Shown: positions 1-64,000 of the stretch, piece after piece
Layout: each line of letters opens with the position of its first letter
Numbering within the stretch: position 1 is the stretch's first letter
Assembly: GCA_963812135.1 (NCBI GenBank)
Contig: CAWETU010000001.1
Coordinates: 1,952,001-2,016,000 of the forward strand
Direction of reading: 5' to 3'
Length of the DNA stretch: 64,000 nucleotides
DNA from: Vulcanimicrobiota bacterium
Lineage (GTDB): Bacteria; Vulcanimicrobiota; Vulcanimicrobiia; Eremiobacterales; Eremiobacteraceae
Translations under genes and position numbers: made by a program
Notes under the pieces: model-generated
Seen by the model: only the letters and a program-made list of their open reading frames with translations
The model's database searches: none
What the model was told of the DNA's origin: nothing

Positions 1-191
1 TCGCGTATCGCACGATCTCAGGCACCGGCTACTCGCCGACGGCCGCGGATTTCGCAGCGGCGTATCATCGCAAGTTCCGCAACGGCAACGAGATGTATCT
101 CGAGTGGGGCACGCCGCAGACGACGACGCAACTCGACAGATTCGTCCTCAAGTACGTGCTGCATCTCGGCGGCGCCGGTTCGGGGACGTAG
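1..191 (+). CDS. 3' end of a hypothetical protein (partial, runs in from window edge)
   Basis: Open frame from nt 3 to TAG at 189-191 (...EMYLEWGTPQTTTQLDRFVLKYVLHLGGAGSGT*) with GC3-rich codons; converges on the next gene. Confidence 0.6.
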   Translation, partial: AYRTISGTGYSPTAADFAAAYHRKFRNGNEMYLEWGTPQTTTQLDRFVLKYVLHLGGAGSGT

Positions 192-194
192 CGT

Positions 195-1166
195 CTACAG
201 GTCGATGTGGGTGCCGAGGCCGCGCTCGCTGCCGCGTTCGTAGACGATTGACGCGCACGCAAGATCTTCGATCGCGATCCCCAACGACTTGAACAGCGTG
301 ATCTCTTCGGGGGTGGTGCGGCCGAGCGTCTTTCCGCCTACCACGTCGGCGAGCAGCGTGAGGCGCGGCATTGGCGGCAACGCGCCCTCGGCGATGGCTT
401 GCGTGATGTCGCCCGCTTCGTGCAGCGCGCCTTCGATCGAATCGACGAAGATCGAGGCCTGGGCCATCAGATCAGCGGGAAGCTCGCGCATGCGCGGGGT
501 GCACGCGCCGACCGCGTTGATGTGCGCGCCGGCGGCGACATCGGAACTCGTCAGGACGGGCTCGCTCGACGAGGTCACCGTGCAGATCACGTCGGCATTC
601 TCGCACGCCGCGTGCGGCGTGTCCGTCGCGCGCGCGGCAAGGCCTTGTTCGCGCAACTCACGTGCGAGCGTTTCGGCCCGCAACCTGTTGCGGCCCCAAA
701 TGCGCAGCTCTTCAAGCTCCATCACCAGCGCCAGCGCATGCGCGTGCGCCCTTGCTTGCACGCCGGTCCCCAAGATCGCCGCGCTCTTCGCGCCGGAGCG
801 CGCGAGCTCGCGGGTCGCGACGGCGGACACGGCTGCCGTGCGGATCTCCGTGATCAAGCGTCCGTCCATCAGCACGATCGGCCGGCCGTCCTGCGGATCG
901 AACAGCGCGATGAGCGCTTGGTGCGTGTGTCGATCGCGCTGCGCGTTACCGGGGAAAAACGTGACGAGCTTCGCGCCGATGCTGGCCGGATCCGACATGA
1001 TGGCGCCCGGCATCGAGCCGAGCAAGCCGTTGGGGACGACGACGGCGGCGCGCAGAGGATTTATGGTCTTTTGGTCCGCTTGCGCCCGCAGGGCCCGCTC
1101 GACCGCGCTGAAGGCGTCCCCGGCCGTCAGCGCAGCCGCGACGTCCGCCTCTTTAAGGATGAGCAA
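195..1166 (-). CDS. Ornithine cyclodeaminase / mu-crystallin family protein
   Basis: Motifs LGSMPG, KLVTFFPGN, ITEIRTAAVSAVAT, GTGVQA, FKSLGIAIEDLA; TTG start at 1166 overlapping the upstream stop preferred over ORF start 1196. Confidence 0.9.
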   Translation of the reverse strand: MLILKEADVAAALTAGDAFSAVERALRAQADQKTINPLRAAVVVPNGLLGSMPGAIMSDPASIGAKLVTFFPGNAQRDRHTHQALIALFDPQDGRPIVLMDGRLITEIRTAAVSAVATRELARSGAKSAAILGTGVQARAHAHALALVMELEELRIWGRNRLRAETLARELREQGLAARATDTPHAACENADVICTVTSSSEPVLTSSDVAAGAHINAVGACTPRMRELPADLMAQASIFVDSIEGALHEAGDITQAIAEGALPPMPRLTLLADVVGGKTLGRTTPEEITLFKSLGIAIEDLACASIVYERGSERGLGTHIDL

Positions 1167-1564
1167 GTTCGTCAAGCAGCACGTGCGCCTCGCCATCGAG
1201 CACGAGCTCGCCGCGCTGGTTGGCGCACTGCGTGCGCAGTGTCACGAGTGGTTTATCCCGCTCGACGGCGGTCACGGTCGCCGTCGTCGTGATCGTGTCG
1301 CCTGGGAAGACGGGCTTGCGAAACGACAGCGATTGCGAGACGTAGATGCAGCCGGGCCCGGGCAGCTTGGTGCCGATGACCGCGGAGATCAGGCTCGCGG
1401 TCAGCATGCCGTGCGCGATGGGTCGACCGTAGCGCGTGCGGCGCGCGAAATCCGCCGAAAGGTGCATCGGGTTGTCATCACCGGTAAGTTGCGCGAACGA
1501 CTCGATCATGTGCCAACATCGATCGTCTTCACGATCTGCGCGCTCGCGCCGACCGGAGGCGCGG

Positions 1565-1568
<4 letters not shown>
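1153..1568 (-). CDS. MaoC/PhaJ-like (R)-enoyl-CoA hydratase, one apparent frameshift near 1512
   Basis: Hydratase motif FAQLTGDDNPMH...IAHGML; the N-terminus MTAPPVGASAQIVKTIDV begins at a GTG overlapping the thiolase stop (GTGA) but is in another frame. Confidence 0.8.
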
Positions 1569-2755
<1,187 letters not shown>

Positions 2756-2833
2756 GATTGGCCTCCAGGACGGATGTCCTTAATCCGAGCGCGCGGGCAG
2801 TCCTTGGTACGCGCTTTCCCGAACGGTGGCGAC

Positions 2834-3628
2834 ATGCGAGTTTTGTTCTTCGGCGACATCACCGGCACGCAGGCGGTCGTGCGGCTTTCGGAGCGATTGC
2901 CCGGCTGGCGGCGCGCGCACCGCATCGATGCCGTGATCGCCAACGCCGAAAACGCGACGGTCAGCAGCTCGGATGATCCGCGCACCGGTTTCGGCATGAG
3001 CGCGAAGGCGGTCGAGACGCTGCTCGAGGCCGGGGTGGATGTCATCACGGGCGGCAACCACTCATGGGATGCGCCCGACTGCGAAAGCGTCCTCGACTCC
3101 GCGCGCATCGTGCGGCCGCTCAACGTGGTCGGCGCGTTGGCCGGACACGGCGTGATCGAGTTCAAGACACAGCAGGCTGCGCTGACGATCGTCAACCTGA
3201 TCGGCGACAGCGCCGCCGGCGAGCGTTATACGGTTTCGAATCCTCTGGCGGCGTTCGACGCGCTGCGTCTCACAGACGCCAACGTGCTGGTCGACTTCCA
3301 TTCCGAGTCGGTGACCGAAAAGCAGACGTTCGCGCACGCGGTCGACGGCCGGGCGGCGGCGGTCTTCGGCACACACACGCACGAATCGACCTTGCGCGTG
3401 CATGTGCTGCCACGCGGCACGATCTTCGTGGCCGACGTCGGCATGGTCGGACCGAGCGGCGGCGTGCAAGGCATCGATCCCGAGTTCTTCATCCATGAGA
3501 TGCGGGAATTCCGCGAGCCGCGCAGCTTTGAGCTGGCGCGCGGCGAGCTGACGTTGGGGGCGATGCTGTTGGAGATCGGGGCGGACGGAAAACATTCGGC
3601 CGAGCGCTTTGGCCCGGCCGATTGGTAG
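2834..3628 (+). CDS. ymdB: YmdB-family metallophosphoesterase
   Basis: GDITG, NAEN, GNHSWD, DFHSESVTEK, GTHTH, DVGMVG motifs; ATG at 2834. Confidence 0.85.
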   Translation: MRVLFFGDITGTQAVVRLSERLPGWRRAHRIDAVIANAENATVSSSDDPRTGFGMSAKAVETLLEAGVDVITGGNHSWDAPDCESVLDSARIVRPLNVVGALAGHGVIEFKTQQAALTIVNLIGDSAAGERYTVSNPLAAFDALRLTDANVLVDFHSESVTEKQTFAHAVDGRAAAVFGTHTHESTLRVHVLPRGTIFVADVGMVGPSGGVQGIDPEFFIHEMREFREPRSFELARGELTLGAMLLEIGADGKHSAERFGPADW

Positions 3629-3637
3629 GTTACGATC

Positions 3638-3684
3638 GAGCGAGCTTCGTTCGCTCCTACACCCGAGCTGCGCTCGGGTACTAC
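3638..3684 (-). repeat. Two tandem GTAG-hairpin REP-like elements
   Basis: Minus strand reads GTAG-TACCCGAGCGCAGCTCGGGT then GTAG-GAGCGAACGAAGCTCGCTC, between convergent genes. Confidence 0.65.
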
Positions 3685-3685
3685 G

Positions 3686-4072
3686 TCACTTGATTTCGAT
3701 CGTGACTGCGATGTGCTTTCCGCCCTGCACAATGCCGGTCACCGCGACATGTTCACCCTTGCTCAGATCGGCGATGCTGCCGGCCTGGCCGTGCTTCGCG
3801 ATCGACGTGGTCGGCGTGATGTGGATCGACTCCGTGACACCGGCCGCCAGCACCTCGATCACGTTTTGATCGTAGGCGACTCCTTGGATGACGCCGGTCA
3901 GCGTGAAGTTGGCGTCGGCCGCGGCTGCCACCGAGATCGTGCCGTTTGACAGCTCGCCCGCCTGGCAGGCGGTGCACGCCGTGCCTGCCGGCCCGGCGGC
4001 CGCCGTGACCAGTGCGAAAAGGCCCAGGGCGATGACGAACCGCGCCGAGAGGGCTGAAATCGAAGAGCGCAT
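3686..4072 (-). CDS. Secreted hypothetical protein (DUF5666-like OB-type domain, CxxC)
   Basis: N-terminal signal peptide, ACTACQ, C-terminal IADLSKGEHVAVTG pattern. Confidence 0.6.
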   Translation of the reverse strand: MRSSISALSARFVIALGLFALVTAAAGPAGTACTACQAGELSNGTISVAAAADANFTLTGVIQGVAYDQNVIEVLAAGVTESIHITPTTSIAKHGQAGSIADLSKGEHVAVTGIVQGGKHIAVTIEIK

Positions 4073-4202
4073 CGCTGCTATCATACGATAGTGTAACGCG
4101 TCGTGCAACCGGGGCGTTGCGTGACGGCTGCACGAGTCTGCGCTGTTTATCGCTTCTTCATCTCGCCGAGGCCGCGAGCCGGCATGGCGCGAAAGCGCGC
4201 GA

Positions 4203-5057
4203 ATGCAAGAACCGCTGCCCACCAGGCCGCTGGGCCAGACGGGCGAGCGCGTGACTGCCTTCGGACTTGGCGGGGAAGGCGTGCTGCGCAGCTTCGCCCG
4301 CGACGAACAGGCGCGTGCGGTCATCACCGCGGCGCTCGACGAAGGCGTCACGTATTTCGACTGTGCACGGGCGTACGCCGGCAGCGAGCAATACTACGGC
4401 GCAGCGCTCGGTCCGCGGCGCGAGAACATCTTCTTGTGCTCGAAGGCGCACGACCGGTCGTATGCCGGAGCGCTCGAGATGCTCGACCAGACGCTCAAGA
4501 ACATGCGCACCGACCATCTCGATCTCTGGCAATTGCATGACGTGCGCACGGCTGAAGATCTCGACCTCATGGATGGCGAGCGCGGCACGTATGCGGCGTT
4601 CGAGCGGGCCAAGCGAACGGGCAAGGCGCGTTTCATCGGCGTGACCGGCCACTACGACCCGGAGATCATGCTCGAGGCGATCAGCCGTTTCGACTTCGAC
4701 ACCGTGATGCTGCCGGTCAATCCGTGCGAAGCCGCGCTCGATTCGTTCGCGTCGGTCGTGATCCCGGAGGCAGTCGCGCGCGGCATGGGTGTCATCGCGA
4801 TGAAGGTGTTCGGCCGCGGCCTGCTGTTGGGCATGCAAGAAGATCCGCCGTTGCAATCGCTGATCGACTACGCGCTCACCGCGCCGATCTCGGTTGCGAT
4901 CATCGGCTGCGACGATGTAGCGCAGGTGCAGGCCGCCGCTCGCGCGGCGCGCGCGTTCGCGCCGCTATCGCCGGAGCTGCAGCGCAAACTCGAAGAGCGT
5001 TTGAAGCCCGAAAGCAAACGGACGTTGTATTACCGGCGGCCGCCCACACCCGCCTGA
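4203..5057 (+). CDS. Aldo/keto reductase
   Basis: LGQTGERVTAFGLG, YFDCARAY, DHLDLWQLH, FIGVTGH, IAMKVFG. Confidence 0.92.
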   Translation: MQEPLPTRPLGQTGERVTAFGLGGEGVLRSFARDEQARAVITAALDEGVTYFDCARAYAGSEQYYGAALGPRRENIFLCSKAHDRSYAGALEMLDQTLKNMRTDHLDLWQLHDVRTAEDLDLMDGERGTYAAFERAKRTGKARFIGVTGHYDPEIMLEAISRFDFDTVMLPVNPCEAALDSFASVVIPEAVARGMGVIAMKVFGRGLLLGMQEDPPLQSLIDYALTAPISVAIIGCDDVAQVQAAARAARAFAPLSPELQRKLEERLKPESKRTLYYRRPPTPA

Positions 5058-5075
5058 CCTCCGCGCGAGCGAGCG

Positions 5076-7250
5076 TTATTGGTCCATGAGCTTGCGCGTG
5101 AAGTAGGTCATCTCCAGCGCGACCGTGTGCGCTCTTTCCTTCAGATTAGCGCCGGCGGCGTGACCACCTTCGACCACCTCGTAGAAATAATACGGGATGC
5201 CCATCGCCTGCAGCTTGGCGGCGAACTTGCGCGCATGTTGGGGTCCGACGCGGTCGTCCTTCGTGGTCGTCCAGATGAGCGGCTGCGGATAAGCGACGTC
5301 CGGCTTGATGTTGTTGTACGGCGAAATCGATGCGAGAAACGCGCGCTGCTCGGGATTGGAAACGCTGCCGTACTCGCCGACCCACGACGCGCCCGCGTCG
5401 ATCTTCTCGTAGCGCAACATGTCGAGCAGCGGCACTTGGATATCGACCGCATTCCAAAGCTCGGGGTGCTGCGTGAATTCAACGCCCATTAGCAAGCCGC
5501 CGTTCGAACCGCCTTGGATGCCGAGCCGGCGCGGGCTGGTGATTTTCTTCGCGATCAGATCCTGCGCGACCGCGGCGAAGTCGTCGTAGATGCGTTGACG
5601 ATGGACGGTGAGGCCGGCGTCGTGCCATGCTGGGCCGAACTCGCCGCCGCCGCGGATGTTGGCGAGGGCGTACACGCCGCCTCGCTCCAGCCACAACTTG
5701 CCGATCGTCGCCGAGTACGCCGGGGTCTCGGAGATCTGAAATCCGCCGTACGCGTAAAGGATCGTCGGATTTGAACCGTCGAGCTTCATGCTCTTCGGAT
5801 GGACGATAAAGTACGGGATCTGCGTGCCGTCTTTGGACGTCGCCTCGTGCTGCTCCACGACGTCTTTGCTCGCGTCGAATTTTGCCGGCAACGATTTGAC
5901 GACTGCAACCGACCCGCTGCCGGTGTTGGCAAGCCACAGCGTCGTGGGAGTCAAGAAACTCGTGACGTCAAGAAACGCGCGCTCATCGCGCTCATCTGCG
6001 GCGTCGAGCGAGATCGAAGAGTTATCCGGCAATGTCAGGCGTTGGTGCGACCAGCCGCCATTCGCAAGAGGGGCGTAGATGTACGCGCGACCCTTGACGT
6101 CTTCATACGTCGTGATCAAAAGATGAGAGCGGGTTGAGTCGACTCCGTCGAGCGTCGCACGCGGGCCTGGTTGATAGACCAGCGTCGGCTTGAGATGTTG
6201 AGAATCGGCCATCGTTCGTGCGAGATCCAGCGAGACCAGACTGCCCTGGTGGAACGTGGTGCCGTTGATAGTCCAGTCCTGTTTGAGCGTGAATAGCAGA
6301 CGTCCGGCGACGAGCGCGCTGACGTCCGCCTTGAGCGGTACGGCGAGTTTGCGCAAACCACTGGGCGCGATGAGGTAATACTCGCTCGTGAAGAACGTCA
6401 TGTTGCGGACGATCATCAAGACGCGATGTCCTTGGCCGTCGTGCAAGGCGAACGGCGACGTGCCGACATCGCCCTTCGTGCCTCGGAAGATCTCGACAGC
6501 GGCGGAAAACGGCTGCCCGCGTTTGAGGCGTTTGACGACATATGGATAACCCGAAGTCGTCATCTCGCCGGGGGCCCATTCGCGCGCCACCAACAGCGTG
6601 TCGCTGCTCTCCCACGCGGTGTCTTGCTTGCCGCGCGGCAGCATAAATCCGCCGGGCACGAAGTGTTGGGTCGTCAGGTCGAATTCGCGTACCGTCCGCG
6701 CGTCCTCGCCGCCATCGGACAGGTTGATGAGACAGCGGCGCTCATCAGGCCAGTAGCAGTCAGCGCCCTGCCACACCCAATTCGCTTTTTCGGCCGTGGC
6801 AAGAGCGTCGAGATCGAGCACGGTCGTCCAACGAGGTGAGGGACTTGTATAGCCAGCGAGGGTCGTGCGTCGCCAAATGCCGCGCGCGTGATACGCGTCT
6901 TGCCAAAAATTGTATATCTGGTTCTGAAGAAAGCGCGGGGCCGGAATGCGGTCTTGCGCTTGGACGATCTTGAGCGCATCCGCGTACAGGCCGGCATAGC
7001 GCGGATCATTCTCCAGCACCCCGAGCGTCTTCGCGTTTTCGGCTTCTACCCAGGCGAGCGCCCGCGCACCGCGCTGGTCCTCAAGCCAAAGGTAGGGGTC
7101 GGCCGCATCCGAGCCGGCCGGCGACGGACTTACTGCCATGGTCGGGCTCACGATCGGTGTCGGTAAGTTGTCAGTGGGCTGGGCGATCGCCGCGCCGGAA
7201 ACAGCGGCAAGGCACGCGAGCATCAAGAGCGCGACAAGAGTGCGTAACAT
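5076..7250 (-). CDS. Prolyl oligopeptidase family (S9A) serine peptidase, secreted
   Basis: DPYLWLE, YAYGGF, GGSNGG nucleophile, DDRV, GGH triad; signal peptide. Confidence 0.95.
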   Translation of the reverse strand: MLRTLVALLMLACLAAVSGAAIAQPTDNLPTPIVSPTMAVSPSPAGSDAADPYLWLEDQRGARALAWVEAENAKTLGVLENDPRYAGLYADALKIVQAQDRIPAPRFLQNQIYNFWQDAYHARGIWRRTTLAGYTSPSPRWTTVLDLDALATAEKANWVWQGADCYWPDERRCLINLSDGGEDARTVREFDLTTQHFVPGGFMLPRGKQDTAWESSDTLLVAREWAPGEMTTSGYPYVVKRLKRGQPFSAAVEIFRGTKGDVGTSPFALHDGQGHRVLMIVRNMTFFTSEYYLIAPSGLRKLAVPLKADVSALVAGRLLFTLKQDWTINGTTFHQGSLVSLDLARTMADSQHLKPTLVYQPGPRATLDGVDSTRSHLLITTYEDVKGRAYIYAPLANGGWSHQRLTLPDNSSISLDAADERDERAFLDVTSFLTPTTLWLANTGSGSVAVVKSLPAKFDASKDVVEQHEATSKDGTQIPYFIVHPKSMKLDGSNPTILYAYGGFQISETPAYSATIGKLWLERGGVYALANIRGGGEFGPAWHDAGLTVHRQRIYDDFAAVAQDLIAKKITSPRRLGIQGGSNGGLLMGVEFTQHPELWNAVDIQVPLLDMLRYEKIDAGASWVGEYGSVSNPEQRAFLASISPYNNIKPDVAYPQPLIWTTTKDDRVGPQHARKFAAKLQAMGIPYYFYEVVEGGHAAGANLKERAHTVALEMTYFTRKLMDQ

Positions 7251-7293
7251 CCGATCTCCAATTGCTGCCTTCTGCGCCGTGAGCCGGCGACTT

Positions 7294-8235
7294 CTACTTC
7301 GAGGGGGGCGAACCCGGCCACGCGAGGGCCAAGCCGATGCCGTACAGCGCCGCGCCGACGTATGACGGCGCTAGGTGGGTCAGAGATGTGTATCCCACCG
7401 ACGCGTGTATGACGATGGTGGCGCCGAACACGATCGCACCCATGATGAAGAGAACCCACCACAAGCCCCGGTCGCCGGCACGCATACCGGCGAACACCGT
7501 GAAAAAGATCGCCAGTCCGGATGCGAGCAGCGCGCCGCCGAAGCTGGCGCGGTCGTGGGCGATGACCGGGATGAGTCGCGGATTCACCACGATCATCTCG
7601 CGGGCTTGCGCACCGATGAAGTCGATGTCCGTCGGGACGAAGACGAAGGTCGCACCGATCGTCATGATCGCAAGGCCTGTCACGAATAATCCCGCCGCCG
7701 CAGCGAGCAAGAACGCTCTCCCAAGTCCGGCGCGCGATCGCACGTCGAACTTCTCTGCCGGCACGCCAAGCGTCGCGATGCCGCGCGGTTTTTCAAGCCC
7801 GCCATAGCTGAGGATCAACCCGGCGACCAACACGAGCAGCAGCTCCGCGGTCGTCGCGGCGTGGACGGGATCAAGGTAGCCGTAGCCGAGATAGGTGAGG
7901 AAGCTGCCGACGCCGACAAGTCCCGATAGCGCGAGGCACCACCATGCCCACGCGTGCCCCTCGCGCAGCGGCACTGCAGCAAGCCAGATGTAGAGTATGC
8001 CCAGCGCAAAGATAACACCGGCGAACGAGATCCGGTCGTGGACGATGAATGCGACGATCGAGCAATGCAGCACTGCGCATAGCTGGGAGATGGTCACTCC
8101 CATGTAGTCGGTGTCGTACGGCATCAGCTTCACCGTCAAGCCGATAGCGAACGTTCCGAGACCGGCGGCGCACAGCATGAGGCCCTCGCCGATCAGGAGC
8201 CCCACGCCCACGAGACGCTTTTCCGATGAGGTCAC
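7294..8235 (-). CDS. Integral membrane protein with two-fold internal repeat (HDRxSF motif twice)
   Basis: About 8 TM segments; MPYDTDYMG...VHDRISFAG and FVPTDIDFIG...AHDRASFGG halves. Confidence 0.75.
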   Translation of the reverse strand: MTSSEKRLVGVGLLIGEGLMLCAAGLGTFAIGLTVKLMPYDTDYMGVTISQLCAVLHCSIVAFIVHDRISFAGVIFALGILYIWLAAVPLREGHAWAWWCLALSGLVGVGSFLTYLGYGYLDPVHAATTAELLLVLVAGLILSYGGLEKPRGIATLGVPAEKFDVRSRAGLGRAFLLAAAAGLFVTGLAIMTIGATFVFVPTDIDFIGAQAREMIVVNPRLIPVIAHDRASFGGALLASGLAIFFTVFAGMRAGDRGLWWVLFIMGAIVFGATIVIHASVGYTSLTHLAPSYVGAALYGIGLALAWPGSPPSK

Positions 8236-8250
8236 GCGAAGGCGGTTCGA

Positions 8251-8299
8251 CGGTCGAATAAATTCGACCGCTACATTTTTGTCGAAATTCGACCGCTAC
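8251..8299 (-). repeat. Two tandem REP-like elements (family A)
   Basis: + strand CGGTCGAATAAATTCGACCGCTAC at 8251-8274 and a truncated copy at 8281-8299. Confidence 0.85.
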
Positions 8300-8301
8300 G
8301 A

Positions 8302-9141
8302 TTATTCGACGAAATCGATCGAGGGGATGTTCGGAACGATGCCTGCTTGCGCGCCGCGTTCGAGGAACAACGTGATGCTGGCGCGGCCTTCCTCGCCCAG
8401 GTCGACCGTGCGCCGGTTGACGTACATGCCGACGAACGTATCGGCGGTCTTGGTCTCCATGCCGCGCGCGTAGCGCAGCGCCCATTTGAGGGCGTCTTCG
8501 CGATGGGCAAGCCCATACTCGATGCTCGCCTTGAGATCGGCAGAGGCGCGGCGTTTGACGTCGTCAGGCAGCGAGCGCCTGATCGTGTTGACGCCGAGGG
8601 GCAACGGCAGACCGGTCTGTTCGAACCACCACGTGCCGAGATTGACGATCGAATGCAAGCCATGCTGTTCGTGCGTCAGCTGCCCTTCGTGGATCAGCAA
8701 ACCGTAATCCGCCTTGCCCGCCGCGACCGCCTCCATGATCGAATCGAACGGCATCACGACGGGCGTGAAGTCGCCGACGCACAGGCGCAGCCCAAGATAT
8801 GCGCTCGTCATCAGGCCGGGTACGGCGATCGTCGCGCCGCGCAGCGCTTGGAGCGGCACGCGCTCGCGCGCGACGACCATGGGGCCGTAGTCGCGCTCGC
8901 CCATCGATGCGCCGTGATTGAGGATCGCATATTTGTCCGCGACGTAGGCATACGCGTGCACCGAGATCGCCGTCGTGTCGAGCTTGCCCTCGCGCGCCCA
9001 CTCGTTGAGCGTCTGGATATCCTTGAGGATGTGCTCGTACGCCAGCGAGCCATCCCCGACTTTGCCGGCCGCCAAACCGTAGAACATGAACGCGTCGTCG
9101 GAATCCGGCGAGTGGCCGAGCGTCAACGTCTTGGTCATCAT
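8302..9141 (-). CDS. mqnD: 1,4-dihydroxy-6-naphthoate synthase (MqnA/MqnD family), futalosine menaquinone pathway
   Basis: LGHSPDSDDAFMFY, DIQTLNE, LLIHEGQLT, LPLPLG, MYVN motifs. Confidence 0.88.
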   Translation of the reverse strand: MMTKTLTLGHSPDSDDAFMFYGLAAGKVGDGSLAYEHILKDIQTLNEWAREGKLDTTAISVHAYAYVADKYAILNHGASMGERDYGPMVVARERVPLQALRGATIAVPGLMTSAYLGLRLCVGDFTPVVMPFDSIMEAVAAGKADYGLLIHEGQLTHEQHGLHSIVNLGTWWFEQTGLPLPLGVNTIRRSLPDDVKRRASADLKASIEYGLAHREDALKWALRYARGMETKTADTFVGMYVNRRTVDLGEEGRASITLFLERGAQAGIVPNIPSIDFVE

Positions 9142-9196
9142 CGCGGCTGCGGTTCGCGCAGGACGATGCCTTCCCCGCCCCTAAACACATAAGACC

Positions 9197-9556
9197 ATGA
9201 CTGACGAAGATACTTCTGCCGCAACCGCAACCTCAGAGAACATCGAGCATCCGGTCACCGAAGAGATCGTGCGCGAAGCGCTCAAGAGCGTCGTCGATCC
9301 CGAGATCGGACTTGACATGGTGAGCCTCGGACTGCTCTATGGCGTCGAGGTGACCAGCGCGAAGGTCAAGGTCACGATGACGCTCACGACGCCGGCGTGT
9401 CCGGTCGGCCCGATGTTCGTCAACGCGGTGCACCAAGCCGTGATGGCGATCCCCGGCGTCGCCGAATGCGATGTCGATCTGACGTTCTCGCCGCCGTGGG
9501 ATCCGCGCACGATGGCAAGCGACGAAGTAAAATTGCAAATGGGGTTCTACTACTGA
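9197..9556 (+). CDS. Metal-sulfur cluster assembly factor (DUF59/SufT/PaaD-like)
   Basis: VVDPEIGLDMVSLGL, TLTTPACP, FSPPWDP. Confidence 0.92.
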   Translation: MTDEDTSAATATSENIEHPVTEEIVREALKSVVDPEIGLDMVSLGLLYGVEVTSAKVKVTMTLTTPACPVGPMFVNAVHQAVMAIPGVAECDVDLTFSPPWDPRTMASDEVKLQMGFYY

Positions 9557-9578
9557 GCGAAGCGCGCACCGTCGAGGA

Positions 9579-9602
9579 CGGTCGAGTGAACTCGACCGCT
9601 AC
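9579..9602 (-). repeat. REP-like element (family A variant) overlapping ABC gene start
   Basis: CGGTCGAG-TGAA-CTCGACCG-CTAC; same stem as other copies with a compensatory top pair. Confidence 0.75.
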
Positions 9603-10353
9603 AAAGGACGGCGCCGTCGAGGGCGCCGTTTCCGTTCGTCGTCTCGTCAAGCGCTACGGCGATCTTGTCGCGGTCGATGATCTGTCATTTGACGTGGCGC
9701 CCGGCGAGTTCTTCGGCTTTCTCGGGCCGAACGGCGCCGGCAAGACGACGACGATCAACGCGATCGTCGGCCTGGCGACGTTTCAATCCGGCACGATCAG
9801 CGTGTTCGGCGCCGATGCCGTCAAAGAGTTCCGGCGCGCGCGCTCGTACATCGGCCTTTCGCCGCAGGAGTTCAATTTCGACCGCTATTTGACGGTGGAA
9901 GAAATCCTCGTCTATCAGGCGGGCTACTACGGCATTCCCCCGTCACAGGCGACGCCGCGCGCCATCGAGCTGCTCGAGCAATTCGAGCTGACCGACAAGC
10001 GGCGCGCCACCTATCTTCAGCTCAGCGGCGGCTTCAAACGGCGTCTTGCGCTCGCGCGTGCGCTCGTGCACGAGCCGAAGCTTCTCATCCTCGACGAGCC
10101 CACCGCAGGGCTCGACGTCGAATTGCGCATCGAGCTGTGGGAGTTCTTGCGACGCATCAACGCCGGCGGCATGACCGTCTTTCTGACCTCGCACTATCTC
10201 GAAGAGGTCGAGATGCTGTGCTCGCGCATCGGCATCATCAATCACGGGAAGCTCGTCGCCCTCGAAAACAAGGACACGCTGATCGCGAAACACGGCCAGG
10301 GCTCGCTGCAAGACGTGTTCTTGGAGCTCGTGGGCAGGCACATTCCGCGGTGA
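9586..10353 (+). CDS. ABC-2 type transporter ATP-binding protein
   Basis: Walker A GPNGAGKT, LSGG, LILDEPT, H-loop; in-frame GTG at 9586 with GAGGA 7 nt upstream. Confidence 0.92.
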   Translation: MNSTATKDGAVEGAVSVRRLVKRYGDLVAVDDLSFDVAPGEFFGFLGPNGAGKTTTINAIVGLATFQSGTISVFGADAVKEFRRARSYIGLSPQEFNFDRYLTVEEILVYQAGYYGIPPSQATPRAIELLEQFELTDKRRATYLQLSGGFKRRLALARALVHEPKLLILDEPTAGLDVELRIELWEFLRRINAGGMTVFLTSHYLEEVEMLCSRIGIINHGKLVALENKDTLIAKHGQGSLQDVFLELVGRHIPR

Positions 10354-11114
10354 GCAACTGGATCGGCTTCGCGACGATCGTGCGGCGCGAATTCAAGCGG
10401 ACGATGATGACCATCAACCAGGTCGTCTGGCCGCCTGTGATCACGACGCTGCTCTTCCTCTTCATCTTCGGAGTCGGCCTTGGTTCCACGCTCCGCCAGA
10501 TGGACGGCGTCTCCTACATCCAATTCTTGTTGCCCGGCCTGGTCATGCTCAACGTGATCTCGTCGAGCTATGACGAGGCGGCTTCGTCGCTCTTCCAACA
10601 GCGCTTCCAGCTCTCGATCCAGGAGCTGCTCATCGCGCCGATCTCCGATCTCGAGCTGCTGCTCGGCTACCTGACGGGCAGCATCTTGCGAGGCATCGTG
10701 ATCGGCGGGCTCATCATGCTGCTCGGCTTGCTTGTCGTGCATCTCGAGCCGCGCAACGGCGCCATCCTCTTCTATTTCATGTTCGTGACGGCGCTGCTCT
10801 TCTCGTCGATCGGCATGATCGGCGCACTGCTCGCCAAGACGTTCGACAATCTCGCGATCGTGACCACGTTCTTCATCACGCCCCTGACGTATGTCGGCGG
10901 CGTCTTCTCCAGCATCCACGTGCTGCCGACGCTCGTCAAGCAGGTCTCGCTTTTCAACCCGATGCTCTACATGGTGGATGGCCTGCGTTTCGGCTACATC
11001 GGCCGGTCGGATGTGTCGCCCCTTATCGACGCCGCGATCGTCACGCTGTTGGCGGTGGTCGCGTTCATCATCGCCTTCTGGATGGTCCACCGAGGCGTGA
11101 ACTTGCGCGTCTAG
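10350..11114 (+). CDS. ABC-2 type transporter permease
   Basis: GTGA overlap with the ATPase; SYIQFLLPG, IQELLIAP, FNPMLYMVDGLRFG. Confidence 0.92.
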   Translation: MSNWIGFATIVRREFKRTMMTINQVVWPPVITTLLFLFIFGVGLGSTLRQMDGVSYIQFLLPGLVMLNVISSSYDEAASSLFQQRFQLSIQELLIAPISDLELLLGYLTGSILRGIVIGGLIMLLGLLVVHLEPRNGAILFYFMFVTALLFSSIGMIGALLAKTFDNLAIVTTFFITPLTYVGGVFSSIHVLPTLVKQVSLFNPMLYMVDGLRFGYIGRSDVSPLIDAAIVTLLAVVAFIIAFWMVHRGVNLRV

Positions 11115-11120
11115 CGTGAC

Positions 11121-11148
11121 AAAAAAAGAGCCGAGCATGCGCTCGGCT
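11121..11148 (-). terminator. Intrinsic terminator for the minus-strand TonB-C gene
   Basis: AGCCGAGC-ATGC-GCTCGGCT hairpin with a T7 tract on the minus strand (A7 at 11121-11127). Confidence 0.75.
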
Positions 11149-11153
11149 TGTGC

Positions 11154-11204
11154 ACCCGAGCTTCACTCGGGTTCTACAATCGATCGAATAAATTCGACCG
11201 TTAC
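11154..11204 (-). repeat. REP-like pair (family B 11154-11177, family A 11181-11204)
   Basis: ACCCGAGCTTCACTCGGGTTCTAC resembles 3661-3684; CGATCGAATAAATTCGACCGTTAC differs from family A at 2 positions. Confidence 0.8.
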
Positions 11205-11210
11205 GTCGGG

Positions 11211-11969
11211 TTATTCGAAGGCGACGTCCATCAGGTACTGGCCGGCCAGCCTGACGCAGTGGCGCACCTCCGGCGCGTAGCTCGAGAGCTGCACCGCGCG
11301 CAGCGCTTCATTATCCAACGCGTCATTCCCCGATGAGCGGACGATCGATTTGTCGACGAGAGTTCCATTCGGGTCAAGCGTCACCGCCACAGTCACGAGC
11401 GATGGTTGTACGCCTTGGTCGATCGCTACCTCCGGCCATTCCGGCGGATACGCGAGCGTTATGCGGGCGGGGCTGTCGGGCGTCTCGCACGAGGCGCGGA
11501 CGATAATGGGTTCGAACGTCGGCAACGGTGGCGCACCGATCGGGCCGTACGCGAGCTGCGTCGAGCCGCCGGACACGTCGATCAGGTACGTGCCACGGTA
11601 GCCGAGGCAGCCGTGCGTCTCCGGGAAGAAGCTCGACATCTTGATCGCCTTGAGCGCCTCGTTGTCGAACGCGTAGTTTCCGGACGAGCGCCATACCGAA
11701 TCGTCGACGACGTTACCATATGCGTCGACGATGACCAAGACGGTCGTCGTCGGGAAACCCGCGGCTTGCACGACCGAGAGCTCCGGCCATCCCGGCTGAT
11801 ATGCGTTCTTCAACCGGACAGGGCTATCAGGCGTCGTGCAGTTGGAATAGGCGGCCGGGCCGTAGTATGTCGGTTGCGCGTTTGCCGGCGTGGCGAGCGC
11901 GTAGCCGACGATCGCCGCGAACAACGCAGCCACGAGGGCCGCGCGCGCGCGGTTCATACATTTGCGCAT
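11211..11969 (-). CDS. Secreted protein with two TonB C-terminal-like domains
   Basis: Signal peptide; two repeats CxTPDSP...RSSGN.A.DNEAL.A...SS..PE...C; GGAGG upstream of ATG 11969 (alternative start 11987). Confidence 0.8.
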   Translation of the reverse strand: MRKCMNRARAALVAALFAAIVGYALATPANAQPTYYGPAAYSNCTTPDSPVRLKNAYQPGWPELSVVQAAGFPTTTVLVIVDAYGNVVDDSVWRSSGNYAFDNEALKAIKMSSFFPETHGCLGYRGTYLIDVSGGSTQLAYGPIGAPPLPTFEPIIVRASCETPDSPARITLAYPPEWPEVAIDQGVQPSLVTVAVTLDPNGTLVDKSIVRSSGNDALDNEALRAVQLSSYAPEVRHCVRLAGQYLMDVAFE

Positions 11970-12003
11970 GGTTTGGAATTCCTCCATGCGTATAGTGTAC
12001 CCA

Positions 12004-12051
12004 CGGTCGAATAAATTCGACCGCTACATTAAGGGTAAACTCGGCCGCTAC
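12004..12051 (-). repeat. REP-like element (family A) plus degenerate second copy
   Basis: Perfect CGGTCGAATAAATTCGACCGCTAC at 12004-12027; GGGTAAACTCGGCCGCTAC at 12033-12051. Confidence 0.85.
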
Positions 12052-12052
12052 A

Positions 12053-12526
12053 TCAACCGCGTGGAGAGGCGGTCCCGCGTTTGGACGCGACGATCAGCGA
12101 TTTGCCTTCGAAGGCTTCGACTTGCTCGCGACGCTGTTCTGAGATCGGGACCGAGCGCTCCGTCGCGAAATCGTACATGACCTGCACGGAATGCACTTCG
12201 GCGACGAGCGCTTCCGTGTGCGCGTCGACGATCATCAATTCCATCAAGAACGACGAGCGGCGCAACTCCGTCACCCGGCAGCCCACCAGCAGCTCGTCGC
12301 CAAGTTTGGCCGCGGCGTGATAACGCACGGTGAGCTCGGCGAGCACGAAGTCGAAGTCCTCGATGCTCTTGAGCGAGCACACCTGCATCCAGTATTCGTT
12401 GCGCGCGGTTTCGCAGTAGGTCAAGTAGACCGCGTGATTGACGTGCCGCAAACCGTCGATGTCTCGAAACACGACCTTGATCGGCCGTATGAATTTGAAG
12501 CGGTTGAGCTGGTCGGCGGCGCTCAC
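12053..12526 (-). CDS. Acyl-CoA thioesterase (4HBT/YbgC-FadM hotdog family)
   Basis: FRDIDGLRHVNHAVYLTYCETAR motif; GTG overlapping upstream TGA. Confidence 0.9.
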   Translation of the reverse strand: MSAADQLNRFKFIRPIKVVFRDIDGLRHVNHAVYLTYCETARNEYWMQVCSLKSIEDFDFVLAELTVRYHAAAKLGDELLVGCRVTELRRSSFLMELMIVDAHTEALVAEVHSVQVMYDFATERSVPISEQRREQVEAFEGKSLIVASKRGTASPRG

Positions 12527-12876
12527 TCTATTTCCGGCGGCGACGTGGGCGGCGGCACCCACCGGCGGACGATCATTCCCGCGTACACGCCGAGGAACGG
12601 CGGTATGAGCGCGACGAGCGGTTGCAGCAGCTGCGCCGGCGATGAGGAGATGAATGGCTGCGTGAGGCGGAACATGATTTCCGCGATCGGCACCCAGATG
12701 CCGAGCATGATCGCCCAGCGCCACGGCGCCTCCGGTCCGATGTAGCCGAGCAGACCGCCGAACATGAACAGCAGCACGTAGACGAGCACGTCGCCCGCGC
12801 CATGTAAGCCTGCGTACGCGGCGATGAAGCCCAGCACGATAGATAGGGCGGTAAGCCACAAAACGGCGGTTCTCAC
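12523..12876 (-). CDS. Small hypothetical membrane protein
   Basis: About four hydrophobic segments; operonic position between RidA and thioesterase. Confidence 0.7.
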   Translation of the reverse strand: MRTAVLWLTALSIVLGFIAAYAGLHGAGDVLVYVLLFMFGGLLGYIGPEAPWRWAIMLGIWVPIAEIMFRLTQPFISSSPAQLLQPLVALIPPFLGVYAGMIVRRWVPPPTSPPEIE

Positions 12877-12908
12877 GGCCCGGCTACTTCAAGGGCCCGA
12901 CGGAACAT

Positions 12909-13295
12909 TCATCCCGCGGTGACGGCATCGGCTTCGATCTCGACGAGGATGTCCGGAGCGATGAGCCGGCGCACTTCGACCATCGTGGTCGCGGGCCGAA
13001 CCTCGGCGAACGCCTCAGCGTGCGCCCGGCCGACCGCTTGCCATTGAGCGATGTCCGTCACATACATGCGCGTCCGGACCACGTCGCGCATGCTCGCGCC
13101 TGCGTGTTCGAGCGCCTCGGCGATGCGGGTCAGGGCCAGCTTGGCTTGCGCGTAAGCGTCATCGTTTGGGACCTTTCCCTGCGCGTCCGTACCGGTCGTG
13201 CCGGACACGTAGACGTGCGCTCCCATGCGCACGGCGCGGGAAAACCCTACGGGCTGCTCCCATGGGGATCCGCTGGAGACGTGGTGACGCTCCAT
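12909..13295 (-). CDS. RidA/YjgF family protein
   Basis: SGSPWEQPVGFSRAVR, VSGTT, DVVRTRMYV, RPATTMVEV, LVEIEADA. Confidence 0.93.
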   Translation of the reverse strand: MERHHVSSGSPWEQPVGFSRAVRMGAHVYVSGTTGTDAQGKVPNDDAYAQAKLALTRIAEALEHAGASMRDVVRTRMYVTDIAQWQAVGRAHAEAFAEVRPATTMVEVRRLIAPDILVEIEADAVTAG

Positions 13296-13410
13296 CGCTT
13301 AATGCTCCTTTCTCCGCTCGAGCGCCGATACTGACTGTGTTGCAAAGGGCGCGGCGAGGTGTAGTGCCAAGGGACCCGTGCGCCTGCCCTCGCGTGTATA
13401 AGGACCGTCA

Positions 13411-15939
13411 ATGGCTGCTACCGAGTTCACGATCGAGATCCAGCCGAAGATCCCCGAGCGGCTCGCGCGCCTCGGCGAGCTTGCCGACAATCTGCGCTAT
13501 AGCTGGGATCGCGCGACGCGTTCGCTGTTCGCGCGGTTGGACACGCGTTTATGGACCTCAGTCGGCCATAACCCTAAGGTCTTCCTGCGCCGCGTCGAGG
13601 AACGCCGTCTTGCGCAGGCGGCCGAAGATCCCGTGTACCTTGACGCCTTCGATCGCGCGGTCTCGCGGTTCGACACGTATCTGCGCGAGACGCCGCGCGC
13701 CAACGGCACGAGTCTGGCGCCGGACGATCTCGTCGCGTACTTCTCCGCCGAGTTCGGTTTTCATGAGAGCTTCAAGCTGTACTCGGGCGGCTTGGGGATC
13801 CTCGCTGCCGATCACTGCAAAGCCGCGAGCGATGCGGGCGTGTCATTCGTCGCGGTCGGTCTGCTGTACCGTCAGGGGTACTTCATCCAGACGATCGATG
13901 GCGACGGGAACCAGCACGCCGAGTACACGCCGTCGGACGTCCCCGATCTTCCCGTATCGCTGGCGCGCGACGCCAGCGGTCTTGAAGTGCGCGTCGCGGT
14001 GCGGATCGGCAATCGCGACGTCGCGGTGCGTCCGTGGACAGCACACGCCGGGCGCGTCCGCTTGATTCTGCTCGACACCGATCTGCCGGAGAACGCAGAG
14101 GCTGACCGGGCGATCACCTACCAGCTCTATGGCGGCGACATGGAGCTGCGCATCAAACAAGAGATCGTGCTCGGCATCGGCGGCGTGCGCGCGTTGCGCG
14201 CACTCGGTCTGGCGCCGACGGTATGGCACATCAACGAAGGACATGCCGCGTTCTCGGTGCTCGAGCGCTCCCGCGAACTGGTGCAGGGTGGACTCGATCT
14301 CCCAAGCGCGCTCGAGGCGGCCGCTGCTGCGACGGTGTTCACGACGCACACCGCCGTGGCTGCGGGCCACGACGTGTTCAATCGCGATCTCGTCGAGCGC
14401 TACCTCGGAGAGCTGGCGAAGGAGCTCGGTCTGACGCTCGACGAGTTCAGCGCGATCGCCCTCAAACCCGACGAGCCCGGCGGCTTCAACATGACGGCGC
14501 TCGCCATCCGCGGTTCGCGCTACATCAACGGCGTCAGCCGCATCCATCGCGACGTGTCCGCCAAACTGCTCGCCGCGCTCTGGCCACAGCTGCCGCCGGA
14601 CGAAAATCCCGTCTCGTACATCACCAACGGCGTGCATGTCGGCACGTTTCTCGCGCGCGAATGGGTGAATCTATTCGACACGAGCCTCGGGTCCGAGTGG
14701 CGTGGTGCGCAGCGGGAGCCTGGGTTCTGGCAGCGACTCGACACCATCCCCGACCAGCTCTTCTGGAGCGTGCGCCAGCAGATCAAGGCCAATCTGATCA
14801 CGGACCTGCGCGATCGCCTCACCGCGCAGTACCGCCGCAACGGCGTTTTCGAGACGCAGATCGAGCGTACGCTGCGGTTGCTCCGTCCTGAGGACCCCAA
14901 CGTATTGTTGGCCGGTTTCGCGCGCCGCTTTGCGACGTACAAACGCAACACGCTGCTTATGCACGATCCCGAGCGCTTGGCGCGGATCGTCAACCATCCG
15001 GAGCGGCCAATCGTGTTCGTCTTCGCGGGCAAGGCGCATCCGGCCGATCTCCCAGCCCAAGAGATGATCCGCAAGCTGCACGAGTACTCGCGCCAGCCGG
15101 AGTTCGAAGGCCGCATCTTGTTGGTGGAGGGCTACGACCTCGCGCTCGCCCGGCACATGGTGTCGGGCGTCGACATATGGCTCAACACGCCGCGCTATCC
15201 GCTCGAAGCAAGCGGCACCTCCGGTCAAAAAGCGGGTGTCAACGGAGTGCTCAACGTGAGCGTGCTCGACGGCTGGTGGGGCGAAGGATACGACGGTCAC
15301 AACGGCTGGGCGATCCGCCCGTACCCTGTCAATGCCGACATCGAACGACGCGACAAAGAAGAGGCCGCCAACCTTTACGACATCCTCGAGTACGACGTGC
15401 TGCCGCTCTACTACGAGCGCCACGCGCTCGGTTACTCGCGGCGCTGGGTCGAGAAATCAAAACGCTCGATGCGCACACTGCTGCCTCGCTTTTCCGCGTC
15501 GCGCATGCTCGCCGAGTACACCGAGGAGTTTTATCGCCGCGCCTCGTTACACGGACGAAGGCTCGCCGGCGCTGCGGCGGCTCAGCTAGCGACGTGGAAA
15601 GCGCGCGTGCGCGCCAAGTGGGATGGCGTGAAGCTGCGGCTCTTGGACGAGCCGGCGCGCAGTGTCGCTTTCGGCAGCGACGCGCGCATCGAAGTCGCGG
15701 TCACGCTCAACGGACTGTCGCCTGACGACATCCGAGTGGAGTGCTTGTTCGGCGATCAGACGTATCAGTTCGTGCAAGCGGGCAGTCTCAAGGACGGCGA
15801 GCATCGTTTCACGCTCGACTTACGCCCCGAGCATTGCGGACTGGTCACCTATCGGATCCGGATGTATCCGTTCCACGAGCTGCTCGCGCATCCGCACGAA
15901 GTCGGCCTCATGATCTGGTTGTCACGCAACGCAGCGTGA
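13411..15939 (+). CDS. glgP: Alpha-glucan (glycogen) phosphorylase
   Basis: YSGGLGILA, HINEGHAAF, ITNGVH, FARRFATYKR, EASGTSGQK PLP site. Confidence 0.96.
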   Translation: MAATEFTIEIQPKIPERLARLGELADNLRYSWDRATRSLFARLDTRLWTSVGHNPKVFLRRVEERRLAQAAEDPVYLDAFDRAVSRFDTYLRETPRANGTSLAPDDLVAYFSAEFGFHESFKLYSGGLGILAADHCKAASDAGVSFVAVGLLYRQGYFIQTIDGDGNQHAEYTPSDVPDLPVSLARDASGLEVRVAVRIGNRDVAVRPWTAHAGRVRLILLDTDLPENAEADRAITYQLYGGDMELRIKQEIVLGIGGVRALRALGLAPTVWHINEGHAAFSVLERSRELVQGGLDLPSALEAAAAATVFTTHTAVAAGHDVFNRDLVERYLGELAKELGLTLDEFSAIALKPDEPGGFNMTALAIRGSRYINGVSRIHRDVSAKLLAALWPQLPPDENPVSYITNGVHVGTFLAREWVNLFDTSLGSEWRGAQREPGFWQRLDTIPDQLFWSVRQQIKANLITDLRDRLTAQYRRNGVFETQIERTLRLLRPEDPNVLLAGFARRFATYKRNTLLMHDPERLARIVNHPERPIVFVFAGKAHPADLPAQEMIRKLHEYSRQPEFEGRILLVEGYDLALARHMVSGVDIWLNTPRYPLEASGTSGQKAGVNGVLNVSVLDGWWGEGYDGHNGWAIRPYPVNADIERRDKEEAANLYDILEYDVLPLYYERHALGYSRRWVEKSKRSMRTLLPRFSASRMLAEYTEEFYRRASLHGRRLAGAAAAQLATWKARVRAKWDGVKLRLLDEPARSVAFGSDARIEVAVTLNGLSPDDIRVECLFGDQTYQFVQAGSLKDGEHRFTLDLRPEHCGLVTYRIRMYPFHELLAHPHEVGLMIWLSRNAA

Positions 15940-17933
15940 CCGTGCGCTCGGCGCGTTCGCCTGGCGCGGAGCGATACCGTCCACGAACAGGTGACGACCG
16001 TCCCCTGCATGATCTTCTCAAAGCCCGATTCCGAGCGCGAGACGGTGATCAGCGGCTGCGTCGTCATCGTACAAGGCGGAGACATCGCAATTTCGAGCCG
16101 GCCACCGAGCTCTGCGTCTTGGAGCGCTACTTCTTCCGCATCGGCGCGCGCGATCCGAGCCGCAAACGTGCCCTGTGTTGCGCCGCCGATCATGTAGGTC
16201 CCGCCGTGGCCTTCGCCGCTCGGCATCGCGATCGAGGATTCGACGTTCAGCGCTCCCGTGACGGCACCGGCGCGCGCCGCAAGCACGTAGGTGACGACGA
16301 GTCGATCGTCGTCGATCGTGAACGTCTTCTCGATCCAGAGTCCGTCGGGTTGTGCGCGGCACGTCGCCTGAGGCTGGTTCGCGACCACTTCGCAGGCGTA
16401 CTCGAGAGTTGCGCCATTCCACGAGTCGACGAACAGACCGCGGGGTTTGAGGTCGGGTTCCAAATCCGCGGACGTGATGTCTGCCGGGATGATCACGCGC
16501 TCGTGGATCGACGCGATGCCACTCTTGCGCGTGGGGCGCAACGGCGGCGGCGGCGCGCCTGCGCGGATGATGTCGTAGTAGTCTTCGTCGCGGCGGGCAA
16601 GCACATCGGCGAAGTTGTGATCGAAGCGATAGTCGATGAGCTCGCACAGGCGGCCGCCTTCGCCCGGCTTGATCACGGCATGGAATCGCCCGGCGCGCAA
16701 CGCGGTTTCCGTTGCGCCGTCGAGATCGATGTCGAGCTGCTGCGACGGCGGGCGTGGGTCGATCTCGTCGAGCGATCCCTCCAGCACCGCGAGATTCGCG
16801 TACACGCTGCGCCGTAAGAACGGGAGGTAGATACCGCCGAACAGGCCGTGCCAATACGCGTCGTTTGCCTGCGTCCGATGCAGCGTCTCGATCATCTCTT
16901 GCGTTTGCCGTTCCGCCGGCAACGCGTGCAGGCGGTGCGAGGCCTGTTGCATGCGCTTGTGCATCCAGTTCGCCTCGGGGTATTTCATCAAGAAGCTCTT
17001 CCACATGCCGCCGCGCAGCATGGGCTCGTCCTCGGCCAGCGTGCCGCGATCGGCTGAGCGGCGCAGCAGCGACTGCAAACGGCGCGCGCCTGCCGGCGGC
17101 AACGTCCACTCGTTCATCTCGGCGTACGATGTGGTGGGCAGGTACACGAGGCCGCACCTCGCACGCTGCTCGTGGAATTCGCCGAAGGTCTGCATCTCGA
17201 CGCGCGTCGATGCTTCCAGCCCGGCTAACACCGCTTCAAGCCAGCCTTGTCCGTAGACCCACTCGTACGTGTCGGGCCACACGCCGAACTTCTCGATGTC
17301 GTCGAAGTAGATCGCTGCCGCTCCGGGCGGGAACGCTTCGATGGTGCTGACCACTTCCGCCGCCGGCGCGAACGGCATGAGATAGCGCAGCGTTTCAGAG
17401 ATCGGGAAGACGTCAAGCCGCTGCCCGCTCTCCTCGGTCGTGTAGTAACCGTTGAGGTCGCCCATCACGCCGATGCTGCGGAAATGGTAGTCGTCGACGG
17501 CCACGAAGCGCAGGCCGCTCGCGTGCAGCGACGGGACGACGGTCGCTTCCCACACGCGCTCGGTGAGCCACGCGCCGCGCGGGCGGACGCCGAACAGCTT
17601 TTCGAGCCGTACCGTCATCGCACGCAGCTGATCGCGGCGGTCGCGTTCGGGAATCGCGGCGAGCACGGGCTCCGTGTCGCCGCCGCCGATCAACTCGAGC
17701 TGACCGCGCGCCGTCATCCGCCGGATGCGCTCGACGTCTTCGGGGAACGTGCGCTGCAGGTAGTCGAGCAGCCAACCGCTGACGTGCAAGCTCATGCGAA
17801 TCGCCGGATGACGCTCGACGGCCTCGAGAAACGGGCGGTAACAGCGGCGCAGCGCGTCGTCGATCACGTGCGTGAAATTGCCGACCGGTTGATGCGCGTG
17901 GACGCCGAACAGCAGTCGGACCTTGTCGGTCAC
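15849..17933 (-). CDS. GH57 4-alpha-glucanotransferase / alpha-amylase (DUF1925/DUF1926 type); true end probably 15908 after a +1 frameshift near 15968
   Basis: HAHQPVGNF, GAWLTERVW, DDIEKFGVWP, QANDAYWHGLFGGIYL, SRSESGFEKIMQG. Confidence 0.9.
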   Translation of the reverse strand: MTDKVRLLFGVHAHQPVGNFTHVIDDALRRCYRPFLEAVERHPAIRMSLHVSGWLLDYLQRTFPEDVERIRRMTARGQLELIGGGDTEPVLAAIPERDRRDQLRAMTVRLEKLFGVRPRGAWLTERVWEATVVPSLHASGLRFVAVDDYHFRSIGVMGDLNGYYTTEESGQRLDVFPISETLRYLMPFAPAAEVVSTIEAFPPGAAAIYFDDIEKFGVWPDTYEWVYGQGWLEAVLAGLEASTRVEMQTFGEFHEQRARCGLVYLPTTSYAEMNEWTLPPAGARRLQSLLRRSADRGTLAEDEPMLRGGMWKSFLMKYPEANWMHKRMQQASHRLHALPAERQTQEMIETLHRTQANDAYWHGLFGGIYLPFLRRSVYANLAVLEGSLDEIDPRPPSQQLDIDLDGATETALRAGRFHAVIKPGEGGRLCELIDYRFDHNFADVLARRDEDYYDIIRAGAPPPPLRPTRKSGIASIHERVIIPADITSADLEPDLKPRGLFVDSWNGATLEYACEVVANQPQATCRAQPDGLWIEKTFTIDDDRLVVTYVLAARAGAVTGALNVESSIAMPSGEGHGGTYMIGGATQGTFAARIARADAEEVALQDAELGGRLEIAMSPPCTMTTQPLITVSRSESGFEKIMQGTVVTCSWTVSLRARRTRRAHGHAALRDNQIMRPTSCGCASSSWNGYIRIR

Positions 17934-19609
17934 AAGCGATCGACCCGGTTGGCGCGTCGCATGACGCCGTCGTATACCGGGTCGCCGGTGCCGATGCTCA
18001 CCGCCGTGTCAAGCTCGGGCGGTGCCGATTCGCCGAGCGCCGCATACAGGTCGCTGAGATGGCGACGGAACAACTGCTCGAAATCGCGCACCGGCGCAGG
18101 CGGATTGTAGCCGCCGAACCACCAGAACCAGTCCGAGCTCTCGCAGCGGCGTAATATCATCTCCGCGGCGGCCCGTGCGGCCGGCGTGAGGCGCCCGGAC
18201 TCCAGCGTCGTGTCGTACGCGCGCTTGGCCTCGACCAGCAGATCCCAACCGCGATTCTTATCGGGGTCGCCGATCCAGGTGTCGAACGAGCCGTAGACCC
18301 AGCTGCCGGCAACGACGCCCTCGAGCGCCGGCATCTGCGGCTTGCTCGAAAGATGATCGCTAAATGTCGTCAACCGCATGCCCGGCTGCTCGCTGAGCCG
18401 ATCGTAGAGCGCATTGAGAAATTCGAACGCGTTGTCTTCGTAATGCTCCCACGCGTTCTCGCCGTCGAGGATAATGGTGACGACCGGCGCTGCGCCCGGC
18501 GGCTGCGCCGCTGCGATGGCTTCGAGCGCGCCGACCAGGTCGTCAATGGCATCGTTCGCGCGCCATGGCGCATAGACAAATCCGATGCGGTCCGACAAGT
18601 CGTCGTCGCGGAAAAAACACGCGATGGGTCCTGCGCCAGCCTGCACCGCGTATGGGGTGTACAAGTACTGCTCGCGCGACGTCTGGTCGCCCTGAGCAGC
18701 GAGAGTGTTGACGCAAACCCGCTCGCCGCTTGCCGTCCACTGAAAACCATGCGCGCGCATCGCCGCGAGCGTCGCGTCGGAGATGCCGCCCTCGGACGGC
18801 CAGCAGCCGCTGGGCGGCTCACCAAAACGCGCCGCGTGCGCGTCACGCGCGCTTTGGAGCTGGACGTCCGCACGCTGCGCGCCACCCGGGTACGCGGGAC
18901 TTGCCGGCAGCACCGCGTCGGGATGCGCTTCGAGCGCGGCGCGAAAGTCGATCAACAGCGGCACGATCGGATGCGAGTACGGCGAGGTCGCCAGTTCGAT
19001 GCGCCCTTGCTGCGCGAGCCGCAGATAACGATCGAGAACGCTCCCGACCAGCTCGCCGATGACGCGCAACAGCGTCGCGCGGTCGGCGGCGTCGAAGCCG
19101 CGCTCTTTGGCGATCAGTCGCTGCACCCGCTCGTCGGAGCGTTTCGCGCCCTCTCCCACCCACGCGAGGTGGTACCAGACCAGTGCGTCCGCCATGTCAG
19201 CCGGAGATAACGGCTCTCCGCCCCACGCCGCAGACTCGGCGAGATGGAAGACGCGCTCGTACGCCGGGTAACGGCGCACCATGCGTTCGAAATTCGCGCG
19301 GCACACCTCGTAGCACAGCCGGCGCCGGCGTTCGGGCGTGTCGGCGTCGCCGCGCTGCAGATCGCGCAGCAGCGGGTCGCGGAACTCGCCGGATTCGAAT
19401 TGCGCGCGATAGTCGTCGAGCTGTTCGACGAGCACCGGCGCGAAGCTCACCGTCGCGCGCGCGCCCTGCGCGTGCTCGAGGTGCCAGGCCATGTCGGCGT
19501 AATCTTTGATGGCGTGCAGATAGACCCACGGCTGGCGGTATTGACCGTCCGCCGCGCGATAACTCGGTTGATGCATGTGCCAACACAGGACGATGTCGAG
19601 GGTCTTCAC
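17930..19609 (-). CDS. GH57 glycoside hydrolase (amylopullulanase-like)
   Basis: WHMHQP, WPSEG nucleophile, ILDGENAWE, ESSDWFWW. Confidence 0.92.
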   Translation of the reverse strand: MKTLDIVLCWHMHQPSYRAADGQYRQPWVYLHAIKDYADMAWHLEHAQGARATVSFAPVLVEQLDDYRAQFESGEFRDPLLRDLQRGDADTPERRRRLCYEVCRANFERMVRRYPAYERVFHLAESAAWGGEPLSPADMADALVWYHLAWVGEGAKRSDERVQRLIAKERGFDAADRATLLRVIGELVGSVLDRYLRLAQQGRIELATSPYSHPIVPLLIDFRAALEAHPDAVLPASPAYPGGAQRADVQLQSARDAHAARFGEPPSGCWPSEGGISDATLAAMRAHGFQWTASGERVCVNTLAAQGDQTSREQYLYTPYAVQAGAGPIACFFRDDDLSDRIGFVYAPWRANDAIDDLVGALEAIAAAQPPGAAPVVTIILDGENAWEHYEDNAFEFLNALYDRLSEQPGMRLTTFSDHLSSKPQMPALEGVVAGSWVYGSFDTWIGDPDKNRGWDLLVEAKRAYDTTLESGRLTPAARAAAEMILRRCESSDWFWWFGGYNPPAPVRDFEQLFRRHLSDLYAALGESAPPELDTAVSIGTGDPVYDGVMRRANRVDRL

Positions 19610-19619
19610 GGCAGCAGCT

Positions 19620-20900
19620 TTAGCCTGCGTGATGGACGCGTTGCCCGAGCATCTCGGGCGTGATGAGCGTGATGCCGCTCTCCGTGCGGTAGAAACGCCG
19701 GGCGTCGGCCTCCGGATCTTCGCCGACCACCGTGCCTTCGGGGATGTCGCACAACTTGTCGATGATGACGCGGCGCAGCCGGCAATGCCGGCGGATGGTC
19801 ACGTTCGGCAAGATGACGCAGTCCTCGATATCGCTGAACGAGTTGATGCGCACGCTAGTGGAGACGAGCGAACGCCGCACGAGCGAGCCCGAGATGATCA
19901 CGCCGCCCGAGACGATCGAATTGATCGCCATGCCGCGCCGGTCGGTTTCGTCGAGCACGAACTTGGCCGGCGGCACCTGTTCCTGATACGTCCAGATCGG
20001 CCAGGACGAGTCGTAGAGATTGAGCTGGGGCAGGGTCTTGGTCAGATCCATGTTCGCTTCCCAATACGCGTCGAGCGTGCCGACGTCGCGCCAATAGGGC
20101 AGCTTGCCCTCCTCGGTGACGACGCCGCTGGTCGCGAACTGGTGCGAGACGACGTTGCAGCGCGGCACGAGCGCGGGGAGGATGTCGTGTCCGAAGTCGT
20201 GGGTCGAGGTCGGATCGGCGAGATCGCGCGCCAGCTCGTCGTACAAGAGCGCCGCGTTGAACACATAGATGCCCATGCTGGCAAGCGTCATGTCGGGGCG
20301 GCCCGGGATCGCGGGCGGGTTGGACGACTTCTCGACGAAGCTGCGGACGCGGCCGCGCTCGTCGACCGTCATCGTACCCAGCTCCTCGGCGGCGCCGATC
20401 GGCACGTCGACCACGCCCACGGTCACGTCCGCCTTGGACGACACGTGGTCGCTCAGCATCTTGCCGTAATCCATCTTATATATATGGTCGCCGGCGAGCA
20501 CCAGGACGAACTCCGGCTTGTGCGAGCGGATGATGTCGAGGTTCTGGTAGACCGCGTCGGCGGTGCCCCGGTACCACGACTCCTCGATGCGCTGAGAAGC
20601 GGGCAGCAGCTCGACCGCTTCGTCGAATTCGCCGTGCAGAAAGCTCCAGCCGCGCTGCAGGTGCCGGATAAGCGAGTGCGCCTTGTATTGGGTCACGACG
20701 CCGATGCGCCGGATGCCTGAGTTGATGCAGTTCGACAACGGGAAGTCGATGATGCGGAACTTGCCGCCGAACGGAACCGCTGGCTTGGCGCGCCACTCGG
20801 TGAGTTGCATGAGCCGCGTGCCGCGGCCACCCGCCAATACGAGCGCAAGCGTCGCTTTGGTGAGCAAGCTGACAAAGCGCGGCTGTGTGGACTGCGGCAT
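19620..20900 (-). CDS. glgC: Glucose-1-phosphate adenylyltransferase
   Basis: [53 protein letters not shown]. Confidence 0.97.
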
Positions 20901-20989
20901 CAGCGCTATCTATCCCGCGCCGGGTGTTCTCTCCTTGAATTGTTCGCCCGGAGGGTTCTCGTTGGCGCGTTCGAAGCGTTTGCCGATCA

Positions 20990-23682
<2,693 letters not shown>

Positions 23683-23686
<4 letters not shown>

Positions 23687-25035
23687 TCACACAGTCCGTC
23701 GACGCGATCGTGATCGGCAGCGGCCAGGGCGGCGTGCCGTTCGCGGTCGATCTTGCGAACCAAGGCAAGAAGGTCGTCTTGTTCGAGCGCGGCCGGCTCG
23801 GCGGCAGTTGCGTGAATTACGGCTGCACGCCGTCAAAAGCGTTCTTGGCCGCGGCACACAACGCCGGGCGCGCGCGCCGCGCCGCGGTCCTCGGCATACA
23901 CGCGCAGGTGACGGTCGATTTTCCCGCGGTCATGGAACGCGTGCGCAGCGTGCGCGACGAGTGGACTGCCGGCGTCGGTGAGAAGCTCGACAAAGCCGGC
24001 GTGACCGTCGTGCATGCGGTGGCATCATTCGCAGGGGAGCGCACCGTCGAGGGCGGCGGCCAAAGCTTCGTCGCTCCGCTCGTCGTCATCGACACGGGCA
24101 CGACCGCACTCGTTCCGCCCGTATCCGGCCTGGCGGGCACGCCGTTTCTGAGCAATGAGAACTTCTTCGAATTGCGGCAGCTGCCCAAGCGATTTCTTGT
24201 GATGGGCGGCGGCTACATCGGCCTGGAGCTTGGGCAAGGCATGGCGCGGTTGGGTTCGGAGGTGCACATCATCGATCGCAACATGCGCGTGCTCGCGCAC
24301 GAGGAGGCCGGAGCGAGCGCAGCGCTCGAGAGCTCGCTGCTCATGGACGGCGTCATCCTGTGCCTGAGCGTCAACGTCACCCAAGTGGAATACGCCGGCG
24401 GCGTTTTCGCGCTCACGCTCGATGACGGCCGGCGGCTCGAAGCCGATGCGCTGTTGGTCGCGGTCGGCCGCAAGCCGAATAGCGATGCGCTCAACTGCGC
24501 CGCGGCCGGAGTCGAGCTCGACAAGCGCGGCATGGTGGTCGTCGACCAGCAGCTGCGCACGACGGCGCAGGGGATCTACGCGATCGGCGACGTCGCGGGC
24601 CAGCCGGCATTCACGCACGTCTCATGGGAAGACTATCGCCGGCTCAAGGACATCGTGAACGGCGGTACGCGTACGCGCGACGACCGCGTGCTCGGCTACA
24701 CGACGTTCACCGAGCCGCACGTGGCGCGCGTCGGCCTCACGAACGACCAAGCGCTTGCCAAAGGTTACGATACGCGCATGGTCACGATCGACATGGACTG
24801 GATCGCCCGCGCCGTGGAATGGGGCGAGACGATCGGGTTCTACCGATTGGTGGTCGACAAAGCGACCGACAAGATCCTTGGCGCAACGCTCGTCGGATAT
24901 GAAGCCGGCGAAATCGTCCACGTCATCCTCGCGCACATGGAAGCGGGCTCGACGTGGCAGGTGCTCGATCGATCCGTGCACATCCACCCGACCTACGCAG
25001 AAGGGTTGCCGACTCTTGCGCGTCAGCTGGCGTAG
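23683..25035 (+). CDS. Pyridine nucleotide-disulfide oxidoreductase (mercuric reductase/dihydrolipoamide dehydrogenase-like)
   Basis: GSGQGG, GGSCVNYGCTPSK redox disulfide, GGGYIGLE, HPTYAE; no MerA C-terminal CC pair. Confidence 0.9.
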
Positions 25036-25056
25036 CGCTGAGTCTTCTTCTCCATA

Positions 25057-26496
25057 ATGCGCGTGCTGTTCGTCTCGCCCGAGATCTATCCGATGGCGAA
25101 GACCGGCGGGTTGGGCGATGTGAGCGCCGCGTTGCCCGCTGCGCTCGCCGCTGAGGGCGTGGACGTGCGTCTCGTCATGCCCGCATATCCGTCGGCGCGC
25201 GACGCGGTGGTGAATGCGAAACCGGTGCGCCCGCTCGGCGACTTCGGCGCGCTCGGGCCAGCCGGCGCGATCGAAGCGATGACACCCGACTCCTCGCTGC
25301 CCGTCTGGTTGATCGACAGCCCCGATCTGTACGATCGCGGAGGCGGTCCATACCATGACGATGCCGGGCGAGAGTGGCCCGACAACTTCGAACGCTTTGC
25401 GCTGCTGTCGCGCGCCGCTGCGCGACTGTCGAGCTCGGCCTCGCCGTTCGACTGGTCGCCCGACGTCGTGCACGCCAACGATTGGCAGACGGGTCTCGTC
25501 GTAGCGCTGCTGCTCCCCGTGCCGTGGCGCCCGCGTCTGGTCTTCACGATCCACAATCTGGCGTTCCAAGGGATCTTTCCCCGCGAGCGCTACGCGCTGA
25601 CCGGTCTGCCGCAAGAGCTGATCGGCGTCGCCGGCATCGGGCACGGCGAAGGGATCTCGCTGCTCAAGGCGGGCGTCGAATTGGCGGACTGGGTCACGAC
25701 CGTCAGCCCGACGTACGCGCACGAGATCCAGACGCCGCAGTTCGGCGCCGGGTTTGAGACGATCTTGGCGGCGCGCGCGGAAAGTCTGAGCGGCATCCTC
25801 AACGGCGTCGACTATCGCGTCTGGAACCCGGCGCGAGATCCACACATCGCGCAGCCATACGACGCCGACGACTTGTCGGGGAAGGCAGCCTGTAAAGCGG
25901 CGCTGACCACCGCTTTCGGCCTCGCCGCCGCGCCGCGCGCGCCGCTGTTCGGAATCGTCAGCCGTTTGACCGAACAAAAAGGCTTGGACCTAGTGCCCGC
26001 CGCGGTCGAGCCCGCGCTCGCAGCGGGCGCGCGCCTGGTCGTCCTCGGACGCGGCGACGCGGGGATCGAGCAGCAGCTTCGCGATTTGGCCGCTCGCCGG
26101 CCAGACGCGGTGGCGGTGCGGACCGCCTTTGACGAGCCGCTCGCCCACGCGGTCGAGGCAGGCGCGGATATCTTCTTGATGCCGTCGCGCTTCGAGCCTT
26201 CGGGCCTCAATCAGATGTACAGCATGCTCTACGGCACGCCACCGGTCGTCCACAGGGTCGGCGGCTTGGCGGACACCGTCGTGGATGCTGACGTCGCGTC
26301 GCTGCACGACGAGAGCGCGACCGGTTTCGTCTTCGACGCGCCGACTGCTGAAGCGTTCGAGCAAGCCATCGCTCGCGCGCTCAGCCTGTTCTCCGATGCC
26401 GATCGATGGCGATCGCTGCAGCAGACGGGCATGCGAGCGGACTTCAGTTGGACGCGGTCGGCGCACGCGTACCTCGACCTCTATAACGCTCTTTAA
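25057..26496 (+). CDS. glgA: Glycogen synthase
   Basis: KTGGLGDV, HANDWQ, FTIHNLAFQG, SRLTEQKG, MPSRFEPSGLNQ. Confidence 0.96.
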   Translation: MRVLFVSPEIYPMAKTGGLGDVSAALPAALAAEGVDVRLVMPAYPSARDAVVNAKPVRPLGDFGALGPAGAIEAMTPDSSLPVWLIDSPDLYDRGGGPYHDDAGREWPDNFERFALLSRAAARLSSSASPFDWSPDVVHANDWQTGLVVALLLPVPWRPRLVFTIHNLAFQGIFPRERYALTGLPQELIGVAGIGHGEGISLLKAGVELADWVTTVSPTYAHEIQTPQFGAGFETILAARAESLSGILNGVDYRVWNPARDPHIAQPYDADDLSGKAACKAALTTAFGLAAAPRAPLFGIVSRLTEQKGLDLVPAAVEPALAAGARLVVLGRGDAGIEQQLRDLAARRPDAVAVRTAFDEPLAHAVEAGADIFLMPSRFEPSGLNQMYSMLYGTPPVVHRVGGLADTVVDADVASLHDESATGFVFDAPTAEAFEQAIARALSLFSDADRWRSLQQTGMRADFSWTRSAHAYLDLYNAL

Positions 26497-26597
26497 ATCG
26501 TCCTCTCACCAACTCTTAACGAGGTATCGCAGCGCGCCGAGCGGCGCCGGCGAAACATGCGGGCATGGTGCAACACCGTTCCCAAAGGGGAGAGCCT

Positions 26598-26948
26598 ATG
26601 CGCCGCACACTTCTCACAGCCATCTTCACCGGGTGCCTTTGCGTAGGAGCCGCCCTTCAGGCTGACGCGGCGCCGGTCGCTTTGCACTCGTTCGGCGTGC
26701 CGGCGATGGTGGCCGACGCTGACGATCGCTTCACGAGCGCCCGCGACGTGCAAGGCGTCGTCACGAGCTTCGACCGCTTCAACATGACGCTGCGCGTCAG
26801 CGGACGCGAGTATCCCGTGGTCCTGCATCAGGGCACGGTCATCCAGCCGCGCGGCACGACGCTGGCCCCGAGCATGATCGTGAACATCCAGGGCTACTGG
26901 CAAGCGGGCGCGTTCTACGCGAACCGGATCGTCGTAGTACGGTACTAA
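26598..26948 (+). CDS. Secreted hypothetical protein
   Basis: GGAG RBS, signal peptide, beta-rich LHQGTVIQPRGTTLAPSM segment. Confidence 0.7.
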   Translation: MRRTLLTAIFTGCLCVGAALQADAAPVALHSFGVPAMVADADDRFTSARDVQGVVTSFDRFNMTLRVSGREYPVVLHQGTVIQPRGTTLAPSMIVNIQGYWQAGAFYANRIVVVRY

Positions 26949-26979
26949 GCACTTTTCGCGGGTGCGATTGGGGGATCGT

Positions 26980-28845
26980 ATGAAACATTCTAAACACCCG
27001 ATCACACGCAGCGGCGCTCTGGCGTTTTGCGCCCTCAGCGCCGTCGCGCTGAGCATGACGGCGGCGCCGGCGCTGGCCGACGATGCGAGCGTCGCACGCA
27101 TCAGTCTGGTGAGCGGCACAGTGACGGTGCAGCGCGCCGATTCGAACGATGTGGTCGCCGCCGCGCTCAACGCGCCGGTGAGCGTCGGCGATTACGTCGC
27201 GACGAGCGACGGCGCTCGCGCCGAATTGCAACTCGACGACCAGAACGTGGTGCGCCTCGGCCCCGACGCCCAAGTGCGCTTCACGAATCTCGGCGCGCCG
27301 GCGAATCTGCTGCAGCTCGCGCAGGGCACGATCGAAATGCGCCCGCTGCAGATCACGTCCGGACGTCCGCAAGTCCAAACACCATCGGCGACGATCCAGC
27401 CGGATGTCGCGGGCCGATATCGAGTCGACGTCACGGGCGACGGCACGACGCTGCTCGCGGTACGCTCCGGCATCGCCGACGTGGTGACGCCGCAGGGCAC
27501 GCAGAAAATCGGCGCGGGCACGACCGTGCGCATCAGCGGCCAGTCTTCGGATCCGCAGATAAGCTCGGTTCAGAACATCGCCTATGACGATTTCGACAAT
27601 TGGAACAGCGAGCGCGACCGCTATGCGCTGTCCGGCGCGAACGAACCCTACGCTGACAGCGGCATGGTCGGCTTGTCCGATCTTGACGCCTACGGGCACT
27701 GGGTGAACTATCCGAGCTACGGCCAGGTGTGGGTGGCGAACAGCTATCCTTCCGGCTGGGCGCCGTATCAATACGGACGCTGGGTCTGGCAGCCGTATTA
27801 CGGATGGACGTGGGTCGGCTACGAGCCGTGGGGTTGGGCGCCATATCACTACGGCCGTTGGTTCTACGCCCCGCGCGTCGGCTGGGCGTGGTATCCGGGT
27901 CCGGTGTACGTCCGCCCGGTCTATCGTCCGGCGTTGGTCGCCTTCTTCGGATTTGGCGGCGGCGGCGGATTCTCGCTCGCGTTCGGCAACGTCGGCTGGG
28001 TGCCGCTGGCTCCATACGAGGACTATCACCCGTGGTGGGGTCCCGGCTACGGCCGCCGCCCGATCGTGTACAACAACGTCACGAATATCACGAACATCAC
28101 GAACATCACGAACATCACCAACGTGAATATCACGAAGGTCTACCGCAACGCGTCAGCCCCGCACGGCGTCGCCGTGGTGAGCCACGAGAACTTCACCAAC
28201 GGCAACATCTACCACTACGTGCCGGTCAAAGGCGGCGACCTCCAAAACGTGTCGCTCGTGAAAGGCGTCGTGCCGGTCGCGCCGACCAAACAGAACCTGG
28301 CCTTCACGCAAGGCGGACACGTGTCGAACCCCGTGCCGCTGTCGTCTCACTTCAAGACGCTGCCGGCGCCTGCCAAGCTGCCGCCGACGTTCGACCAACA
28401 ACGCTTGACCGCGCAGAACATCGTGCAACATACGTATCCGGCCGGCGTCACGAACACGAACACCGTTGCGAACCCGAACGCGATCACCAACGCGAACGGC
28501 ACCAATGGGACGACGCACACGACCGGCTCGCCATGGGATCGCTTCAACTCGAGCTCGACGAACGGTTCAACGCTCAACAGCAGCTGTTCGACACTCAACA
28601 AGGGTGCGGGCGGCACCAATAACACGAACGGCTACCACACGCTCAGCGCGGGCGCGAGTAAGGGTACGGTCAACCCGCCGAACAGCGTCAATTCGGTTAA
28701 CTCGGTAAACCCGGGCAACAGCGTGAACACCTACAAGCCGCCGAAATATCACTACACGAAGAAACCGGCGGTGGTGCACCCGCCGAAGCCGACGCCCAAG
28801 CATACGCCGCCGCCGAAACCGCCGCCGCCGCACGGCAACGGATAG
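26980..28845 (+). CDS. FecR-like N-terminus plus DUF6600 (Trp/Gly/Pro-rich) secreted protein with low-complexity tail
   Basis: VARISLVSG, GWAPYQYGRW, WGWAPYHYGRW, VGWVPLAPYE; Asn/Thr- and Pro/Lys-rich C-terminus. Confidence 0.85.
   Translation: MKHSKHPITRSGALAFCALSAVALSMTAAPALADDASVARISLVSGTVTVQRADSNDVVAAALNAPVSVGDYVATSDGARAELQLDDQNVVRLGPDAQVRFTNLGAPANLLQLAQGTIEMRPLQITSGRPQVQTPSATIQPDVAGRYRVDVTGDGTTLLAVRSGIADVVTPQGTQKIGAGTTVRISGQSSDPQISSVQNIAYDDFDNWNSERDRYALSGANEPYADSGMVGLSDLDAYGHWVNYPSYGQVWVANSYPSGWAPYQYGRWVWQPYYGWTWVGYEPWGWAPYHYGRWFYAPRVGWAWYPGPVYVRPVYRPALVAFFGFGGGGGFSLAFGNVGWVPLAPYEDYHPWWGPGYGRRPIVYNNVTNITNITNITNITNVNITKVYRNASAPHGVAVVSHENFTNGNIYHYVPVKGGDLQNVSLVKGVVPVAPTKQNLAFTQGGHVSNPVPLSSHFKTLPAPAKLPPTFDQQRLTAQNIVQHTYPAGVTNTNTVANPNAITNANGTNGTTHTTGSPWDRFNSSSTNGSTLNSSCSTLNKGAGGTNNTNGYHTLSAGASKGTVNPPNSVNSVNSVNPGNSVNTYKPPKYHYTKKPAVVHPPKPTPKHTPPPKPPPPHGNG
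28075..28134 (+). repeat. In-frame 9-bp tandem repeat encoding (NIT)n
   Basis: AACGTCACG AATATCACG AACATCACG AACATCACG AACATCACC AACGTG AATATCACG. Confidence 0.9.
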
Positions 28846-28849
28846 GGTA

Positions 28850-29218
28850 CTACAGACGAGGGCGCGCGGCCACCGCGCCGCGCGCATCGCCCGACGCCAG
28901 CGCTTCACCGACTAGGCCCGCGTACGCATCCATCATCTTTAGATCGATGGTGCTGCGCGCGTTCGCCGGGTTCGCAAGGCGCGTGCGCGCACGCTCGATC
29001 ATCGTGCGCGCTCCTTTGAGATTGCCGCGCTCGATGTGATGCAACGCGACCGCGAGCTGGATGAGCCCGCGCAGCCCATCGTCGCGGCGGCGGATCCACA
29101 GCCCCTCGAGCACCTCGTGCGCCATGAAAAAATCGCCGGCGTTCCAGCACTGCGCGAAGGCGGGTATTTCCGGTTCGTCGTCCAAGGTTCGGCTGATGTT
29201 CGGCATCGGTGTGGCCAT
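28850..29218 (-). CDS. DUF309 domain protein (start uncertain)
   Basis: WNAGDFFMAHEVLEGLW...GLIQLAVALHH.RGN.KGA motif. Confidence 0.88.
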   Translation of the reverse strand: MATPMPNISRTLDDEPEIPAFAQCWNAGDFFMAHEVLEGLWIRRRDDGLRGLIQLAVALHHIERGNLKGARTMIERARTRLANPANARSTIDLKMMDAYAGLVGEALASGDARGAVAARPRL

Positions 29219-29723
29219 GCACCCGTCACTTCAAGTCGTGACCGGCATGATCACGCCCGCGATCCTCATCCTCGCCGCGGGCTCGCTGGTGTCCGGCACG
29301 CTGGTGCGCGTCGGCCGGATCGTCGACAACATCCGTGCGCTGATCGCCCGAGGCGAGCTGATGCGCCGCGCCGGCAACGACAACGCCCTGCGCATCGTCG
29401 ACCGGCAGCTCGATTTTCTGCTGCGCCGCAGCGACCTAGCGCGCACCGCGCTCGTCTGCTATTACTCCGCCATCAGCCTGTTCTTGTTGTCGATCCTTTT
29501 CATCGGACTCACGCTGCTCCGCGTCATCAATCTGGATTGGCTTGGTCCTTCGATCGTGATGCTCGGCGGCGTCTTCTTGTTCGCCGGCTCGGCATGTCTG
29601 GTCATCGAGGTCAATATCTCGAGCGGATCAATGCGCCAAGAAGTGCAGTGGTACCGCATGTGCGCGTTCGACCCGCCCACCAGCCCGAAGTCCGAACCGC
29701 CTAGCGCGCCGGACTCGAACTGA
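29217..29723 (+). CDS. DUF2721-like membrane protein
   Basis: MITPAILILAAGSLV...RVGRIVD...LLRRS.L pattern, three TM segments. Confidence 0.75.
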   Translation: MHPSLQVVTGMITPAILILAAGSLVSGTLVRVGRIVDNIRALIARGELMRRAGNDNALRIVDRQLDFLLRRSDLARTALVCYYSAISLFLLSILFIGLTLLRVINLDWLGPSIVMLGGVFLFAGSACLVIEVNISSGSMRQEVQWYRMCAFDPPTSPKSEPPSAPDSN

Positions 29724-30156
29724 AGTCCGGCGTCGGCGCCGCCAGATTCAGGTTCGTCGACTGCAGCACGACCACGGTGCCCGTGCGCTGCATGTTCATC
29801 ACGATCACCTGCTTCTGGTAACTCTGGTCGACGATTTGCATCGTCACTTCCTTGACGCCGGCGAACGGCATCGCGACTTCTCGCTTGGTTTGCGGAAGCG
29901 CCTGCTCGTAATAGCGTTTCACGCTGTCGAAATCATCGGTCGTCTTGAAGGTCTCAGACACAACCGTCGTGGCTCCAAACTTTGAGCCCATCGTCATCTC
30001 TTGCGCCGTTAAGAGCGTCACGCCGCGCGGGTACATCGGCAGCCCGATGCGCTTGAGCACATCGGGGCCCGGCGCGATCGGGCGAGCCGACGTCGAACAG
30101 CCGGCGAGCAGCGCGCCCGCGAGCAGCACGAGCGCAAGCAATGCCTTGGTGTTCAT
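29701..30156 (-). CDS. Hypothetical lipoprotein
   Basis: LLAGC lipobox; GLPMYP and TTDDFDSVKRYY pattern. Confidence 0.75.
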   Translation of the reverse strand: MNTKALLALVLLAGALLAGCSTSARPIAPGPDVLKRIGLPMYPRGVTLLTAQEMTMGSKFGATTVVSETFKTTDDFDSVKRYYEQALPQTKREVAMPFAGVKEVTMQIVDQSYQKQVIVMNMQRTGTVVVLQSTNLNLAAPTPDFSSSPAR

Positions 30157-31037
30157 GCGTCAGCCTTTCCGAGCGCGTCAGCGCGCTCGACCACGTCGAG
30201 GATCGCCGGGTAGATCGTGTCCACCGGCAGCCTGCCGGTGAAGTTGTCGATGATGTCGTGCACCGGTGGTCCGTCAAACCATTCTTGCAGCACGTTCGCG
30301 CCGCGCTCTTGCCAGCGCTGGTACAAGAGCGTCGCAACGCTGTTGTTCACCGCCAGATCGTGCTCGTTCGCGAACAGCGCGCTCGCGCGCGCCTTAGGCG
30401 CTTGGCGCTTGGCGCGGCGCGACAATTCGCTGCCGATGCTCAATTGCGCGGCGATGATCCGGCTCGTGTACCGGGCATACGCGTAGGGCGGCGTCGCCGG
30501 ATTGTTCGCGCCGACGCGCGGGTCCCACCACATGAAGAAATTCGGCAAGAGATCGAGCGCGACGGCAACCACGCTATTGAGCGGGCCCGGCACCCCCTTG
30601 ATGCCCATAAACGGCGCGATCGCGGTCGCGCCGGCGATCGAGGTTTGCTCTCCCACCCACGCCGCGAGCACCCCGCCGAGCGAAATGCCCGCGACGTGGA
30701 CTCGGGCGCCCAGCCCGGCGGCGATCTGCGCCGCCGCCGCTGCGGCCGCCGTCAAGTCGTCGCGCGTGACGTCCTTGAGAGCGGTCGTCATCTTGTCTGC
30801 CATCCCGTGCCCGGGCAGCCGCGGGATGTACACGTTGAAGCCGGCATCGAAAAAGCGCTGTCCGATGGCGATGAACTGTCGCGGACAGTTGGTGAACCCG
30901 TGATAGAACGCGATCGCACGTTCCGCGCGACCCCCGCGATCGAGGAGCTGCGAATAGCAGCGCGGATCGACGCGCTTGTCCGTGCGCTCCGCTTCGAGAA
31001 TCGCTTCGAAGGCGGCGCGAGCCTCCGCGTAGGTCAC
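30153..31037 (-). CDS. Alpha/beta hydrolase (esterase/lipase-like)
   Basis: HGFTN oxyanion motif, RLPGHG, GISLGG nucleophile. Confidence 0.85.
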   Translation of the reverse strand: MTYAEARAAFEAILEAERTDKRVDPRCYSQLLDRGGRAERAIAFYHGFTNCPRQFIAIGQRFFDAGFNVYIPRLPGHGMADKMTTALKDVTRDDLTAAAAAAAQIAAGLGARVHVAGISLGGVLAAWVGEQTSIAGATAIAPFMGIKGVPGPLNSVVAVALDLLPNFFMWWDPRVGANNPATPPYAYARYTSRIIAAQLSIGSELSRRAKRQAPKARASALFANEHDLAVNNSVATLLYQRWQERGANVLQEWFDGPPVHDIIDNFTGRLPVDTIYPAILDVVERADALGKADA

Positions 31038-31194
31038 GACGGCGTGATTCGAACCGCTCTTGGACTTCTCTTGTGCACAGCGTTATCCGCAAGGATAGGC
31101 CATTCGGGCACTCGAACGGGCGGGCCAAACGTCAGCGTCTGTTTCGCAGCAGCGCCGCATTCGTTTTTCTGACACGCGCTTGGGGGATAGCAGC

Positions 31195-34100
31195 ATGTCA
31201 CTCGCAACTCGCATCGGGCTTCGCGCTAGCATTCTCATCACGGCGATCCTACTTGTCGCCGGCAGCGCGGGATATGCAGGCACGACCGGCAGCATCCGCG
31301 GCCGAACATACGACGCCACGTCGAAGGCGCCGATCGCAGGCGCCGACGTCACCGCGACGTCGCCATCGCAAACGGCAAAAGCGACGAGCAATGCGACCGG
31401 CGGGTACGTCTTCGTATCGCTCTCTCCAGACACGTACACGCTGACAATCGTCAAGACCGGCTTTAACACGACGAGCAAGTCCGGCATCACCGTGCTCGCC
31501 GACCAGGAGCAAGACGTCGACATCCCCATGCAGCGCGCGATTGCGACGCTCGGCCGGATCACCACCACGGCATCGAACGACCTTCTCAAGCCCGGCACGA
31601 CCAGCGACGTCTATTCGATCAACTCGTCGACCGCAGCCGCTTTGCGCGCGCTCGGCGGACCAGGCGGCGTCGATCAGGCGTATAGCGCGATGGCCGCGGT
31701 GCCGGGCATCAACCTGCCGCAAGGCCAGCAGGGCTGGTACCAGACCGTCTACATCCGCGGCGGCGATCAGGACCAAGTGGGTTGGGAACTCGACGGCATC
31801 CCCGCAAACCGCTCGTATGACAACGCGCCGATGACGATGGTCTCGAACATCGGCCAGCAAGAGCTGCAAGTGTACACCGGCGGCACGCTTGCGACGGCCG
31901 ACGCGTCCGGCATCGCCGGCTACGTCAACCAGGTCATCAAGCGCGGCACGAATCCGCCCTTCGCGGATATCGTCGTCGGCATCGGTTTCCCGTCGTACTA
32001 TAACAAAGCCAGCGTGGAGTTCGGCGGCGTCGGCGGCCGCTTCTCGTATTACGGCGGCTTCGCGGCCGTCAATCAGAACTACCGCTACATCAACAGCAGC
32101 AACGGCGCGGGCACGGGCGGATACTTCTATCCGCTCAACGTTCCGACCGGCTCGGCCGGCGTGTATGCGGGCGGCACCGCCACGTTCGCGCCCGGCCAGT
32201 CGTACGGCATCTATCAGACGCGCGATCGCGAGAACGTCGTGAACCTGCACTACTCGCTGCCGCACGGCGTGAACAGCGACGACATCCAGTTCCTGTATTT
32301 GACGAGCGAGCTGTGGGCCTACTACTATAGCTCGATCGACGACCTCGGCGGACCGACTCAGGTGAGCACGACCAACGGCGGACAGCCGATCCCGTGGTCG
32401 GACGGCACCGTCTACAACGGCCCCGTGTACAAGCCGGTCAACACTTCGGTGAGCCTGTACCCGACGTACATCTTCCCGAGCTCCGCGATGCACCAGCCGT
32501 TCAGCGCGCTGCCGGAGACGATTCGCGACGGCAACGACAACGGCGTCGCCATCACCAAGCTGCAGTATCAGCGCAACTTCGACAGCCGCTCGTATCTGCG
32601 CATCTTCGGCTACACGCTATACTCGAATTGGTTCATCAACGGTCCGGTGAGCGCGTTCTTGCCGTTCGGCGCGGAAGTCGCCGACTACGAATTGCCGCTG
32701 CACCAATACGGCGCGAACATCACGTACTCGAATCAGCTCAGCGACCAGCACTTGCTGACCGCTTCAGCGTTCTGGACGTATGCGGGCGTTCAGCGCTACT
32801 CCAGCACCAATGGCTTCCCCGGCTCGAGCCCCTTCCGGCCGATCACCAACTACATCGACGCCGCAGGCAATTGCTACAACGCGGCCGGCAATATCGCGAG
32901 CTGCTTCGACAGCGCCAATCGCGGCTTTCCGATCTCGGCCGCGCCGGGCGCGCCCAATAACCCGATGCCGTTCACGGCGCCGGGCGGTTCACCCGCAGCG
33001 CTCGCAGGCGCGCAATGGGTCGTCACCGAGAACGGCTATCGGGCCAACCTGAACCAAGTCGATCCGGAAACCACGGCGCTCGCCATCAGCGACAATTGGA
33101 AGGCCAGCGATCGCATGACGATCACGCTCGGCGCGCGCGAGGAAAAATACGTGTTCCAACTGCCCGACACGGTGGACGGCTATCCGGCGCGGCCCTTCTG
33201 GTTCGCGGCCTACAACCGCGAGTTTTGCGTGGTGCCGGGGGTGCTCACCCCACAGCGCAAGGCCAATCCGGCCGAAACCTGCGCGGCCGATTTCCCGGGC
33301 AGCACGCCGGTCACGCTGACCAATCAGAGCGGCGGCAGTCTGACGCACGCGGTGTTCGAGCCGCGCTTCGGCATCACGTACGCAGCCGGTCCGTCCGACG
33401 TGTTCCGCGGATCGTGGGGCATCTTCGCGCGGCCGCCCGATTCGCGCGACGCCGCGTACAACACCGTCCAGCAAGATCTCGCGACGTTCGTCGGCGTCAA
33501 TCTCGTGCCGTACGGTTACACGTCGCCGCAGCACGACATCAAGCCCGACACCTCGAGCAACGCCGACCTCTCGTGGGAGCATGCTTTCCGGGATAGCGAT
33601 GTGAGCTTCAAACTCACGCCGTTCTACCGGAGCACGCAGAACCAGCTGCAGCAGTTCGTGCTCAATCCGCTCACGGGATTGTTCGGCAGCCTCAACGTCG
33701 GCACGCAGACGTCGACCGGCGTCGAGTTCGCGCTCAATAAAGGCAACTTCAGCCGCGACGGCTGGTCGGCGCAGCTCGCTTACACGTACATCCACAGCAC
33801 GATCAAGTACTCGAACTTCCAGAACGGACGCAACGTCATCGACAACCTGAACACGTACATCACGCAGTACAACGCCTACACGCAAGGCTGCGTCGGACTG
33901 ACGACGCCGACCTGTTCGGCGACGGGCGCGCCCAGCGCGCTCGCGTTCCCCTGTTTCACCGCGGGCGTCGGCCACAACGGCGTGTGCGCGCCTGGCGACG
34001 TCACCAATCCGTACTTCACGATGGCGACGCAGCCGCTGTTCGATCGCAACGGGGCGTACACGACCTACGACCTCATTCCCGCGCCGTTCTTCGCGGCCAA

Positions 34101-34656
34101 CGGATACGAGACGCCGAGCGTGGCCTCGCTCATCGTCGGCTACAAGCGCGGACCGTTGACCGTCACGCCGAGCGTGACGTGGAGCTCGGGCGCCAAGTAC
34201 GGCTCGCCGCTCTCCTGGCCAGGCTATGCGCCAGACACGTGCGCGAGCAACGGCACGGGTGGCGCCGCGACGCCATCGTGCAGCGGCCAGATCTTCATCC
34301 CCGACGTGTACACCGGCAAGTTCGACAACCTCGGCGCGTTCAACGAGCCGTCGCGGCTGACCGCGAACCTGCAGATCGGCTACAAGCTCTCGCCGGCGGT
34401 GACCACCACGTTGACGATGACGGGACTGGTCGACACGTGCAACCAGCGCGGCTATGTGTGGGATTATTCCAACGTCTGCGTGTACTCGAGCTTGCCGTCA
34501 GGCATTCTCGCACCGGCCGGCAATTTCTCGGCAGCTCCGCCGGTGCAGCTCAAGTATCCCTACGCGATGTGGCTCAACAACAACAACACCGGCTTTGTGG
34601 GCACGAGGATCCCGTTCCAAGCGGCGTTGACCTTCGAGTTCAAACCGAGCTTCTAG
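31195..34656 (+). CDS. TonB-dependent receptor-like outer membrane protein with N-terminal carboxypeptidase-regulatory-like domain
   Basis: Signal peptide, GTTGSIRG...LSPDTYTLT, plug YIRGG..ELDGIP, EPRFGITY, C-terminal Phe. Confidence 0.88.
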   Translation: MSLATRIGLRASILITAILLVAGSAGYAGTTGSIRGRTYDATSKAPIAGADVTATSPSQTAKATSNATGGYVFVSLSPDTYTLTIVKTGFNTTSKSGITVLADQEQDVDIPMQRAIATLGRITTTASNDLLKPGTTSDVYSINSSTAAALRALGGPGGVDQAYSAMAAVPGINLPQGQQGWYQTVYIRGGDQDQVGWELDGIPANRSYDNAPMTMVSNIGQQELQVYTGGTLATADASGIAGYVNQVIKRGTNPPFADIVVGIGFPSYYNKASVEFGGVGGRFSYYGGFAAVNQNYRYINSSNGAGTGGYFYPLNVPTGSAGVYAGGTATFAPGQSYGIYQTRDRENVVNLHYSLPHGVNSDDIQFLYLTSELWAYYYSSIDDLGGPTQVSTTNGGQPIPWSDGTVYNGPVYKPVNTSVSLYPTYIFPSSAMHQPFSALPETIRDGNDNGVAITKLQYQRNFDSRSYLRIFGYTLYSNWFINGPVSAFLPFGAEVADYELPLHQYGANITYSNQLSDQHLLTASAFWTYAGVQRYSSTNGFPGSSPFRPITNYIDAAGNCYNAAGNIASCFDSANRGFPISAAPGAPNNPMPFTAPGGSPAALAGAQWVVTENGYRANLNQVDPETTALAISDNWKASDRMTITLGAREEKYVFQLPDTVDGYPARPFWFAAYNREFCVVPGVLTPQRKANPAETCAADFPGSTPVTLTNQSGGSLTHAVFEPRFGITYAAGPSDVFRGSWGIFARPPDSRDAAYNTVQQDLATFVGVNLVPYGYTSPQHDIKPDTSSNADLSWEHAFRDSDVSFKLTPFYRSTQNQLQQFVLNPLTGLFGSLNVGTQTSTGVEFALNKGNFSRDGWSAQLAYTYIHSTIKYSNFQNGRNVIDNLNTYITQYNAYTQGCVGLTTPTCSATGAPSALAFPCFTAGVGHNGVCAPGDVTNPYFTMATQPLFDRNGAYTTYDLIPAPFFAANGYETPSVASLIVGYKRGPLTVTPSVTWSSGAKYGSPLSWPGYAPDTCASNGTGGAATPSCSGQIFIPDVYTGKFDNLGAFNEPSRLTANLQIGYKLSPAVTTTLTMTGLVDTCNQRGYVWDYSNVCVYSSLPSGILAPAGNFSAAPPVQLKYPYAMWLNNNNTGFVGTRIPFQAALTFEFKPSF

Positions 34657-35414
34657 GAGCGGAGCCAGAGCAGCGCTGCGGTCGCGAGCAACAGCAGGCC
34701 GAAGCCTGCTTTGAGCGCGGTCTCGGGCAAACGGTGGGCAAGCACGACGCCGAACGATACGGTGCACACGCTGCCTGCCGCGAGCGCGAGACCGATCGGC
34801 CAATGGATGTCGCCGGCTCTGCCGTAAACGACAAGGCCGAAGATCAGCCCGGGAACCACCAGCGCCAAGCCCATGCCCTGCGCGACCGTTTGCGTCATAC
34901 CGAACGCTAAGGTGAGCGCGGGCACCGAAAAGACGGCGCCGCCGACGGTGAACAACCCCGACAGCGCGCCGCCGAACAACCCGACGATGCCGGTCAACGG
35001 CCACGGCAAGACGATCGCCTTGCGCTCCCTGCCGCCGCGCCATTCCGCGTACGCGCGCCACATGTAATAGACGGCGAGCACCACAAGAAAAATCGCATAG
35101 CCTCGGCGCAACGGCGCGCTCGGCAGCGTGACGGCGATCCGTGCGAAGACGTAGGTGGAGGCCGCGGCGGTCAGCGACATGAGCGCGACGATGCGCCCGT
35201 CCATGCCGCCGCGCCGCCAATACTGATAGAGCCCTATGAGGACGGTCGGCACGATCATCACGAGCGACGTGCCTTGCGCGTGCTGCTGATCCATGCCGAA
35301 AGCCAGCCCCAGGACGGCGATGGCGATCAGCCCGCCGCCGATGCCGAACAGGCCGCCAAGCAGGCCGAGCACCAGCCCGATGGCCAGGAACACGAGGTAC
35401 TCAAACGGCGGCAT
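34653..35414 (-). CDS. Sulfite exporter TauE/SafE family protein
   Basis: GLFGIGGG, AQGTSL and repeated GLFTVGGA/AQGMGL halves. Confidence 0.92.
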   Translation of the reverse strand: MPPFEYLVFLAIGLVLGLLGGLFGIGGGLIAIAVLGLAFGMDQQHAQGTSLVMIVPTVLIGLYQYWRRGGMDGRIVALMSLTAAASTYVFARIAVTLPSAPLRRGYAIFLVVLAVYYMWRAYAEWRGGRERKAIVLPWPLTGIVGLFGGALSGLFTVGGAVFSVPALTLAFGMTQTVAQGMGLALVVPGLIFGLVVYGRAGDIHWPIGLALAAGSVCTVSFGVVLAHRLPETALKAGFGLLLLATAALLWLRS

Positions 35415-35517
35415 TGCCGGGCCGTTACCGGGCGGCGAACTCCTCGCCTTCGGGCGATTCGAGTTTGGTCATACTGTCAGGTGGGATACCGCGGCTCGGC
35501 GGCGTATTGGCCACTTC

Positions 35518-35967
35518 GTGCGCCAGCTTAACGCCCTCGTACTAGCCTCGCTCGTCGCCGTCATGGCGGCGGGTTGTTCATCCACGGTCACTACCACGAC
35601 GAATGATCCCGATGCGCAAGGCGTCATGGATACGCTGATACCGGCGGCCTTCGGCCATTGGGATGTCAACGCGCTCGTCGCGGTGGCGGATCCGGCGGTG
35701 TACACACCCGAGCGCGTGCAACGTGCGCGCTTGTTTTTCGGCGAACTCTCGTCGAAGCTCGGGCCCATGGTCGCGTATAACAAGGCGCACGGGACGACCC
35801 AGATCTCCGGCAGTGGCGCCGATCAGATCAAGAAAGCGTCGTATGATGCGATTGTCGTCTTTAAAAAAGGCACGGCCACGATCCACGTCGAGGCTGCGAA
35901 GAAACAGGGCCGCTGGCTGATCGAAGACGCAAGCGTCCAACCCTCGCAACATCTGCTCGTCCACTAA
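35518..35967 (+). CDS. Hypothetical lipoprotein
   Basis: GTG start, MAAGC lipobox, KLGP...FKKGTATI...GRWLI. Confidence 0.7.
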   Translation: MRQLNALVLASLVAVMAAGCSSTVTTTTNDPDAQGVMDTLIPAAFGHWDVNALVAVADPAVYTPERVQRARLFFGELSSKLGPMVAYNKAHGTTQISGSGADQIKKASYDAIVVFKKGTATIHVEAAKKQGRWLIEDASVQPSQHLLVH

Positions 35968-36042
35968 CTCGTGACACAGACCTGGCACGGATTCGCCAGA
36001 AACGTGCTTGGTAGCAGCTACTCCGAAAGCGAAGGGTACTGC

Positions 36043-36078
36043 GGCCCGCATTCATGCCCGTGAAGTGCGGGCCTTTGT
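36043..36078 (+). terminator. Putative intrinsic terminator
   Basis: GGCCCGCA-TTCA...TGAA-G-TGCGGGCC stem followed by TTTGT. Confidence 0.55.
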
Positions 36079-36123
36079 GTGGAGCGGAGGGTTGGGCGAG
36101 ATTCGCGTGGCATACCTGACCGC

Positions 36124-37071
36124 ATGAAAAGCTTTGCGATCGTTCTGCTTGCAGCAATCGTCCTTTCCCAAACTTCCGCCCAAAGCCGCGCGGCCACGAG
36201 CCCTTGGAGCTCGACTGCCACGATGGGTTGGACTCAGTATGCGATGGCGGGCGCGCGCGTCGGCCATAAGATCTACCTGATCGGCGACCGCCAAGCGCTG
36301 CACATCTACGACATCACCGCCAACTCGTGGTCGACCGGCGCCGCGGTGCCGAACAACCAATACGGGCCGATCGTCGCAACCGGCGGGAAGGTCTACGTCA
36401 TCGGCGGCGCGACCGGCCCACGCATCACGAGCGATGTCCGGGCGTACGATCCCACCGCGAACAGCTGGACGAAGGTCGCGAGTCTGCCCTCAGCGCGCGG
36501 CGCGGGCGCTGCGGCGGTGCTGAGCGGCAAGATCCACCTCGTCGGCGGCCGCGCGTATCAAGGCGCGACGCTTGTCGATGTCACCGATCATCTCGTCTAC
36601 GACCCTGCCACAAACGCATGGAGCAAACTCGCGCCCATGCTGACCGCGCGCGATCAACTCGCGCTCGTTCCAGACCCGACGGGCGGCAAACTCTACGCCA
36701 TCGGCGGCTGGAACACGACCACCGTGAACCCCTCTGGCGGCAACGAAGCGTATAACGCCGCGACCGACACGTGGACGAAGATGCCGAAGATGCCGACGCC
36801 GCGCATGAACATCGGCGCCGCATTGCTCAACGGTTACATCTACGCCGCCGGCGGCGCGACGAACCGCGTGATGTACTCGGGCGTGGAAGCGTACAACGTG
36901 CAATCAGGCAAATGGACCGTCACCGCGCCGCTGCCGGCCGCGCGTCCGAAGGCCAGCGCGATCGCGTACAACGGCACGCTCTATGTGACCGGCGGGAACG
37001 TCTGTCAGGACGGCGCGTGCTATGGCACCAATAAGTTCTGGACGTACACGCCCGTGGCGCCCAACCCATAG
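36124..37071 (+). CDS. Secreted Kelch-repeat beta-propeller protein
   Basis: Signal peptide; about six repeats of [IVL]Y.IGG...YDP..NSW. Confidence 0.92.
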   Translation: MKSFAIVLLAAIVLSQTSAQSRAATSPWSSTATMGWTQYAMAGARVGHKIYLIGDRQALHIYDITANSWSTGAAVPNNQYGPIVATGGKVYVIGGATGPRITSDVRAYDPTANSWTKVASLPSARGAGAAAVLSGKIHLVGGRAYQGATLVDVTDHLVYDPATNAWSKLAPMLTARDQLALVPDPTGGKLYAIGGWNTTTVNPSGGNEAYNAATDTWTKMPKMPTPRMNIGAALLNGYIYAAGGATNRVMYSGVEAYNVQSGKWTVTAPLPAARPKASAIAYNGTLYVTGGNVCQDGACYGTNKFWTYTPVAPNP

Positions 37072-37118
37072 AATCGCCGGAGAGGTTACGCGCCGGACGA
37101 GCCTAAGTCTGCGCAACG

Positions 37119-37763
37119 ATGCCCCGCTTGTCCATCGGTTTTTGGTTCTGCGCGGCGATCGCGATCATCGCCGCCGCTCTCGCCAATCCATGCGTTGAGT
37201 TCGCTTCAAATGCGGGCTGGTTCGGGCATGGAGTCTTCACGGACCGTAGCAACGTCGACGTCATCCCGACCCTTGTCGTTGGGATCGCGCTCCCCGCTTT
37301 GCGTTTCTTGCGACGGATCACCGAACTGCTATTCCCCGCGGGCGCCGGACGCGTGCAAACGTGGCTCCGACTTGCCAGCCGCGTTCTGCGCGTGCGGAAC
37401 GTGCTGTCGTTCGTGCCGGCCGCCTTCGGCATGCAGCTGCTCGTGCTGTTCTCGATGGAGTCCCTTGAACAACTGGCGGTGCGCGGGCACCTCCTAGGCG
37501 GCATGCTCTGGCTCGGCGGCCCAATCGCGGTAGGTCTGTTGGTTCACGCGCTCTTCTGCGTCGCGACGGCGTTTGCGCTCGCCAGGATCATGCAAGGGCT
37601 CGAACACGGCGCGGTGCGCGTCGCACGGCTGATCTGCAGCGCATTGCTGTCCGCCCGCGACATTCCGCCGATCATCTTGCGCCGGGATCTGACGACCAGC
37701 CTTCCGATATCGCCGCTGCGCTGCAGCACCGGCGAACGCGCGCCTCCGTCCTTCGCCCGCTAA
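37119..37763 (+). CDS. Hypothetical membrane protein with C-terminal RAPP motif (candidate arrest peptide)
   Basis: About four TM segments; ends PLRCSTGERAPPSFAR*. Confidence 0.75.
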   Translation: MPRLSIGFWFCAAIAIIAAALANPCVEFASNAGWFGHGVFTDRSNVDVIPTLVVGIALPALRFLRRITELLFPAGAGRVQTWLRLASRVLRVRNVLSFVPAAFGMQLLVLFSMESLEQLAVRGHLLGGMLWLGGPIAVGLLVHALFCVATAFALARIMQGLEHGAVRVARLICSALLSARDIPPIILRRDLTTSLPISPLRCSTGERAPPSFAR

Positions 37764-37805
37764 CCAACTCTTCGACCTCACGTCCGGACGGAGCACGTAC
37801 TCACA

Positions 37806-39050
37806 GTGCGTCAACCCAGAACGCTGGGGCGCAGGACGCTCGCCATCATCGTGGCGGGCGTCGCGCTCATCCTCATCGCCGGCATCGTCATCATGTGGCG
37901 ATCGGGCAAACACTATGCCGGCAATATCGCCGCCAGGCTGACGATGGGCGATCAGCCCGTGGACATCTTGCTGATCGCAAACAACGGGCGCGATCTGAAG
38001 GCGAGCGATCCGCTAGGTCTTGGATCGGCGGCCGGCCAGGCCGACGTCATCCTGCTTGCGCGCGTCGACCCGAAGGCGCACGCGATCTACGCGATCACCA
38101 TTCCGCGAGACGCGTTGGTCGCACAGCCGCAATGGCACAACTCCGTGCCGAAGATCAAGACGCTATTCTTCATGGGAGATCAAGAGACGCCGCCGCGCGG
38201 TCCGCAGTACCTTTCGCAAGCCGTAGCCGCGTTGACTGGGTTACCGGTGGATGGGTACATCGCCGCGAATTTCGCCGGGTTCAAGGAGGCGGTCGATTTC
38301 GCGGGCGGGCTGACCGTGAACGTCAAGCAACGTATCTACGATCCGCAATTCAGCCATGCAGATTTCCGGCCGGGCATCCAGCACATGAACGGCGCCCAGG
38401 CGCTGGCGTTCATCCGCGTGCGTCAAAATCAAGCCGGCAACTCCTACCGAGTCAACGACTACGAGCGCATGCAGGCGGAGGTCGAGGTGCTCGGGCTGTT
38501 GCGCAACAAGCTGCTCGACCCGCTACGAGCGTCGACGCTGTTGCCGGCATTCGTCGAGCACATGAAACACGACGTCGCCACGAGCTTCCCGCACGACCAA
38601 CTCGTCCGCATCGGCGTCGCGATGGCCGGCGCACCAGTATTCCAGGTGCCGCTAGGGTCTGTTGGAGACTCGATGGTGTTGGCGCGGGCGAGCGTGCCCG
38701 GCATCAATCATTCCGGCACGATCGACGAGGCGGAGTACGTCGTCCTCGATCCGTCAGAAGTGCAACGGCATCTCGCGGAGTTCGGATCGCGCTCGTCGAG
38801 CACGGGATTGCCGCCCTTCGCCGATCCCGCCTCGATGCACATCGACCTGCACGGTTCGAAACACCTCGCCCTGCATTTCGAGCATCTCGGTTTCGTGCAC
38901 GTCCGCGTCGTCGGAGGAGCGACCGGAGAAGAGCGTGTCGTCTACCCCAGCGCGCAGCCTGCGACCGGCTGGCAAGTCGCGCGCGCGATGGGCGTCGGGA
39001 ACGTGTACGTCCAGCCTGGCGACGGCACCGTTGTCACGGTCTACGAATAG
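37806..39050 (+). CDS. LCP (LytR-CpsA-Psr) family glycopolymer transferase
   Basis: N-terminal TM anchor, ADVILLAR, ITIPRD, NFAGFKEAVD..GGL, MNGAQALAFIRVR, DYERMQ. Confidence 0.88.
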   Translation: MRQPRTLGRRTLAIIVAGVALILIAGIVIMWRSGKHYAGNIAARLTMGDQPVDILLIANNGRDLKASDPLGLGSAAGQADVILLARVDPKAHAIYAITIPRDALVAQPQWHNSVPKIKTLFFMGDQETPPRGPQYLSQAVAALTGLPVDGYIAANFAGFKEAVDFAGGLTVNVKQRIYDPQFSHADFRPGIQHMNGAQALAFIRVRQNQAGNSYRVNDYERMQAEVEVLGLLRNKLLDPLRASTLLPAFVEHMKHDVATSFPHDQLVRIGVAMAGAPVFQVPLGSVGDSMVLARASVPGINHSGTIDEAEYVVLDPSEVQRHLAEFGSRSSSTGLPPFADPASMHIDLHGSKHLALHFEHLGFVHVRVVGGATGEERVVYPSAQPATGWQVARAMGVGNVYVQPGDGTVVTVYE

Positions 39051-39133
39051 ACCACCGAGTCGGCCTACGCCGTCAGGTCAGCGCTCGCGTGTGAGTTCGA
39101 GGAGTTACCTCTAAACAGTGTAATCCGTCACTC

Positions 39134-40222
39134 ATGCGCGTCGCTCGCATCTTCGGCATCGACATCTACATCGATCTGAGCTGGTTCATCATCTTCGTGC
39201 TCGTCGCGTGGATGCTCAGCAGCGACGTCGGGCCGCTCCGGACGGCTGGGCTGTCCGCCGGCGAGCGGTGGGCATTCGGAGTCGTCACGTCGCTGCTCTT
39301 CTTCGGGAGCGTGCTCGCACACGAGCTTGCGCATTCCGTCGTCGCGCGCATGCGCGGATTGCCGGTCACGCGCATCACGCTGTTCATCTTCGGCGGCATC
39401 TCGCAGATCGGTGGCGCGTTTGACAGCGCGAACGCTGAGGGGTGGATCGCGTTCGTCGGGCCTCTCACGAGCGCCGTTCTCTCCGGGCTCTTCTACATCG
39501 TCGCGCAAGCGCTGGGCGCGCACTCGGCGTTTGGCCTGGCTGCCGGCTACCTCGGCTGGGCCAACGGAGCGCTGGCGATCTTCAACCTGCTGCCCGCCTA
39601 CCCGCTCGACGGCGGCAAGGTATTGCACTCGCTCATCTGGCGCGCGACCGGCGATCGCCGGCGTGCGACGCGCGTCGCAGCCGGCATCGGTCAGGCCATC
39701 GCGCTCCTCATGATCGCGCTCGGCATCTTCATGTCGTTCACCGTCAGCTTCTTCAGCGGATTGTGGTTTGCGCTGATCGGCTGGTTCCTGTACCAAGCCG
39801 GACGCTCGGAGGCGTCGACGTCCGAACTCGCCGCAGCACTGAAGGGGCAGACCGCACGCTCGATCGCGGTGACACCGCCTCCGGCGCTGTCGCCGGGCGA
39901 TACCGCCGGCACGGCGATGGCAGCACTCCTTCGCAGCGGGCAGCGTGCGGCGCCGGTGGTCGCCGATGGACGGCTCGTGGGCATCATCACCTTGACGGAT
40001 CTGGCTCGAGCTCACGCGGGCTCAGCTGACGCGCCGGTGTCCGCGTTGATGACGCCGATCGACAAGGTCAAGAGCGTCGCGCCTTCGGGGGACGCGATGG
40101 ACGCGCTGAGTCTGCTCGCGCAGACCGGTTATCACCAGCTCCCGGTCATCGACGATGCGGGGACGCTCGCCGGATTCATCACGCGCGAGGGATTGTTGCA
40201 GCGTCTTGCGCTAGCAGGGTAA
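39134..40222 (+). CDS. Site-2 protease (M50) with C-terminal CBS pair
   Basis: HELAH, FNLLPAYPLDGG, two CBS domains. Confidence 0.95.
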   Translation: MRVARIFGIDIYIDLSWFIIFVLVAWMLSSDVGPLRTAGLSAGERWAFGVVTSLLFFGSVLAHELAHSVVARMRGLPVTRITLFIFGGISQIGGAFDSANAEGWIAFVGPLTSAVLSGLFYIVAQALGAHSAFGLAAGYLGWANGALAIFNLLPAYPLDGGKVLHSLIWRATGDRRRATRVAAGIGQAIALLMIALGIFMSFTVSFFSGLWFALIGWFLYQAGRSEASTSELAAALKGQTARSIAVTPPPALSPGDTAGTAMAALLRSGQRAAPVVADGRLVGIITLTDLARAHAGSADAPVSALMTPIDKVKSVAPSGDAMDALSLLAQTGYHQLPVIDDAGTLAGFITREGLLQRLALAG

Positions 40223-40230
40223 AAGAACGC

Positions 40231-40956
40231 ATGAGCAATCACAAACATCGCAGTCATGAGGAGCTCTACTCAGCAGCGGGCAGCCGTAAGACACGAGCAC
40301 ACACGCCCGTCGATCATCGCGCGGGAGGCCCGGCGTTGACGCTTCACGCGGGGCCGACCGAGTGGGCGGCAGTCGAACTTATCCACGTGAGAGCCGACCG
40401 CGCGCCGGCTGCGGTCGCCGCGAGCCAAACGCTGATCGAGCTGCTCGGGAGGGAAGTCGACGTGCGTTCGGCCGCGATCTTCGTGGCAAAACACGAACGC
40501 CGCGTCGCGACGTTTGTTTGGCTCACCGGACACGAGGATTACTCGAAGCTCCGAAACGCCTGGGACGAACACCATCTCGAGCGCGAACACCGCGAAGCCG
40601 TTGAGAAGCGGGATCTGTCAATCTGTCGCGTCAACGCGGTCGCCGGCGATCCGACCATCAGGCCGGGCACCCACACCGTGTGGGCGATCGAGAAATTGCC
40701 GCTCAGCGCGTCGCGTGCTGCCGAAGTATTGACGGTGATCGAGCGTTCGCGACCCGCGGGTTTCGTCGGCGCTGTGGTCTTCGGCGCGGACGACGGCACG
40801 CACAGCTACTTCGGACACCGCTGGGAACATAAAGAGAGCGTCGAATCATTCCGCGGCTCTGCGGCGGCCGTCCAAGCGATCGGACCCGCCGGAAAGACCG
40901 GCGACGCCTTCGAGCTCTACCAGCCGGTGTGGACGTTCGCACCGGTCGCGACCTGA
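40231..40956 (+). CDS. Hypothetical protein (possible tandem dimeric alpha-beta barrel/ABM-like)
   Basis: Good codon usage, follows M50 by 8 nt; GFVGAVVF..DDGT....RWEHKES pattern. Confidence 0.6.
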   Translation: MSNHKHRSHEELYSAAGSRKTRAHTPVDHRAGGPALTLHAGPTEWAAVELIHVRADRAPAAVAASQTLIELLGREVDVRSAAIFVAKHERRVATFVWLTGHEDYSKLRNAWDEHHLEREHREAVEKRDLSICRVNAVAGDPTIRPGTHTVWAIEKLPLSASRAAEVLTVIERSRPAGFVGAVVFGADDGTHSYFGHRWEHKESVESFRGSAAAVQAIGPAGKTGDAFELYQPVWTFAPVAT

Positions 40957-40964
40957 TACGCATC

Positions 40965-41318
40965 TTATAAGTGGAGTAGGCTCTCCCAGTCAGAAGGCAC
41001 ACGCCCCGCGGGGCCGGGCACGGGCTGGCTCAAAGGATGCGACTGGGGAGCGGGCAAGTCCGGCCCCGAAAAAAATTCGCCAGTGCGATAGTCAAAGAAC
41101 CAACGTTCCCCGGGTTCATAGCTTGTGATGATCGGATGGCCGGCAGCGGCGTGGTGCTTCGACGCGTGCTGGTTGGGCGAGTTGTCACAGCAGCCGATGT
41201 GCCCGCACTGCGCGCAGCGCCGGAGGTGTAACCACCACGCGTTTGTCGCCAGGCACTCAACGCATCCCGTACCACTTGGTTTTGCGGTGAGATCGATACC
41301 GCTTCTCTCGAGTTTCAT
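40965..41318 (-). CDS. UBP-type zinc finger protein
   Basis: GCVECL...HLRRCAQCGHIGCCDNSPNQHASKH. Confidence 0.92.
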   Translation of the reverse strand: MKLERSGIDLTAKPSGTGCVECLATNAWWLHLRRCAQCGHIGCCDNSPNQHASKHHAAAGHPIITSYEPGERWFFDYRTGEFFSGPDLPAPQSHPLSQPVPGPAGRVPSDWESLLHL

Positions 41319-41755
41319 GCGAGGCCGACCTGCTTCATGAACGTCTGGTTGTCCCAAAAGAGATACTCTTCGTCCATCACGCCGTCTTTCCAATGACCGA
41401 CGGTGCACATGGGCAGCTTGTAGGACTTGCCCGTCGGAGGAATCGTTTTCCCATCGCCTACCGGCATCGGTTTCGTGAACGTCCCCTCCATCAAACCGAT
41501 CACGCATGTCCAATCACCGGAGCCGAACTTGACCGGATGCACGCGAATGCGGTTATCCGGCGCAAAGACGAACTGCGCGCCCAGATCCTTGATATGCTGC
41601 TCGATGCCTTTGGTCGTGTGACCGTCGGGCCAATGCACCAGGATATCGTTCGCGTGGCTACGTGAGAGCTCGTCCCATTTCTGATTCGTGTAGACGTCGA
41701 AATCCAAGTCATCGAAGATGGCGATGTGGTCGAGAGTCGCTTGCTCATCGGTCAT
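41315..41755 (-). CDS. SnoaL-like ester cyclase family protein
   Basis: FDDLDFDV, VHWPDGH, FAPDNRI..HP, PPTGKSY..MCTV, EEYLFWDN; GGAGG RBS. Confidence 0.85.
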   Translation of the reverse strand: MTDEQATLDHIAIFDDLDFDVYTNQKWDELSRSHANDILVHWPDGHTTKGIEQHIKDLGAQFVFAPDNRIRVHPVKFGSGDWTCVIGLMEGTFTKPMPVGDGKTIPPTGKSYKLPMCTVGHWKDGVMDEEYLFWDNQTFMKQVGLA

Positions 41756-41769
41756 GGTGCCCTCCTTAC

Positions 41770-42813
41770 TCAGTGACCAGCCTCGGCGTGGATCTGACGA
41801 ACTTGCGGAATCACTTTGCTCCCGTACAGCTCGATGCAGCGCATGAGCTTCTCGTGCGCGAGCGTGCCCGCGCTGTATTTCATGTCGAAGCGAGCGATGC
41901 CCAGCATCTTCGCGGTCGCCGCGATCTTGCGTGCGACCGTGTCGGGCGAACCGCAGTACAGCGAGCCTCGATCGGCCTCCTGATCGAACTCTGCGCGTGT
42001 GATCGGTCCCCAACCGCGTTCGGCTCCGATCCGGTCGCGCATGACTTTGAACGGCGGCCAGAGCTCGTCTTTCGCCTGCGCGTCAGTGTCGGCGACATAG
42101 CCCGGTGAGTGGACGCCGACCGGCAGCGACGCCATGCCGAGCTGCGCGAGGGCTTTGTGGTACAGTTCGACATACGGCGCGAATCTTTTCGGCTCGCCGC
42201 CGATGATCGCCAGCATCATAGGTAGGCGGTAGCGAGCAGCGCGGACGACGGATTCGGGACTTCCGCCGACGCCGATCCATGTCTTGAGCGATCCTGACTC
42301 GATCGTGGGAAACACGCGCTGGCTCGTCAACGACGACCGCGTATTGCCTTGCCATGTCACCGGCTCTTGCGTGATCAGGGCCGCGAACAGGTCGAGCTTT
42401 TCGGCGAACAGCTCCTCGTACTGGCTGAGATCGTAACCGAAGAGCGGGAAAGACTCGGTAAACGATCCGCGCCCAAGAATGACCTCGGCGCGGCCGCTCG
42501 AAATGGCGTCCAGCGTCGCGAAGCGTTGAAACACACGGACAGGATCGTCCGAGCTGAGCACGGTGACCGCGGAGCCTAGCCGGATGCGCTTCGTGCGCGA
42601 AGCGATCCCGGCCAACACGACCTCGGGAGCCGAGATCGCGAAGTCACCGCGGTGATGCTCGCCGACACCGATGAAATCCACGCCGAGCCTGTCGGCGAGC
42701 ACGGCCTCTTCAACGACGTTGCGGATGACCTGCGCGTGCGACAACAATTTGCCGTCGGGGCCGGCGGTGACATCGCCGAACGTATCCAAGCCGAGTTCCA
42801 GCTGTTGCACCAT
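41770..42813 (-). CDS. LLM-class flavin-dependent oxidoreductase (luciferase-like)
   Basis: GLDTFGD, GVGEHH, SAVTVLSSDDPVRVFQRF, GRGSFTESFPLFG. Confidence 0.93.
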   Translation of the reverse strand: MVQQLELGLDTFGDVTAGPDGKLLSHAQVIRNVVEEAVLADRLGVDFIGVGEHHRGDFAISAPEVVLAGIASRTKRIRLGSAVTVLSSDDPVRVFQRFATLDAISSGRAEVILGRGSFTESFPLFGYDLSQYEELFAEKLDLFAALITQEPVTWQGNTRSSLTSQRVFPTIESGSLKTWIGVGGSPESVVRAARYRLPMMLAIIGGEPKRFAPYVELYHKALAQLGMASLPVGVHSPGYVADTDAQAKDELWPPFKVMRDRIGAERGWGPITRAEFDQEADRGSLYCGSPDTVARKIAATAKMLGIARFDMKYSAGTLAHEKLMRCIELYGSKVIPQVRQIHAEAGH

Positions 42814-43055
42814 GCCGCGCCACCTTCGCATTGTCCCAGCGTGAGCCTTCGAAGCAGCGGTTCGCGGAAATCCAGGATGCAGAAACTCGAACGCATGCAC
42901 TACGTCCGATCGGAAAACAGACCGAGCGGTATGGATGGAAACGGCGCTCAATCCGCAAACCGAGCCAGCCCGCAGAAAACCCCCGCTATGATTTGAGCAC
43001 GAAAAATGTTCGCTTTGCGTTGAGGGTGCTAGCGGCGGATAGGGAGAGTGAGTAA

Positions 43056-43910
43056 ATGCCGATCTTCAAAACGCGCGATCACACGGAGATCTATTTCAAA
43101 GACTGGGGAGAGGGTCAGCCGATCGTCTTCAGCCACGGCTGGCCGCTGAATTCGGATGCGTGGGAAGACCAGATGTTCTTCCTCTCATCGCATGGCTATC
43201 GTTGCATCGCGCACGACCGGCGCGGCCACGGCCGATCGAGCCAGCCGTGGAATGGCAATGACATGGATACCTATGTCGACGATCTCGCCCAACTCGTCGA
43301 GAAGCTCGATATCAAGGACGCGATACACGTCGGCCACTCGACGGGCGGTGGTGAAGCGACGCGCTACGTCGCTCGTCATGGGAAAAGCAGGCGAGCAGCC
43401 GGCTTGGTCATCGTTGATGGCATACCCCCGCTAATGCTCAAGACGCCGAACAACCCCGCTGGCACGCCGATCGAGGTGTTTGACGGACTGCGCGCGAGCG
43501 TGCAAGCTGACCGCTCGCAGTTCTGGAAGGACTTGAGCGCGCCGTTCTACGGGGCCAACAGAACCGGTTCGAAGGTCTCACAAGGCTTGCGGGACTCGTT
43601 CTGGCTGGACGGTATGCTATGCGGCTACCCCGGCGCGTATCTCTGCATCAAGGTCTTCTCTGAGACCGATTTCACCGAGGATTGCAAGCAGATCGACGTT
43701 CCGACGCTCATCGTGCATGGCGACGACGATCAGATCGTTCCGATCGCGGCGTCGGCGATGCTTTCCTCGAAACTGATCAAGAACTCAGAGCTCAAGATCT
43801 ACAAGGGCGGCCCCCACGGTTTGCCCTCGACGATGAAGGACCAACTCAACAAAGACCTCTTAGAATTCGCGACGCAAAAGGCTGCGTCAAGAACGCTCGT
43901 CGCGCACTAA
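43056..43910 (+). CDS. Non-heme chloroperoxidase-like alpha/beta hydrolase (perhydrolase)
   Basis: [40 protein letters not shown]. Confidence 0.93.
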
Positions 43911-43925
43911 CACAACGCGCCGCTG

Positions 43926-43962
43926 CTCCACCGCGGCGATATCGCCGCGGTGGAGAGCCTAC
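43926..43962 (-). repeat. Perfect 30-bp palindrome followed by CTAC (GTAG-hairpin on the minus strand)
   Basis: CTCCACCGCGGCGAT|ATCGCCGCGGTGGAG at 43926-43955, then AGCCTAC. Confidence 0.7.
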
Positions 43963-43983
43963 GACGCGGAGACGCCGCACCAC

Positions 43984-44367
43984 ATGCTCCACCTCGCACA
44001 GTTCACCGACTACGCCCTGCTCTTTCTGAGACTGATGGTCGGCGCCACTTACATCAAAAGCGGCTATAGCGATCTTAAGGATTCGGACGCGCGCAGCAAG
44101 AGCATCGGAATGTCGAAGGGCTTCACGATCTTTCTCGCCGCGGCAGAGCTCGCGGGCGGTGCCGGACTTGTCGTGGGCGTGCTCCAGCAGCTCGCCGCGA
44201 TCGGTCTGATTTTGATCATGCTCGGCGCGATCCAGAAAAAGATCTTCGTCTGGAAGACCGGGTTCTGGGGCGATGATGGGTTCGGCTGGTCCTACGACCT
44301 GACGTTGATCTCCACGCTTTTCGTCATCCTGTTCACTGACGGCGGCAGATTTGTTCTGCTACCCTGA
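43984..44367 (+). CDS. DoxX family membrane protein
   Basis: LLFLRLMVG, AELAGG, MLGAI, GWSYDL. Confidence 0.88.
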   Translation: MLHLAQFTDYALLFLRLMVGATYIKSGYSDLKDSDARSKSIGMSKGFTIFLAAAELAGGAGLVVGVLQQLAAIGLILIMLGAIQKKIFVWKTGFWGDDGFGWSYDLTLISTLFVILFTDGGRFVLLP

Positions 44368-44371
44368 TCGC

Positions 44372-44801
44372 TTAGGCTTCGTACGGCGCGCCATTCCCGG
44401 TCGAGCAGTAGTCGTCCAGACTGTTGAGATAGTACCCCCAGCTGAAATTGTAGACGCCGTAATAATCGTCCGCGAGCTCGACGGCGTAATATTGCCAGAA
44501 TCGTAGACGCGTGTGGCTCTCGTCGGTCGCTTCGAGATCGAACCTGAACGTGCTGTCGGTCCAGTTGTCGTGGCCGCCGACGCATCGCCACAGCAGGTGT
44601 TTTGTTCGCCTGCAGCTCTTCGATCTTCATGTCGGGATTGAAGTCGCTGTGGAACGTGAAGTGCACGACCGCTCCGACCGCGGCATCGGGCGCCGAGACT
44701 TTCGTGCTCCACCACGATGCCAGGCCACGCTGCGTCGTCAGCGCGGCCCAGACCGCGTCGGGTTTGGCCTCGATGTCGAGGACGTGATGGATCGTCTTCA
44801 T
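44372..44801 (-). CDS. SRPBCC/AHSA1 domain protein with +1 frameshift at 44600-44603
   Basis: VWAALTTQRGLASWW in one frame and LLWRCVGGHDNWTDS...WGYYLNSLDDYCSTGNGAPY in the next; span 430 nt = 3n+1. Confidence 0.85.
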
Positions 44802-46538
44802 GGGACGCTCGTCATCGGCGGCTGCTTCCACGCGCCGCTCAGAATAGCGTCTTTCGGCCAATAGCAACGCAGGATGACCAGAAACGGCCCTGCAGGTGCC
44901 GGCAGCCAGTTGGATTCCTTGTCCTTGCCCGGCGAGTCGTGTTGGAAGTACAGCGTGATGCCGCCGTCGGCATCCTGTTTGAGGGTTGGGAGCATTGGCG
45001 AGTTGATGAGATAGCGATTGATCGGATTGGCGACGAGCAGCTGCTGCGGAAGATCGTATATCGTCAGCGACCAAAAAGCGTGGACCGGGGGAAGGCCGTC
45101 TTTCGCGAAATGGACGATGTACTTGTTCGTGCCTACCAGCGGTTTGCCGTCCGCGTCCCTCTGGTAACCGAGATACACCGCCTCGGCCGCCGTGTTGCCA
45201 AGGATGCCGTATTGCGCACCGACCGCACGGTTCAGGTAGTTGTCATGCATCTGAGCGCGCGTGCCGAACAGATCGTTGGCTGAGGTGCTGGCCGCTCGCG
45301 CTGCGTCGATCTCCTTTTGACCGGCCGCCATCCCGGCGCTAAGTTCAGCTTGGCGCGCCGTCGACAAGGACGCCGGATCGAATGGCTTGTCCGGCACGAT
45401 GCCGATGCTCGCCATGTGCTCGCGAAATATGACCTCGCTCGGAGCGGTAGGGCAGAACCGCAATACGAACGCCAGAACATTGAAGAATTTCAAGGAAGTG
45501 CGTTCATCGTTCGGCGGCAGCGGCGCAATCCACGTGATCGAGGGTGGAACCTCCGGCCCCGGTGCGTTTAGGTAGACAGAAAGCGGGCGCACCACATACC
45601 CAGCTTGAATTTTTTTGACGTTATCCAGATCCGCTGGGCCGAACAATTGAGTCCGGATGAGGGCGATGGCGAACTCTGTCTCCGAGCGCACCAACTTCTT
45701 GATCCCTTTGGGGATCGAACCGCGCCATTCCGGACCGGCGATCAAGAAATCGCCACCCGAGTTGCCCGTGGTGCGCGATCCCAGGTAATCGAAATTGAAC
45801 GTGTACTGGTCAACGAGTTGGACGGAGTAATAGCGGCTCTGCTCGATAGCCGGTAGCGTGAGCACCAGAGGCTGCACGCGCAAGTCGAGCGCGATGAACG
45901 AATATGGCGTGTCTGAGTTGGGCGTTTGAACGGTCGTATCCGCGGGCGTGTAGACGCTCGCGGTGTTGTAGACGAGGTTGAACGACGTCTTGTACGCCGG
46001 GCTCTTCGGATCGATGAAGTAGCCGAACATGATCCGATAAAGGTCGACCATAGGGAAACCGTAGATGTACGCTTGCTTGGCGATGTCTTTTGGTTGAATA
46101 AAAATCACCGCCCGAGTTGCCAGTGGTGCGCGATCCCAGGTAATCGAAGTTGAACGTGTATTGGTCCACCAGCTGGACGGAATAGTAGCGGCTCTTCTCG
46201 ATGGCCGGCAGCGTGAGCACCAAAGGCTGCACGCGCAGATCGAGCGCGACGAACGAATATGGCGTGTCTGAGTTTGGCGTCTGGACGGTCGTATCCGCCG
46301 GAGTGTAGACGCTCGCAGTGTTATAGACGAGGTTGAACGATGTCTTGTACGCCGGGCTCTTCGGATCGATGAAGTAGCCGAACATGATCCGATAAAGGTC
46401 GACCATAGGGAAACCGTAGATGTACGCTTGCTTGGCGATGTCTTTTGGTTGAATCGGGGTGGCCGATTGCGCCGCTTGCGCCGTTGATGAGAGACAGAGG
46501 ATGGCGACGGCGATCGTCAAGATCCGAGCAACAGTCAT
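44798..46538 (-). CDS. DUF1254/DUF1214 secreted protein with internal duplication and a frameshift at the junction (~46100)
   Basis: Signal peptide at 46538 with AGGAG RBS; AYIYGFP, TPNSDTPYS, FWSLTIYD, NWLPAP; span 1741 nt = 3n+1. Confidence 0.85.
45747..46454. repeat. Tandem direct repeat, period 355 bp (45747-46099 and 46102-46454)
   Basis: 45987-46099 identical to 46342-46454; the remainder differs mainly at third codon positions. Confidence 0.95.
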
Positions 46539-46703
46539 TCGCGGACTCCTCTTAATGGTCGTCATTGATTTTGCAAAAAGGGGAATTGGACAGAGGGGAT
46601 GAGACCACCAGCCGCACCTTGCCCTAAGAGCACGTAGCATCTGAGCAGGGCGACTTCGCGAGCGCACAAAACATCTTCGCGCCTGTGAATCGACTTGCCT
46701 GAT

Positions 46704-47696
46704 ATGAAAGGTACCCGCGGGTACGCACTGCTCATCACTGCGCTCCACGCGCTGGGCATCGCGTTGCTCCTGCCCGTCGTCGTCGCGCATCCGGCCGTGC
46801 TCGGCATCGGCTTTTTGGCGTACACGTTGGGTCTGCGTCACGCCTTTGACGCCGACCACATCGCGGCGATCGACGGCGTGGTGCGCAAACTCGTGCAAGA
46901 GCGGCGCGATCCCTTGGGCGTGGGATTCTTCTTCTCCCTAGGGCATTCGACGGTGGTCTTCGTGCTCGCGCTGGCGATGGTGGCCCTCACCCGCGCAGCC
47001 ACGTCGTTGCCGGCCTTGCGCGAAATCGGCGGATTCGCGGGCATGTTGATCTCCGGCGGGTTCTTGGTCCTGATCGGCATCATCAACCTGATCATCTGGT
47101 TCGACATCCTGGTGCTTTTCCGCAAAATGCAACACGCGCCCGATGCAGGCAAAGGCGCGCTTGACGGCGTCTTGACCGCCGGCGGCATCGTGGCGCGTTT
47201 CGCCAAGCCGCTCTTCGCGCTCGTGAAGTCATCACGCCAAGCATATCCCATCGGCTTCCTGTTCGGCCTCGGCTTCGATACGGCGAGCGAGATCGCGCTA
47301 TTGGGCATCGCGGCGGCGGCGGCCGCCACGGCACTGCCGTTCGTGAACGTATTGGCGCTGCCGCTGCTGTTCGCGGCCGGCATGACGTTGATGGACACGC
47401 TCGACGGCGTGTTCATGACACGCGCGTATCACTGGGCGTTCTCAACGCCGCTGCGCAAAATCTATTACAACCTGACCGTGACCGCGCTGTCGGTGGTGGC
47501 AGCGCTAGCGATCGGCGGGCTCGAGCTAGTTTCAGTTCTTGGGCGCACGCTGGGCACGACATCCGGTTTTTGGGCGAGCACGCAACAGGTGGATTTCGGG
47601 TCTGTCGGCTTCGGACTGGTGGTGCTGTTCGCGCTGACATGGCTATTGGCCGCCGGCGTGTGGCGCTTCGGCAGGTTTGAGGAGCGCTCTACGTAA
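46704..47696 (+). CDS. High-affinity nickel/cobalt transporter (HoxN/HupN/NixA, NiCoT)
   Basis: Signature RHAFDADHIAAID, FSLGHSTVV, LGFDTASE, GMTLMDTLDG. Confidence 0.95.
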   Translation: MKGTRGYALLITALHALGIALLLPVVVAHPAVLGIGFLAYTLGLRHAFDADHIAAIDGVVRKLVQERRDPLGVGFFFSLGHSTVVFVLALAMVALTRAATSLPALREIGGFAGMLISGGFLVLIGIINLIIWFDILVLFRKMQHAPDAGKGALDGVLTAGGIVARFAKPLFALVKSSRQAYPIGFLFGLGFDTASEIALLGIAAAAAATALPFVNVLALPLLFAAGMTLMDTLDGVFMTRAYHWAFSTPLRKIYYNLTVTALSVVAALAIGGLELVSVLGRTLGTTSGFWASTQQVDFGSVGFGLVVLFALTWLLAAGVWRFGRFEERST

Positions 47697-47706
47697 CGCG
47701 CCCCGG

Positions 47707-48972
47707 TCAGTACGAGTCGGGCGGTACGTTTGAGGGCGGCATCGCCGTTAGGTCAGCGCTGGTCATCGACGTTTCAACGCTGACAAATGGGCGCGGCGTT
47801 TGCGAAAAATCGAAACAGTCGGAGAGATCATCCGCGCGGCGGTCAGTCGTGCCGATCACCGGCAAGCCGAACACCGTCTCCGTGAACTTGAGGATGCTGC
47901 CGAATTCATGGCGATGGTGCGAGACGTAGCCGCGCTTCGCGTAGGGTGAGATGACGATCATGGGCACGCGAAACCCAAGCCCCATCGCGTCGAGTTGCGG
48001 CGGCGCCACGTGATCGTACCAACCTCCCCAATCATCCCAGACCACGATCATCACGGTCGACTTCCAGAGCGGGCTCTTGCCAAGCGCATTCGCGATCGAT
48101 GCGACCCATTGCGGCCCTAGGTCGGTCCGAGCGGCGAGCGCGCGCCCGCCGATCCCGTACTGCGAGTGATCGGAGCTGCGAAAGTCGGGCGTCACCCATG
48201 ACACCGCCGGCAGCGTTCCCGCGGCGATGTCTGCGAGCACCCGCGTCTGCGGCGTGACCACGTTTGCGCCCCAGTCGCTCCCGTACCGGATATGCTTTAT
48301 GGCGTCGAATGCCGACCAGATGGAGCCGAGATCGTTCGACGTGGGCGCGTACGAGCGCCACGAGATGTGGTGCGCATCGAGCACGTCGGCGAGCGTGGGA
48401 TAGTCGAAGCAAGGAAAGACTCTTCTGCCGTCCGCGCCGTTGGGACCAAGCAGCGCGACCGTCACGCCTTTAGGCGAATCGCATCCCCACCAAAACACGT
48501 CGCTCGCGGTTCTATTGGGATTGTCGACGGCCGTGCCGGATTCGCCCGAGATCAGATACTGATGTGCGGGAAAACTCGGCCCACCGACCGATTCGAACGT
48601 CTCGTCGGCAAAGGTGTACGTGCGAGCGAGCGTCCAGTATGGTTTGGTTTCGCTTTGCGGCACAAACGCATACGGGTAGTCGCCGTCTCGTTTCGGCAGC
48701 GTGCCGATGGTGTTAAAGCCGTCCATCTTCCCGCGGTCATACGAATTGAGGAACGTCTGACGAGCATGGTCGACGTCGACGGGATCATTCAGGCTTACTG
48801 TATGAAGCCGGACAATCGACCCGTCGTGGCGCTTGCCGGTTTGCGCCGTATCCGCGCCCGGAAAGCCGTTGAAGAGATTGTCGACGCTCCGGTTTTCTTG
48901 AATGACGATGATCACGTGTTGGATCGTCTGGGAGGGAAGCGCAAGCAGCGCGAACACGATGGCGAATATCAT
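47707..48972 (-). CDS. Phosphoesterase family protein (phospholipase C/acid phosphatase-like), secreted
   Basis: [46 protein letters not shown]. Confidence 0.92.
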
Positions 48973-48997
48973 GACGGCGTACCTCCACCGTTTTAGG

Positions 48998-50876
48998 TCA
49001 CTTGTACGTCGGACTTGAGATGCTGATGCTGATGTTCGCCGCGCCCTTATTGCAGGTCAGCGTCGTGCCATCGCTGTGAAGTTCGCAGATCTGCGTCACC
49101 GTCGCGAAATTGTACGGGCCCAGGCTGGGGTTGGCGACAGACGTGTATTCCCATGGGATGAGCGCCTTGATATATCCGTGGGGGAACGTCGTACTCGGCT
49201 GCGCTCCAGACCACACGTCGTCCGTCAACATGAGCAAACCGCCCTTCCCTGAGACATACGATCTCACTTGCGTCCATGGCGGGTTCAGGAGTGGCGAACC
49301 CGTTCCGGTCAAGTGCCAGAGATTGTTCTGCCACGAATAGTATCCCGTCGCCGTGAACTGCGCGTCCCTCTCGCGCACCTTTATGTATTGGAATGACACC
49401 GTGTCGGGCTGGAGATACACGTTCGCGTAGAAGCCGACGCCCGGGTATCCTTGCACGTGATGAAAGTCGCTCGGCGCCGGGGGCGGGGTGGCCTGGGTCG
49501 CAGGGACGACCTCGAACAACGGCTGACTCGGCGCCAAAACGTTGAACGTGATCGTCGCCGTCGCGTGCGTGACGGTGTCTTGCGCTTCGATCGTCACACC
49601 GCTTGCCGCCGTGATAGGCGCCGTGTACGTGACTGTCTTGCCGCTGGTCGAGGAGAGCTTCCCTTGGCCGCTCGCGTTCGTCCAATGGGCGCTGGCTCCG
49701 GAGAACGTGAGCGTCACCGGTTCGGCGACTCCCAGATCCAGGCGCGCTCGGTTTGCCGGCTCGGTCGCGACGGTTTCTGATGGTGATCGTCGCGGACGGC
49801 GAGGGCGACGGCGTCGGAACAGGATTGCCGTTCGGCTGCGGCGCTTGCGTCAGCGGTTGCACGGAGTCGGTCCCTGGATTGTTCACGACGTTCGAAAAGG
49901 GAACGGGAGCGCCGGCGCCCGGGGGACCCAGACCGATCGTGCGCGTGCTGCTGACCTGATCCGCGGCGAGGACGCGCACTTCATAGGTGCCGGGCGTCGC
50001 GAAGTTGCCGGTGGTCACGAAGCGCACGTAGACCCGAGCGGAGTATCGGCTCCAAGGCGTCTCGCCTGACGCACTGCGTTCGGGCGGCGCGAATGGGACC
50101 AGTTCTCGGACGAGCTCGTCGAACGTGGGCGGAGGCTGCATCATCTCGTCGCGCAGCTGCTGCATCTGGAGAATGGCCTGGCCCGTCGGGCCGAGGCGGC
50201 TCAGTGCACCGTCGAAGGACGGCATTCCCGGAACTTTTGCGGCGACTTGGTCGTACTGCGCCCGGATGCTCGTGTAGACGTCGGCATTGAGGCGAGAGCG
50301 AAAATCGGGGATGACGCGATCGACGATCGCGCGCTGGGCGCTCGGCATCGCGCTGTAGGGCAGACCGGCCTGGATCTCCCACGACAGGACCTGCAGCGCG
50401 CTGTGATTGAGGGCGAATGACGGGGCGCGCGCGTTGAGCGCTCTGAAGATGTCGGCGGCCGCGCCGCGCAGCGGCGCGACCAGATAGCGGTGTCCGGTCG
50501 GGCTGTGCGCGTGCGCCTTCATGCAGAAGACGTCGACTGTGAACGTATAATCGCCCGGCGGCAACAAGACCGTTCCGTCGACCGAATTGCGCAGCGCCGC
50601 GGTGAGGTTGGGCGGGGCGCCGGACGTGAACGGCGCGCCCGGCAAAGGCGCAGTCGGGTAGGCATCGCTGGGCGACACCACGACCGGCAGTTGAGCGCCG
50701 ATCGTCTTGCCGAACGAGGAGAGCGCGGCACGAACCGCGGCGTCCTGCGCAGCGCCGGCCGGATTTGGAAACGGGAATTGCGCAACGCTCGCCGTGGACA
50801 TCGCAAGCACGAGCGCGCAGCTCGCGATCAACGCGAGTGCCAATGCCGCGCGGACCTTCACCGCAAGCCGCCGCAT
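48998..50876 (-). CDS. Large secreted hypothetical protein with +1 frameshift near 49781
   Basis: Signal peptide and VFCMKAH domain, then PTPSPSPS linker; continues [26 protein letters not shown] in the adjacent frame; span 1879 nt = 3n+1. Confidence 0.75.
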
Positions 50877-50918
50877 GGCGAGCGTTTCGTCACGCGGAGA
50901 ACGAGCGCCTCGCCAATG

Positions 50919-51068
50919 TCAAGCTCGCCGCGAGATGGCAAAGCGGAACGTGATGAAGGCTATCGCAGTCCTGATCCACGCGAGCAACGTGCGTTCTTCG
51001 GGGAGCCACGTGCGATCTGAGCAGTCTTGTCGAGTAATCGATTCGTCGGGGTCCGGCGGCTGCTTCAT
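50919..51068 (-). pseudogene. Truncated DUF202/YidH family gene
   Basis: ATGA-coupled to the CMD gene; MKQPPD...RTWLPEERTLLAWIRTAIAFITFRFAISRRA* retains only the first TM of DUF202. Confidence 0.7.
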
Positions 51069-51865
51069 CGCCCCTTGGGCGGCGCCGGCGAGCGTTCAAT
51101 AGCCTCGCTCTTGCCCTCGTACGTCGCGATCTCTTGCGCGAGGATCGGTACGCCCGAATCCAACGCGTTCGCGCCTTGTGAGACGCATAGCTTCAGAACC
51201 GTCATGATCTCCTCGGCGGTTGCGCCGAGCGCAAGCGCCGCCTTGATATGGCGACGCGTGCCAGGCGCATACATGTGGGTGATGGCCGCGTCGAAGGCGA
51301 TGCTGATGAGCTCCATGAACTTCGGCGGGAAGACGCCGGCTGTATAAACGGCTGCGCCGGACGCGAAGAACTGGTCCGTCCAAACGGGATCAAGGTCATA
51401 AAACGGGTCCCAGGCCGTGTTCCATTGCCCAATGGCACGCATTTGGTCACACGCGGGTGTCGGCTGCTTCGGCGCTGGCGATGACGCCGGCTTACCGGCC
51501 GCTTTCAGCTCCTCAAGGAGGATCGGCGCGCCCAAGCTCATCGAGTGTATCGAGATGCTCGCCGCCATCTTGAGCACTTCGAGGATCTCTTTTTGCGTCG
51601 CGCCTCCATGCAGCGCTGCCCGAATATGGCGGCGCAATGCGGCGCCGTCGAGATCGGTGATCGAGGCGTTGAGGCCGACGGCGATCAGCTGAATGTCTTT
51701 CGCGGACAGCGCGCCGTTGGTCCACGGGTTGATCGCCATCGCGGCGTACTTTTCGGTCCATTGCGGGTCCCACTCGCGCAGCAGATCGAGCGCTTTTGCC
51801 CATCGGCCAGCTTCTGCCACGGCTTCGATCGCAGGCGTCGCGCCCGTCGGTGTGCTCGAACTCAC
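51065..51865 (-). CDS. Tandem carboxymuconolactone decarboxylase (CMD/AhpD-like) family protein
   Basis: Two repeats of DP.W...LI.....A..T......RRHI.AAL..GAT..EI; GGAGG RBS. Confidence 0.88.
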   Translation of the reverse strand: MSSSTPTGATPAIEAVAEAGRWAKALDLLREWDPQWTEKYAAMAINPWTNGALSAKDIQLIAVGLNASITDLDGAALRRHIRAALHGGATQKEILEVLKMAASISIHSMSLGAPILLEELKAAGKPASSPAPKQPTPACDQMRAIGQWNTAWDPFYDLDPVWTDQFFASGAAVYTAGVFPPKFMELISIAFDAAITHMYAPGTRRHIKAALALGATAEEIMTVLKLCVSQGANALDSGVPILAQEIATYEGKSEAIERSPAPPKGR

Positions 51866-51890
51866 GTCAGTCCTCCCAGCTTGGCGATAA

Positions 51891-52196
51891 CTAGATCGAA
51901 ACGAGGATCTTCCCGGCTTCGACTTTCACTTCGTATTTCGCAACGCCGACGGCCGAGTTGCCGACGACCTTGCCCGTCGTCACGTCGAACTTCATCCCAT
52001 GAGCGCGGCACGTCACGACGTTGCCCTCAAATCGTCCCCACCCTAATGACGCGCCGGCGTGAGCGCAGGAATCGTCGATGGCGTATATGTGTCCGTCCAC
52101 GTTGAACACCGCCACGTCCCTGCCGTCCACCGTGGCGGTCGTGCCCTTGCCGGGCGGCAGTGCCTCGACTTTCATGACTTCGACAAAATTCGGCAT
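51891..52196 (-). CDS. Rieske [2Fe-2S] ferredoxin
   Basis: CAHAG and CRAHG ligand motifs. Confidence 0.93.
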   Translation of the reverse strand: MPNFVEVMKVEALPPGKGTTATVDGRDVAVFNVDGHIYAIDDSCAHAGASLGWGRFEGNVVTCRAHGMKFDVTTGKVVGNSAVGVAKYEVKVEAGKILVSI

Positions 52197-52197
52197 T

Positions 52198-52587
52198 TCA
52201 GATCTCTGCTTCCAGCGGCGGAAACGCTTTCGGGTCCGGCTGGAAAAGCGCGAAGACATTGCCCTGGGGATCCTCGGCAACCGCGTACCAGCCCGTCTTC
52301 GGTACCGCCGTCTTCGGATGCACTACCTTGCCGCCGAGCTGTTGCAGCCGCTCCAACCTTTCGTCCAACGAATCGACATGCACGTAGTGCACCCAGCTGC
52401 GTGGTCCCTCGATAGGCCGATGCAGTAATCCGCCGCGAATCGCGCCTGGCTGCGGCGCCGTCTCGATGAAGAAATAATCCACGCCGACCGCCTTCTCGAT
52501 GTGCCAATCGAACAGCGTCCGGTAGAACTCCACGAGTTTCTCCGGCTCGTCTGCATAGATCTCGAAATGCGTCACTGAGTCGGCCAC
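52198..52587 (-). CDS. VOC/glyoxalase family protein
   Basis: HFEIYAD, FYRTLFDW, LGGKVV.PKT.VP, DPQGNVFAL; GGAGGT RBS. Confidence 0.92.
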   Translation of the reverse strand: MADSVTHFEIYADEPEKLVEFYRTLFDWHIEKAVGVDYFFIETAPQPGAIRGGLLHRPIEGPRSWVHYVHVDSLDERLERLQQLGGKVVHPKTAVPKTGWYAVAEDPQGNVFALFQPDPKAFPPLEAEI

Positions 52588-52656
52588 GATACCTCCGATG
52601 GCGAGGCCCCGTTCGTCGCGAAGCGGGGCCTCCCGGTACGGACGCTGCGTTGCGCG

Positions 52657-53799
52657 CTAACGGCCCGCTGTGCTCGTCTCAGGCGGCACCATGCAATAGG
52701 CCATCGGATGCGAATCCGACGCCTCCGCGCCCACCCCTTTCTTGCCGGTGGTCTTCCACACCAAGAACCCGGGCTCGCCCTCTTTGCGGTTGGGCGGCAG
52801 TCCGAGCTTGAGCAGGGTCTCGTCGATGCTGTTGTACCACGTGCCGACTTGCATGATGGCTCGGGCTTCTTCGTTGGTGGCGACCTTTCGGCCGTAGGCG
52901 TTCGCAAGGTTCGCCATCTGCTCCACTTGCTTGGCCGATTGGAATCGCTCGCCTTTGACGCGCCAGAGGTTGTCCTCGTTGCCCACGCGGACGTGGATGC
53001 CGAGCACGACCGCCATCGCGCACATCGGAATCACGCCGCGCATCGTGTTCTCCCAGCATAGCACCGAGCCTTGGGGCGAGCGGCGCAGGTACTCCATCCA
53101 ATCGAATGGGTTGCGCCCAGCGCATCCCCCGCCGATAGCGACGAGGCAGTGGTTGAGCGGACCCATATACAGACCCTGGCGGATCAGGCGCTCGACTATC
53201 TCGAGCTGGTGGATATGTCCGAGCATGAAATATGGCTGGATGCCGTTCGCGCGCAGCCGCTTGAGATGCTCGATGTAAAAGCCTGGTCCGGCGTCTGCCC
53301 AGAGTCCAACCCAGGCTTCACGCGCCTTCTCGTCATTTTCCAGGTGTGTACCCTTGATGTCGTCCGTGCTCCACATCTGAACGACGTCCATCATCCCCGT
53401 GCCGATCGCGATCGTCACTTGATCGGGCTTTGGGTTGAGCTCGGTGAGCATGTGGCGCGTGTCGTAGTCCAGCCATTTCGCCGCCGCATCGCCTTTGGGC
53501 GCGAACGAAATCGAGCCGCCGACCGACAGGATCATCTTCGGCACCGCCTGCTTGAGCATGCCGATGAACTCGTTGAACTGTTCGAAATCCTTGGACCCTC
53601 GCCCGGTCGCGGGATTGCGGACATGGATGTGCAGGTGCGTCGCGCCGGCATTTTGGCAATCGATGGCAGCCTGAACTTGCTCTTTCCAGGTCACGGGGAT
53701 GTCGGCATCGCCTGGGATCCACGCCGGGCCGTACGGCGCGGCCGTGATGATGAGCGGTTGCATGTTCTCCGGGTACAGAGAATCGTCGTTGAAATACAT
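52657..53799 (-). CDS. Beta-keto acid cleavage enzyme (BKACE, DUF849/Kce family)
   Basis: LIITAAP, IPVT..EQ, AGATHLHIHVR, HVRVGNEDN. Confidence 0.9.
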   Translation of the reverse strand: MYFNDDSLYPENMQPLIITAAPYGPAWIPGDADIPVTWKEQVQAAIDCQNAGATHLHIHVRNPATGRGSKDFEQFNEFIGMLKQAVPKMILSVGGSISFAPKGDAAAKWLDYDTRHMLTELNPKPDQVTIAIGTGMMDVVQMWSTDDIKGTHLENDEKAREAWVGLWADAGPGFYIEHLKRLRANGIQPYFMLGHIHQLEIVERLIRQGLYMGPLNHCLVAIGGGCAGRNPFDWMEYLRRSPQGSVLCWENTMRGVIPMCAMAVVLGIHVRVGNEDNLWRVKGERFQSAKQVEQMANLANAYGRKVATNEEARAIMQVGTWYNSIDETLLKLGLPPNRKEGEPGFLVWKTTGKKGVGAEASDSHPMAYCMVPPETSTAGR

Positions 53800-53847
53800 A
53801 CTCGACCTCTACCGTTCTGCGTTTCCGCGAAATCCGCGGTTCGCTGA

Positions 53848-53973
53848 CTTTGCAGACGCTCGCGCGAGTCCCTACGGCTTTGCTTAATAGTAGTAGGCAG
53901 TTCGCGCGAACGCATCAACCTCTCTGGTTATGAAAAAAGCGCCGACCCCTTTGCGGGACCGGCGCGTTCTTCT
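53848..53973 (-). promoter_or_regulatory. Terminator of DUF1254 gene plus promoter of BKACE operon; copy 1 of ~120-bp repeat
   Basis: GCGCCG...CGGCGC hairpin with T6 tract on the minus strand (53933-53965); minus-strand -10-like TACTAT; alignable with 55466-55587. Confidence 0.7.
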
Positions 53974-53995
53974 CGTCTTGATTTTCGACGTTCGG

Positions 53996-55432
53996 CTATC
54001 GCTTCTTGATCGGTGGCGGGTTCCATGATCCGTCGATCACTGATGGCGGGGTCGTGTTGGCCCAATAGAGGCGGAAGTCCGTGTAAAACGGGCCGCTCGG
54101 CGCGGGCAGCCAGTTGTTCACGTGCGTTTTTGGTTGCGTGTGTGAGATGTAGATGTCGGTCGAGCCGTCCGGGTTCACATCGAGCTTGGGTTCGCTGAGA
54201 CTGCCGACCTTGTACCGGTTCAGAGGATTCGGCACGAAATATCCGAGGCCTTGGTACATCGTCAGCGACCAGAAACCTTTGACCGGCGGAGTCTGTCCCT
54301 TCGCGAAGTGGATCACGTAGTTGTTCGCGCCGGACATCGGCTTGCCGTCTGCATCAACTTTGGCGATCGGATATACGGCGTCTTGTGGGATGTTGGCACC
54401 AAGGCCGATGAGCGCGTAGTATGCGCGCCGCACATAGTGCGTACCGTATGACCCGCCGCCGGTGGAGATAAGCCAGCCGTTCGTTTCGCGGGCGCCGACG
54501 GCAGCCGGCGTAGCTGCGTCCGATATTTCCTTCTGTCCGTTCTTCACAACCGCTTTCATCGCGTTCGCGACGATCGGGTCGGCCTTGCTGAGGTCGAACG
54601 GCTTGCCCGGCACGATGCCAAGCGTGGCTAGCTCGGCTACCATCGGCGCGTTGTCGGCAGGCGGAGGATACTTGCCCATAAGCGCCGCTAGCCTGGAGAA
54701 GAATGCTTGCGCACTCATGGCGGCGATCTGCGCGGGCGGCGGCGTTTTCATGTCGATCGAGGAGCTCACAGACGTGTTCACCGGCGGCGCGTAGCTCTTG
54801 CCCCATTGCGAAAGCGGCGTTAGCGAGAGCTGCGCTTGCAGCTTGTGGACGTTTGCGTAGTCGCTCGGGCCGTAGCACGCGATGCGACCGATGATCCATA
54901 TGGACGAAGTCGGCGCTTGGATCTTGGTCAGCCCCGCCGGAAGAGTATCGCTCCAGCCCGGCCCGACAAGCGCGAAATCTCCACCCTTCTCGTATCCTGT
55001 TCTCGTGCCGGGCGACTGAAAGACGTTCGTCCACATGTCTAACATGGGCATCAGGAAGTATCGGTTCCCCAAATCAGGTACGTGGAAGACGATCGGCTCT
55101 TTTGTCAGATCGACGAACGCCGCTGAATAAAGTGTGTCGGCGTTCGGCGCCACGACCGCGTGATTGTCAGGCAGTGGGAACTCGGGGACGTTCGAAAACT
55201 GGTTGATAGGCGCTGGAAAGAACGTCGTGGGCTTGGGCACATTTGTGGCCTGCTCTTTGGTCACGTCCACAAGCACAAGCGGGAAGCCGTAGACATACGC
55301 ATCGAGGGCTGCCTTGTTCGCTGCATCCTGAGTCATCGCCGCGCTGACCGGAACCGCGGCGGTGAGCGACGCGATCAAGACGCCCGTCGCCGCAATCGCA
55401 GCCATGCGCGCATATATTCTTAGATGGAACAT
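53996..55432 (-). CDS. DUF1254/DUF1214 secreted protein
   Basis: AYVYGFPLV, VVAPNADTLYS, DMWTNVF.SPGTRTG, FWSLTMY, NWLPAP; AGGAG RBS. Confidence 0.92.
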   Translation of the reverse strand: MFHLRIYARMAAIAATGVLIASLTAAVPVSAAMTQDAANKAALDAYVYGFPLVLVDVTKEQATNVPKPTTFFPAPINQFSNVPEFPLPDNHAVVAPNADTLYSAAFVDLTKEPIVFHVPDLGNRYFLMPMLDMWTNVFQSPGTRTGYEKGGDFALVGPGWSDTLPAGLTKIQAPTSSIWIIGRIACYGPSDYANVHKLQAQLSLTPLSQWGKSYAPPVNTSVSSSIDMKTPPPAQIAAMSAQAFFSRLAALMGKYPPPADNAPMVAELATLGIVPGKPFDLSKADPIVANAMKAVVKNGQKEISDAATPAAVGARETNGWLISTGGGSYGTHYVRRAYYALIGLGANIPQDAVYPIAKVDADGKPMSGANNYVIHFAKGQTPPVKGFWSLTMYQGLGYFVPNPLNRYKVGSLSEPKLDVNPDGSTDIYISHTQPKTHVNNWLPAPSGPFYTDFRLYWANTTPPSVIDGSWNPPPIKKR

Positions 55433-55465
55433 TTTTAGCCGTCTCCTTTGCACAAGTCCACAGCG

Positions 55466-55587
55466 CTTGGCAGCCGCAAGGCTAGGTCCTCCCGCTTTCG
55501 CTTAATCGTACCAGGCAGCTCGCGCGTACGCCTCGGTTTGCATCTATGACAAAAGCGCCGACCCATTGGTGGATCAGCGCTTCCTCT
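55466..55587 (-). promoter_or_regulatory. tRNA terminator plus promoter of DUF1254 gene; copy 2 of ~120-bp repeat
   Basis: Hairpin AAGCGC...GCGCTT with T tract directly after the tRNA CCA; minus-strand TGgTACGAT extended -10. Confidence 0.65.
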
Positions 55588-55663
55588 TGGCTCCCCGAGT
55601 TGGACTCGAACCAACGACATTCTGATTAACAGTCAGACGCTCTACCAGCTGAGCTATCGGGGA
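55588..55663 (-). tRNA. tRNA-Asn (GTT)
   Basis: 76 nt TCCCCGATAGCTCAGCTGGTAGAGCGTCTGACT-GTT-AATCAGAATGTCGTTGGTTCGAGTCCAACTCGGGGAGCCA; cloverleaf with encoded CCA. Confidence 0.98.
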
Positions 55664-55699
55664 AAGCTGGGTAATGCCCGGGCTCGGGACAACTCCAGC

Positions 55700-55728
55700 A
55701 TTATAGCAAACAGGCCTCTGACCTTCAA
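55700..55728 (-). promoter_or_regulatory. Sigma70-type promoter of tRNA-Asn
   Basis: TTGAAG-17 bp-TATAAT with extended TGn. Confidence 0.8.
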
Positions 55729-55749
55729 GCCTGGGCGACTCCTCGTGCA

Positions 55750-55800
55750 CGGTCGAATAAATTCGACCGCTACATGAGGTCGAATAAATTCGACCGCTAC
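55750..55800 (-). repeat. Two tandem REP-like elements (family A)
   Basis: GGTCGAATAAATTCGACCGCTAC at 55751-55773 and 55778-55800. Confidence 0.9.
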
Positions 55801-55802
55801 CT

Positions 55803-58124
55803 TTATCTACCGCGGAAGCCGCCGCCACCGCCACCACGGTAGCCGCCGCCGCTGAAGCCGCTGAAGCCGCTCGAGCCCGCGCCGCGCGCGCTGTAGTCGC
55901 GATTGAGACTGCTCATCGTCGACGAGGACATCGACTGCGGATGGTAGCCGGATGTGCCTGCACCGGTGTAGTTCGGATGGCTGAAGCCGCCGGACGATCC
56001 GGAGGGTGGATGATATGCCGACGAAGACGTTGTCGTGGGATGATACTGCGATGTCGAGGTCGTCGACGGATGCGAGACGTTCGACCAGCTGTTGCTGCTG
56101 CCGTTGTACTTCTGCCACGAGCCGTTCTGGTTGCTGTACACGTTGCCGTCGTGGCCTGCGTACACGTCGCCATTCGAGCCTTTCGCGACGGCCGTGTTGC
56201 CGTGGGCCGTCGAGCTCGCGGCTATCGAGCCGTTCGCGGTGGTCGCATGGCCCGAATAGGCGTTCCCATACGGCGTCGAAACCGCGCTGTGGCCCCACGA
56301 ACCATACGGATTGCTATGCTGCACCGTCGCGCCGCCCACGCCGTAGCGCGGATTGTAGAACGAGCCGCCGGCCACGCTGCCGTTCGGCCCGTACGCCGCG
56401 GCGCCGCGCGCGTACGTTCCCGTCGCCGGGTTGTACGCGGCTCCTGCGCTGTAACCGCCGTATGGTCCGTAGGCAGAAGCGTAGTGACCGTACGCGCCGT
56501 ACGCGGAGTTGTAATACATGCCATACGTGCCGGCGTACGGGTAATAGATCGGTAGCGCGCCTGGGAAATATGCAGGCGGCCAATAGTACCCTGTGCCGTA
56601 CATGTACGAGCCGCCCCACCAGTAACTGCCGAGATAGCCCGCGGTGAATCCGAACAGCAGCGGCGCCGCAACGTTGTAGGTCGTGGCCGTCGACGTCTCC
56701 TCGACGACGTTGACCGCCGTGCCCTGATTATCGTAGATGGCCACGAACGTGTCTTGGTACAGCGGTGAATTCGGCGGAATCGTGTAGATCACGTGCGGCA
56801 CGCTGGCAGCGACCGACCATGGCCCCGTCGGCGCGCTCGCGGTGAACCACACGCCGTTGTAGCAAGCGTAATATGATGAATCGCTCACCTTGATGACGTC
56901 ATAGGACGTGTTGGTCGCGTACTGCAGCGCCGTGCCTTGGATCGGCGCGAACTGCGGCGCGCCGGGAGCGTACGCGACGTTGATATGCGTGCTCGCCGGA
57001 TCGACTTGTGCGATCTGCGGTGCGGCCGCGGCTGCGCCCGCGTATTGCGACACAGGCGTGTTGGGCACCGAGACCAGCACGCGACCGCGCGGGCTATTCA
57101 CGGGTATCTTCGAAAAGTCCGCAGGGAGGCTGTTGGTGGCGAAGGTCCACGGGCCGTTCAGACTTGCCGAGCTGAACCAGCGGCCGGACAAGAGCACATA
57201 CCATTGCTGCGTCGGACCGTATTGGAACAGATCATTGTCGGAGTTGCTCACGTACTGAAGCTTCGTCCCCGCGATCGCCGCGAGTTTCGGCGCTCCGTCG
57301 ATGAGGATCATGTCCGCGGGTTTGGTGGCGGCGAACACAACGGGCGCCTGCGCCGGACTCATCATCGGCGCGTTGAGATGGTCGCGGATATCGGAGAAGT
57401 TCGCATCGTTCGGGATCTGCGAGAAGCTGCCCGGCGTGGCGACGGGTGCCCACGGCCCTTGCGGCGAGGTGGACGCGATCCAGTAATCGCCGTCCAGCAG
57501 ATAATATTTCGCGCCGTCGTAGATGACGTTCCAGTTGGTGTTAACGGCGTATTTGAGGTTCGTGCCTTGGATTGGCGCGAGGATCGGGTCCCCGTTGAAC
57601 ACGACGAGAATCGCCGGTTTCTCGCTTTCGAAGATCGGCGGCGGATCCGTGTTCAAGGGCTGCGACCTGGGCAACGCCTTTGCCGCATCCATGCTGGCAA
57701 GCACGCTCGCCAACGGTATAGTCTTATTGGTGAACTGCACGGTGCTGCGAACGAGTCCGTCGAGTTTGCTCGACGTCGCTTGGTTCTGGTCCGGCCAATG
57801 CGTCACCAGCACTTTGGCGTTCGTGATCTGCACCGTCCCGGCGTTGAAATCCGCCGCAGTGAACGCGGTGAACGTCGCCGTGCCATATGTCGGACCCGCA
57901 GCGCCGCTCGGCGTGATCGCGACCGCTGCGATGCCGTCGAGCACCGTGTAATTGTTCCATGACTTGACCTGCGGCTGATAGACGACGACCTTCGCGGCAG
58001 ATCCTTGGTACGTGTGCGGCCATGAGGGAGCCGTCACGCCGGCGGCGAGGACTGGCAATCGCGCGGCGCAGAGCGCGCCCGCGACGAGGATGACCGCGGC
58101 GACCTTACGCATTTTTTTCTCCAT
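55803..58124 (-). CDS. Large secreted hypothetical protein with repeated 'IxGTxLxY.xNT' modules and a Gly/Tyr/Ser-rich tail
   Basis: Signal peptide, WP...VYQPQ start, three PI.GT.L.Y..N repeats, IYTIPPNSP, YNPATGTYARG, GDVYAGHDGNVY; start 58124 or 58112. Confidence 0.8.
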   Translation of the reverse strand: MEKKMRKVAAVILVAGALCAARLPVLAAGVTAPSWPHTYQGSAAKVVVYQPQVKSWNNYTVLDGIAAVAITPSGAAGPTYGTATFTAFTAADFNAGTVQITNAKVLVTHWPDQNQATSSKLDGLVRSTVQFTNKTIPLASVLASMDAAKALPRSQPLNTDPPPIFESEKPAILVVFNGDPILAPIQGTNLKYAVNTNWNVIYDGAKYYLLDGDYWIASTSPQGPWAPVATPGSFSQIPNDANFSDIRDHLNAPMMSPAQAPVVFAATKPADMILIDGAPKLAAIAGTKLQYVSNSDNDLFQYGPTQQWYVLLSGRWFSSASLNGPWTFATNSLPADFSKIPVNSPRGRVLVSVPNTPVSQYAGAAAAAPQIAQVDPASTHINVAYAPGAPQFAPIQGTALQYATNTSYDVIKVSDSSYYACYNGVWFTASAPTGPWSVAASVPHVIYTIPPNSPLYQDTFVAIYDNQGTAVNVVEETSTATTYNVAAPLLFGFTAGYLGSYWWGGSYMYGTGYYWPPAYFPGALPIYYPYAGTYGMYYNSAYGAYGHYASAYGPYGGYSAGAAYNPATGTYARGAAAYGPNGSVAGGSFYNPRYGVGGATVQHSNPYGSWGHSAVSTPYGNAYSGHATTANGSIAASSTAHGNTAVAKGSNGDVYAGHDGNVYSNQNGSWQKYNGSSNSWSNVSHPSTTSTSQYHPTTTSSSAYHPPSGSSGGFSHPNYTGAGTSGYHPQSMSSSTMSSLNRDYSARGAGSSGFSGFSGGGYRGGGGGGFRGR

Positions 58125-58134
58125 CGATTCTAGC

Positions 58135-59067
58135 CTATCGGCCTGCATATGTCCGCTTGACCGGGAACAGGAAACTCATCACGATCTTCAATTGCGTGCT
58201 GGGTGCGCCGTTCGGCCGTACGACATTGCTATAGTATTGCGCCCCAAGCTGCATCGGCGTCGTCGCGAGCCTGAACGTCTTGGTCAAGCCAAAACCAACC
58301 GGTACGGTCCAAGCCTGGCCCGGCGTTGCCGCGAAGTTCGCGGTGATGTTCGGCGCGGTCGAAAGCGTCCAGCCTTTCCCGAAGTTGAAGTTGACGAACG
58401 GCTGGATCAGCATCGAGTTGAGGGCGGGATTCGTCGGGCTCGATCCGCCGATGCTCCACATCTGCGTGACGAGCGCGCCCATGACAAAGTTGCCTGGCAT
58501 GATCAGCCCGACGGCGTCGACACCGGCGCCGGTCTGATGCGATCCAACCGGTCCGAGGTTCGGTGACGCGGTCGCGAACTGGAAGAGCGGTCCTGCGCCC
58601 CACGTAACGGTCGCCGGCTTCGCGGGTGTGAAGTACACCTGCTGTTGGATATCGCCGAATCCGGTCAGTGTTGGACAGCCGATCGTGGAATTACACTGCG
58701 ATGGGGGGAGCGAAGAGGGCAGGTCGATGATCGGCACGATCGTGCGCGAGATGACATTCCACTGTTTGCTCAACGCGATCGGGATGACAGGCTGGATATT
58801 CACGACCGTCTGCGTGCGCTGATACGGGCCCTGGCCATAGTAGAAGTTGGCCTGGATCGGCAGCACGCCCAGATTGCCGACCGGGTTTTGCGATTGCTTG
58901 ATGAGCGCTTTTGCGGCAGCCTCGGCGGCTGCCGCGTCAGCTGCTGAAGGCGCCCCCGCGGCGGGCGCCGGGCTCGGTGGAGTCGGCGGCGTGGCGTCGG
59001 CAAGCCCCGCCAACGGTGTGAGCGTGATGAGCGTCGCGACCACACTAGCCAGCCAGTGATTTTTCAT
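58135..59067 (-). CDS. Putative outer-membrane beta-barrel protein
   Basis: Signal peptide; QSQNPV, NIQPVIP, ISRTIVP, GFGDI, QPFVNFN, WTVPVG. Confidence 0.75.
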   Translation of the reverse strand: MKNHWLASVVATLITLTPLAGLADATPPTPPSPAPAAGAPSAADAAAAEAAAKALIKQSQNPVGNLGVLPIQANFYYGQGPYQRTQTVVNIQPVIPIALSKQWNVISRTIVPIIDLPSSLPPSQCNSTIGCPTLTGFGDIQQQVYFTPAKPATVTWGAGPLFQFATASPNLGPVGSHQTGAGVDAVGLIMPGNFVMGALVTQMWSIGGSSPTNPALNSMLIQPFVNFNFGKGWTLSTAPNITANFAATPGQAWTVPVGFGLTKTFRLATTPMQLGAQYYSNVVRPNGAPSTQLKIVMSFLFPVKRTYAGR

Positions 59068-59074
59068 ACGCGCC

Positions 59075-59938
59075 TCAGAGCTTGAACGTGTACCCGAGCG
59101 CAGGCCCGCCCAAGTTGAGGTTGTGGATCAATTTCGATCCGCCCTGATCGTAGTACAGGTTGCGGTATACCAATGTGATCGCGGTATGCTTAGTCCCATA
59201 GCCGATGCCGCCGACACCCTGCCACGTCAACGGTGCGTCGCCGGTGCCAACGTCGGCATAATACGGTATGAACCAATGTCCGTCACTGCCGAGCGCGTAT
59301 TTCCCCTTCACGCCGATGATGGCGTCCCAGATGCTCGCGCTTTCGAAGTGGCTTCCGGACTGGCTTAGAATTCCGAGCGGACCAGAGAAATTCCAATTGA
59401 CGCTAATCGGTGCATACATGTAACGACCGCCTGCAAGCGCTTCGATGTTAGTGTGTGCGCTATGCCCGAGGTTAAACGTTCCGGCGAGCGTCCACAGCGT
59501 CGAAGCAAATCTGACCTGCGCATTGGTGTTGATGGGGATCATGACACGTCCGCCGGGACCGCTTATCGTCGTCACGCCCGCATTATCGATACCAAGATTC
59601 AGATAGATCAGGTCCGTCGCAACGCCCCATGTTCGGTTGTGCGTTTCGGCGGTGAACATGAACGCGGAGTCAAGCTTCGGCACGAACTGGCTCGGCGTGA
59701 CCGTGAAACCGGCTGCCGGTCCGGTGCCCTGCGGACCGGTCGGCACGGTGAAGTTCAGCTCACCGTGGATCGTCGGCGCCCAGATGTAGGGCGTGATGCT
59801 GGATTCCCATTGATCGGGCGCGGCCGTCGTATCGGCCTTGACCTGCGTGGCTAGCGTGAGCCCGAAGGCTCCAATGATAAAGGCGCAACAGAGCGCACTA
59901 ACGCGGCGAGTCGCCGCGACATTGTGTAATCTCGGCAA
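59075..59938 (-). CDS. Putative outer-membrane beta-barrel protein
   Basis: TTG start; W..SITPYIWAP, WDAIIGVKG, PYYADVGTG, C-terminal GPALGYTFKL. Confidence 0.75.
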   Translation of the reverse strand: MPRLHNVAATRRVSALCCAFIIGAFGLTLATQVKADTTAAPDQWESSITPYIWAPTIHGELNFTVPTGPQGTGPAAGFTVTPSQFVPKLDSAFMFTAETHNRTWGVATDLIYLNLGIDNAGVTTISGPGGRVMIPINTNAQVRFASTLWTLAGTFNLGHSAHTNIEALAGGRYMYAPISVNWNFSGPLGILSQSGSHFESASIWDAIIGVKGKYALGSDGHWFIPYYADVGTGDAPLTWQGVGGIGYGTKHTAITLVYRNLYYDQGGSKLIHNLNLGGPALGYTFKL

Positions 59939-60104
59939 GGAAACAACCCCCTCTTCAGCTATGGGTTTCTATTTGCGCGTGGCGGCGCGATTTCTCTGCT
60001 AATCCGCTAATACTACGTGGCACTTAATACATGACTTGCAAAGCACACGCGAACTCCGAACATTTGGGGGCAGGCGGTCACTATGCGGTAGGGAAGCCGC
60101 ACAG

Positions 60105-60416
60105 GTGGCTATCCGGAAGCGTGCGACTTCTAAGAAGCGCGATTTGAACGGGTCAGCGGGCCGGGGGACGCCGCGGCTTCCTGTTGTCGAGAGCACACCG
60201 ATAGCGCCCGAGGGCCGCTCCAAATACTCCACCATCTCACACACGCTGCCGCTCGATCTCGTCGATCACTTGCGTGCGTTCGCCCACTACCAGCGCGTGA
60301 GCGCCAGCTCGGTCATGGAATTCGCTCTGCGGAATCTTTTCAGCAGACGGGACGATTCTCGACTCGGCGCCGCCATGCGGCGCGAAGGCGCCGGCCCCCG
60401 CAGAAAACGCTCGTAA
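60105..60416 (+). CDS. Small basic ribbon-helix-helix-like DNA-binding protein (start uncertain)
   Basis: STISHTLPLDLVDHLRAFAHYQRVSASSVMEFALR strand-helix-helix pattern; similar to the next ORF. Confidence 0.65.
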   Translation: MAIRKRATSKKRDLNGSAGRGTPRLPVVESTPIAPEGRSKYSTISHTLPLDLVDHLRAFAHYQRVSASSVMEFALRNLFSRRDDSRLGAAMRREGAGPRRKRS

Positions 60417-60609
60417 CCCGGACTAGAGTTCAAAAGCGCTGAGCACAGCCCTGATTTGTGCTTACTGCTACTTGTTGCCCCACATCTTCCCAGAACCTTC
60501 GCGCTCGCCGAAAACGTCGCTGTTAGTATGCCGAGGGAAAGCTGCCAAATGCCGCAAGCGCCGTCGTACAGGGCCAGGCGGGCGTCTTCCCAACAACTAA
60601 TAGCAGGCA

Positions 60610-60627
60610 ACTACCATTTATGGTAGT
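60610..60627. promoter_or_regulatory. Inverted repeat, candidate operator
   Basis: ACTACCAT-TT-ATGGTAGT, 10 nt before the GGAGG of the second RHH-like gene. Confidence 0.5.
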
Positions 60628-60647
60628 ATCCACTTGTGGAGGGCGGG

Positions 60648-60899
60648 TTGATCATCGGACAAACAAAAGTGTCCACGAACGGCCGCAAGGGCCATACGGA
60701 CGCATACAAGCCCCAGATAAAGTTATCCGTCAACGTGTCTGCCGACCAAGGCGAGCGTCTTCGTACTTTGGCCTTCGAGCAACGCGTCAGCGAGAGTTCG
60801 ATCGTTCAGGTAGCGCTGCACCTCTTCTTCGGGCAAGGAGAGGATGCACAGTTGGGTGCCACGTTGCGCGCGCACGGCGCGACGCTTCGACGCAAATAG
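60648..60899 (+). CDS. Small ribbon-helix-helix-like DNA-binding protein (start uncertain)
   Basis: IKLSVNVSADQGERLRTLAFEQRVSESSIVQVAL; GGAGG 5 nt before TTG 60648. Confidence 0.7.
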   Translation: MIIGQTKVSTNGRKGHTDAYKPQIKLSVNVSADQGERLRTLAFEQRVSESSIVQVALHLFFGQGEDAQLGATLRAHGATLRRK

Positions 60900-60905
60900 C
60901 TTAAG

Positions 60906-62291
60906 CTATCCCGGGGCAGCGAACGCGAGCGCTTGCCGCAGGCAATCGCTCACGCCCACGCCTGCGAGGTAGTTGCCCGCGAGGCGCAGCCCAGGAATCC
61001 GATCGACCGCCGTCCTGATCCGCTCGACCCGTCCGCGATGGCCGAGCGTGTATTGCGGGATCCCCTCGTTCCATCGAAATCCGGCCAGCACGTGCGGTCT
61101 GACATCGCTGATGCGCATGATTTTGGCCAGATCCGCGTGCGCGATGCGCGCGAGCTCTTCATCGCTGCATTCCGTGATACTCGGATCCAACGAACCGCCG
61201 AGAAACGCGGTGCAGAGCAGCTCGTCGCTTGGGGCACGATCGGGAAAGAGCACAGAGTTCCACACCGCGCCGAGCACACGTACGCCTTCACCGCGGCATG
61301 CCAAGAAGCCGAATCCGTCGAGCGGCGCGGCGACGTTCGCCTTCAGGTATGTGAGCGCGACCTGCGCAATGGGCGCATACTCGATCTCGCGCAATGCCCT
61401 CGCCGCTTCGGGCTCTATCGGTTCCAACAACGCTGCAGCTGATGGGGCGCTGGTCGCGATGATGACCTGCGCCGCGTCGATCTTGCCTTCTGGCAGCCCT
61501 TGGCACTCGAGCGTAAAGCCGGCGCCGCGCTGATCGATGCGCGTCACGCGAGCATTCTCATAGGCGTGACCAAAGAGACTATGGGCGAGCGCCTCGAGCA
61601 GGGTTGCGTTGCCGCCTGCGAAACTGACCGGGCCCCTCGGTCGGCCTAAGTCGACCGCATTGGGTCGATTCGAATCGACCGCTACATTCCTCTTGCGTGC
61701 GAGGACGCCGCGCAGAACGCTGCCGTTTTCCGTTTCGAACCGCACGAGCGCCGGCATCGTGCTGCGAGCCGACAGCTTTGCAGGGTCGCCCGCGTAGATG
61801 CCTCCCAGCACCGGGGTGACCAGCGCATCCAGGACTTCGGGCCCGGCCCGACGTCCGACGAACGAGGCGACGGTTTCGTCTGCAGCGTCGGTGCGCGCGC
61901 GCACGAACGCCTCCCCGAAAAGCCGCCATTTGGCGCCGGCCGAAAGCAGTCGGCTCGAGATGAATTGGGCTGGAGAGGCCGGCACTAGGATAAGCGCGCC
62001 GTGGCGGTAGATGTAACGCTTCGCCCCTTCGGTTTTCCCTTGGACAAGTTGTCCTTCAACTCCGAGATCGCGGCATAGCTCGATCAACTGTGGTGACGGC
62101 AGCAAGCTTTGCGGACCGCGATCGACCAGGTACGGTCCCTGGCGAAGCGAGCCCATAACCCCGCCGAAGCCGGAGGATGCCTCGAGCACGACGGCATTGT
62201 GGCCCGTCTTGCGCAGTGCGTACGCCGCAGTCAGTCCGGAGATGCCGCCGCCGATAACTGCGACGTCGACGTTCTCGAACGCGCCGCTCAT
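60906..62291 (-). CDS. hemY: Protoporphyrinogen/coproporphyrinogen oxidase (HemY type)
   Basis: GGGISGL FAD motif, GIYAGD, GFGFL, IPQYTLGH, GVGVSDC; ATGA-coupled to hemH. Confidence 0.93.
   Translation of the reverse strand: MSGAFENVDVAVIGGGISGLTAAYALRKTGHNAVVLEASSGFGGVMGSLRQGPYLVDRGPQSLLPSPQLIELCRDLGVEGQLVQGKTEGAKRYIYRHGALILVPASPAQFISSRLLSAGAKWRLFGEAFVRARTDAADETVASFVGRRAGPEVLDALVTPVLGGIYAGDPAKLSARSTMPALVRFETENGSVLRGVLARKRNVAVDSNRPNAVDLGRPRGPVSFAGGNATLLEALAHSLFGHAYENARVTRIDQRGAGFTLECQGLPEGKIDAAQVIIATSAPSAAALLEPIEPEAARALREIEYAPIAQVALTYLKANVAAPLDGFGFLACRGEGVRVLGAVWNSVLFPDRAPSDELLCTAFLGGSLDPSITECSDEELARIAHADLAKIMRISDVRPHVLAGFRWNEGIPQYTLGHRGRVERIRTAVDRIPGLRLAGNYLAGVGVSDCLRQALAFAAPG
61638..61685 (-). 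repeat. Two tandem REP-like elements inside hemY
   Basis: CGGTCGGCCTAAGTCGACCGC (61638-61658) and GGTCGATTCGAATCGACCGCTAC (61663-61685). Confidence 0.75.
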
Positions 62292-63271
62292 GTCGTCGTG
62301 ACGCCGCGCGCGAGCTCGGCTTGATTGGCGAGGCACGCGATGAACGACGGATGGCATTGCACCGTCGGAGCGCGTCCGAATTCGGTGATGCCCGCAGCCG
62401 TCGCGGCGTCGGCGTATTGGATATCGATCTCGTTGAGCGTCTCGACATGTTCGCTCACGAACGCGATCGGCACGATACAGATCGCGCGCGCGCCGTCGGC
62501 CGCCAGCTTCCCGATCAGCAGCTCCGTGGCAGGCTCGAGCCATTTCTCGGGACCGAGGCGGCTCTGGAACGACAGATGCGTCGGACCCGGATGCGCGAGC
62601 CTGCCGACGGCTGCCGCCATCGTCTTCTTCACCTGGTCGAGATACGGATCGCCGCGCTCGATGTAGCGCATCGGCAGCCCGTGCGCCGAGAAGATCAGAT
62701 GCACGCCTTGCGCGGGCGCCCTGAAGCTGTCGAGGGTGCGCCGCGTGACGTCGACGAGCGCCGCGATATAGTCGGGGTCCTCGCAGTACTGCTCGACGAC
62801 GCGCAATTCAGGTTCGTAACCAATCTCGCGCATGACGCGCCTGAGCTCATTCAAGCTCGAGCGCGTGGTGGAATACGAGTACTGAGGATACAGCGGCAGA
62901 AAGACGAGCTCTTTGACGCCGTCGGCCTGCGCGGCACGCAGCGCGTCTTTGGAGTACGGCTGCCAATTGCGCATCGCCAGGTACACCGGCATCGGCCGGC
63001 CTCGCCGACCCAGCTCATCGCGCAAGGCTTGCGCTTGCGCCTCGCTTTGCGCGCGCAACGGCGAGCCGCCGCCGATGGAGGCGTACAGCCGGCGCGAGTA
63101 CGGCGCGCGCAGCGTGGAGATCGCCCATGCGGTCGGTTTGATCAGCGGCTTCGGAACGGGGATGTTGTCCGGGATGAGATCGACGAAGAAATTATAGAGA
63201 AACGGTCTGACGTCGGCCAGCGTCTCCGGCCCGCCGAGCTGCGCAAGGACGACGCCGGTGGCGTCAGCCAT
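62288..63271 (-). CDS. hemH: Ferrochelatase
   Basis: LGGPE, IGGGSPL, PLYPQYS, FSAHGLP, FQSRLGP.KWL.P, FVSEHVETLNEID. Confidence 0.96.
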   Translation of the reverse strand: MADATGVVLAQLGGPETLADVRPFLYNFFVDLIPDNIPVPKPLIKPTAWAISTLRAPYSRRLYASIGGGSPLRAQSEAQAQALRDELGRRGRPMPVYLAMRNWQPYSKDALRAAQADGVKELVFLPLYPQYSYSTTRSSLNELRRVMREIGYEPELRVVEQYCEDPDYIAALVDVTRRTLDSFRAPAQGVHLIFSAHGLPMRYIERGDPYLDQVKKTMAAAVGRLAHPGPTHLSFQSRLGPEKWLEPATELLIGKLAADGARAICIVPIAFVSEHVETLNEIDIQYADAATAAGITEFGRAPTVQCHPSFIACLANQAELARGVTTT

Positions 63272-64000
63272 GGGACTTCGGGGCTTCGACGAATGCCGCC
63301 GCGCACTCGATCGGCGTTTGCGGCAAGATCCCATGACCGAGATTGAGGATGTGGCCCACCGGCCCGGCAGCTTCCATCGCCGCAAACGCAGCCTCGGCGA
63401 CGCGCACCGGCGTGCTCAGCAAAATCGCGGGGTCTACGTTTCCCTGGAGGGCGACCGCGCCGCCGGCCATCGCGCGCGCGTCCGACAGGTCGATGCGCCA
63501 GTCGACGCTGAGCACGTCCGCGCCACTTCGCGCCATCGTCTCGAGCACGCCGGCGCAACCGTTGACGTAGAGGATAGCGGGCACGCCGGCCGCGCGAACG
63601 CGCTCGATGACGCGGGCCTGATACGGAAGTGCGAACTCCTCGAACGCTCGCGGTTCGAGCTCGCCCGCCCACGTATCGAACACCTGGATGGCTTGCGCAC
63701 CCGCGCCCACCTGGGCCGCCGCGTAGGCTGCCGTCGTCGCCGCCAGTTTGTCGAGCAGCGCGTGGAACGTCTGCGGCTGCGAGTACATCAGCGTCTTGGT
63801 GGCTGCGAAGTTCTTCGAACCTCCGCCTTCTATTATATAGGAGGCTAGCGTGAAGGGTGCCCCCGTGAAGCCGACCAGCGCGGCGCGGTCGAGCAGCGCT
63901 CGCTTGCACAGCCGCAACGCTTCCATGACGAAGGGTGTGGCGGCCAGCGGGTCGGGGACCCGGAGGCGCTCGACGTCGTCGCGATTATGGATCCGCCGCT
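63264..64000 (-). CDS. hemE: Uroporphyrinogen decarboxylase (partial, 5' end outside window)
   Basis: GFTGAPFTLASYIIEGG, QVFDTW, LQGNVDP, HILNLGHGI. Confidence 0.96.
   Translation of the reverse strand, partial: RRIHNRDDVERLRVPDPLAATPFVMEALRLCKRALLDRAALVGFTGAPFTLASYIIEGGGSKNFAATKTLMYSQPQTFHALLDKLAATTAAYAAAQVGAGAQAIQVFDTWAGELEPRAFEEFALPYQARVIERVRAAGVPAILYVNGCAGVLETMARSGADVLSVDWRIDLSDARAMAGGAVALQGNVDPAILLSTPVRVAEAAFAAMEAAGPVGHILNLGHGILPQTPIECAAAFVEAPKSHG

Follow-up and report, generated by a model that had tools for sequence, protein, structure and literature searches.

A small membrane protein ending in RAPP is encoded just upstream of a gene for an LCP (LytR-CpsA-Psr) protein in the 64,000-nucleotide window of DNA that we analysed. 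LCP enzymes attach wall polymers to peptidoglycan. The question raised by this locus is whether the first gene is a ribosome-arrest leader that controls translation of the second. The original prediction answered that it is: arrest at RAPP would melt a hairpin that sequesters the LCP SD. It named three comparisons among homologs as checks, namely conservation of the terminal RAPP, of the anti-SD pairing and of the identity of the downstream gene. On the evidence below we consider it likely that the 214-aa protein combines a RAPP-type arrest peptide with a four-helix membrane sensor domain, and acts in cis as the leader of the LCP gene. This reading is supported by motif conservation, synteny, covarying pairing, geometry and genomic RAPP depletion.

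Results

A membrane protein gene ending in RAPP precedes an LCP gene

As predicted, the open reading frame at 37119..37763 (+) encodes a membrane protein that ends in RAPP-SFAR; its 214 aa close with ...LRCSTGERAPPSFAR, that is, ...GE-RAPP-SFAR. The RAPP codons CGC GCG CCT CCG occupy 37737-37748 (residues 207-210) and the TAA stop 37761-37763. With fewer than 300 aa and four residues after PP, the protein carries its motif near the C-terminus, like other RAPP-like peptides. The following features of the two genes are used below.

37119..37763, + strand: putative leader/sensor gene for a membrane protein with C-terminal RAPP (open reading frame and homologs; without Pfam family)
37119..37586, + strand: conserved four-helix membrane domain, residues 1-156 (alignment, AF2 model and subfamily comparison)
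37587..37712, + strand: cytoplasmic linker, residues 157-198, poorly conserved (few conserved alignment columns)
37713..37748, + strand: putative arrest segment PLRCSTGE-RAPP, residues 199-210 (consensus xPxLCRIGERAPP in homologs)
37743..37748, + strand: codons predicted for the P site (Pro209, CCT) and the A site (Pro210, CCG), by analogy with CruR
37749..37763, + strand: four variable tail codons, SFAR, and TAA stop (tail length and sequence across loci)
37806..39050, + strand: putative regulated gene for a 414-aa LCP protein with an N-terminal TM helix (PF03816)

The AF2 model of the leader protein (pLDDT 83.9) has helices at residues 2-31, 48-69, 92-122 and 136-180, while residues 181-214 have low pLDDT. 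From the model and the sequence, the four long hydrophobic helices are predicted to be TM segments. The distribution of Arg along the sequence suggests an N-in/C-in topology, which would place E27, N31, T41, D42 and D47, and E114, E117, Q118 and H124, in outward loops; H143 and C147 lie within helix 4. The protein matched no Pfam family at E<=0.1, and membership of DUF2946 was rejected on this ground. No PDB entry matched the model at E<=0.001 in a Foldseek search, and the matches of an ESM Atlas search were unnamed clusters only. In a wide VIA-align search the best Z was 8.4, for BceAB (7tcg_A; rmsd 4.4, 144 aligned), and other FtsX-type permeases were also returned (YbbAP, Z 7.7; FtsEX, 6.9 and 5.8; 5xu1, 5.9; LolCDE, 5.7; YtrEF, 5.3); all these Z lie below the level that the tool treats as meaningful for helical bundles, and the FtsX-type likeness is taken as a lead only.

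The LCP open reading frame begins with GTG at 37806-37808, in the same orientation as the leader and 42 nt after it, and matches LytR_cpsA_psr (PF03816) over residues 79-236 with E 5e-30 (105 bits; cut-off 24.6). No terminator was found on the + strand between the leader and LCP genes. LCP orthologs with 64-81% identity lie directly 3' of the leader in relatives. Over the whole set of 127 loci the gene after the leader is an LCP gene in 80, and PF03816 matches 75 of the 124 called downstream proteins; the identity of the downstream gene thus held in most of the family. These LCPs are of two types, mutually only 26-30% identical, and the intergenic spacer is short (median 59.5 nt over 78 LCP-type loci). 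A TonB-receptor-like (CarboxypepD_reg) gene follows the leader in 26 of the 127 loci, and single loci have an RND, DUF1007 or Bestrophin-like gene there.

The RAPP segment is conserved across a small family of putative leaders

Homology searches with the leader returned 299 homologs at E<=1e-3. It is a small family, with 345 cluster representatives among the 1.84 billion proteins of the whole 50%-clustered library, and genome and protein library searches found it only in three families of one Eremiobacterota class. Terminal RAPP proved to be strongly conserved: it lies within the last 20 aa in 118 of 120 homologs among the matches listed, and R[AGPS]PP lies within the last 25 aa in 131 of 145 further 50%-cluster representatives. 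Among 127 unique loci, R-x-P-P is kept in 126, the Arg of the motif (R207) being present in 126 and both prolines (P209 and P210) in every one; the individual motifs are RAPP (113), RGPP (6), RPPP (5), RSPP (2) and CAPP (1). The conservation profile passes from a conserved domain through a variable linker to an invariant segment of ~10 aa and a variable tail. About eight residues preceding RAPP are conserved (consensus C-R-I-G-E), and the tail after PP is exactly four codons long in 62 of 80 LCP-type loci, with varying sequence. Tail-less copies of the four-helix domain also exist (L133-L135), so this domain can have a role without arrest.

At Pro1 the codon is CCT in 28 of 78 LCP-type loci; this is a rare codon (5.4% of 3,253 background Pro codons), and its use at Pro1 creates CCUCC in the leader mRNA. 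The host is an uncultured soil bacterium, and its DNA is 64% G+C and rich in Arg, Ala and Pro codons. Over 2,401 coding-like ORFs of this genome RAPP was observed 5 times, with 23.4 expected, a depletion of about five-fold, whereas the AAPP control in the same ORFs showed none (42 observed, 39.7 expected). Three of the five RAPP occurrences sit at most 15 aa from a C-terminus.

The tail codons are predicted to pair with the SD of the downstream gene

The complementarity between the Pro-Pro-Ser codons and the LCP SD region, also part of the original prediction, is exact: CTCCGTCC (37744-37751) is the reverse complement of GGACGGAG (37786-37793). The short palindrome reported next to it, CGTCCGGACG (37781-37790), is perfect. 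The SD, GGAG at 37790-37793, lies 12 nt before the GTG at 37806, which is a long spacing. In the MFE and centroid structures alike, folding of 37700-37830 paired 37742-37751 with 37786-37794.

37742..37751, + strand: 5' arm of the stem, anti-SD, GC-CTCCGTCC (MFE and centroid fold)
37786..37794, + strand: 3' arm of the stem, GGACGGAGC, with the SD GGAG at 37790-37793 (MFE and centroid fold)
37795..37811, + strand: second hairpin, 7 bp (37795-37801 with 37805-37811), enclosing the GTG start (MFE and centroid)

The start-codon hairpin at 37795-37811 was absent from the original prediction; in the modelled structures it stays when the footprint of a stalled ribosome is masked. Taken alone, the fold of 37700-37830 is within chance (z-score -1.31; 17 of 200 shuffles at least as stable), and we judge the SD stem to be beyond chance because it is conserved in relatives, not from the local fold alone. 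A search of 36900-38000 against Rfam gave no match.

We modelled accessibility in 109 loci, with SD positions and opening energies determined for each. In the free-mRNA ensemble the SD had a mean unpaired probability of 0.15 (below 0.3 in 91 of the 109 loci), and it was paired with the tail window with a mean probability of 0.61 (above 0.5 in 75). On the SD side, pairing peaked at -11..-8 from the start codon in 88 of 109 loci; coverage of the 5' arm, over all 109, was highest at +5..+13, counting from the Pro1 codon's first base. The partner strand thus falls inside the predicted footprint of the stalled ribosome (here 37742-37751, with the P site at 37743-37745). Cognate tail/SD duplexes averaged -20.1 kcal/mol, versus -15.6 kcal/mol for non-cognate ones, a value reached in 0 of 10,000 permutations; for 21 loci without any common 7-mer the means were -20.0 and -14.9 kcal/mol (0 of 20,000 permutations). 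Positional and permutation tests alike show that the anti-SD pairing is maintained through differing sequences, that is, it covaries. Ranked among tiles of its own ORF, the tail window came out as the single best partner in 30 of 109 loci, where 6.5 would be expected, and in 5 of the 21 representatives, against an expected 1.2; in the other 79 of the 109 loci it was not the best, and its median rank was 3. RNAalifold, applied to 24 spacers aligned with MAFFT, yielded 0 consensus pairs; since the arms are out of register in the alignment, we relied on the duplex permutation tests.

With the footprint of a stalled ribosome masked, opening nt -18..+6 cost a mean of 3.0 kcal/mol less in the model over the 109 loci, with a relief of at least 3 kcal/mol in 51 of them. 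A control ribosome placed 15 codons upstream gave 0.17 kcal/mol, and at least 3 kcal/mol in 3 of 109. At the present locus (L001), where the SD is paired with the tail window with a probability of 0.78, the opening cost fell from 13.9 to 12.4 kcal/mol on stalling and to 12.7 with the control ribosome (relief of 1.5 versus 1.2 kcal/mol), and the unpaired probability of the SD rose from 0.06 to 0.21, compared with 0.20 for the control. The energy model thus predicts little stall-driven SD opening for this locus's own mRNA.

Discussion

Proposed mechanism

In the mechanism that we propose, the LCP SD GGAG (37790-37793) would be sequestered, as long as the bicistronic mRNA is free, by a stem formed with the leader's Pro-Pro-Ser codons (37742-51/37786-94). 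A ribosome translating the leader would stall when Pro209 occupies the P site and Pro210 the A site, and the nascent ...CSTGERAP chain would block peptide-bond formation. The footprint of the stalled ribosome, roughly +1 to +14 nt, would take in all of the 5' arm, leaving the SD free and allowing the LCP to be translated while the stall lasts. How long it lasts would probably be set by what becomes, in the membrane, of the four-helix domain, which would by then have emerged. Candidate events are insertion or folding, or the binding of a periplasmic ligand or cation, and such modulation would couple LCP synthesis to an envelope signal. Stalling, its modulation and the signal behind it (insertion or metal) are inferred here. 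Helix 4 ends ~53 residues before the stall site; since it would have left the tunnel by the time of the stall, release simply by insertion force is not obviously timed.

Alternative explanations

Plain translational coupling would account for much of the arrangement. Any ribosome finishing the leader would open the stem and so fix the ratio of the two proteins, with RAPP a docking or turnover motif and no regulated arrest. Because the 5' arm lies in the last codons, a terminating ribosome would open the stem too, and since any ribosome reaching the stop would do so, coupling needs no arrest. The tail-less paralogs, moreover, show that the four-helix domain exists as a protein by itself, and the extra opening modelled for a stalled ribosome is small at this locus. 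We nevertheless regard coupling as improbable. The motif allows only substitutions that, by the accessible text of PMC12992588, keep arrest (A, G, S or P at position 2; Arg in 126/127), while its flanks vary; the depletion in this genome of RAPP and not of AAPP is expected if RAPP impedes translation here; and a docking motif would leave the rare CCT at Pro1 unexplained.

Somewhat less credible still, to our minds, is a real arrest with an output other than SD unmasking, such as the leader's own insertion or folding, a block to Rho loading or an effect on mRNA decay, the LCP being affected indirectly or not at all. The same cassette does precede unrelated genes (CarboxypepD_reg/TonB-like in 26/127 loci; single RND, DUF1007 and Bestrophin-like genes), stalling does not affect the start-codon hairpin, and PMC12992588, in its accessible part, leaves open whether and how such arrests regulate downstream genes. 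A complementarity between tail and SD that is specific to cognate pairs and centred at -11..-8 is, however, hard to explain without selected SD masking, and SD-tail pairing is also found in the TonB-like subfamily (mean probability 0.69). Chance could be invoked as well, as 64% G+C DNA readily yields RAPP and an 8-nt complement: six-frame ORFs of at least 60 aa contain RAPP 151 times, 20 of them near a C-terminus, and the fold z-score is only -1.31. We give this explanation practically no credence, the conservation of motif, synteny and pairing over 127 loci in three bacterial families having refuted it.

Relation to known arrest peptides

An arrest-peptide leader of the LCP gene would share a C-terminal arrest motif with SecM-secA, MifM-yidC2 and ApdA/ApdP (RAGP in SecM, RAPP in ApdA/ApdP). 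In SecM, a few codons separate the stall site from the stop. Unlike the present protein, with its conserved folded membrane domain, SecM, MifM, ApdA and ApdP are poorly conserved secretory peptides that monitor, and are pulled by, machinery encoded downstream; as an LCP enzyme is no translocase, direct feedback through pulling is improbable here. An SD-masking stem opened by a stalled ribosome is described, in the part of PMC10987492 available, for SecM-secA and the secDF2 leader. Likewise, in the accessible part of the CutF paper, the stall in CutF-cutO opens a stem by which the downstream ribosome-binding site is masked.

With CutF-cutO of Rhodobacter capsulatus and CruR-bfrG of Bordetella pertussis, as far as the available parts of the sources go, the common features are a membrane or exported leader and a C-terminal Pro-rich or RAPP stall site; in the CruR toeprint the third and fourth RAPP codons occupy the P and A sites (PMC12992588). 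CutF and CruR have periplasm-facing metal-binding residues and TonB-dependent receptor targets, which may be compared with the 26 CarboxypepD_reg-type loci here. In contrast to these DUF2946 leaders, the present one has four helices in place of a signal peptide or single TM segment, lacks CxxxC and has LCP as its main target.

Closer parallels are found in the accessible text of Fujiwara et al. (EMBO J 2025, PMC12992588), where RAPP/RGPP arrest peptides, some with four TM helices, precede diverse non-Sec genes, and RAPP, RGPP and RSPP, all three of which occur in the present family, are arrest-competent variants. As delimited there, the class is also marked by an adjacent N-terminal segment in the tunnel that adds to the arrest, and by a stall, with the third and fourth motif residues in the P and A sites, that is lost on Arg->Ala exchange and resists EF-P. 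Like S. lividans SLIV_18480, SLIV_27375 and SLIV_33595, as well as SLIV_33605, as described there, the leader has fewer than 300 aa, four TM segments and a RAPP/RGPP core near the C-terminus. Polar, His and Cys residues conserved in the N-terminal domain, a downstream gene in the same orientation outside the Sec/YidC machinery, and depletion of RAPP from the proteome are also common to both. The two differ in that no sequence relationship was shown and that the present family has no Pfam model, was found only in one Eremiobacterota class and has LCP downstream. An LCP category is absent from the top-30 table, the main text and the searchable part of the supplements of PMC12992588.

The arrest-peptide class and SD-melting stems are thus already published, and a RAPP leader of an LCP gene is very probably a further example with a new target. 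The novelty was originally put too high, since RAPP/RGPP arrest peptides with four TM segments before non-Sec genes had appeared in Dec 2025 (PMC12992588). Our literature search found no report of an arrest peptide upstream of an LCP gene, of this leader family or of one from this phylum, and post-transcriptional control of LCP enzymes was not described in the literature searched. If confirmed, the system would extend RAPP arrest peptides to cell-wall assembly and to an uncultured phylum. With 127 loci, a covarying SD-masking stem and a fixed four-codon tail, the family is an unusually clean comparative case for downstream regulation by arrest, the question left open in EMBO J 2025. The tail lends itself to assay in PURE systems and reporters, so that the organism need not be cultured for a test.

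A possible, rather speculative extension is that the four-helix domain is a periplasm-facing envelope sensor, of a divalent cation or a lipid-linked wall precursor, that tunes LCP synthesis through the dwell time at RAPP, the cassette having been re-tuned for TonB-dependent-receptor-like genes. Were it true, cell-wall assembly would for the first time be seen under arrest-peptide control, exerted by a modular, lineage-specific sensor family. In the TonB-like subfamily E27, D42, E114, E117 and H143 are kept, and T41, S44, D47 and H124 are swapped.

The leader and LCP genes

The leader and LCP genes share a strand, and 42 nt separate the leader stop codon from the LCP start codon.

37119-37763, + strand: leader ORF, 214 aa (ORF reading)
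37737-37748, + strand: RAPP, in the leader C-terminus ...LRCSTGE-RAPP-SFAR*
start GTG 37806, + strand: LCP (LytR-CpsA-Psr) ORF, 414 aa (PF03816, E 5e-30)

The original prediction was that ribosome arrest at RAPP unmasks the Shine-Dalgarno sequence (SD) of the LCP gene, and re-reading of the ORFs and the sequence confirmed all of its coordinates. CTCCGTCC (37744-51) is exactly complementary to GGACGGAG (37786-93), the sole SD-like element is GGAG (37790-93), 12 nt 5' of the LCP GTG, and a palindrome, CGTCCGGACG, lies at 37781-90. We found no + strand terminator between the two genes and no Rfam family match at the locus. The gene after LCP (39134-40222) encodes a Peptidase_M50 and CBS protein; according to PMC12992588, 'CBS domain-containing protein' is one category of downstream gene that is over-represented behind RAPP ORFs.

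A lineage-restricted membrane protein family ending in RAPP

The leader ORF is a real gene. Its product matches no Pfam family at E<=0.1. At E<=1e-3 it has 299 homologs, whose source names belong to Candidatus Eremiobacterota (Eremiobacteraceae, Cybelea, Aquilonibacter, Vulcanimicrobiaceae), and the family accounts for 345 of 1.84 billion 50%-cluster representatives. It is a small, lineage-specific family: of 301 genomes sampled from the phylum, 117 gave matches, every one of them from families f1-f3 of a single class, and the genomes searched from families f4-f21 gave none.

In a 38-member alignment, a conserved N-terminal domain (invariant E27, N31, T41, D42, D47, P50, Q106, E114, E117, Q118, W131, G133, P135, H143) is followed by ~40 poorly conserved residues and then by an invariant R-A-P-P. 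RAPP lay within the last 20 residues in 118 of the 120 homologs listed. Among 127 unique full-length loci in the genomes of relatives, both prolines were always present and Arg was present in 126, the exception being CAPP; position 2 was A in 114 (113 with Arg), G in 6, P in 5 and S in 2. R[AGPS]PP also occurred in the last 25 residues of 131 of 145 further cluster representatives, the other 14 being, by profile coverage, mostly fragments. These variants are those that Fujiwara et al. (PMC12992588) report to be arrest-competent or proteome-depleted. Among 2,401 coding-like ORFs of the source genome, a set defined by a crude GC3 filter, not a gene caller, RAPP is depleted (5 observed versus 23.4 expected from composition) and AAPP is not (42 versus 39.7); three of the five RAPP lie <=15 residues from a C-terminus. 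RGPP is undepleted there (11 observed, 15.3 expected), and nine of the 11 belong to an internal motif, ...YWRGPPKL..., that is conserved across nine paralogous ~540-760-aa ORFs (e.g. C1:1011883-1013535), a context that evidently tolerates RGPP.

The AlphaFold2 model is a helical bundle predicted with confidence (pLDDT 83.9; helices 2-31, 48-69, 75-89, 92-122 and 136-180) and ends in a disordered tail. No solved structure matched the model convincingly; the best structural neighbours of model m4656229c98a5 (37119-37760) were four-TM permease domains of the FtsX type (BceAB Z 8.4, YbbAP 7.7, FtsEX 6.9), and all scored below what the tool treats as noise for helical bundles, so that the weak resemblance to permeases such as BceAB may serve as a lead only. 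Three tail-less four-helix copies in one genus (L133, G222:C1; L134, G218:C1; L135, G158:C1) end ~15 residues past helix 4 and have neither RAPP nor a same-strand gene directly downstream.

Genes downstream of the leader

An LCP gene lies <=1.8 kb downstream of the leader in 80 of 127 loci, directly adjoining it in all but L013, where a Bestrophin-like gene sits between. Among 124 automatically called downstream proteins, Pfam found PF03816 in 75, CarboxypepD_reg in 26 (one with a TonB Plug domain) and ACR_tran, DUF1007, Bestrophin-like and Phosphoesterase once each; 19 had no match, and some of these came from a miscalled start or a contig end. Two types of LCP partner occur, with a mutual identity of only 26-30%, so the association is old and not one inherited operon. 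In two paralogous loci, L009 (G021:C38) and L018 (G014:C18), what comes after the GERAPP leader is not LCP but a small Cys-rich ORF (...CDCPLCE...) and a stretch that resembles a tRNA gene by translation pattern; in L009 a Phosphoesterase-family gene lies ~300 nt downstream.

A stem between the RAPP codons and the SD

In the window, the MFE and centroid structures from ViennaRNA agree in pairing 37742-51 with 37786-94. The stability of the local fold is unremarkable (z -1.31; 17 of 200 shuffles at least as stable), so this observation is weak taken alone and stands or falls with comparison. A second, independent 7-bp hairpin (37795-37811) encloses the LCP start codon. When the leader end and spacer of 24 loci were folded, one architecture emerged from differing sequences, the codons at or just past Pro-Pro pairing with the SD of the next gene (arms CCUCCGUCC/GGACGGAG, CUCCUUCC/GGAUGGAG, CCCCCUUUGC/GCAAAGGGG and CGCUCCUCA/UGAGGAGU, for example).

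For the 109 loci with a usable downstream start, we computed how strongly the tail window, which runs from the Arg codon to the stop, pairs with the 30 nt 5' of the start. Cognate arms averaged -20.1 versus -15.6 kcal/mol for non-cognate ones, and 0 of 10,000 permutations were as low. Kinship among loci inflates all the stem, tail and codon counts, and 21 loci without a shared 7-mer in either arm were taken in an attempt to limit this; they gave -20.0 versus -14.9 kcal/mol (0 of 20,000 permutations). Chance as the source of both the motif and the stem is very improbable. Pairing centred at -11..-8 from the start (88/109) and +5..+13 from the first base of the codon for the first proline of PP. 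In the Boltzmann ensemble the mean SD-tail pairing probability was 0.61 (>0.5 in 75/109 loci; 0.78 in the window). When the ORF's last 480 nt were divided into tiles without overlap, the tail window was strictly the best SD partner in 30 of 109 loci (6.5 expected) and not the best in 79; among the 21 representatives it was strictly the best in 5 (1.2 expected, binomial P about 0.005). Between PP and stop, 62 of 80 LCP-type loci have a tail of exactly 4 codons and 13 of 26 loci with TonB-like partners have one of 6, and the rare CCT (5.4% of 3,253 background Pro codons) encodes the first proline in 28 of 78 LCP-type loci; fixed tail length and CCT are compatible with RNA-level selection.

Proposed stall-driven opening of the SD

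In the CruR toeprint, the third and fourth RAPP codons occupy the P and A sites (PMC12992588). By analogy, a ribosome stalled on the leader would hold Pro209 (37743-45) in the P site. Ribosomes cover roughly the next 12-15 nt past the P-site codon; the stalled ribosome would hence cover the whole 5' arm of the stem, which would explain the fixed 4-codon tail. The proposed switch would follow the logic of SecM (PMC10987492) and CutF.

With the stalled footprint masked, the mean cost of opening nt -18..+6 fell from 13.3 to 10.3 kcal/mol, with relief of >=3 in 51 of 109 loci, versus 13.1 kcal/mol and 3 of 109 for a control ribosome 15 codons upstream. The window itself showed no clear effect (13.9 free, 12.4 stalled and 12.7 kcal/mol control); in the model, with the footprint masked, its SD turns to weaker pairing partners and the hairpin over the start codon persists. 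These figures count against a strong switch at this locus, and the energy model lends only partial support to stall-driven opening, though a kinetic effect may be larger than equilibrium folding of such G+C-rich RNA shows. Overall, it is probable that the leader is an arrest switch. Plain translational coupling of the two genes, with which the window's opening figures might sit as well, appears unlikely, and a real arrest serving another output somewhat more so.

Relation to known arrest leaders

RAPP-type arrest leaders as a kind are already known. According to Fujiwara et al. (EMBO J, Dec 2025; PMC12992588), RAPP/RGPP are concentrated close to the C-terminus in small secretory or membrane proteins encoded 5' of diverse genes, and seven S. 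lividans arrest peptides were validated, four with four TM segments. The top-30 downstream categories there include TonB receptors, RND and TolC components, copper proteins, SecD and CBS proteins, and LCP is absent; LCP, LytR and Eremiobacter are also absent from the main text and the searchable part of the supplements, whose full lists may hold such cases. In literature full text, no paper joined 'arrest peptide' with LytR-CpsA-Psr or with Eremiobacter; two papers matching translation arrest, LCP and RAPP were unrelated. What is new here is the protein family, the target class (LCP) and the phylum, and the comparative evidence for the SD-masking stem is unusually good.

Possible signal and other Pro-rich ORFs

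The Arg distribution points to an N-in/C-in topology with four TM helices, which would place the acidic and polar invariant residues in two outward loops; the acidic residues that face outward, along with His and Gln, suggest that a cation or a ligand is bound there. E27, D42, E114, E117, Q106 and H143 are common to both leader subfamilies, which differ at T41, S44, D47, H124 and C147, the pattern expected if these residues tune specificity. LCP enzymes use undecaprenyl-pyrophosphate-linked polymers as substrates, so a lipid-linked precursor is conceivable as the signal. Helix 4 ends ~53 residues ahead of the stall site, and simple release by insertion force is therefore not obviously timed.

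Elsewhere in the source genome (G000), two hydrophobic minus-strand ORFs, one of 212 aa ending ...YNRPPPSLSIA* (C1:752589-753227) and one of 98 aa ending ...ASRPPPVFAALVA* (C1:747714-748010), each lie directly 5' of a gene with a CarboxypepD_reg/TonB-receptor-like N-terminus. The leader-family profile (A1) matched neither of them; both may belong to another family of Pro-rich leaders.
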